A stretch of 64,000 nt of DNA from Escherichia coli (GTDB taxonomy: Bacteria > Pseudomonadota > Gammaproteobacteria > Enterobacterales > Enterobacteriaceae), in NCBI RefSeq assembly GCF_003334785.1, contig NZ_QOWV01000007.1; one strand, given 5' to 3'. Both the position numbers and the translations under genes were made by a program. Shown here in pieces: positions 1-64,000 of the stretch. The notes beneath the pieces were generated by a model. The model saw nothing but the letters and a program-made list of their open reading frames with translations, had not been told where the DNA came from and made no database searches. Position 1 is the stretch's first letter. Every line of letters starts with the position of its first letter.

Positions 1-16852: not shown

Positions 16853-17058
16853 TCATACAAATAAGATGACGGCATTTTACTCGCACGTTCCATGAAAATC
16901 CTTTGCAAAGCGTAATGTTTCAAATGCACAAAACTTTTATACTCTAAGAAATCAGGATTGCACCAGTACAAGCAGCCTGATGTTTGACGAGTATTTAACT
17001 TGTTATGAATAACATAGAATAGCAGCCATTCACTTTTTCTACGAATCAGGAACCCTCC

Positions 17059-18339
17059 ATGAGTAAGTCTGAAAATCTTTACAGCGCAGCGCGCGAGCTG
17101 ATCCCTGGCGGTGTGAACTCCCCTGTTCGCGCCTTTACTGGCGTGGGCGGCACTCCACTGTTTATCGAAAAAGCGGACGGCGCTTATCTGTACGATGTTG
17201 ATGGCAAAGCCTATATCGATTATGTCGGTTCCTGGGGGCCGATGGTGCTGGGCCATAACCATCCGGCAATCCGCAATGCCGTGATTGAAGCCGCCGAGCG
17301 TGGTTTAAGCTTTGGTGCACCAACCGAAATGGAAGTGAAAATGGCGCAACTGGTGACCGAACTGGTCCCGACCATGGATATGGTGCGCATGGTGAACTCC
17401 GGCACTGAAGCGACCATGAGCGCCATCCGCCTGGCCCGTGGTTTTACCGGTCGCGACAAAATTATTAAATTTGAAGGGTGTTACCATGGTCACGCTGACT
17501 GCCTGCTGGTGAAAGCCGGTTCTGGCGCACTCACGTTAGGCCAGCCAAACTCGCCGGGCGTTCCGGCAGATTTCGCCAAACATACCTTAACCTGTACTTA
17601 TAATGATCTGGCTTCTGTACGCGCCGCATTTGAGCAATACCCGCAAGAGATTGCCTGTATTATCGTCGAGCCGGTGGCAGGCAATATGAACTGTGTTCCG
17701 CCGCTGCCAGAGTTCCTGCCAGGTCTGCGCGCGCTGTGCGACGAATTTGGCGCGTTGCTGATCATCGATGAAGTGATGACCGGTTTCCGCGTAGCGCTAG
17801 CTGGCGCACAGGATTATTACGGCGTAGTGCCAGATTTAACCTGCCTCGGCAAAATCATCGGCGGTGGAATGCCGGTAGGCGCATTCGGTGGTCGTCGTGA
17901 TGTAATGGATGCGCTGGCCCCGACGGGTCCGGTCTATCAGGCGGGTACGCTTTCCGGTAACCCGATTGCGATGGCAGCGGGTTTCGCCTGTCTGAATGAA
18001 GTCGCGCAGCCGGGCGTTCACGAAACGCTGGATGAGCTGACAACACGTCTGGCAGAAGGTCTGCTGGAAGCGGCAGAAGAAGCCGGAATTCCGCTGGTCG
18101 TTAACCACGTTGGCGGCATGTTCGGTATTTTCTTTACCGACGCCGAGTCCGTGACGTGCTATCAGGATGTGATGGCCTGTGACGTGGAACGCTTTAAGCG
18201 TTTCTTCCATATGATGCTGGGCGAAGGTGTTTACCTGGCACCGTCAGCGTTTGAAGCGGGCTTTATGTCCGTGGCGCACAGCATGGAAGATATCAATAAC
18301 ACCATCGATGCTGCACGTCGGGTGTTTGCGAAGTTGTGA
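17059..18339 (+). CDS. hemL: Glutamate-1-semialdehyde 2,1-aminomutase
   Basis: 426-aa [29 protein letters not shown]... matches HemL. Confidence 0.97.
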
Positions 18340-18348
18340 TCCAGCATG

Positions 18349-18485
<137 letters not shown>

Positions 18486-18496
18486 ATATGGAAAAA

Positions 18497-20479
18497 TTAA
18501 CGGCTCTGCTTTCTCAACAAATAGATAAAATATGGCGCGCCGATAAAGGTTGACAGCAGCCCCGCCGGGATCTGGAATGGAAACAGCACCATCCGCCCAC
18601 ACCAGTCAGCGAACACCAGCAGTAAACCACCCACCAGCGCCGAAATTACGATGTGTGGCATCGTCCGTCGAAAGCCCATCATCCGCGCAATATGCGGTGC
18701 CATTAAACCAACAAAACTCAACGGTCCAATAGTCATCGTCGCGGTCGCCGTCAGGCAAGCCGCTAACAGCAGCAGCGCAATTCGCGTCGGCGTCAGCGCC
18801 ATTCCTACGGCTCGGGCGGTATCACCACCCAGCGGTAAAATGGTCAGCCAGCGGCGGCACAGCGGGGTAATCGCCAGCAAAATCACCATCACAATTCCGG
18901 TGCGCCAGACCTGCGCATCGGTCGCGTTGTAGGTCGAACCGGAAATCCAGGTCAGCACTTGCGCCATTCGCGGGTCACCACTTGCCTGCAACATCATCAA
19001 AAGCATGGTGAACGCGGTGCTTAACGCCATCCCCGCCAGTAACATACGGTGTGGGGAAAATCCACCGCGGCCGGCGGCGATCATAATGATCAACAGCGTC
19101 ACCGCCGCGCCGAGACTGCCTGCAGGTAACAGCCAGCCAAAGGCATTACCCGGCACCAGAAACAGCATCAACACCACGCCAAACGCCGCGCCGGAGCTAA
19201 TCCCCAGCACTTCCGGGCTTGCCATCGGGTTTCCGGTCAGTCGCTGAATAATACAGCCCGCCACCGCCAGCATGACGCCCGCAAACAGCGCCGCCATAAT
19301 TCGCGGCCAGCGCCAGGGCATTAAATCCTCGAGCAACGCCCCGCTCGCCCACGTCCAGCCGTGCGCATCACGACCAAACGACAGCGCCACCACCACAGCC
19401 ATCAACAGCAGCACGCCGCCCGCGAGGGCAAACGCCAGCACATGTTGGCGTTCAGCCGCGACACGATCGTTGACCTTCATATCCGGCGCGCTAATGCTGC
19501 GTAAACGCGGCAACAGCCACAGTAGCAGCGGCGCACCGATCAACGCAGTGACCGAACCGGTGGACACTTCCATCCACACGCGAGTCAGCCAGAGGATGAT
19601 TTGATCGGAAAGCCAGAGGATCAGCGCACCAATCAACGACGCCAGCATCAGTCGTGGCAGCAGACGCCGCGCCCCCAGCATTTTTGCCAGCAGCGGCGCG
19701 AACAACCCGATAAAGCCGATAATCCCCACAGCGTTCACCAGCAGCGCACTGATGACAATCGCCAGCGACAGCGCCGCCAGACGCGCAAGCGACAAGGCCA
19801 GCCCGAGATTGCGCGCCACGCCATCATCAAGCCCCATCAGGGTTAACGGACGAAGTAGCAGCAACGTCAGCATCACACCGCCCAGCAGCTGCGGCCATAA
19901 ACGCTCAACGCCGCCCCAGTCGGTTTGCGTCAGCGTTCCAGTGCTCCACAGAAACATGCTTTGCAGTTGGTCATGATGGAAGATAACCAGTAACTGATTG
20001 ATTGCGCCGCAATAAAGGCTCACTACCAACCCCGCGAGAATCAGCGTTACCGGCGACAGCCGTTTCCCCCACGCGACGCCAAAGACAATTAAGCCAACAA
20101 CACAAGCCCCTGCCAGCGCAGCAAACTGGCTCGCCATCGCACCAGGGATCGCCCAGAGCGTAGTGACGGTAATCCCCAGTTGCGCGCCTGTAGCAACGCC
20201 AAGCGTCGTCGGCTCCGCCAGCGGGTTACGCAGCACTTGCTGAAACAGCACGCCCACCAGCCCCAGACCCGCGCCCACCAGCAGCGAAATCGCCAGACGC
20301 GGCAACAAGCTGTAGTGAAAAATCATCTGCTCGATGACGTCAATATCCGGCGACCAGGCAGCCTGCGCCCACTGGCTACGCGGCAGCGCCTGCGAGAAGT
20401 TCATCCAGGTGAGCGCCGTAGCGACAATCACTAACAGCGCCAGCAATAACGCCGGGAAAAGCGCAATTCGTTTACTCAC
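18497..20479 (-). CDS. fhuB: Ferric hydroxamate ABC transporter permease
   Basis: 660-aa ORF, duplicated FecCD-type permease. Confidence 0.96.
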   Translation of the reverse strand: MSKRIALFPALLLALLVIVATALTWMNFSQALPRSQWAQAAWSPDIDVIEQMIFHYSLLPRLAISLLVGAGLGLVGVLFQQVLRNPLAEPTTLGVATGAQLGITVTTLWAIPGAMASQFAALAGACVVGLIVFGVAWGKRLSPVTLILAGLVVSLYCGAINQLLVIFHHDQLQSMFLWSTGTLTQTDWGGVERLWPQLLGGVMLTLLLLRPLTLMGLDDGVARNLGLALSLARLAALSLAIVISALLVNAVGIIGFIGLFAPLLAKMLGARRLLPRLMLASLIGALILWLSDQIILWLTRVWMEVSTGSVTALIGAPLLLWLLPRLRSISAPDMKVNDRVAAERQHVLAFALAGGVLLLMAVVVALSFGRDAHGWTWASGALLEDLMPWRWPRIMAALFAGVMLAVAGCIIQRLTGNPMASPEVLGISSGAAFGVVLMLFLVPGNAFGWLLPAGSLGAAVTLLIIMIAAGRGGFSPHRMLLAGMALSTAFTMLLMMLQASGDPRMAQVLTWISGSTYNATDAQVWRTGIVMVILLAITPLCRRWLTILPLGGDTARAVGMALTPTRIALLLLAACLTATATMTIGPLSFVGLMAPHIARMMGFRRTMPHIVISALVGGLLLVFADWCGRMVLFPFQIPAGLLSTFIGAPYFIYLLRKQSR

Positions 20480-21366
20480 GCCTTACCTCCGATGGCGTTA
20501 TCCAGAACGCGCACAAAGTGCATTGCCGAGAGCGTCGCACCATAAAACCAGACTGCAGGTACGCGCTGAAAGCGTCCGGCGCGGACAAACGGCATGGCCT
20601 GCCACAGCGGCGTTGCCATTAGCGCATCCATGTCTTTGCTGTTGTCGTGATCAAAACAGAGCACATCAACGTCTTTATACGCCGCCAGACGATCGATACT
20701 GACGGCGGTACTGCCCCAGAAGTTGGTTTCCCCTTGCCAGGCATTTGGGATGCCGTACTCATCAAGAATTTCCTGGAACAAGCTGTTTGGACCGAAGACC
20801 AGCATATGGCGCGGATCGATAAGCGTCGTCAGCAATAACGGACGCGCACCACGCTTCACAAAGCGGGGTTTCATGCTGCGGATAAAGTCTTCATATTGCG
20901 CTAAATGCGTTTCCGCTGCGCTTTGCAGGTTAAGTAAATCTGCCATTTCCGTCAGCGATTTACGCGCCATCGCCAACGGCTGTTTGCCGTCACTGAAGTT
21001 AAATCCGCGACCCGGCGCAATACGAGCCAGCATTTCTGGTGAAGGGCCATATCCTGCCGACCAGACCATAAACGATGGTTTCATTTCGGTCAGCAGTTCA
21101 AGGTTAGGTTCTGTGCGCAAACCGACGTCGATCACTGAGTCCGGCAATGGTGGTTCGCTGACCCACAGGCGATAGTTGATGGTATCCGCCACGCCGTAAG
21201 GCACGATGCCGAGCGCCAGCAGTAATTCCACCGGCAACCACTCCAGCGCCACAATACGATTGGGATCAATAGCCGCCGCGTGGGCGGTATTCATCTGCCA
21301 TAACAACGGAGAAAGCGCCATCGCCGTTAACAGTCGACGGCGCGAAATAAGAGGTAAGCCGCTCAT
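20476..21366 (-). CDS. fhuD: Ferric hydroxamate periplasmic binding protein
   Basis: The known 296-aa protein starts at MSGLPLISRRRLLTAMALSPLL (Tat/signal-like). Its stop overlaps the fhuB start. Confidence 0.94.
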   Translation of the reverse strand: MSGLPLISRRRLLTAMALSPLLWQMNTAHAAAIDPNRIVALEWLPVELLLALGIVPYGVADTINYRLWVSEPPLPDSVIDVGLRTEPNLELLTEMKPSFMVWSAGYGPSPEMLARIAPGRGFNFSDGKQPLAMARKSLTEMADLLNLQSAAETHLAQYEDFIRSMKPRFVKRGARPLLLTTLIDPRHMLVFGPNSLFQEILDEYGIPNAWQGETNFWGSTAVSIDRLAAYKDVDVLCFDHDNSKDMDALMATPLWQAMPFVRAGRFQRVPAVWFYGATLSAMHFVRVLDNAIGGKA

Positions 21367-22163
21367 CAATAAACAAAACTCACAGGTGCAGCACCCGCCG
21401 GATGCGGCAAAATACCCATCGGGATGCCATAAATCATTTCGAGGGTTTCGCCGCGCATAATTTCCGCAGGCGTTCCCTGAGCAATCATTTCACCGCCGCG
21501 CAGGGCGACCAGATAATCACAGTAGCGTGCCGCCATATTGATATCGTGCAACACGGCAATGACCGTCAGGCCACGCTCCTGACTTAAACGGTGCACCAGC
21601 GACAGCACATCAACCTGGTGGGCGATATCCAGCGCCGAGGTCGGTTCGTCGAGCAACAGACAACGGCTATCCTGCGCCACCAGCATGGCGATCCACGCCC
21701 GCTGACGTTCGCCGCCAGAGAGACTATCGACCAGCCGATGCGCCAGCGGTTTTAAGCCAACCAGCGAGATAGCTTCCTCGACTTTTTCGCGATCTGCCGC
21801 CCCAAAGCGCCCCAGCGCGCCATGCCACGGGTAACGACCAATCGCCACCAGTTCACGCACGGTCATCCCTTCTGCCGGAGGAAGCTGCTGCGGCAAATAA
21901 GCCACTTTGCGGGCAAACGCTTTGCTGCTCCAGCTTTCCAGCGGTTGGGCATCAAGAAGAATCTCCCCTTCCGACGGCGGCTGATGACGGCCAAGCATTT
22001 TGAGCAGAGTGGATTTACCAGAACCGTTGTGACCAATCAGACCGGTCACTTTCCCGGCAGGAAAGGTTAACGACAGCGGATGCAAAAGCGTGCGCCCGGG
22101 CACACGAAAGGAGATATTACGCAGTGCAAAAGTGGTATCGGAATGATTCGTGTATTCCTGCAT
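21366..22163 (-). CDS. fhuC: Ferric hydroxamate ABC transporter ATP-binding protein
   Basis: The ORF track starts at 22205; the known 265-aa protein starts at MQEYTNHSDTTFALRN (22163). Walker A GHNGSGKST and LSGGERQR signature. Confidence 0.94.
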   Translation of the reverse strand: MQEYTNHSDTTFALRNISFRVPGRTLLHPLSLTFPAGKVTGLIGHNGSGKSTLLKMLGRHQPPSEGEILLDAQPLESWSSKAFARKVAYLPQQLPPAEGMTVRELVAIGRYPWHGALGRFGAADREKVEEAISLVGLKPLAHRLVDSLSGGERQRAWIAMLVAQDSRCLLLDEPTSALDIAHQVDVLSLVHRLSQERGLTVIAVLHDINMAARYCDYLVALRGGEMIAQGTPAEIMRGETLEMIYGIPMGILPHPAGAAPVSFVY

Positions 22164-22213
22164 AACAGCCAACTTGTGAAATGGGCACGGAAATCCGTGC
22201 CCCAAAAGAGAAA

Positions 22214-24457
22214 TTAGAAACGGAAGGTTGCGGTTGCAACGACCTGACGTTCTGCGCCCCAGAAGCAGCCATAAGTGTTAAAGCAGCTGGCGACGTATTC
22301 ACGATCGAACAGGTTGTTAACATGCAGCGCCACGTTGGAGCCAGCCATGCCGACTCGCGCCAGATCATAACGTACTAACGCATCCACGACCGTATAACTT
22401 CCCACTTTAAAGGAGTTAGCCGGATCACCATAACTGGAGCCAGTATAACGACCACCGGTGCCCAGCGTCAGACCTGAAAGCGGACCGTCAAAGAAGGTGT
22501 AGTCAGCCCACAACGAAGCCATGTGTTTTGGCACCTGTGCAGGCGTATTGCCTTTATAGGTAGTATCGGTGGTGTATTCCGCATCGGTGTAAGTATAAGA
22601 ACCGACTACGTTAACACTCGCCGACAGCGCCGCTTTCGCTTCGATTTCTACGCCACGTGCGCGGATCTCGCCACCTTCAACCGAGAAGAAGGAACCCTCA
22701 GGGTCCGCCATCAGGTTGTTGGTTTTAGTGAGATTATACACGGCACCAGTAACTACAATCGGACGATCTTCCGGTACATATTTCACGCCGACTTCATACT
22801 GCTTACCTTTAGACGGTGCGAAAATATTACCATCCTTCCCAACTTGCGAAGAAGGTTCAAACGATTCGCTATAGCTGAAGTAAGGTGTTACACCATTATC
22901 AAACAGGTAGTTAACACCACCACGCCAGGTAAACTGTTTGTCATCACGTTTATCGGTCGTCCCGGCAACGCGGTTAAGAGATTCTTGATCTGCCCAGTCA
23001 TAACGACCGCCTAGGGTGACCAGCACTTTATCCCACTGCGCCTGATCCTGAACATAAACGCCCGTTTGTTTCTGTTTATTCAGAATGCGGTAAGGGCCGG
23101 AGTTTGCCGGATCTTTGGCATTGAAGTCGAAATCGGTATTCACCGGATTGTACAGATTGAGCAGTGGCACAGAGTCGTCGTAACCAAACCAGGCGTTGAT
23201 GTCATTACGCATACGCATAAAGTCGACACCGGTCAGCAGGGTGTGGTCGATATCACCAGTGGCAAACTTGCTCTGCAACTGGGTATCAACGGAGAAGTTT
23301 TGCAGCTTCTCATCATCAACGACGTATTTACGTGCCAGATAATGGCCTTTATCCGCTGGCGCTAATGCCGCACACTGTTTGCTGTAAGCATTCGCCGGAT
23401 CGGAGCAGACGCCGTAACCATAAACGCTGTTTTGCGAGGTTTTGTTTTCAGCAAAGCGCAGGTTCTGACGCACAGTAAAGGTGTCGTTAAATTCGTGATC
23501 GAAGCTGTAGCCGACCATCTTCTCATTACGAGAATAGGTGTTGTTCTTCGCCCCTTCATTAAAGTCTGTCGGCAGACGCTTACCGTTCGGCAGCGGCTCA
23601 ACGGTTCCCTCTTTCGGCAACCAGCCGTAATAACCGGTTTCCGGCTCGTTCTGGAAGTAAGAAAGGAAGGTAAAATTGGTTTTATCATCCGGACGCCAGG
23701 TGAACGCCGGTGCAATAGCATAACGCTGCTCTTCTGACCCTTTCTGCTGGGCATTGGCAGAACGCGCAAGACCGGTCAGGCGATAAGAGTAAACACCGTC
23801 ATCATCCAACGAATCGCTAAAGTCAAAACCAGTCTGGAACAGGCTGTCAGTACCGGCTTTAAACTGAACTTCTTTCAGCGGTTCGGTGGTCGGACGCTTG
23901 CTGACCATATTCAACAGGCCGCCAGGACTGCTTTTACCGTAAAGCACGGAAACCGGGCCACGCATAATTTCAGCGCGTTCCAGCATATACGGGTCAATGA
24001 CCGCATCGTTATAGAAGTTGCCCTGCAACTTCAGGCCATTCAGATAGTTATTCTGGCTTTGGCCTTCTGCCGCAAAGCCGCGAATGATCAGGTGGTCATA
24101 GGTGTTGGATGCGCCACGCGTACCAACAGAGACACCCGGCGTGTAGCTAAGCGCTTCTTTTACCGACTTCGGCTGATGCAGCGCCATCTCTTCGGCGGTC
24201 ACAACAGAAATAGACTGTGGCACTTTTTGAATCGGCGTATCGGTTTTAGTGCCGGTAGCAGACTGTCGCGCCGCAATAGTTGCAGCAGGCCCCCATGCGC
24301 TTTCTTGCGGCGCAGGTGCAGCGGTAACGGTGATAGTGTCTTCTTTCGGTTCAACCGCTGCCTGTGCATAAACAGACATGCCGCTAACCGCTGTGGCTAC
24401 TACAACTGCGATTTTACGCAGTGAGTGTTTTGGCTGAGCAGTTTTGGAACGCGCCAT
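22214..24457 (-). CDS. fhuA: TonB-dependent ferrichrome outer membrane receptor
   Basis: 747-aa ORF with signal peptide, TonB box and C-terminal aromatic residue (ATFRF). Confidence 0.97.
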   Translation of the reverse strand: MARSKTAQPKHSLRKIAVVVATAVSGMSVYAQAAVEPKEDTITVTAAPAPQESAWGPAATIAARQSATGTKTDTPIQKVPQSISVVTAEEMALHQPKSVKEALSYTPGVSVGTRGASNTYDHLIIRGFAAEGQSQNNYLNGLKLQGNFYNDAVIDPYMLERAEIMRGPVSVLYGKSSPGGLLNMVSKRPTTEPLKEVQFKAGTDSLFQTGFDFSDSLDDDGVYSYRLTGLARSANAQQKGSEEQRYAIAPAFTWRPDDKTNFTFLSYFQNEPETGYYGWLPKEGTVEPLPNGKRLPTDFNEGAKNNTYSRNEKMVGYSFDHEFNDTFTVRQNLRFAENKTSQNSVYGYGVCSDPANAYSKQCAALAPADKGHYLARKYVVDDEKLQNFSVDTQLQSKFATGDIDHTLLTGVDFMRMRNDINAWFGYDDSVPLLNLYNPVNTDFDFNAKDPANSGPYRILNKQKQTGVYVQDQAQWDKVLVTLGGRYDWADQESLNRVAGTTDKRDDKQFTWRGGVNYLFDNGVTPYFSYSESFEPSSQVGKDGNIFAPSKGKQYEVGVKYVPEDRPIVVTGAVYNLTKTNNLMADPEGSFFSVEGGEIRARGVEIEAKAALSASVNVVGSYTYTDAEYTTDTTYKGNTPAQVPKHMASLWADYTFFDGPLSGLTLGTGGRYTGSSYGDPANSFKVGSYTVVDALVRYDLARVGMAGSNVALHVNNLFDREYVASCFNTYGCFWGAERQVVATATFRF

Positions 24458-24477
24458 TGGTATATCTCTGATGTAAA

Positions 24478-24530
24478 GTGAATGATAACGTAAACGAGAA
24501 TGATTATTATAAAGATAAGATAATATTCGA
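24478..24530. promoter_or_regulatory. fhuA promoter region with Fur-box-like AT-rich repeats
   Basis: gaatgataacg ... gaatgattattat ... gataagataatattc lies 20-75 bp upstream of the fhuA ATG and resembles GATAATGATAATCATTATC hexamer arrays. Confidence 0.55.
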
Positions 24531-24676
24531 AACGCTGGCGGGTTCGCAAGCGGTACGCAATCTGAGCGTTCCTGAAGGGTTAATAAACAACCAGATGAAA
24601 AGAAAGGGTTAATATCTTAGATGGGATGTTATTTTACCGGATGGCAACTCGCCATCCGGTATTTCACGCTTAGATG

Positions 24677-27211
24677 TTAATTACTACCAAACATATCCTT
24701 GATCCAACCGGCTACACCGTCGCTGTCTTTCTGCTCTTGCTGAGCAGGTTGCTGTTGCGGCTGTTGCTGCGGCTGAGAAGACTGATCAAACGGATTGCCT
24801 GACGGCTGCTGCTGCATCTCGCTCTGCTGGCACAGCGATTGCGGATCGCTGGTCCAGACCGGCAAGATACGCATGCCACCGCTGCAAACAAAGTTGCCGT
24901 CGTAGTCCACGCCCATATCTGCAATATCTTCTGGCGGAACAAGATTCAGCGGCGTTGGCGTCTGGTTAGCCAGATAACGCTGATAAATCGACATTGCCCC
25001 GCTGGCACCATACAGTTTGGTCGGCTGGTTGTTATCACGGCCGACCCAGGTGATGGTCACCGTGCTGCCGTCAATGCCCGCAAACCAGGTATCTACGTTA
25101 TTGTTGGTAGTCCCTGTTTTCCCTGCCAGATGCAGGTTCGGGTATTTCGCCCCAAGCTGACGACCCGTACCGCGTTGTACCACCTGCTGCATGGTCCATA
25201 GTGTCAGATACGCCGCCTGCGCCGGAACAGCGCGTTCCGCCTGCGGGAAGCTCTGATACAGCACTTTGCCATCTTCCGCGATTACCGAACGCAGCGCAGA
25301 AAGCGGTGCACGGTTACCACCGCTGGCGATGGTCTGGAATGCCTGCGCCACTTCGATTGGCGTTAAGTTCAACGCCCCCAGCAGCATTGCCGGAACCGGA
25401 TGCAACTGATCTTTCGGTACGCCCAGTTTAATCCAGGTCTCCGTAACCGCAGGCAGCCCCAGCGCCATCCCCAGATTTACCGTCGGCACGTTCATCGAAC
25501 GGGTCAACGCATCCACCAGCATCACTCTGCCGCTTTCGCTATAACGACGGTCATCATTCTGCGGTGACCAGACCTGGCCATTCGGCTGACGCAGCGCAAT
25601 TGGCGCATCCGCAATCCACGTATTCAGACGATAGATTTTCGGCTGGCTTAAGGCCGTCAGATAAGTCGCTGGTTTTGCAAGGGAACCAATCGAACGACGC
25701 GCCTGCATCGCACGGTTGTAGCCCGCAAACTGCGGCTCAGAACCTCCGACCATCGCACGAACTTCACCACTAAAGCGGTCGACGACCACAATCGCAGTTT
25801 CAAGATCGCTCAACTTACGCTGTTTCTTCAGTGCCGGAATGCCTTCCACGGCGGCTTTTTCTGCCGCGTCCTGGGCCACCGAGTCAAAGGTAGTGAAGAT
25901 CTTCACGCCGGAGAGATCTTTTACCTTATCGCCCAGTTTTGCCTGCAGCTCCTGACGCACCAGTTGCATAAAGGCTGGCTGAGGAGAGATCACCCCACCG
26001 CGCGGCTGAACCCCCAGCGGACGGGCACTCAACATGTCATAGAGTTCTTGATCAATAATCTGTTGCTGTTGCAGCAGACGCAGCACCAGATTACGTCGCT
26101 CCAGCGCCAGTTTTGGGTTACGCCACGGGTTGTAGATGGACGCCCCTTTCACCATACCGACTAACAGCGCCTGCTGGTCGAGGCTTAGCTCTTCTACCGG
26201 GCGACCAAAGTAATACAAGCTTGCCAGCGGGAAGCCGCGGATTTCGTTGTCGCCGCTCTGACCGAGATACACCTCGTTCATATACAGCTCAAGAATACGG
26301 TCTTTGCTGTAACGCGCGTCCATGATCAGCGCCATGTAAGCTTCGTTCGCTTTACGCCAGTAAGAACGCTCGCTGGAGAGGAACAGGTTTTTCACCAGCT
26401 GTTGCGTCAGCGTACTCGCACCCTGTACCGTGCGTCCGGCGGTCAGGTTTGCCAGCACCGCACGTCCGATTGAGTAGAGACTGATTCCATCATGCTCGTA
26501 AAAATGACGGTCTTCTGTCGCCAGCAAAGTATCCACCAGCAAATCCGGGAAACCACTGCGCGGCACAAACAGACGCTGCTCACCGTTTGGCGAAGAGATC
26601 ATGGTGATCAGACGCGGATCAAGACGGAAGAAACCGAACTGACGGTTGTTCTCCATATTGACGATCGTCGCCAGATGATCGCCATCAAAGGTCAGACGCG
26701 CGCGCACCTGTCCTTCTTTACTGTCCGGGAAATCAAACGGACGGCGAATCATCTCAATGCTGTTGGCCTGCACGGTAAATTCGCCAGGACGGGTCATTTT
26801 CGACACCTGACGATACTGGGTCGCCTCCAGCAGCTTCACCATCTCGTTCTTGCTGATGGTCATGTCTGGCTCAAGATTGACCATTCGGCCATAAACTGCC
26901 GCAGGCAGTTGCCAGACCTTGCCATCAATACGGCTACGAATTTTTTGATCGAGATAAACGCCGTAAATGGCGATCAGCACGGCAAAAACGATAGCCAGTT
27001 TTAGCAGTAGCCATAGCCAGCCGCGTTTGCCACGAGGCTTACGCCCTTTGCCTTTGCCCTTACCTTTGCGCGGCATCGGTTCTTCATCCTCATAGTCATC
27101 ATAATCGTCGTAATCATCGTCATCTTCGTAACGACGACGGCTTACCTTTTGTTTGACCGGACGCGTCGGTTTCCCTTTGCGTCCAATTGGCTCGCGGTCA
27201 TTCCCGGCCAT
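24677..27211 (-). CDS. mrcB: Penicillin-binding protein 1B (bifunctional transglycosylase/transpeptidase)
   Basis: The known 844-aa protein starts at [14 protein letters not shown] (27211); the ORF track starts 5 codons upstream. Has SxxK-type transpeptidase domain. Confidence 0.96.
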
Positions 27212-27308
27212 GCTTTTTCTCCGCAATATTCAGGCGCAAAAGCCCGATTTTCTGTTCTTCTGTTACAAGACAGAAGAAGATATCTCTCAAAATTTGTGCT
27301 CGATCGGT

Positions 27309-27397
27309 CCCCTCTCCCTTGAGGGAGAGGGTTAGGGTGAGGGTGAACGTGCGCGCTGATGCCCTCACCCCGGCCCTCTCCCACAGGGAGAGGGAGA
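27309..27397. repeat. Two inverted boxC-like GC-rich palindromic repeat units in the hrpB-mrcB intergenic region
   Basis: cctctccc-ttg-agggagagg, then gggtgagggtga ... gccctcaccc, then ccctctccc-aca-gggagaggg; nested inverted repeats typical of intergenic boxC-type repeats. Confidence 0.7.
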
Positions 27398-27406
27398 AAA
27401 CCAACC

Positions 27407-29836
27407 TTACGAATACTTTTTCGTCCGTCGCGTCGGTGCAGTATTTGCCGGGTCGTCCGGCCAGACATGTTTGGGATAACGCCCTTTCATCTCTTTTTGC
27501 ACCTCACGGTACGCTCCTTTCCAGAAGGCGCTCAAATCTCGTGTGATTTGTAATGGCCTTTGGGCAGGTGAAAGCAACTCCAGCACCAGCGGCACGCGCC
27601 CCTGGGCGATCGTCGGATTGGTGGCCTCGCCAAACATCTCTTGCATTCTCACCGCCAGCGCGGGCGGGTTATCTTCATGATAACGAATGGCGATCCGGCT
27701 TCCCGTCGGCACAGTGTAATGCGCAGGCAATTCACTATCCAGACGTTGCTGCATTCCCCAATCAAGTAATCCGCGTAGTGCCTGATAAATGTCGAGTGAT
27801 TTCAGGCCGCGTAGTGAATGTACGCCAGTCATATGTGGCAGCAGCCACGTTTCCAGCGCTGCCAATAAACTTTCATCATCAACCGCTGGCCAGTCATATT
27901 CCGGCAACCACTTTGCGGCGCATAACAAACGCAAGCGTAGCTGTTCCGCTTCCGCCGTCCAGTTGAGCACGCTTAAACCTTTATCACGGATGCCATTAAG
28001 CATCGCCTGATGCAACTCGTCTTCTGACGGTTTCGCCAGCGGCTGCACTTTCACCGTCAACTGACCGATTTGTAGCCGACGCCAGGCTTTCAGCGTACCT
28101 TGCGCGTCATCCCACTCCACAGTGTCAGACTGCTGTACCAGCTGCGGGCAGCGTTGTACTAACTCATCAATATCGACCAGCAGCGCCAGTAAAATCCGCG
28201 CATCCGGCGAGGCGCTGCCCTGCAATAATAACGGTGCGATCAACCATTCGTGGCGGCTTAGCGCGTCGTTGGCATCGAGCATCGCTCCCATGCCGTTTGC
28301 CAGTTGATAGCGTCCATCTTGCCCACGGCGACGAGCAATGCGATCGGCAAACGCCCCGGCAAGTAGCGGCGCGATAAGCGAACTGTCTGCCTCACCGCCA
28401 CGTACGTTTAAGCGTTTTAACAGTTGCTGACTACGTTGCTGCCAGGCTGGTTGATTGCGCGAAAACGCCACGCCCAGGTCACTATTGCCCATCCGTGGCG
28501 GCTCTTCGAGAATGGCGGCAATTTTTGCCGCGGTAGCAGCTTCGTCGTCGTTCTTCGCGCTAACCAGCATTGCCGCTAAACGCGGATCGTTACCCAGCGC
28601 TGCCATTTTTTGCCCTTGCGCACTAAGCCGTTCACCCTCCAGTGCCCCCAGCATTTGTAACAGACGTTTCGCGGCCAGTAGATTCACTACTGGCGGTTGA
28701 TCCAGCCAGCTCATCTGCGCCGGATCGCTGCATCCCCATTGCAGTAATTCCATCAGCAAACCGGAAAGATCGCTTTGTAAGATCTCCGGTTCACTTTGCG
28801 CCGCGGCGCGTTCTGCTTGTTCTTTGGCGATTAAATGCAGGCTGATACCCGGCTCCAGACGCCCGGCGCGCCCGGCACGCTGCGTCATGGATGCCTGGCT
28901 AACGCGTTGAGTAATCAGTCGCGTAAGCCCCGTGCGCGGATCAAAACGCGCCACACGCTCCTGGGCACAATCCACCACCAGACGAATACCTTCAATGGTT
29001 AAACTGGTTTCAGCAATATTGGTCGCCAGCACCACTTTACGCATCCCTTGCGGTGCCGGGAGGATCGCTTTTCGCTGATCGTTCAGCGACAACGCGCCAT
29101 ACAGCGGGCAGAGCAATACATCACTGCCGATGCGCGAAGCCAGTTGTTCCTGCACACGCTGAATTTCTCCGACGCCAGGTAAAAATAACAGTAATGATCC
29201 GCTTTCCTGACGCAGCATTTCAGCGGTGGCTACCGCAACGGCATCGTCAAAACGCTGATGCGCGGGCAGCGGTAAATAACGGCGTTCAACCGGAAACGAG
29301 CGCCCTTCTGAGATGACGACAGGCGCTTCTGGCAGCATTTGCTGCAAGCGGTCGTTGTCCAGGGTAGCCGACATAATCAGCAGTTTAAGGTCATCACGCA
29401 GACCTTGTTGCACATCGAGTAACAGCGCCAACGCCAAATCCGCCTGCAAGCTGCGCTCATGAAATTCATCAAGGATCACCAGTCCAACACCGCTCAGTTC
29501 CGGGTCACGCTGGATCATGCGCGTCAGCACGCCTTCGGTAACCACTTCCAGGCGGGTATTCGGCCCGACGCAGTTTTGCGCACGCATCCGGTAGCCAACG
29601 GTATCGCCTGGCTTTTCGTTAAGCAGCTCCGCCAGCCGTTGCGCGACGTTACGCGCCGCCAGACGACGCGGCTCCAGCAGGATAATTTTCCCGTTAATGC
29701 CGGGATGCGCCAGCAGTTGCAGCGGCAGCCAGGTTGATTTCCCGGCCCCGGTCGGCGCACTTAATAATACCTGCGGCGCACAATCGAGAGCGGTAAGTAA
29801 TTCAGGTAAGACGGCAGCAACGGGCAACGACGACAC
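27407..29836 (-). CDS. hrpB: ATP-dependent DEAH-box RNA helicase HrpB
   Basis: The ORF track starts at 29881; the known 809-aa protein begins VSSLPVAAVLPELL at a GTG (29836). Walker A GAGKST and DEFH motif present. Confidence 0.92.
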   Translation of the reverse strand: MSSLPVAAVLPELLTALDCAPQVLLSAPTGAGKSTWLPLQLLAHPGINGKIILLEPRRLAARNVAQRLAELLNEKPGDTVGYRMRAQNCVGPNTRLEVVTEGVLTRMIQRDPELSGVGLVILDEFHERSLQADLALALLLDVQQGLRDDLKLLIMSATLDNDRLQQMLPEAPVVISEGRSFPVERRYLPLPAHQRFDDAVAVATAEMLRQESGSLLLFLPGVGEIQRVQEQLASRIGSDVLLCPLYGALSLNDQRKAILPAPQGMRKVVLATNIAETSLTIEGIRLVVDCAQERVARFDPRTGLTRLITQRVSQASMTQRAGRAGRLEPGISLHLIAKEQAERAAAQSEPEILQSDLSGLLMELLQWGCSDPAQMSWLDQPPVVNLLAAKRLLQMLGALEGERLSAQGQKMAALGNDPRLAAMLVSAKNDDEAATAAKIAAILEEPPRMGNSDLGVAFSRNQPAWQQRSQQLLKRLNVRGGEADSSLIAPLLAGAFADRIARRRGQDGRYQLANGMGAMLDANDALSRHEWLIAPLLLQGSASPDARILLALLVDIDELVQRCPQLVQQSDTVEWDDAQGTLKAWRRLQIGQLTVKVQPLAKPSEDELHQAMLNGIRDKGLSVLNWTAEAEQLRLRLLCAAKWLPEYDWPAVDDESLLAALETWLLPHMTGVHSLRGLKSLDIYQALRGLLDWGMQQRLDSELPAHYTVPTGSRIAIRYHEDNPPALAVRMQEMFGEATNPTIAQGRVPLVLELLSPAQRPLQITRDLSAFWKGAYREVQKEMKGRYPKHVWPDDPANTAPTRRTKKYS

Positions 29837-29909
29837 AAAACGCTCCAGAGGGTTAACATTCTTCGCGCCACATTGTAGCATCGCGGTAATTCATAACCGA
29901 GTGCCTCAC

Positions 29910-31159
<1,250 letters not shown>

Positions 31160-31336
31160 TAAAGTAAGTAACTGGTTAATTTACATTCTGGTCGCGTGCG
31201 CAAATACGCTTTTCCTCACACAGTTGTCAAGTGTTACGTTTAGATAATTGCTATCCGGAAAAGCATCTGCTATTTATAGCGGCCTCATTTTTCCCCCGAA
31301 CATGGGGATCGATAGTGCGTGTTAAGGAGAAGCAAC

Positions 31337-31792
31337 ATGCAAGAAGGGCAAAACCGTAAAACATCGTCCCTGAGTATTCTCGCCATCGCTGGGGTGGAAC
31401 CATATCAGGAGAAGCCGGGCGAAGAGTATATGAATGAAGCCCAGCTGGCGCACTTCCGTCGTATTCTGGAAGCATGGCGTAATCAACTCAGGGATGAAGT
31501 CGATCGCACCGTTACACATATGCAGGATGAAGCAGCCAACTTCCCGGACCCGGTAGACCGTGCAGCCCAGGAAGAAGAGTTCAGCCTCGAACTGCGTAAC
31601 CGCGATCGCGAGCGTAAGCTGATCAAAAAGATCGAGAAGACGCTGAAAAAAGTGGAAGACGAAGATTTCGGCTACTGCGAATCCTGCGGTGTTGAAATTG
31701 GTATTCGCCGTCTGGAAGCGCGCCCGACAGCCGATCTGTGCATCGACTGCAAAACGCTGGCTGAAATTCGCGAAAAACAGATGGCTGGCTAA
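31337..31792 (+). CDS. dksA: RNA polymerase-binding transcription factor DksA
   Basis: The known 151-aa protein starts at [19 protein letters not shown]; C4 zinc finger [25 protein letters not shown]. Confidence 0.96.
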
Positions 31793-31819
31793 TTACAGCC
31801 GTTCCATCACGTTTACCAC

Positions 31820-31848
31820 AGGCGGGAAATGCTCCCGCCTTATTTTTT
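31820..31848 (+). terminator. Rho-independent terminator after dksA, overlapping the gluQ start
   Basis: Hairpin ggcggga-aatgc-tcccgcc followed by ttatttttt; the ATG of the gluQ ORF (31829) lies in the loop. Confidence 0.75.
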
Positions 31849-32755
31849 GTTCAAAGAGATGACAGACACACAGTATATTGGCCGCTTCGCCCCCTCTCCT
31901 TCCGGCGAGCTTCATTTTGGCTCTCTGATCGCCGCGCTCGGCAGCTATTTGCAGGCTCGCGCCCGGCAAGGTCGCTGGCTGGTACGCATAGAAGATATCG
32001 ACCCGCCTCGTGAAGTTCCCGGTGCCGCAGAAACTATCCTGCGCCAGCTGGAACATTACGGTCTGCACTGGGACGGCGATGTTCTCTGGCAATCGCAACG
32101 TCACGACGCCTATCGTGAAGCACTCGCCTGGTTACATGAACAAGGACTAAGTTATTACTGCACCTGTACGCGTGCGCGTATTCAAAGCATTGGCGGTATT
32201 TACGACGGTCATTGCCGGGTGTTGCATCATGGACCAGACAACGCCGCAGTGCGTATCCGCCAGCAGCATCCGGTCACGCAATTTACTGACCAGCTGCGCG
32301 GCATTATTCACGCCGACGAAAAACTGGCACGGGAAGATTTTATCATTCATCGCCGTGATGGGTTGTTCGCCTACAACCTGGCTGTTGTGGTTGATGATCA
32401 TTTCCAGGGCGTTACAGAAATAGTGCGTGGGGCTGATCTGATTGAACCAACAGTAAGGCAAATCTCGCTGTACCAGCTTTTTGGCTGGAAAGTGCCAGAT
32501 TACATTCATCTGCCGCTGGCGCTTAATCCACAAGGCGCTAAACTTTCCAAGCAGAATCATGCGCCTGCGTTGCCGAAAGGCGATCCACGCCCGGTACTAA
32601 TCGCGGCACTTCAATTTCTGGGGCAGCAGGCAGAAGCACACTGGCAGGATTTCAGCGTCGAGCAAATCCTTCAGTCAGCCGTCAAAAACTGGCGGCTTAC
32701 CGCCGTGCCCGAGTCGGCAATTGTAAATTCAACATTCTCAAATGCGTCATGCTGA
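31829..32755 (+). CDS. gluQ: Glutamyl-queuosine tRNA(Asp) synthetase
   Basis: 308-aa ORF with class I synthetase-like motifs ([11 protein letters not shown] ... KLSKQ). The start is ambiguous: an alternative ATG at 31859 (MTDTQYIG) gives 298 aa. Confidence 0.88.
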
Positions 32756-32814
32756 GCTATGATTAGCCGCTATTTTTTTGTCCTGAATGATGTTTGACAC
32801 TACCGAGGTGTACT

Positions 32815-34212
32815 ATTTTTACCCGAGTCGCTAATTTTTGCCGCAAGGTGCTAAGCCGCGAGGAAAGCGAGGCTGAACAGGCAGTCGCCCGTCCACAGGT
32901 GACGGTGATCCCGCGTGAGCAGCATGCTATTTCCCGCAAAGATATCAGTGAAAATGCCCTGAAGGTAATGTACAGGCTCAATAAAGCGGGATACGAAGCC
33001 TGGCTGGTTGGCGGCGGCGTGCGCGACCTGTTACTTGGCAAAAAGCCGAAAGATTTTGACGTAACCACTAACGCCACGCCTGAGCAGGTGCGCAAACTGT
33101 TCCGTAACTGCCGCCTGGTGGGTCGCCGTTTCCGTCTGGCTCATGTAATGTTTGGCCCGGAGATTATCGAAGTTGCGACCTTCCGTGGACACCACGAAGG
33201 TAACGTCAGCGACCGCACGACCTCCCAACGCGGGCAAAACGGCATGTTGCTGCGCGACAACATTTTCGGCTCCATCGAAGAAGACGCCCAGCGCCGCGAT
33301 TTCACTATCAACAGCCTGTATTACAGCGTAGCGGATTTTACCGTCCGTGATTACGTTGGCGGCATGAAGGATCTGAAGGACGGCGTTATCCGTCTGATTG
33401 GTAACCCGGAAACGCGCTACCGTGAAGATCCGGTACGTATGCTGCGCGCGGTACGTTTTGCCGCCAAATTGGGTATGCGCATCAGCCCGGAAACCGCAGA
33501 ACCGATCCCTCGCCTCGCTACCCTGCTGAACGATATCCCACCGGCACGCCTGTTTGAAGAATCGCTTAAACTGCTACAAGCGGGCTACGGTTACGAAACC
33601 TATAAGCTGTTGTGTGAATATCATCTGTTCCAGCCGCTGTTCCCGACCATTACCCGCTACTTCACGGAAAATGGCGACAGCCCGATGGAGCGGATCATTG
33701 AACAGGTGCTGAAGAATACCGATACGCGTATCCATAACGATATGCGCGTGAACCCGGCGTTCCTGTTTGCCGCCATGTTCTGGTACCCACTGCTGGAGAC
33801 GGCACAGAAGATCGCCCAGGAAAGCGGCCTGACCTATCACGACGCTTTCGCGCTGGCGATGAACGACGTGCTGGACGAAGCCTGCCGTTCACTGGCAATC
33901 CCGAAACGTCTGACGACATTAACCCGCGATATCTGGCAGTTGCAGTTGCGTATGTCCCGTCGTCAGGGTAAACGCGCATGGAAACTGCTGGAGCATCCTA
34001 AGTTCCGTGCGGCTTATGACCTGTTGGCCTTGCGAGCTGAAGTTGAGCGTAACGCTGAACTGCAGCGTCTGGTGAAATGGTGGGGTGAGTTCCAGGTTTC
34101 CGCGCCACCAGACCAAAAAGGGATGCTCAACGAGCTGGATGAAGAACCGTCACCGCGTCGTCGTACTCGTCGTCCACGCAAACGCGCACCACGTCGTGAG
34201 GGTACCGCATGA
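32815..34212 (+). CDS. pcnB: Poly(A) polymerase I
   Basis: The ORF track starts at TTG 32794; the known 465-aa protein begins at the ATT codon 32815-32817 ([13 protein letters not shown]), a documented non-canonical AUU initiation. Confidence 0.9.
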
Positions 34213-34688
34213 CAGTGGCGTATATTGCCATAGGCAGCAATCTGGCCTCTCCGCTGGAGCAGGTCAATGCTGCCCTGAAAGCATTAGGCGATATCCCTGA
34301 AAGCCACATTCTTACCGTTTCTTCGTTTTACCGCACCCCACCGCTGGGGCCGCAAGATCAACCCGATTACTTAAACGCAGCCGTGGCGCTGGAAACCTCT
34401 CTTGCACCTGAAGAGCTACTCAATCACACACAGCGTATTGAATTGCAGCAAGGTCGCGTCCGCAAAGCTGAACGCTGGGGACCACGCACGCTGGATCTCG
34501 ACATCATGCTGTTTGGTAATGAAGTGATAAATACTGAACGCCTGACCGTTCCGCACTACGATATGAAGAATCGTGGATTTATGCTGTGGCCGCTGTTTGA
34601 AATCGCGCCGGAGTTGGTGTTTCCTGATGGGGAGATGTTGCGTCAAATCTTACATACAAGAGCATTTGACAAATTAAACAAATGGTAA
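34209..34688 (+). CDS. folK: 2-amino-4-hydroxy-6-hydroxymethyldihydropteridine pyrophosphokinase
   Basis: 159-aa [68 protein letters not shown]... ; start overlaps the pcnB stop (ATGA). Confidence 0.96.
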
Positions 34689-35057
34689 TTTATTTATATT
34701 GCGAATATAAATATTTTCTGAAAATCATATCTCATCTCTTTCCTTAATTACGATTTTAGTTTAAACATCTCTTTGCGGAAATAATATAACTTCCTATAAA
34801 TAAATATCAATCCCATCTCCATACCCTAACCAATTGCACTTGTGAACTTATTTTTACTTAATTTTGAATTAAGTAAATTTAATTTGTTCAAAAGCTTCTA
34901 AAGTGCACAATAGGCGACCTAATGAACAATGGTTGTAAATTTGGGTAACAAATATCATTGCTCATTAATATCTAACATTTGTTTCTCCTATTTGTGTCAT
35001 GAATAGTCATTCTTCAAACATGTAGTCTGACTAATGGAATTTTATTAAAGGATTTTT
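34689..35057 (+). promoter_or_regulatory. AT-rich upstream/promoter region of the yad fimbrial operon (likely nucleoid-protein silenced)
   Basis: 369 bp, very AT-rich with A/T tracts and short palindromes (atttatatt-gcg-aatataaat directly after the folK stop). Confidence 0.5.
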
Positions 35058-35642
35058 ATGTCTAAAAAATTAGGTTTTGCCCTGTCTGGTCTTATGCTGG
35101 CGATGGTTGCAGGTACTGCTTCTGCTGATATGGACGGCGGTCAGTTAAATATCAGTGGTCTGGTTGTTGATAACACCTGTGAAACCCGCGTTGACGGCGG
35201 TAACAAGGATGGTCTGATCCTGCTGCAAACCGCAACCGTTGGTGAAATCGATGCTGGCGTACTGAATGACACCGTTGGCGCTAAAGCTAAACCTTTCAGC
35301 ATCACCGTTGACTGCAGCAAAGCAAATCCGAATCCAGGTAGCACGGCTAAAATGACCTTCGGTTCTGTTTTCTTTGGTAACAGCAAAGGGACTTTGAACA
35401 ACGACATGTCTATTAACAACCCATCTGACGGCGTTAATATCGCTCTACACAATATTGATGGTTCCACTATCAAACAGGTTCAAATTAACAACCCTGGCGA
35501 TGTGTATACTAAAGCCCTGGATGCAACGACAAAATCTGCTGTTTATGATTTTAAAGCGTCTTACGTTCGTGCCGTCGCAGACCAAACAGCAACTGCTGGT
35601 TATGTAAAAACTAACACTGCATACACCATTACTTATCAGTAA
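35058..35642 (+). CDS. yadN: Fimbrial major subunit-like protein
   Basis: 194-aa ORF with signal peptide and type 1 pilin fold signature (C...C pair, C-terminal YTITYQ beta-strand). Confidence 0.92.
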
Positions 35643-35739
35643 GTATTCACCAGTTAAATTGATTGAATGAATATACAGGGAATAATAATTTCTATTTTAT
35701 ATTATTCCCTGTTTTAATTAACTCTATCAGGGATGGTTT

Positions 35740-36480
35740 ATGTTTTTTAACACCAAACATACAACAGCTTTATGCTTCGTAACCTGTATGGCTTTTAGTT
35801 CATCGTCTATTGCGGACATTGTCATTTCGGGTACTCGCGTAATATATAAAAGCGATCAAAAAAGTGTCAACGTACGTCTGGAAAATAAAGGGAATAACCC
35901 GTTGCTTGTCCAGAGTTGGTTAGATACTGGCGATGACAACGCTGAGCCTGGCAGTATTACAGTCCCTTTTACTGCTACGCCGCCAGTATCGCGTATTGAT
36001 GCCAAACGTGGGCAAACAATCAAATTAATGTACACAGCCAGCACCTCACTGCCTAAAGACAGAGAGAGCGTGTTCTGGTTTAACGTACTGGAAGTTCCAC
36101 CAAAACCAGATGCAGAAAAGGTCGCGAATCAAAGCCTGCTGCAACTGGCATTTCGCACACGTATAAAACTTTTCTATCGCCCGGATGGATTGAAGGGAAA
36201 TCCCTCTGAAGCCCCGTTAGCCCTGAAGTGGTTCTGGTCAGGTTCAGAAGGTAAGGCGTCATTACGAGTGACCAATCCAACCCCTTACTACGTCTCTTTT
36301 AGCAGTGGTGATTTAGAAGCTAGCGGTAAACGCTATCCGATTGATGTGAAAATGATTGCACCATTTAGTGATGAGGTCATGAAAGTCAATGGCCTTAATG
36401 GCAAAGCGAATTCTGCAAAAGTGCATTTTTACGCCATTAATGACTTTGGTGGCGCAATTGAAGGTAATGCCAGGCTGTAA
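35740..36480 (+). CDS. ecpD: Periplasmic fimbrial chaperone (PapD-like)
   Basis: 246-aa ORF with signal peptide and PapD-like motifs (TRVIY, LVQSW, NPTPYY); also called yadV. Confidence 0.92.
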   Translation: MFFNTKHTTALCFVTCMAFSSSSIADIVISGTRVIYKSDQKSVNVRLENKGNNPLLVQSWLDTGDDNAEPGSITVPFTATPPVSRIDAKRGQTIKLMYTASTSLPKDRESVFWFNVLEVPPKPDAEKVANQSLLQLAFRTRIKLFYRPDGLKGNPSEAPLALKWFWSGSEGKASLRVTNPTPYYVSFSSGDLEASGKRYPIDVKMIAPFSDEVMKVNGLNGKANSAKVHFYAINDFGGAIEGNARL

Positions 36481-36514
36481 TCAGGCAAGGATATAATTCC
36501 GCAGGAAGCATAGC

Positions 36515-39112
36515 GTGACTATAGAATATACTAAAAATTATCATCATCTGACCCGTATCGCCACGTTTTGCGCGCTGCTGTATTGCAATACTGCTTTCAG
36601 TGCTGAACTCGTTGAATATGACCATACCTTCCTGATGGGGCAGAATGCATCTAATATTGATCTCAGCCGGTACAGTGAAGGTAACCCCGCTATACCGGGT
36701 GTTTACGACGTCAGTGTTTATGTAAACGACCAACCAATCATTAACCAAAGTATTACATTTGTCGCAATTGAAGGAAAAAAGAACGCCCAGGCTTGTATCA
36801 CATTAAAGAATTTATTGCAGTTTCATATTAATTCTCCCGATATAAATAACGAAAAAGCCGTTCTGCTTGCCAGGGATGAAACGCTCGGCAATTGCCTCAA
36901 TTTGACGGAAATTATCCCTCAGGCTTCTGTTCGTTATGACGTTAACGATCAACGTCTGGATATAGACGTTCCTCAAGCCTGGGTAATGAAAAATTACCAA
37001 AACTATGTTGATCCATCGTTATGGGAAAACGGCATTAATGCGGCCATGTTGTCATACAACCTCAACGGATATCATAGTGAAACCCCTGGTCGAAAAAATG
37101 AAAGCATTTATGCTGCATTTAACGGTGGGATGAATTTAGGTGCATGGCGACTGCGTGCCTCGGGCAACTACAACTGGATGACCGATTCTGGCAGTAATTA
37201 TGATTTTAAGAATCGGTATGTTCAGCGTGATATCGCCTCGCTGCGTTCTCAACTCATTCTTGGTGAGTCTTATACGACGGGCGAAACCTTTGATTCCGTC
37301 AGTATCCGAGGCATTCGTTTATACAGTGACAGCCGCATGTTGCCTCCGACTTTAGCCAGCTTTGCGCCTATCATTCATGGCGTTGCCAATACCAACGCCA
37401 AAGTCACTATTACGCAAGGTGGCTATAAGATTTATGAAACGACGGTGCCGCCAGGCGCTTTCGTCATTGATGATCTGAGTCCGTCAGGGTACGGCAGCGA
37501 TCTTATTGTTACCATCGAAGAATCCGATGGCTCAAAGCGGACATTCTCGCAACCTTTCTCATCCGTTGTTCAAATGTTACGCCCTGGCGTTGGACGTTGG
37601 GATATTAGCGGCGGTCAGGTCTTAAAAGATGATATTCAGGATGAGCCTAATTTATTTCAAGCAAGCTACTACTACGGCCTGAATAACTATCTGACGGGTT
37701 ATACCGGTATTCAGATAACCGATAATAACTATACCGCTGGTTTGTTAGGTCTTGGTCTGAATACTTCAGTTGGTGCATTTTCTTTCGATGTGACTCATTC
37801 CAATGTTCGTATCCCGGATGATAAAACATACCAGGGGCAAAGTTATCGTGTTTCCTGGAACAAGTTATTCGAAGAAACAAGTACTTCACTGAATATCGCG
37901 GCCTATCGCTATTCGACACAGAATTACCTTGGTCTTAATGATGCACTAACTCTAATTGATGAAGTGAAACATCCCGAACAAGATCTTGAACCGAAATCCA
38001 TGCGTAATTACTCACGCATGAAAAATCAGGTTACGGTCAGTATTAACCAACCGTTGAAATTTGAGAAAAAAGATTACGGTTCATTTTATCTTTCCGGAAG
38101 TTGGTCCGATTACTGGGCTTCCGGACAAAATCGTAGCAATTACTCTATTGGCTACAGTAACAGTACATCCTGGGGCAGCTACAGTGTCAGTGCCCAGCGT
38201 TCATGGAATGAAGACGGCGACACTGACGATAGCGTTTATCTTAGTTTCACCATTCCAATTGAAAAATTACTTGGCACTGAACAACGTACTTCAGGTTTCC
38301 AGAGTATTGATACTCAAATAAGCAGTGACTTTAAGGGTAATAACCAACTCAACGTTAGCAGCAGTGGCTATAGCGATAACGCTCGCGTCAGTTATAGCGT
38401 GAATACTGGCTATACGATGAATAAAGCCAGCAAAGATTTGAGTTATGTTGGGGGTTATGCCAGCTATGAGTCACCATGGGGAACGCTGGCAGGTTCAATT
38501 TCTGCAAATAGCGATAACAGCCGTCAAGTTTCTCTCAGCACCGACGGTGGTTTTGTATTGCATAGCGGTGGACTGACTTTCAGTAATGATAGTTTTAGCG
38601 ACTCCGATACACTGGCGGTAGTTCAGGCTCCAGGTGCTCAAGGAGCGCGAATAAATTATGGCAACAGTACTATCGATCGATGGGGTTATGGTGTCACCAG
38701 CGCTCTTTCTCCTTATCATGAAAACCGTATCGCGCTGGATATCAACGATCTTGAGAACGATGTTGAATTAAAAAGTACCAGTGCAGTAGCTGTACCGCGT
38801 CAGGGTTCAGTCGTCTTTGCTGATTTTGAAACCGTGCAAGGGCAATCAGCCATTATGAACATCACACGAAGTGATGGTAAAAATATTCCATTTGCTGCAG
38901 ATATTTATGATGAGCAAGGCAATGTCATTGGTAATGTTGGACAGGGTGGACAAGCATTTGTTCGTGGTATTGAGCAGCAGGGAAATATCAGCATTAAATG
39001 GCTCGAACAAAGTAAACCCGTAAGTTGTCTTGCGCATTATCAACAAAGCCCAGAAGCAGAAAAAATAGCACAATCTATTATTCTGAATGGAATTCGGTGT
39101 CAGATTCAGTAA
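36515..39112 (+). CDS. htrE: Outer membrane fimbrial usher
   Basis: 865-aa ORF, usher family (signal peptide, central beta-barrel, C-terminal C...C pair). Confidence 0.93.
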   Translation: MTIEYTKNYHHLTRIATFCALLYCNTAFSAELVEYDHTFLMGQNASNIDLSRYSEGNPAIPGVYDVSVYVNDQPIINQSITFVAIEGKKNAQACITLKNLLQFHINSPDINNEKAVLLARDETLGNCLNLTEIIPQASVRYDVNDQRLDIDVPQAWVMKNYQNYVDPSLWENGINAAMLSYNLNGYHSETPGRKNESIYAAFNGGMNLGAWRLRASGNYNWMTDSGSNYDFKNRYVQRDIASLRSQLILGESYTTGETFDSVSIRGIRLYSDSRMLPPTLASFAPIIHGVANTNAKVTITQGGYKIYETTVPPGAFVIDDLSPSGYGSDLIVTIEESDGSKRTFSQPFSSVVQMLRPGVGRWDISGGQVLKDDIQDEPNLFQASYYYGLNNYLTGYTGIQITDNNYTAGLLGLGLNTSVGAFSFDVTHSNVRIPDDKTYQGQSYRVSWNKLFEETSTSLNIAAYRYSTQNYLGLNDALTLIDEVKHPEQDLEPKSMRNYSRMKNQVTVSINQPLKFEKKDYGSFYLSGSWSDYWASGQNRSNYSIGYSNSTSWGSYSVSAQRSWNEDGDTDDSVYLSFTIPIEKLLGTEQRTSGFQSIDTQISSDFKGNNQLNVSSSGYSDNARVSYSVNTGYTMNKASKDLSYVGGYASYESPWGTLAGSISANSDNSRQVSLSTDGGFVLHSGGLTFSNDSFSDSDTLAVVQAPGAQGARINYGNSTIDRWGYGVTSALSPYHENRIALDINDLENDVELKSTSAVAVPRQGSVVFADFETVQGQSAIMNITRSDGKNIPFAADIYDEQGNVIGNVGQGGQAFVRGIEQQGNISIKWLEQSKPVSCLAHYQQSPEAEKIAQSIILNGIRCQIQ

Positions 39113-39128
39113 CTACAAGGGACGTCAA

Positions 39129-39698
39129 ATGATAAAAACAACGCCACATAAAATAGTGATACTGATGGGAATATTATTATCACCCTCAGTATTTGCAACG
39201 GATATTAATGTAGAGTTTACAGCCACTGTCAAAGCGACAACCTGTAACATCACACTTACTGGTAATAACGTCACGAATGATGGCAATAATAACTACACAT
39301 TGAGAATCCCTAAGATGGGTCTGGATAAGATCGCGAATAAAACGACAGAATCTCAGGCTGATTTTAAACTGGTTGCCAGTGGGTGCAGCAGTGGCATCAG
39401 TTGGATTGATACCACTCTGACCGGAAATGCATCATCAAGCTCACCTAAGCTTATTATACCGCAGTCTGGTGATTCATCTTCGACGACAAGTAATATCGGT
39501 ATGGGTTTCAAAAAACGGACTACTGATGATGCCACTTTCCTTAAACCTAACAGTGCGGAAAAGATACGCTGGAGCACAGACGAGATGCAGCCCGATAAGG
39601 GTCTTGAAATGACCGTTGCGCTACGTGAAACAGATGCAGGGCAAGGCGTACCGGGGAATTTTCGTGCACTGGCGACGTTTAATTTCATCTATCAATAA
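39129..39698 (+). CDS. yadM: Fimbrial subunit-like protein
   Basis: The ORF track starts at 39087 overlapping htrE; the likely start is MIKTTPHKIVILMGILLSPSVFA (signal peptide), 189 aa. Confidence 0.88.
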   Translation: MIKTTPHKIVILMGILLSPSVFATDINVEFTATVKATTCNITLTGNNVTNDGNNNYTLRIPKMGLDKIANKTTESQADFKLVASGCSSGISWIDTTLTGNASSSSPKLIIPQSGDSSSTTSNIGMGFKKRTTDDATFLKPNSAEKIRWSTDEMQPDKGLEMTVALRETDAGQGVPGNFRALATFNFIYQ

Positions 39699-39709
39699 GA
39701 AGGATAATT

Positions 39710-50510: not shown

Positions 50511-50715
50511 ATCTCTAACCATATGATTTAAAAACAAATCACTTCGCACGGGCAGGTTTTGGCACCGCAACAAAGCGCAAGACACGCAGTATACCAGTAA
50601 AACTATTCATTCGCGGAATCTGTTAATAAAGCTCGAATTGTGATGACGATCACACATGTTAAAACCTATAATTAATTGCTACTAAAATATTAATGAATTG
50701 AAATGGTGTCTCTTT

Positions 50716-53106
50716 ATGGCAATTAACAATACAGGCTCGCGACGATTACTCGTCACGCTAACAGCCCTTTTTGCAGCGCTTTGCGGGCTGTATCTACTCA
50801 TTGGCGGAGGCTGGCTGGTCGCGATTGGCGGCTCCTGGTACTACCCTATCGCTGGCCTTGTGATGCTCGGCGTCGCCTGGATGCTGTGGCGCAGTAAACG
50901 CGCCGCGCTTTGGCTATACGCAGCCCTGCTGCTCGGCACCATGATTTGGGGCGTCTGGGAAGTTGGTTTCGACTTCTGGGCGCTGACTCCGCGCAGCGAC
51001 ATTCTGGTCTTCTTCGGCATCTGGCTGATCCTGCCGTTTGTCTGGCGTCGCCTGGTCATTCCTGCCAGCGGCGCAGTTGCCGCACTGGTGGTCGCACTGC
51101 TGATTAGCGGTGGTATCCTGACCTGGGCCGGATTTAACGATCCGCAGGAGATCAACGGCACCTTAAGCGCCGATGCCACACCTGCTGAAGCTATCTCCCC
51201 CGTAGCCGATCAGGACTGGCCTGCCTATGGTCGTAATCAGGAAGGTCAACGCTTTTCGCCGCTGAAACAAATTAACGCCGATAACGTCCATAATCTGAAA
51301 GAAGCCTGGGTGTTCCGTACTGGCGATGTGAAGCAGCCGAACGATCCGGGTGAAATCACCAATGAAGTGACGCCGATTAAAGTGGGCGACACCCTTTACC
51401 TGTGTACCGCTCACCAGCGCCTGTTTGCGCTTGATGCCGCCAGCGGCAAAGAGAAATGGCATTACGATCCTGAGCTGAAAACCAACGAGTCTTTCCAGCA
51501 CGTAACCTGCCGTGGTGTCTCTTATCATGAAGCCAAAGCAGAAACCGCTTCGCCGGAAGTGATGGCGGATTGCCCGCGTCGTATCATTCTTCCGGTCAAT
51601 GATGGTCGACTGATTGCGATTAACGCTGAAAACGGCAAACTGTGCGAAACCTTCGCCAATAAAGGCGTGCTCAATCTGCAAAGCAATATGCCAGACACCA
51701 AACCGGGTCTGTATGAACCGACTTCGCCACCGATTATCACCGATAAAACCATCGTGATGGCCGGTTCAGTTACCGATAACTTCTCAACCCGCGAAACGTC
51801 TGGCGTGATCCGTGGTTTTGATGTCAACACCGGGGAGCTGCTGTGGGCTTTTGATCCCGGCGCGAAAGATCCGAACGCAATCCCGTCTGACGAACACACC
51901 TTTACCTTTAACTCGCCAAACTCCTGGGCACCAGCGGCCTATGACGCGAAGCTGGATCTGGTCTATCTGCCGATGGGCGTGACCACGCCGGATATCTGGG
52001 GCGGTAACCGCACACCGGAACAGGAACGTTATGCCAGCTCGATTCTGGCGCTGAATGCCACTACCGGGAAACTGGCGTGGAGCTACCAGACCGTTCACCA
52101 CGACCTGTGGGACATGGATCTTCCGGCACAGCCGACGCTGGCGGACATCACCGTTAATGGTCAGAAAGTGCCAGTTATTTACGCTCCGGCGAAAACCGGC
52201 AACATTTTTGTGCTCGATCGTCGTAATGGCGAACTGGTGGTTCCGGCACCGGAAAAACCGGTTCCCCAAGGTGCAGCGAAAGGCGATTACGTAACCCCAA
52301 CTCAACCGTTTTCTGAACTGAGCTTCCGTCCGACGAAAGATTTGAGCGGTGCGGATATGTGGGGAGCCACCATGTTTGACCAACTGGTGTGCCGCGTGAT
52401 GTTCCACCAGATGCGCTATGAAGGCATTTTCACCCCGCCATCTGAACAGGGTACGCTGGTCTTCCCGGGTAACCTGGGGATGTTCGAATGGGGCGGGATT
52501 TCCGTTGATCCAAATCGTGAAGTGGCGATTGCCAACCCAATGGCACTGCCGTTTGTTTCGAAACTGATCCCGCGTGGTCCTGGCAACCCGATGGAGCAGC
52601 CGAAAGATGCCAAAGGCACGGGTACGGAATCCGGCATTCAGCCACAGTACGGTGTACCGTATGGTGTCACGCTCAACCCGTTCCTCTCACCATTTGGTCT
52701 GCCATGTAAACAGCCAGCATGGGGTTATATCTCGGCGCTGGATCTGAAAACTAATGAAGTGGTGTGGAAGAAACGTATTGGTACGCCGCAGGACAGTATG
52801 CCGTTCCCGATGCCGGTTCCGGTGCCGTTCAATATGGGTATGCCGATGCTGGGCGGGCCAATCTCCACGGCGGGTAACGTGCTGTTTATCGCCGCTACGG
52901 CAGATAACTACCTGCGCGCTTACAACATGAGCAACGGTGAAAAACTGTGGCAGGGTCGTTTACCAGCGGGTGGTCAGGCTACGCCAATGACCTATGAAGT
53001 GAATGGTAAGCAGTATGTGGTGATCTCCGCAGGCGGTCACGGTTCATTTGGTACGAAGATGGGCGACTATATTGTGGCTTATGCGCTGCCGGATGATGTG
53101 AAGTAA
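50716..53106 (+). CDS. gcd: Membrane-bound PQQ-dependent glucose dehydrogenase
   Basis: The known 796-aa protein starts at MAINNTGSRRLLV; N-terminal transmembrane helices plus a PQQ beta-propeller. Confidence 0.96.
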   Translation: MAINNTGSRRLLVTLTALFAALCGLYLLIGGGWLVAIGGSWYYPIAGLVMLGVAWMLWRSKRAALWLYAALLLGTMIWGVWEVGFDFWALTPRSDILVFFGIWLILPFVWRRLVIPASGAVAALVVALLISGGILTWAGFNDPQEINGTLSADATPAEAISPVADQDWPAYGRNQEGQRFSPLKQINADNVHNLKEAWVFRTGDVKQPNDPGEITNEVTPIKVGDTLYLCTAHQRLFALDAASGKEKWHYDPELKTNESFQHVTCRGVSYHEAKAETASPEVMADCPRRIILPVNDGRLIAINAENGKLCETFANKGVLNLQSNMPDTKPGLYEPTSPPIITDKTIVMAGSVTDNFSTRETSGVIRGFDVNTGELLWAFDPGAKDPNAIPSDEHTFTFNSPNSWAPAAYDAKLDLVYLPMGVTTPDIWGGNRTPEQERYASSILALNATTGKLAWSYQTVHHDLWDMDLPAQPTLADITVNGQKVPVIYAPAKTGNIFVLDRRNGELVVPAPEKPVPQGAAKGDYVTPTQPFSELSFRPTKDLSGADMWGATMFDQLVCRVMFHQMRYEGIFTPPSEQGTLVFPGNLGMFEWGGISVDPNREVAIANPMALPFVSKLIPRGPGNPMEQPKDAKGTGTESGIQPQYGVPYGVTLNPFLSPFGLPCKQPAWGYISALDLKTNEVVWKKRIGTPQDSMPFPMPVPVPFNMGMPMLGGPISTAGNVLFIAATADNYLRAYNMSNGEKLWQGRLPAGGQATPMTYEVNGKQYVVISAGGHGSFGTKMGDYIVAYALPDDVK

Positions 53107-53144
53107 GACTTGCTCAGATTGCTGACAACGTGCGCGTTGTTCAT

Positions 53145-53244
53145 GCCGGATGCGGCGTGAACGCCTTATCCAGCCTACAAAATTGTGCAAAATCAATGGA
53201 TTGCACAGCTAGCGTAGGCCTGATAAGCGTAGCGCATCAGGCAG
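53145..53244. repeat. REP elements downstream of gcd
   Basis: gccggatgcggcgtgaacgccttatccagcctac and inverted gtaggcctgataagcgtagcgcatcaggc flanking a short palindromic spacer. Confidence 0.85.
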
Positions 53245-53267
53245 ATTTGCGTTTGTCATCAGTTTAA

Positions 53268-53289
53268 TGCCCGGAGAGATCCGGGCATA
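53268..53289. terminator. Hairpin between gcd and cueO 3' ends (putative terminator)
   Basis: Inverted repeat atgcccgga-gaga-tccgggcat; weak T-tract. Confidence 0.4.
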
Positions 53290-53307
53290 TTTCCGAATAC
53301 GGTCTTT

Positions 53308-54858
53308 TTATACCGTAAACCCTAACATCATCCCCGTATCTTCATGCTCCAGCAGATGGCAGTGCGCCATATAAGCATGTTCTTTCGGTGCATCGTGATT
53401 AAACTTCACCAGCACTTCGCTGACATTACCTTCTACCTTAACGGTATCTTTCCAGCCCGCGCGATGAGCCGCTGGCGGTTTGCCATTTTCTGACAAGATA
53501 CGGAACTGCGTGCCGTGGATATGGAACGGATGCAGCATCATGTCGCCCACGCCAGAGATAACCCAACGTTCGTATTGCCCTTTCGCCGCCGCAAACATCG
53601 GCTTGTTCATATCAAACGCCTGACCGTTGATTTTGTTGGCATGGTGGAAATCGAACTTCCCGCCGTGGTTCATATGATTCATATTGCCGTGCCCCATATG
53701 GCCCATCATCTGGCTGTGATCCATCCCGGCCATCGCCTGATCGCCATATTTCTCCATTAGCATCTGCATCCCCATCATATCGAGCATCGGGTCCATAGAG
53801 AGTTGCAGCTTGCGTACCGTCAGCCCTTCCAGCGAAGGTAACGCAGGCAGGCTACTTAATGTGTCTGGCAAAGCACCGGAGGCACTAATAGCAATCGGCT
53901 GAATCCGCATTACCGGATGAGGCTTATCAAACGGCGCAATCGCCATCCCCATCTGGCTGACCGGCAGCGTCACCAGGTCAAAGGGTTTGTTATCGTTAAC
54001 CTCCACCAGCACTTCAAAACGCTCGCCCATCAGCACCGGCAGTTCGCTCACCTTCACTGGTTCAGGTAGCAGACCACCGTCGCTGGCAATCACATACAGC
54101 GGGCGATTGTCGCTGGTGGCGAAATTGAGCGAACGGGCATTACAGCCATTGAGCAAACGCAGGCGCAGCCAACCACGCGGGGCAGCGTGTTGCGGGTAGA
54201 TTGCACCGTTGGTCAGCAACGTATCGCCAAACCAGCCCACGGCGGCGGTCATCACATCCAGTTGATAATCAATCTGCCCGTCGGCGCTAAATTTCTTATC
54301 CTGAACGATCACCGGAACATCATCGATACCCCACTGTTTTGGCAGCATTAATTTCAGGATCTCGTCATCTTCAATCACCACCAGCCCAGCCAGCCCCATC
54401 GCCACCTGTCGCCCGGTTTTGCCGTGCTGATGCGGATGGAACCAGCAGGTAGCGGCAGGTTGATCAACGTTCAACGTCACCGAGCGCTTGCCACCTGGCG
54501 GAATAATTCCCTGCGGGCCGCCGTCGACTTCACCCGGTACTTCCAGCCCGTGCCAGTGCAACGTTGTCTCTTCCGTCAGTTGGTTGTAGATATCAACCGT
54601 TACCGCTTTGCCGCGCTGTAATTTCACCGCCGGCCCCAGCAGATTGCCGTTATAGCCCCAGGTAGTTGCAGTTTTCCCGCCAAAGGTGGACTGGCCTGCG
54701 CCAATAGTTAACTGAATGCGATTACGGGCATCGGTCGTGAGCAAATCAGGGATCGGTAACGTTGGGCGTTCTGCCGCAAATACTGCGCGGCTCCACAGCG
54801 GCAAAGCCGAAGCCACACCCAGCGCGACGGAATATTTTAAGAAATCACGACGTTGCAT
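53308..54858 (-). CDS. cueO: Multicopper oxidase CueO (periplasmic cuprous oxidase)
   Basis: The known 516-aa protein starts at [28 protein letters not shown] (twin-arginine signal); His-rich copper sites ([19 protein letters not shown]) and a Met-rich segment. Confidence 0.96.
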
Positions 54859-55023
54859 AGTTATTTCCTTATTCTTAAGCAGGCGAAACAAAATCAAACG
54901 TTGAGCATAGTCCTTCCCCTTACGGGAAGGTCAAGCCGCAGACACAATTTAATCGACAATAATGGTCGTCGCCTCGCTCGCAGTGTGCTAACGTTTATCT
55001 TCTTTAAGCCCCTGGTAGAAGCA

Positions 55024-55371
55024 ATGAAGACGTTTTTCAGAACAGTGTTATTCGGCAGCCTGATGGCCGTCTGCGCAAACAGTTACGCGCTCAGCGAGTC
55101 TGAAGCCGAAGATATGGCCGATTTAACGGCAGTTTTTGTCTTTCTGAAGAACGATTGTGGTTACCAGAACTTACCTAACGGGCAAATTCGTCGCGCACTG
55201 GTCTTTTTCGCTCAGCAAAACCAGTGGGACCTCAGTAATTACGACACCTTCGACATGAAAGCCCTCGGTGAAGACAGCTACCGCGATCTCAGCGGCATTG
55301 GCATTCCCGTCGCTAAAAAATGCAAAGCCCTGGCCCGCGATTCCTTAAGCCTGCTTGCCTACGTCAAATAA
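55024..55371 (+). CDS. yacC: Uncharacterised secreted protein YacC
   Basis: The ORF track starts at 54853 overlapping cueO; the likely 115-aa product starts at MKTFFRTVLFGSLMAVCANSYA (signal peptide). Confidence 0.85.
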   Translation: MKTFFRTVLFGSLMAVCANSYALSESEAEDMADLTAVFVFLKNDCGYQNLPNGQIRRALVFFAQQNQWDLSNYDTFDMKALGEDSYRDLSGIGIPVAKKCKALARDSLSLLAYVK

Positions 55372-55476
55372 TCCCTGATACCTTTTTGTAGAAATATTGA
55401 CCGTGCATCCGCGGTCAATGTTAGCTATTATGTTGCGCCCTTTTTTTACGGGTGTTAACAAAGGAGGTATCAACCC

Positions 55477-56343
55477 ATGGCCGAAAAAAAACAGTGGCAT
55501 GAAACGCTACACGACCAGTTTGGGCAGTACTTTGCGGTAGATAACGTTCTGTATCATGAAAAGACCGATCACCAGGATCTGATCATTTTTGAGAACGCTG
55601 CATTTGGTCGCGTAATGGCGCTGGATGGCGTAGTACAAACCACCGAGCGCGACGAGTTTATCTATCATGAGATGATGACCCATGTTCCGCTACTGGCCCA
55701 TGGTCACGCGAAACATGTGCTGATTATCGGCGGCGGCGACGGTGCCATGCTGCGTGAAGTAACCCGACATAAAAACGTTGAGTCAATCACGATGGTGGAA
55801 ATCGATGCGGGTGTCGTATCGTTCTGCCGTCAGTATCTACCCAACCATAACGCCGGTAGCTACGACGATCCGCGCTTTAAGCTGGTGATCGACGATGGCG
55901 TCAATTTCGTTAATCAAACCAGCCAGACCTTTGATGTCATTATCTCCGACTGCACCGATCCTATCGGTCCCGGCGAAAGCCTTTTCACTTCGGCATTTTA
56001 TGAAGGCTGCAAACGTTGCCTGAATCCTGGCGGTATCTTCGTCGCACAAAACGGCGTCTGCTTTTTACAGCAGGAAGAAGCCATCGACAGCCATCGCAAA
56101 CTCAGCCATTACTTCAGCGACGTTGGCTTTTATCAGGCGGCGATCCCGACCTATTACGGCGGTATCATGACTTTTGCATGGGCGACAGATAACGACGCCT
56201 TACGCCATCTCTCAACCGAAATTATTCAGGCGCGTTTTCTCGCCTCTGGCCTGAAATGCCGTTATTACAATCCGGCAATCCATACGGCAGCTTTTGCCTT
56301 ACCTCAGTATCTGCAAGACGCACTGGCTTCACAGCCGTCCTAA
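55477..56343 (+). CDS. speE: Spermidine synthase
   Basis: 288-aa [64 protein letters not shown]... matches SpeE. Confidence 0.97.
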
Positions 56344-56358
56344 GGAGAAGATAAGAAA

Positions 56359-57153
56359 TTGAAAAAACTGAAACTGCATGGCTTTAATAATCTGACCAAA
56401 AGTCTGAGTTTTTGTATTTACGATATCTGCTACGCCAAAACTGCCGAAGAGCGCGACGGTTATATTGCTTATATCGATGAACTCTATAATGCCAACCGTC
56501 TGACCGAAATCCTGTCAGAAACCTGTTCCATTATCGGGGCTAATATTCTTAACATCGCCCGCCAGGATTACGAACCACAGGGTGCCAGCGTCACTATTCT
56601 GGTGAGTGAAGAACCGGTTGACCCGAAACTCATCGACAAAACAGAACACCCCGGCCCACTGCCAGAAACGGTCGTTGCCCATCTTGATAAAAGTCATATT
56701 TGCGTACATACCTACCCGGAAAGTCATCCTGAAGGCGGTTTATGTACCTTCCGCGCCGATATTGAAGTCTCTACCTGCGGCGTGATTTCTCCGCTGAAGG
56801 CGCTGAATTACCTGATCCACCAGCTTGAGTCCGATATCGTAACCATTGATTATCGCGTGCGCGGTTTTACCCGCGACATTAACGGTATGAAGCACTTTAT
56901 CGACCATGAGATTAATTCGATTCAGAACTTTATGTCTGACGATATGAAGGCGCTGTATGACATGGTGGATGTGAACGTCTATCAGGAAAATATCTTCCAT
57001 ACCAAGATGTTGCTTAAAGAGTTCGACCTTAAGCACTACATGTTCCACACCAAACCGGAAGACTTAACCGACAGCGAGCGCCAGGAAATTACCGCTGCGC
57101 TGTGGAAAGAAATGCGCGAGATTTATTACGGGCGCAATATGCCAGCTGTTTAA
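56359..57153 (+). CDS. speD: S-adenosylmethionine decarboxylase proenzyme
   Basis: 264-aa ORF beginning at TTG ([27 protein letters not shown]...); matches SpeD. Confidence 0.95.
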
Positions 57154-57158
57154 CGGCT

Positions 57159-57184
57159 CTGGCGGAGCTCCCAGGCTCCGCCAG
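57159..57184. terminator. Bidirectional terminator hairpin between convergent speD and yacL
   Basis: Inverted repeat ctggcggagc-tcccag-gctccgccag followed by atttattta. Confidence 0.6.
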
Positions 57185-57190
57185 ATTTAT

Positions 57191-57553
57191 TTACTTCTGC
57201 TGCACGAAATTGCGGTAAGCCGCCACGACCTGCAGAAAATCCTCAACGCCGCATAGCGACAGGCTTTCTTCGTCGTAGTAGTTCATCCCCTCTTCCATTT
57301 CATCGCCAGCGAATTCCAGTTGATTGGCGCGAACCATCACCTCTTCACCGTCCATCCACAGGGTGTATTCATGCCCTGCCCGTTGCCAGGACCGTTCGCT
57401 ACCTTTCAGTGCGTGCGCTGCTTGTTCCACTTCATCAAGCAAGGCCAGGTTTTCTTTCACCTCTTCATTAAACCAGTGCCCGACCACTTCATGCCCCATG
57501 GACATACGCACCTTTACCACTCCGGTAATATCGCGCAGAAATTCGTAATCCAT
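57191..57553 (-). CDS. yacL: UPF0231 family protein
   Basis: The ORF track starts at 57601; the known 120-aa protein starts at [31 protein letters not shown] (57553). Confidence 0.9.
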
Positions 57554-57660
57554 AGTGTGTTCCTCTGCTCCCGGCAATGCACCGAAATCGCATTGCGCCA
57601 TTGATGTAATTATCGCAGCCTTACCGGAGAAAAACAGCGGAACGGCGATGGTTTAGAAAT

Positions 57661-57695
57661 AAAAAAATGCCCGGGAATCTCATTCACCGGGCATT
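57661..57695 (-). terminator. Rho-independent terminator after acnB
   Basis: Minus strand reads atgcccggtgaatgagattcccgggcat followed by ttttttt, about 35 nt after the acnB stop. Confidence 0.8.
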
Positions 57696-57728
57696 GTGTC
57701 GTTTATGCGCAGCGCGTGCGCTGACTTT

Positions 57729-60326
57729 TTAAACCGCAGTCTGGAAAATCACCCCATCGGCTTTCTCGGTGTACTGAGAAAGCTGGTTGAAGTTCAGATA
57801 ACGGTAAGTATCAACGGCTGTTTTATCTACCTGCGCCACGTAGGTCTGGTACTCTTCCGGCGTCGGCAGTTTGCCAATCAGCGCCGCAACAGCCGCCAGT
57901 TCCGCAGAAGCCAGGAAGACATTCGCGCCAGTACCCAGACGGTTCGGGAAGTTACGGGTAGAGGTGGAAACCACCGTTGCACCGTCCGCCACACGCGCCT
58001 GGTTACCCATACACAGGGAACAGCCAGGGATCTCGATACGCGCACCACTCTTACCGAAGACGCTGTAGTAGCCTTCTTCGGTCAACTGTGCGGCGTCCAT
58101 ACGGGTTGGCGGTGCCACCCACAGGCGGGTCGGCAACTGACCTTTATGCGCATCCAGCAGTTTACCCGCAGCACGGAAGTGACCGATGTTGGTCATGCAG
58201 GAACCGATAAACACTTCGTCGATCTTCTCACCCTGTACCGCAGACAGCGGACGCGCGTCATCCGGGTCGTTCGGAGCACACAGGATTGGCTCTTTAATAT
58301 CCGCCAGATCGATGTCGATCACTGCCGCGTATTCCGCATCTGCATCGGCTTCCAGCAGCTCAGGATTCGCCAGCCATTTTTCCATGCCCTGAATACGACG
58401 TTCCAGGGTACGACGATCGCCGTAACCTTCCGCGATCATCCACTTCAGCAGGACGATGTTAGAGTTCAGGTATTCGATGATCGGTTCTTTGTTCAGCTTG
58501 ATGGTACAACCAGCGGCAGAACGCTCGGCGGACGCATCGGTTAGCTCAAAGGCCTGCTCAACTTTCAGATCCGGCAGACCTTCAATTTCCAGGATGCGGC
58601 CAGAGAAGATGTTTTTCTTGCCTTTCTTCTCAACGGTCAGCAGACCTTGTTTGATCGCATACAGCGGAATAGCGTGTACCAGATCGCGCAGGGTGATGCC
58701 CGGCTGCATTTTGCCTTTGAAGCGCACCAGAACGGATTCCGGCATATCAAGCGGCATTACGCCAGTTGCGGCAGCAAACGCCACCAGACCAGAACCCGCC
58801 GGGAAAGAGATACCGATCGGGAAACGGGTATGGGAGTCACCACCGGTACCGACGGTATCCGGCAGCAGCATACGGTTCAGCCAGGAGTGAATGACGCCGT
58901 CACCCGGACGCAGCGACACACCGCCACGGTTCATAATGAAGTCCGGCAGCGTGTGGTGCGTGTTCACGTCAACTGGCTTCGGATACGCCGCGGTGTGGCA
59001 GAAAGACTGCATCACCAGGTCAGCCGAGAAGCCCAGGCACGCCAGGTCTTTCAGTTCATCACGGGTCATCGGGCCGGTGGTGTCCTGGGAACCTACAGAA
59101 GTCATTTTCGGTTCACAGTACGCGCCCGGACGAATGCCTTTCACGCCACAGGCACGGCCTACCATTTTTTGCGCCAGCGAGAAGCCGCGATCGCTCTCAG
59201 CGACATCTTTCGCCTGACGGAACACATCACTGTGCGGCAGACCAAGTGCTTCACGCGCTTTGGTGGTCAGGCCACGCCCGATAATCAGCGGAATACGGCC
59301 ACCAGCACGCACTTCATCAATCAGCACGTCGGTTTTCAGTTCGAAGGTCGCCAGCAGTTCGCCGGTTTCGTGGTTACGCACTTCACCTTTGTACGGGTAA
59401 ACGTCAATCACGTCGCCCATGTTCAGGTTAGAGACGTCGACTTCGATTGGCAGTGCACCCGCGTCTTCCATCGTGTTAAAGAAGATGGGTGCAATTTTAC
59501 CGCCGAGGCACAAACCACCGCCGCGTTTGTTCGGCACATGTGGAATATCATCGCCCATAAACCACAGAACGGAGTTAGTGGCGGATTTACGCGAAGAACC
59601 CGTACCCACAACGTCACCGACGTACGCCAGCGGGAAACCTTTCTGTTGCAGAGCTTCGATTTGCTTGATCGGACCAACAACACCAGGCTGGTCTGGCTCA
59701 ATACCTTCACGGGCGTTTTTCAGCATCGCCAGCGCGTGCAGTGGGATATCCGGGCGTGACCACGCATCCGGTGCCGGAGAAAGGTCATCGGTGTTAGTTT
59801 CGCCAGTGACTTTGAAGACAGTAACGGTCAGTTTTTCAGCCAGCGCCGGGCGATTCAGGAACCATTCGGCATCCGCCCAGGACTGCATAACCTGCTTCGC
59901 ATATTCGTTGCCTGCTTTCGCTTTCTCTTCTACGTCATAGAAGTTATCGAACATCAGCAGCGTGTGAGAAAGTGCTTTGGCAGCAATAGGTGCCAGTTTG
60001 GCATCATCCAGCGCGTCGATCAGCGGATGAATGTTGTAACCACCCTGCATGGTGCCCAGCAGTTCGATGGCTTTTTCCGGAGTCAGCAGAGGGGATTTGG
60101 CTTCGCCTTTCGCGATAGCAGCCAGGAAGCCTGCTTTGACATAGGCGGCTTCATCGACGCCTGGGGGAACACGGTTGGTTAACAGATCTAACAGGAATTC
60201 TTCTTCGCCCGCGGGCGGGTTTTTCAGCAGCTCTACAAGTGCGGCCATTTGGTTTGCATCCAGGGGTTTGGGCGCAATCCCCTCAGCGGCACGCTCAGCT
60301 ACGTGCTTACGGTATTCTTCTAGCAC
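57729..60326 (-). CDS. acnB: Aconitate hydratase B (bifunctional aconitase / 2-methylisocitrate dehydratase)
   Basis: The ORF track starts at 60479; the known 865-aa protein begins (M)[21 protein letters not shown] at a GTG codon (60326). Confidence 0.96.
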
Positions 60327-60680
60327 GACGGTTCTCCTCGCTCTCATTGTCATAGTGCGGCAGGCGATTCTCTTCACGCTCCTGTGAGACAGCAGTTTGT
60401 AGGGTAAATGCCCAGTACCGCAACGGGCAGAATAGCAGGATTTTGACGAGGTGTTAATCTGTTTACAAAAAAGCAACATAAAAAAGTGGCTGAATCGTTA
60501 AGGATGGTCTAGAGATTGTTTCCCTCCGTAAAAACTTCGTTAATTCGCATGGTGATAATCACCTTTCTCAACGAATCCCAAGATTAGTCAAAATTTAAAC
60601 TACCGCCTCTTTATACTCGGATTCACAGCACCTGCGGGTGGCAGTTCGCCGACCATTGCGATTTCCTTGAGATCCGAATT

Positions 60681-62534
60681 ATGAAAATGACTTTGCCGTT
60701 TAAACCCCATGTGCTGGCGCTAATTTGCAGTGCCGGGCTTTGTGCCGCCTCTACCGGGCTATATATAAAAAGCCGCACAGTGGAAGCGCCTGTGGAACCG
60801 CAATCGACACAACTGGCTGTGTCTGACGCTGCCGCGGTTACGTTTCCTGCAACGGTTTCCGCACCTCCCGTAACACCCGCCGTCGTCAAATCCGCATTCA
60901 GCACTGCACAAATAGATCAATGGGTCGCGCCCGTCGCGCTGTATCCCGACGCCCTACTTTCGCAGGTGCTGATGGCATCAACCTATCCGACAAACGTTGC
61001 TCAAGCAGTGCAATGGTCGCACGATAATCCACTTAAACAAGGCGATGCTGCTATTCAGGCGGTATCTGACCAGCCGTGGGACGCCAGCGTTAAATCACTG
61101 GTGGCCTTTCCACAATTGATGGCATTGATGGGCGAAAACCCGCAATGGGTGCAAAACCTGGGCGATGCTTTTCTGGCCCAGCCGCAGGACGTGATGGACT
61201 CGGTACAGCGATTGCGGCAACTGGCGCAACAAACCGGCTCGCTGAAGTCATCAACCGAACAGAAAGTTATTACCACAACGAAGAAAGCTGTACCGGTAAA
61301 ACAGACAGTCACGGCACCCGTCATACCATCCAATACAGTTTTAACTGCCAACCCCGTCATTACAGAGCCGGCAACAACCGTCATTTCCATTGAGCCCGCC
61401 AATCCTGATGTGGTCTATATTCCCAACTACAACCCAACCGTGGTTTACGGGAACTGGGCCAATACTGCGTATCCGCCGGTTTATCTGCCACCACCAGCCG
61501 GAGAACCGTTTGTTGACAGCTTTGTACGCGGATTCGGCTATAGCATGGGCGTTGCTACCACGTACGCACTATTCAGCAGCATCGACTGGGACGACGACGA
61601 TCATGACCATCATCATCATGACAATGATGATTATCATCACCACGATGGCGGTCATCGTGACGGTAATGGCTGGCAACACAACGGCGACAACATCAATATC
61701 GACGTCAACAATTTCAACCGTATCACCGGTGAGCATCTTACTGATAAGAATATGGCATGGCGGCACAATCCAAACTACCGTAATGGTGTGCCCTATCATG
61801 ATCAGGATATGGCAAAGCGGTTTCATCAAACCGATGTCAACGGCGGAATGAGCGCCACGCAATTACCTGCCCCAACGCGCGACAGCCAGCGTCAGGCGGC
61901 AGCAAATCAGTTTCAGCAACGAACACACGCCGCACCAGTCATTACACGAGATACCCAACGTCAGGCAGCGGCACAGCGGTTTAATGAAGCTGAACACTAT
62001 GGGAGCTATGACGACTTCCACGACTTCAGCCGTCGCCAACCACTGACCCAGCAACAAAAGGACGCCGCTCGTCAGCGTTATCAGTCCGCCTCGCCTGAGC
62101 AGCGCCAGGCAGTTCGCGAGAGAATGCAGACTAACCCGAAGATCCAGCAGCGAAGAGAGGCAGCGCGTGAGCGCATTCAGTCCGCCTCGCCTGAGCAGCG
62201 CCAGGCGGTTCGCGAGAAAATGCAGACTAACCCGCAGAACCAGCAGCGAAGAGACGCAGCGCGTGAGCGTATTCAGTCCGCATCACCAGAGCAGCGCCAG
62301 GTGTTTAAGGAAAAAGTACAGCAGCGCCCACTGAATCAACAGCAACGTGATAACGCCCGCCAGCGTGTTCAATCGGCATCACCTGAACAACGTCAGGTTT
62401 TTCGGGAGAAAGTTCAGGAGAGCCGCCCACAACGTCTAAACGACAGTAACCATACTGTCAGGCTGAATAACGAGCAACGGTCAGCAGTATGCGAACGTCT
62501 CTCTGAACGTGGAGCAAGAAGACTGGAAAGGTAA
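60681..62534 (+). CDS. yacH: Uncharacterised secreted repeat protein (DUF3300-like)
   Basis: 617-aa ORF with signal peptide (MKMTLPFKPHVLALICSAGLCAAS), a His/Asp-rich tract, and C-terminal tandem repeats of about 32-33 aa. Confidence 0.9.
   Translation: MKMTLPFKPHVLALICSAGLCAASTGLYIKSRTVEAPVEPQSTQLAVSDAAAVTFPATVSAPPVTPAVVKSAFSTAQIDQWVAPVALYPDALLSQVLMASTYPTNVAQAVQWSHDNPLKQGDAAIQAVSDQPWDASVKSLVAFPQLMALMGENPQWVQNLGDAFLAQPQDVMDSVQRLRQLAQQTGSLKSSTEQKVITTTKKAVPVKQTVTAPVIPSNTVLTANPVITEPATTVISIEPANPDVVYIPNYNPTVVYGNWANTAYPPVYLPPPAGEPFVDSFVRGFGYSMGVATTYALFSSIDWDDDDHDHHHHDNDDYHHHDGGHRDGNGWQHNGDNINIDVNNFNRITGEHLTDKNMAWRHNPNYRNGVPYHDQDMAKRFHQTDVNGGMSATQLPAPTRDSQRQAAANQFQQRTHAAPVITRDTQRQAAAQRFNEAEHYGSYDDFHDFSRRQPLTQQQKDAARQRYQSASPEQRQAVRERMQTNPKIQQRREAARERIQSASPEQRQAVREKMQTNPQNQQRRDAARERIQSASPEQRQVFKEKVQQRPLNQQQRDNARQRVQSASPEQRQVFREKVQESRPQRLNDSNHTVRLNNEQRSAVCERLSERGARRLER
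62061..62446 (+). repeat. Intragenic tandem repeats in yacH (about 4 units of 96-99 bp)
   Basis: Units 1 and 2 are near-identical at DNA level (tcagtccgcctcgcctgagcagcgccaggc[a/g]gttcgcgaga[g/a]aatgcagactaacccg); units 3 and 4 are diverged. Each encodes AARERIQSASPEQRQAVREKMQTNP-QQRR-like segments. Confidence 0.85.
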
Positions 62535-62544
62535 ATTGCAGACG

Positions 62545-62576
62545 TAAAAAAAGCGGCGTGGTTAGCCGCTTTTTTA
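62545..62576. terminator. Bidirectional Rho-independent terminator between convergent yacH and lpdA
   Basis: A-run, stem agcggc-gtggtt-agccgct, then T-run (aaaaaaagcggcgtggttagccgcttttttaa); readable as a terminator on both strands. Confidence 0.8.
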
Positions 62577-62604
62577 ATTGCCGGATGTTCCGGCAAACGA
62601 AAAA

Positions 62605-64000
62605 TTACTTCTTCTTCGCTTTCGGGTTCGGCAGGTCGGTAATGCTACCTTCGAACACTTCTGCCGCCAGGCCCACAGACTCGTGCAGAGTCGGGTGCGC
62701 GTGGATGGTCAGTGCGATGTCTTCAGCATCACAACCCATTTCGATTGCCAGGCCGATTTCACCCAGCAGCTCGCCGCCGTTAGTACCGACAATCGCACCA
62801 CCGATCACACGGTGAGATTCTTTGTCGAAAATCAGCTTGGTCATACCGTCTGCGCAGTCGGAAGCGATAGCACGACCAGAAGCAGCCCACGGGAAGGTGG
62901 CGGTTTCATAGCTGATGCCTTTCTCTTTCGCTTCTTTCTCAGTCAGACCCACCCATGCAACTTCTGGTTCGGTATAGGCGATGGACGGGATAACTTTCGG
63001 ATCGAAGTAGTGTTTCTTACCGGCGATAACTTCAGCGGCAACGTGACCTTCGTGAACACCTTTGTGTGCCAGCATCGGTTGACCGACGATATCGCCGATA
63101 GCAAAGATGTGCGGTACGTTGGTACGCAGCTGTTTGTCAACGCGGATGAAACCACGGTCGTCAACTTCCACGCCTGCTTTGCCTGCGTCGAGGTTTTTAC
63201 CGTTCGGCACACGACCAATCGCTACCAGCACGGCGTCGTAACGCTGCGGTTCAGCGGGTGCTTTTTTGCCTTCCATCGTCACATAAATGCCGTCTTCTTT
63301 CGCTTCAACGGCGGTAACTTTGGTTTCCAGCATCAGGTTGAATTTCTTGCTGATACGCTTGGTGAAGACTTTAACGATGTCTTTGTCAGCTGCCGGGATA
63401 ACCTGGTCGAACATTTCAACCACGTCAATCTGTGAACCCAGCGCGTGGTAAACGGTGCCCATTTCCAGACCGATGATACCGCCACCCATTACCAGCAGGC
63501 GTTCTGGTACTTCTTTCAGTTCCAGCGCGTCAGTGGAGTCCCAGATACGCGGATCTTCATGCGGAATAAACGGCAGTTGGATCGGGCGAGAACCCGCTGC
63601 AATGATCGCGTTGTCGAAGTTGATCACGGTTTTGCCGTTCTCACCTTCAACTTCCAGGGTGTTAGCCCCGGTGAATTTACCCAGACCGTTGACCACTTTG
63701 ACTTTGCGGCCTTTCGCCATACCAGCCAGACCACCGGTCAGCTGATTGATCACTTTCTCTTTCCAGGTACGAATCTTGTCGATATCGGTTTTCGGTTCGC
63801 CGAAGACGATACCGTGTTCAGCCAGCGCTTTGGCTTCTTCGATAACTTTTGCTACGTGCAGCAGTGCTTTAGAAGGGATACAGCCGACGTTCAGGCAAAC
63901 ACCGCCAAGGGTGTTGTAACGTTCTACGATTACGGTTTCCAGACCTAAATCAGCGCAACGGAAGGCAGCGGAGTAACCTGCGGGGCCTGCCCCAAGTACC
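62605..64000 (-). CDS. lpdA: Dihydrolipoyl dehydrogenase (E3 of PDH/OGDH), 5'-truncated at window edge
   Basis: The reading frame runs to the window end (…VLGAGPAGYSAAFRCADLGLETVIVERYNTLGGVCLNVGCIPSKALL… FAD/disulfide motifs); about the first 10 codons lie outside. C-terminus …DLPNPKAKKK. Confidence 0.95.
   Translation of the reverse strand, partial: VLGAGPAGYSAAFRCADLGLETVIVERYNTLGGVCLNVGCIPSKALLHVAKVIEEAKALAEHGIVFGEPKTDIDKIRTWKEKVINQLTGGLAGMAKGRKVKVVNGLGKFTGANTLEVEGENGKTVINFDNAIIAAGSRPIQLPFIPHEDPRIWDSTDALELKEVPERLLVMGGGIIGLEMGTVYHALGSQIDVVEMFDQVIPAADKDIVKVFTKRISKKFNLMLETKVTAVEAKEDGIYVTMEGKKAPAEPQRYDAVLVAIGRVPNGKNLDAGKAGVEVDDRGFIRVDKQLRTNVPHIFAIGDIVGQPMLAHKGVHEGHVAAEVIAGKKHYFDPKVIPSIAYTEPEVAWVGLTEKEAKEKGISYETATFPWAASGRAIASDCADGMTKLIFDKESHRVIGGAIVGTNGGELLGEIGLAIEMGCDAEDIALTIHAHPTLHESVGLAAEVFEGSITDLPNPKAKKK

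Follow-up and report, generated by a model that had tools for sequence, protein, structure and literature searches.

An Enterobacterales-specific histidine/aspartate-rich loop of variable length in the DUF3300 protein YacH, with a possible role in periplasmic metal or proton binding

Results

The histidine/aspartate-rich tract of the Escherichia coli protein YacH is a genuine Enterobacterales-specific accessory loop, expanded from a three-residue G-H/R-x turn between the invariant W303 and the N-I-N-I-D-V-N strand, and the sequences that we compared indicate that selection acts on its composition rather than on its exact sequence or length. A periplasmic role of the tract in binding metal ions or protons appears plausible from these data, and the sequence does not separate metal binding from pH sensing.

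We analyzed a 64-kb stretch of E. coli DNA (the window), in which an earlier note had placed a His/Asp-rich tract in YacH at 61590-61670. The tract is real and in frame, although it ends at 61661, and the longer interval adds three further codons (GNG). It is encoded by the codons gac gac gac gat cat gac cat cat cat cat gac aat gat gat tat cat cac cac gat ggc ggt cat cgt gac, and His and Asp account for 19 of its 24 residues (9 His and 10 Asp). This is the densest His+Asp 24-mer across the six frames of the window, and its binomial probability, about 1e-17 to 1e-18 per position, excludes chance. It had also been noted that the repeated codons produce long spurious open reading frames (ORFs) in other frames. 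Such ORFs are indeed present (153 and 97 aa), and the frameshifted database entries P0122 and P0148 continue in the frame of the 153-aa ORF. However, only 24 of their codons come from the tract, and acnB and lpdA are overlain by comparable antisense ORFs as well, which makes the observation trivial. The features are collected in Table 1.

Table 1. Features of the yacH region, in window coordinates
Feature	Position	Strand	Remarks
cueO	53308..54897	-	6.7 kb away
yacH coding sequence, 617 aa, DUF3300 family	60681..62534	+	From the ORF list, ATG at 60681
N-terminal export signal (predicted), residues 1-30	60681..60770	+	K2, K8, then hydrophobic VLALICSAGLCAASTGLYI
Pfam DUF3300 (PF11737) match, residues 75-333	60903..61679	+	E 1.5e-78, model 2-227 of 227
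Other-frame ORF over the tract, 153 aa (...TTTIMTIIIMTMMIIITT...)	61390..61851	+	Not a gene
Antisense ORF over the tract, 97 aa	61569..61862	-	Not a gene
His/Asp tract DDDDHDHHHHDNDDYHHHDGGHRD, residues 304-327	61590..61661	+	In frame with the yacH ATG
Full lineage-specific insertion, residues 304-336	61590..61688	+	Tract plus GNGWQHNGD
Conserved strand motif NINIDVNNFNR	61689..61721	+	Directly after the insertion; consensus [DN]-[VI]-N-[IV]-N-V-N-R-[YF]-N-N
Four copies of a 32-aa basic helical repeat (..RDAARERIQSASPEQRQAVREKMQTNPQNQQR..)	62049..62420	+	Motif positions 469, 501, 533, 565
Youngest repeat copies, a 96-nt tandem repeat	62081..62301	+	TRF: period 96, 2.3 copies, 92% match

The ORF that carries the tract is identical (100%) to many complete-genome E. 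coli entries annotated as 'yacH: DUF3300 domain-containing protein'. To our knowledge, DUF3300 is a widespread exported proteobacterial family of unknown function, for which neither a structure has been solved nor a role assigned. The Pfam match covers a helical subdomain (residues 75-184), a Pro/Thr/Val-rich linker and the start of a second, mostly non-helical subdomain, and the AlphaFold2 confidence score (pLDDT) exceeds 90 over residues 70-205 and about 232-310. A family search returned 9583 representative relatives at E<=1e-3, and a Foldseek search of AFDB50 returned DUF3300 proteins only. No metal-binding domain was reported for YacH by Pfam or NCBIfam, no homology to a known metal-binding fold was found, and NCBIfam contains no family for YacH or for its DUF2950 partner. 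Conserved His residues of the protein include H362. The dN/dS ratio was 0.12-0.19 for the whole gene and 0.01-0.05 for the core domains, which indicates that yacH is under purifying selection. The gene is occasionally disrupted or deleted, as seen in an IS1 insertion in one match (H1) and in a coverage of 5% in another (H30).

YacH is predicted to be exported via a cleavable signal peptide or a signal anchor, which supports the earlier description of a signal-bearing protein. Residues 11-29 form the sole Kyte-Doolittle 19-mer above 1.6 in YacH (value 1.91), residues 9-30 were modelled as a helix by AlphaFold2, and 86 of 91 full-length family members have a corresponding hydrophobic segment at the N-terminus with a small-x-small motif after it; the call is a hydropathy and motif heuristic, as opposed to the output of a trained predictor. 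We also considered the hydrophobic, Gly-rich segment GFGYSMGVATTYALFSSI before the tract as a second transmembrane helix, which would leave the tract in the cytoplasm. Its hydropathy is well under the threshold and it falls outside the five most hydrophobic 19-residue windows (the lowest listed being 0.86, against 1.91 at the N-terminus). In addition, AlphaFold2 places it in a compact, high-confidence, non-helical region, and we rejected this topology. In the same model, the block-mean pLDDT drops to 45-51 at residues 311-330, with segments 311-313 and 319-334 below 50, and returns to about 90 past the insertion, where a strand is modelled at 338-340. Given this drop, the tract is predicted to be a disordered loop protruding from a confidently folded core.

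Next, we compared the linker between W303 and the N-I-N motif across the family. It was 3 aa long in 93 of 106 DUF3300 representatives, in which the turn usually reads G-H/R-x and already contains 22% His. A linker of 22-33 aa was found only in YacH and in six Enterobacterales-like representatives of the 106, two of them from metagenome clusters. Since most DUF3300 proteins lack the tract, it forms an accessory loop, and the core of the function lies elsewhere in the protein. Within the Enterobacterales, every one of the 120 E. coli cluster representatives carried the tract, as did six further Escherichia sequences (loci L001-L005 and L007) and approximately 130 sequences of orthologues in about 20 other genera; no Enterobacterales orthologue examined was without it. 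These genera, which were reached by a second protein search seeded with the Rahnella orthologue, include Salmonella, Citrobacter, Klebsiella, Raoultella, Enterobacter, Kluyvera, Leclercia, Buttiauxella, Atlantibacter, Franconibacter, Hafnia, Rahnella and others, and the tract is kept even between genera whose YacH proteins share just 40-60% identity. DHDHHHHD-like patterns are common as such, and a pattern scan of genome contigs gave at least 12 loci.

The length of the tract varied from 10 to 40 residues across the Enterobacterales and from 11 to 38 aa inside E. coli, and its sequence was also highly variable. The check proposed earlier, conservation of the His tract among orthologues, thus gave a divided answer: the tract is retained throughout the Enterobacterales with an apparently selected composition, but neither its length nor its sequence is conserved and most DUF3300 proteins lack it. 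At its shortest, the tract was down to 11 residues in E. coli (representative C012) and to 10 in a cluster from Salmonella. Among 120 E. coli alleles there were more than 20 tract variants, with up to nine on proteins that were identical elsewhere, so that the tract varies faster than the rest of the gene, and when the closest E. coli alleles were compared it stood out as the main hotspot of indels. Length changed in frame, as GAY/CAY codons and a 21-nt unit were gained and lost, and TRF called no tandem repeat at the tract. In S. Typhimurium, an 8-bp deletion within the tract creates the known yacH pseudogene. This deletion, fixed in S. Typhimurium lineages, was the sole frameshift seen, and reversible on/off switching by frameshift was not found at the tract.

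To describe its composition, we counted the residues of 91 pattern-matched tracts (75 distinct sequences). They contained 762 Asp, 602 His, 311 Gly, 168 Asn, 159 Tyr, 3 Glu and no Lys, and each of the 91 had at least three His; 15 further tracts looked alike by eye. The codons counted comprised 349 NAY against 8 NAR, with third positions divided between C (157) and T (192). Given this excess of NAY with mixed third positions, synonymous changes evidently accumulate while Asp-to-Glu, His-to-Gln and Asn-to-Lys changes do not. Together with the near absence of Glu and Lys, the codon pattern suggests purifying selection on His/Asp chemistry, and this in turn favours a function that depends on that chemistry.

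The C-terminal part of YacH contains the 32-aa repeats listed in Table 1. Their copy number varies by strain, the 1758-nt yacH alleles being short of one unit, and AlphaFold2 models helices at residues 457-546 with a block-mean pLDDT of mostly 73-88. Like the LTxxQ proteins CpxP, Spy and ZraP, YacH would be periplasmic, helical and Cpx-linked and carries a repeated x-P-E-Q-x-Q motif, but the resemblance is limited to this short motif. Kinship of the SPEQRQ repeats with CpxP/Spy/ZraP was rejected: there was no profile match, and Pfam lists DUF3300 alone even at an independent E<=10.

In the literature that we found, yacH is connected with envelope stress and cationic peptides; the factors named are CpxR, ampicillin, cathelicidin, cecropin/protamine and Rob. 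A yacH deletion mutant survives protamine better, yacH mRNA was measured to be lowered by protamine, and the gene is CpxR-regulated; cecropin A represses yacH according to earlier work as cited in the protamine paper. The yacH promoter responds to ampicillin and the transcript to cathelicidin. The only candidate CpxR box found upstream of yacH is a site with two mismatches (60612..60626). Given that the window holds 70 such two-mismatch sites where about 51 are expected by chance, this candidate is uninformative.

Discussion

We tentatively prefer, at a little short of even confidence, an Enterobacterales-specific loop that acts through its His/Asp chemistry, in periplasmic divalent-cation coordination together with proton titration, and that is unrelated to cueO. 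Clusters of His and Asp are chelators of Zn, Ni and Cu, and the pH range in which His titrates is about 6-7. The tract would accordingly act via chemistry that only His and Asp share: the periplasmic loop may reversibly coordinate Zn2+, Ni2+ or Cu2+ at several sites of low to moderate affinity and, because 9-10 His sit among 10 Asp, may titrate protons near neutral pH, inseparably from cation coordination. Uptake of cations or protons could alter the charge and compaction of the loop and thereby influence the conserved core next to it, or the contacts of that core. The behaviour of the loop would then match that of the variable, His-rich loops found in zinc-binding proteins of the periplasm, and it would be neither a catalytic nor a structural site. 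We found no support for any one of the metals named in the earlier note (Ni, Zn or Cu), for regulation of yacH by metals or for a metal-related phenotype; no paper tying yacH to any metal was found in the literature searched, and what we found concerns envelope stress and cationic peptides. Some points run counter to a metal or proton function: the family can dispense with the tract, which 93 of 106 representatives lack; strong shortening is tolerated; and slippage, which copies existing codons, could alone help to keep the composition.

The tract could also be a functionless low-complexity expansion, a slippage-prone NAY run persisting in a tolerant surface turn, whose composition is held by codon-copying slippage and by the harm of hydrophobic or stop changes, instead of by any His/Asp function. 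The extreme length polymorphism within E. coli speaks for this, as do the many variants on otherwise identical proteins, the concentration of indels at the tract among the closest alleles, the position of the S. Typhimurium pseudogene deletion, the tract-less majority of the family and the occasional disruption or loss of the whole gene. Nevertheless, we consider it unlikely, given that the tract is kept in every Enterobacterales orthologue examined despite the divergence between genera, and that the order of its blocks (poly-D, His run, D run, Tyr, His run and Gly-rich end) recurs across genera. Moreover, Glu hardly ever takes the place of Asp, conservative as that change would be (3 against 762), both Gln and Lys are kept out, and the thorough mixing of third positions implies that the tract is not being homogenised. 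Slightly less likely still, in our estimate, is a purely electrostatic element, in which an acidic, pH-titratable loop docks on the basic C-terminal repeats or captures cationic antimicrobial peptides, so that envelope pH or peptide load switches YacH between states. The charges would suit it, with 10 acidic residues against one Arg in the tract and a pI of 11.3 with 44 Lys+Arg over residues 401-617, and so would the protamine and CpxR findings and the responses to ampicillin and cathelicidin described above. However, such a role needs neither the preference for Asp over Glu nor the constant His, and the tract persists across genera in which the basic repeats are very different.

Gene order bears on a further proposal, that the tract is part of a copper system with the multicopper oxidase CueO, which we regard as extremely improbable. 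Its basis is proximity (the distance, noted previously as about 7 kb, measures 6.7 kb) and one recombinant-protein-yield paper that happened to combine yacH and cueR deletions. Five unrelated genes on mixed strands (speE, speD, yacL, acnB and the yacC region) lie between cueO and yacH. The conserved neighbours are instead acnB and lpdA, between which yacH sits, joined outside Escherichia by a DUF2950 gene, which directly follows the yacH orthologue in 10 of 10 non-Escherichia loci (L008-L017) and was found neither in the window nor in the E. coli and E. albertii loci (L001-L007). No conserved metal-handling gene lay beside yacH orthologues among the loci compared, and no CueR or copper data on yacH were found in the literature searched. 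Gene order and synteny therefore disfavour the link, in agreement with the earlier remark that no functional connection to cueO can be read here.

More speculatively, the His/Asp loop may be a metal- or pH-operated periplasmic switch that the Enterobacterales added to the DUF3300 scaffold, coupling the cation or acid status of the envelope to the influence of YacH on cationic-peptide susceptibility and Cpx-linked envelope stress, with slippage-driven length as a heritable tuning knob. We think this a long shot; if true, it would provide the first functional handle on DUF3300, which has thousands of members. YacH is among the E. coli gene products that still lack a function, and its family, with 9583 representative clusters, is very large. 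Of all parts of the protein, only the loop has a chemistry that points to direct experiment, and the fact that its composition is held while its length drifts makes such an experiment worthwhile. As an indel hotspot, the tract also gives rise to many protein-length variants, to frameshifted gene calls and to a recurrent Salmonella pseudogene, and it thus matters for annotation and for pan-genome clustering.

Comparison with known systems

YacH has in common with the rest of the DUF3300 family an export signal, a helical domain, a P-rich YVPxYNPxVVYGxW segment, the invariant Trp, an N-I-N-V-N strand, a WxHxPxHRxGVPY motif and a basic low-complexity tail. It differs from typical members in its 33-residue His/Asp insertion, where they have a 3-residue turn, and, in Escherichia, in its extra 32-aa C-terminal repeats. 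In addition, a DUF2950 gene follows the gene of typical members, other Enterobacteriaceae included, whereas Escherichia has none at the locus.

The behaviour of the gene resembles that of coding simple-sequence repeats in bacterial envelope and surface proteins, which undergo fast, recurrent in-frame length change, as yacH does in its trinucleotide-type tract and its 96-nt repeat, and in which occasional out-of-frame events kill the gene. Unlike these, the yacH tract is not a pure repeat, its composition is constrained and it gives no sign of on/off switching. By analogy, the tract also resembles the flexible His-rich loops of periplasmic zinc-binding proteins such as ZnuA and the His-rich tails or proteins such as SlyD, HypB and Hpn, with segments that are dense in His and acidic residues, of low complexity, disordered, variable in length between species and attached to a folded domain; the YacH loop is likewise His-dense, acidic, predicted to be disordered and, like the periplasmic ZnuA, predicted to be exported. 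Because variable His-rich loops and coding repeats are both familiar, nothing here is surprising in kind, and the tract is an unremarkable type of feature for a protein whose function is unknown.

Identity of the tract

The His/Asp-rich tract (gac gac gac gat cat gac cat cat cat cat gac aat gat gat tat cat cac cac gat ggc ggt cat cgt gac) encodes DDDDHDHHHHDNDDYHHHDGGHRD, residues 304-327, in the same frame as the ATG of a 617-aa reading frame. This reading frame is E. coli yacH, being 100% identical to genes that complete genomes annotate as 'yacH: DUF3300 domain-containing protein'. A nucleotide search found a match in 5426 of 5426 complete E. coli genomes, and Pfam DUF3300 covers residues 75-333 (E 1.5e-78); no NCBIfam model matched YacH. 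His contributes 9 and Asp 10 of the 24 residues, and this total of 19 gives a binomial tail of ~1e-18 per position when the background is the His+Asp frequency in the rest of the protein (6.6%). Scanned in all six frames, the 64-kb window has no denser His+Asp 24-mer, and nothing near it elsewhere. The second most acidic stretch of that scan is an Asp/Tyr/Glu run without His, presumably resembling the N-terminal region of PBP1b (mrcB).

Checked against the window sequence, the reading frame, the database matches and the NCBIfam neighbours, the earlier note is right about the sequence and coordinates of the tract, the name of its gene and how far away cueO lies. The long reading frames it mentioned in other frames are present in the ORF list, but there is nothing remarkable about them. 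In frameshifted yacH gene calls of public collections (database proteins P0122 and P0148), the tract is read in the +1 frame as ...TTTIMTIIIMTMMIIITTMAVIVTVMAG...; this frame is stop-free for 153 codons, so that such calls produce spurious 'proteins' and separate clusters.

Coordinates of the tract, yacH and associated features (window positions unless another sequence is named)
Feature	Position	Strand	Remark
Acidic stretch without His	about 27100..27151	-	
cueO	53308..54897	-	NCBIfam
speE, speD, yacL			In this order between cueO and acnB; NCBIfam
acnB	57729..60326	-	Directly before yacH; NCBIfam
CpxR-box-like site (weak)	60612..60626	-	GTGAATCCGAGTATA; 55-70 nt upstream of the yacH start codon
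yacH	60681..62534	+	
+1 frame over tract	61390..61851	+	
His/Asp tract	61590..61661	+	
96-nt tandem repeat	62081..62301		Wider repeat region 62049..62420
Hairpin	62546..62575		Between convergent yacH and lpdA
lpdA	62605..	-	Directly after yacH; NCBIfam
DUF2950 gene	L008:5645-6490; L014:5469-6350; L017:5437-6339, and others		Non-Escherichia loci; compare window 62535..62604
IS1A-containing yacH match	NZ_CM129855.1 4295808..4298438		Strain SW071611

Expansion of a conserved turn in the DUF3300 family

From 1.84 billion cluster representatives, a search retrieved 9583 relatives at E<=1e-3, of which about 100 full-length representatives were aligned; by the tests of membership, YacH belongs to DUF3300. 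The family consensus at the site of the tract is GFGVGVA...ALWGxC[DN]W-G-[HR]-x-[DN][VI]N[IV]NVNR[YF]NN, with WxHxPxHRxGVPYRD further on, and the Trp matching W303 is nearly invariant in the alignment. In 93 of 106 sequences exactly 3 residues link this Trp to the N-I-N strand, whereas YacH has 33 there; the short linkers contain Gly (38%), His (22%) and Arg (16%), and the Bordetella member has merely W-G-R-G-S-V-N-I-N-V-N. His/Asp linkers of 22-33 aa are found in the alignment only in YacH and six representatives; these include Scandinavium, Rahnella and a Citrobacter/Enterobacter-like cluster as well as two from metagenome clusters, one of which, P0124, shares the tract of Hafnia alvei. This comparison of sequences shows the tract to be a conserved turn that was expanded in a single clade.

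In a few distant members this site is rich in His in a different way (e.g. DWHHHHVHVHVDH), with His in place of the strand Asn/Asp; in P0261, P0186 and P0259, the Asn/Asp positions of N-I-N-V-N-V-N are replaced to give H-V-H-V-H-V-D. These replacements suggest that the polar face of the strand tolerates Asn, Asp or His only, and there are hints that this face may be a ligand- or ladder-forming surface adjoining the loop.

Predicted structure and export

We built an AlphaFold2 model of YacH from a 107-sequence alignment (mean pLDDT 73). The pLDDT exceeds 90 in the helical domain (residues 70-205) and at about 232-310 and 340-385, and the block means over loop residues 311-330 are 51 and 45, with segments 311-313 and 319-334 below 50. 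Given this low confidence, the model predicts the tract to be disordered and to loop out of a core that is well defined. A structure search found no solved structure similar to the YacH fold, and the AFDB50 matches were DUF3300 proteins exclusively.

Hydropathy rises above the usual threshold only at residues 11-29. An N-terminal hydrophobic stretch followed by small-x-small occurs in 86 of 91 full-length family representatives, many of them with textbook Sec signals (e.g. ...LLLAAHPAAAQ) and one with a lipobox. The single hydrophobic segment and the signal-like N-termini of the family indicate that the tract-bearing part of YacH most likely lies in the periplasm. Members of the enterobacterial clade have a long hydrophobic stretch (helix 9-30 in the model) with Lys and Arg after it, so the N-terminus may be an uncleaved anchor. 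The Gly-rich hydrophobic segment directly before the tract was considered as a second membrane span and rejected on hydropathy and the AlphaFold2 model.

Variation of the tract and selection on its composition

The tract is present in all 120 closest protein clusters, all from E. coli or Shigella, in over 20 versions that range from 16 to 38 residues. These vary in their runs (HHH, HHHH or HHHHHH; DDD, DDDD or DNDD) and may have the 7-residue unit D[DN]DDYHH once or twice more, and in E. coli strain C012 the tract is reduced to DDDDHDHHHRD. Among the closest alleles the tract is the chief hotspot of indels, and up to nine versions occur on proteins that are identical across the other ~590 residues, which implies that it mutates far faster than the rest of yacH, via in-frame indels. 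A tract of 10-40 residues also occurs in all 11 loci from named Enterobacteriaceae genomes among the matches listed and in all 119 clusters retrieved with the Rahnella orthologue. Carriers include Salmonella enterica, S. bongori, Citrobacter, Klebsiella, Raoultella, Enterobacter, Leclercia, Kluyvera, Buttiauxella, Pseudocitrobacter, Hafnia and Rahnella, and the same order of blocks recurs between genera (poly-D, His run, D run, Tyr, His run, Gly-rich end). The 91 tracts extracted by pattern comprise 75 distinct sequences, each with at least 3 His. Conservation among orthologues, to which the earlier note had pointed as a check, is thus twofold: all Enterobacterales examined keep the tract, but its length and sequence are highly variable and most of DUF3300 is without it.

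The yacH gene of S. Typhimurium (STM0157) is a pseudogene in 14028s, UK-1, SL1344 and D23580 through an 8-bp deletion, GATCATCA, i.e. 850_857delGATCATCA, Asp284fs, within 'gac gat cat cac' (PMC10048834, PMC3391293). The published description places this deletion inside the equivalent His/Asp tract, which makes the tract a recurrent site of gene inactivation.

The pooled composition of the 91 orthologue tracts is D 762, H 602, G 311, N 168, Y 159, Q 38, R 35, S 28, W 21, E 3 and K 0, so that even the conservative Asp-to-Glu change is excluded. At the DNA level, the tracts of 17 loci contain 349 NAY codons versus 8 NAR codons, all eight being CAA in the conserved WQHNG end, and the third positions of the NAY codons (C 157, T 192) are mixed within and between genera. 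In NAY codons, a third-position transition is silent, and a transversion yields Glu, Gln, Lys or stop. The accumulated silent changes argue that slippage is not simply homogenising the tract, and the mixed third positions together with the rarity of NAR codons point to purifying selection. We read this as selection on the His/Asp composition with exact length unconstrained, although growth of the tract through copies of codons already there also helps to maintain this composition. By its dN/dS (0.12-0.19 overall; 0.01-0.05 in two core subdomains), the whole of yacH is under purifying selection.

Organization and alleles of the yacH locus

A DUF2950 gene directly follows the DUF3300 gene in every non-Escherichia locus examined (L008-L017) among the matches listed, namely in Atlantibacter, Franconibacter, Enterobacter, Kluyvera, three further Enterobacteriaceae and Bordetella, whose copy matches Pfam PF11453 (E 2e-105). 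At this locus the gene is absent in E. coli and E. albertii, so that Escherichia yacH appears to be an orphan of a conserved two-gene unit.

The 96-nt (32-aa) tandem repeat encodes basic helices RDAARERIQSASPEQRQAVREKMQTNPQNQQR. Its copy number differs between E. coli strains; 1758-nt alleles are one unit short, and the 90-95% identity band that includes them accounts for about half of the 5426 genomes. The 662-aa alleles carry an additional 45-aa duplication near residue 416. A Pfam scan of the SPEQRQ repeats gave no detectable match to LTxxQ (CpxP/Spy/ZraP) domains. The yacH alleles of E. coli are unusually divergent for a core gene, with nucleotide identity down to about 90%; between the window gene and the Escherichia loci L001-L005, dS reaches 0.29 overall and 0.79 in the Pro/Thr/Val-rich linker (residues 201-240). 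Unlike these alleles, the flanking acnB and lpdA fragments show 99-100% protein identity. This divergence suggests old allelic lineages or recombination.

In strain SW071611 an IS1A element lies inside yacH (match span 2631 nt versus 1854), and strain AST85 retains just 5% of the gene; about 1% of complete genomes have no yacH match with at least 80% coverage in one place. By eye, the hairpin AAAAAAA-GCGGC-GTGGTTA-GCCGC-TTTTTT looks like a bidirectional intrinsic terminator; a consensus scan for terminators did not list it.

Possible functions of the tract

These results show an exported, predicted disordered His/Asp loop, constrained in composition, unstable in length and accessory to one clade. 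We tentatively favor, as a possibility and not as an expectation, that its function rests on His/Asp chemistry. The loop would reversibly coordinate divalent transition metals and, inseparably from this, titrate protons near neutral pH; uptake of either would alter its charge and compaction beside the conserved core. The earlier note's proposal that the tract may bind metal in the periplasm or sense pH is a reasonable one, and the evidence for selection adds to its plausibility; metals are mentioned in none of the papers found on yacH. That the tract is instead a functionless product of slippage, as its polymorphism, the tolerated deletions and its absence from most of the family might indicate, seems somewhat unlikely, since it is universally retained in the clade and has the codon pattern described.

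We also considered an electrostatic latch or a cationic-peptide-binding element, which we regard as unlikely. It is favored by the 10 acidic loop residues adjoining a C-terminal region of pI 11.3, and by the better protamine survival of a yacH deletion mutant, the lower yacH mRNA with protamine and the regulation of the gene by CpxR (PMC9600279). Other papers on yacH describe induction of its promoter by ampicillin, induction by a cathelicidin and Rob dependence. The CpxR-box-like site upstream of yacH has 2 mismatches to GTAAA-N5-GTAAA; as the window contains 70 such sites against about 51 expected by chance, it is no evidence alone. A connection of the tract to cueO and copper found no support and deserves hardly any credence.

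The original observation is correct, and to it are added the clade-specific turn expansion, the indel hotspot and the compositional selection. A variable His-rich loop is a familiar kind of feature: periplasmic zinc-binding proteins such as ZnuA have them, and the YacH loop may be likened to these in mode of action, not by homology. The tract is not an on/off switch like phase-variable repeats; what it has in common with the coding simple-sequence repeats of envelope proteins is rapid change in length.
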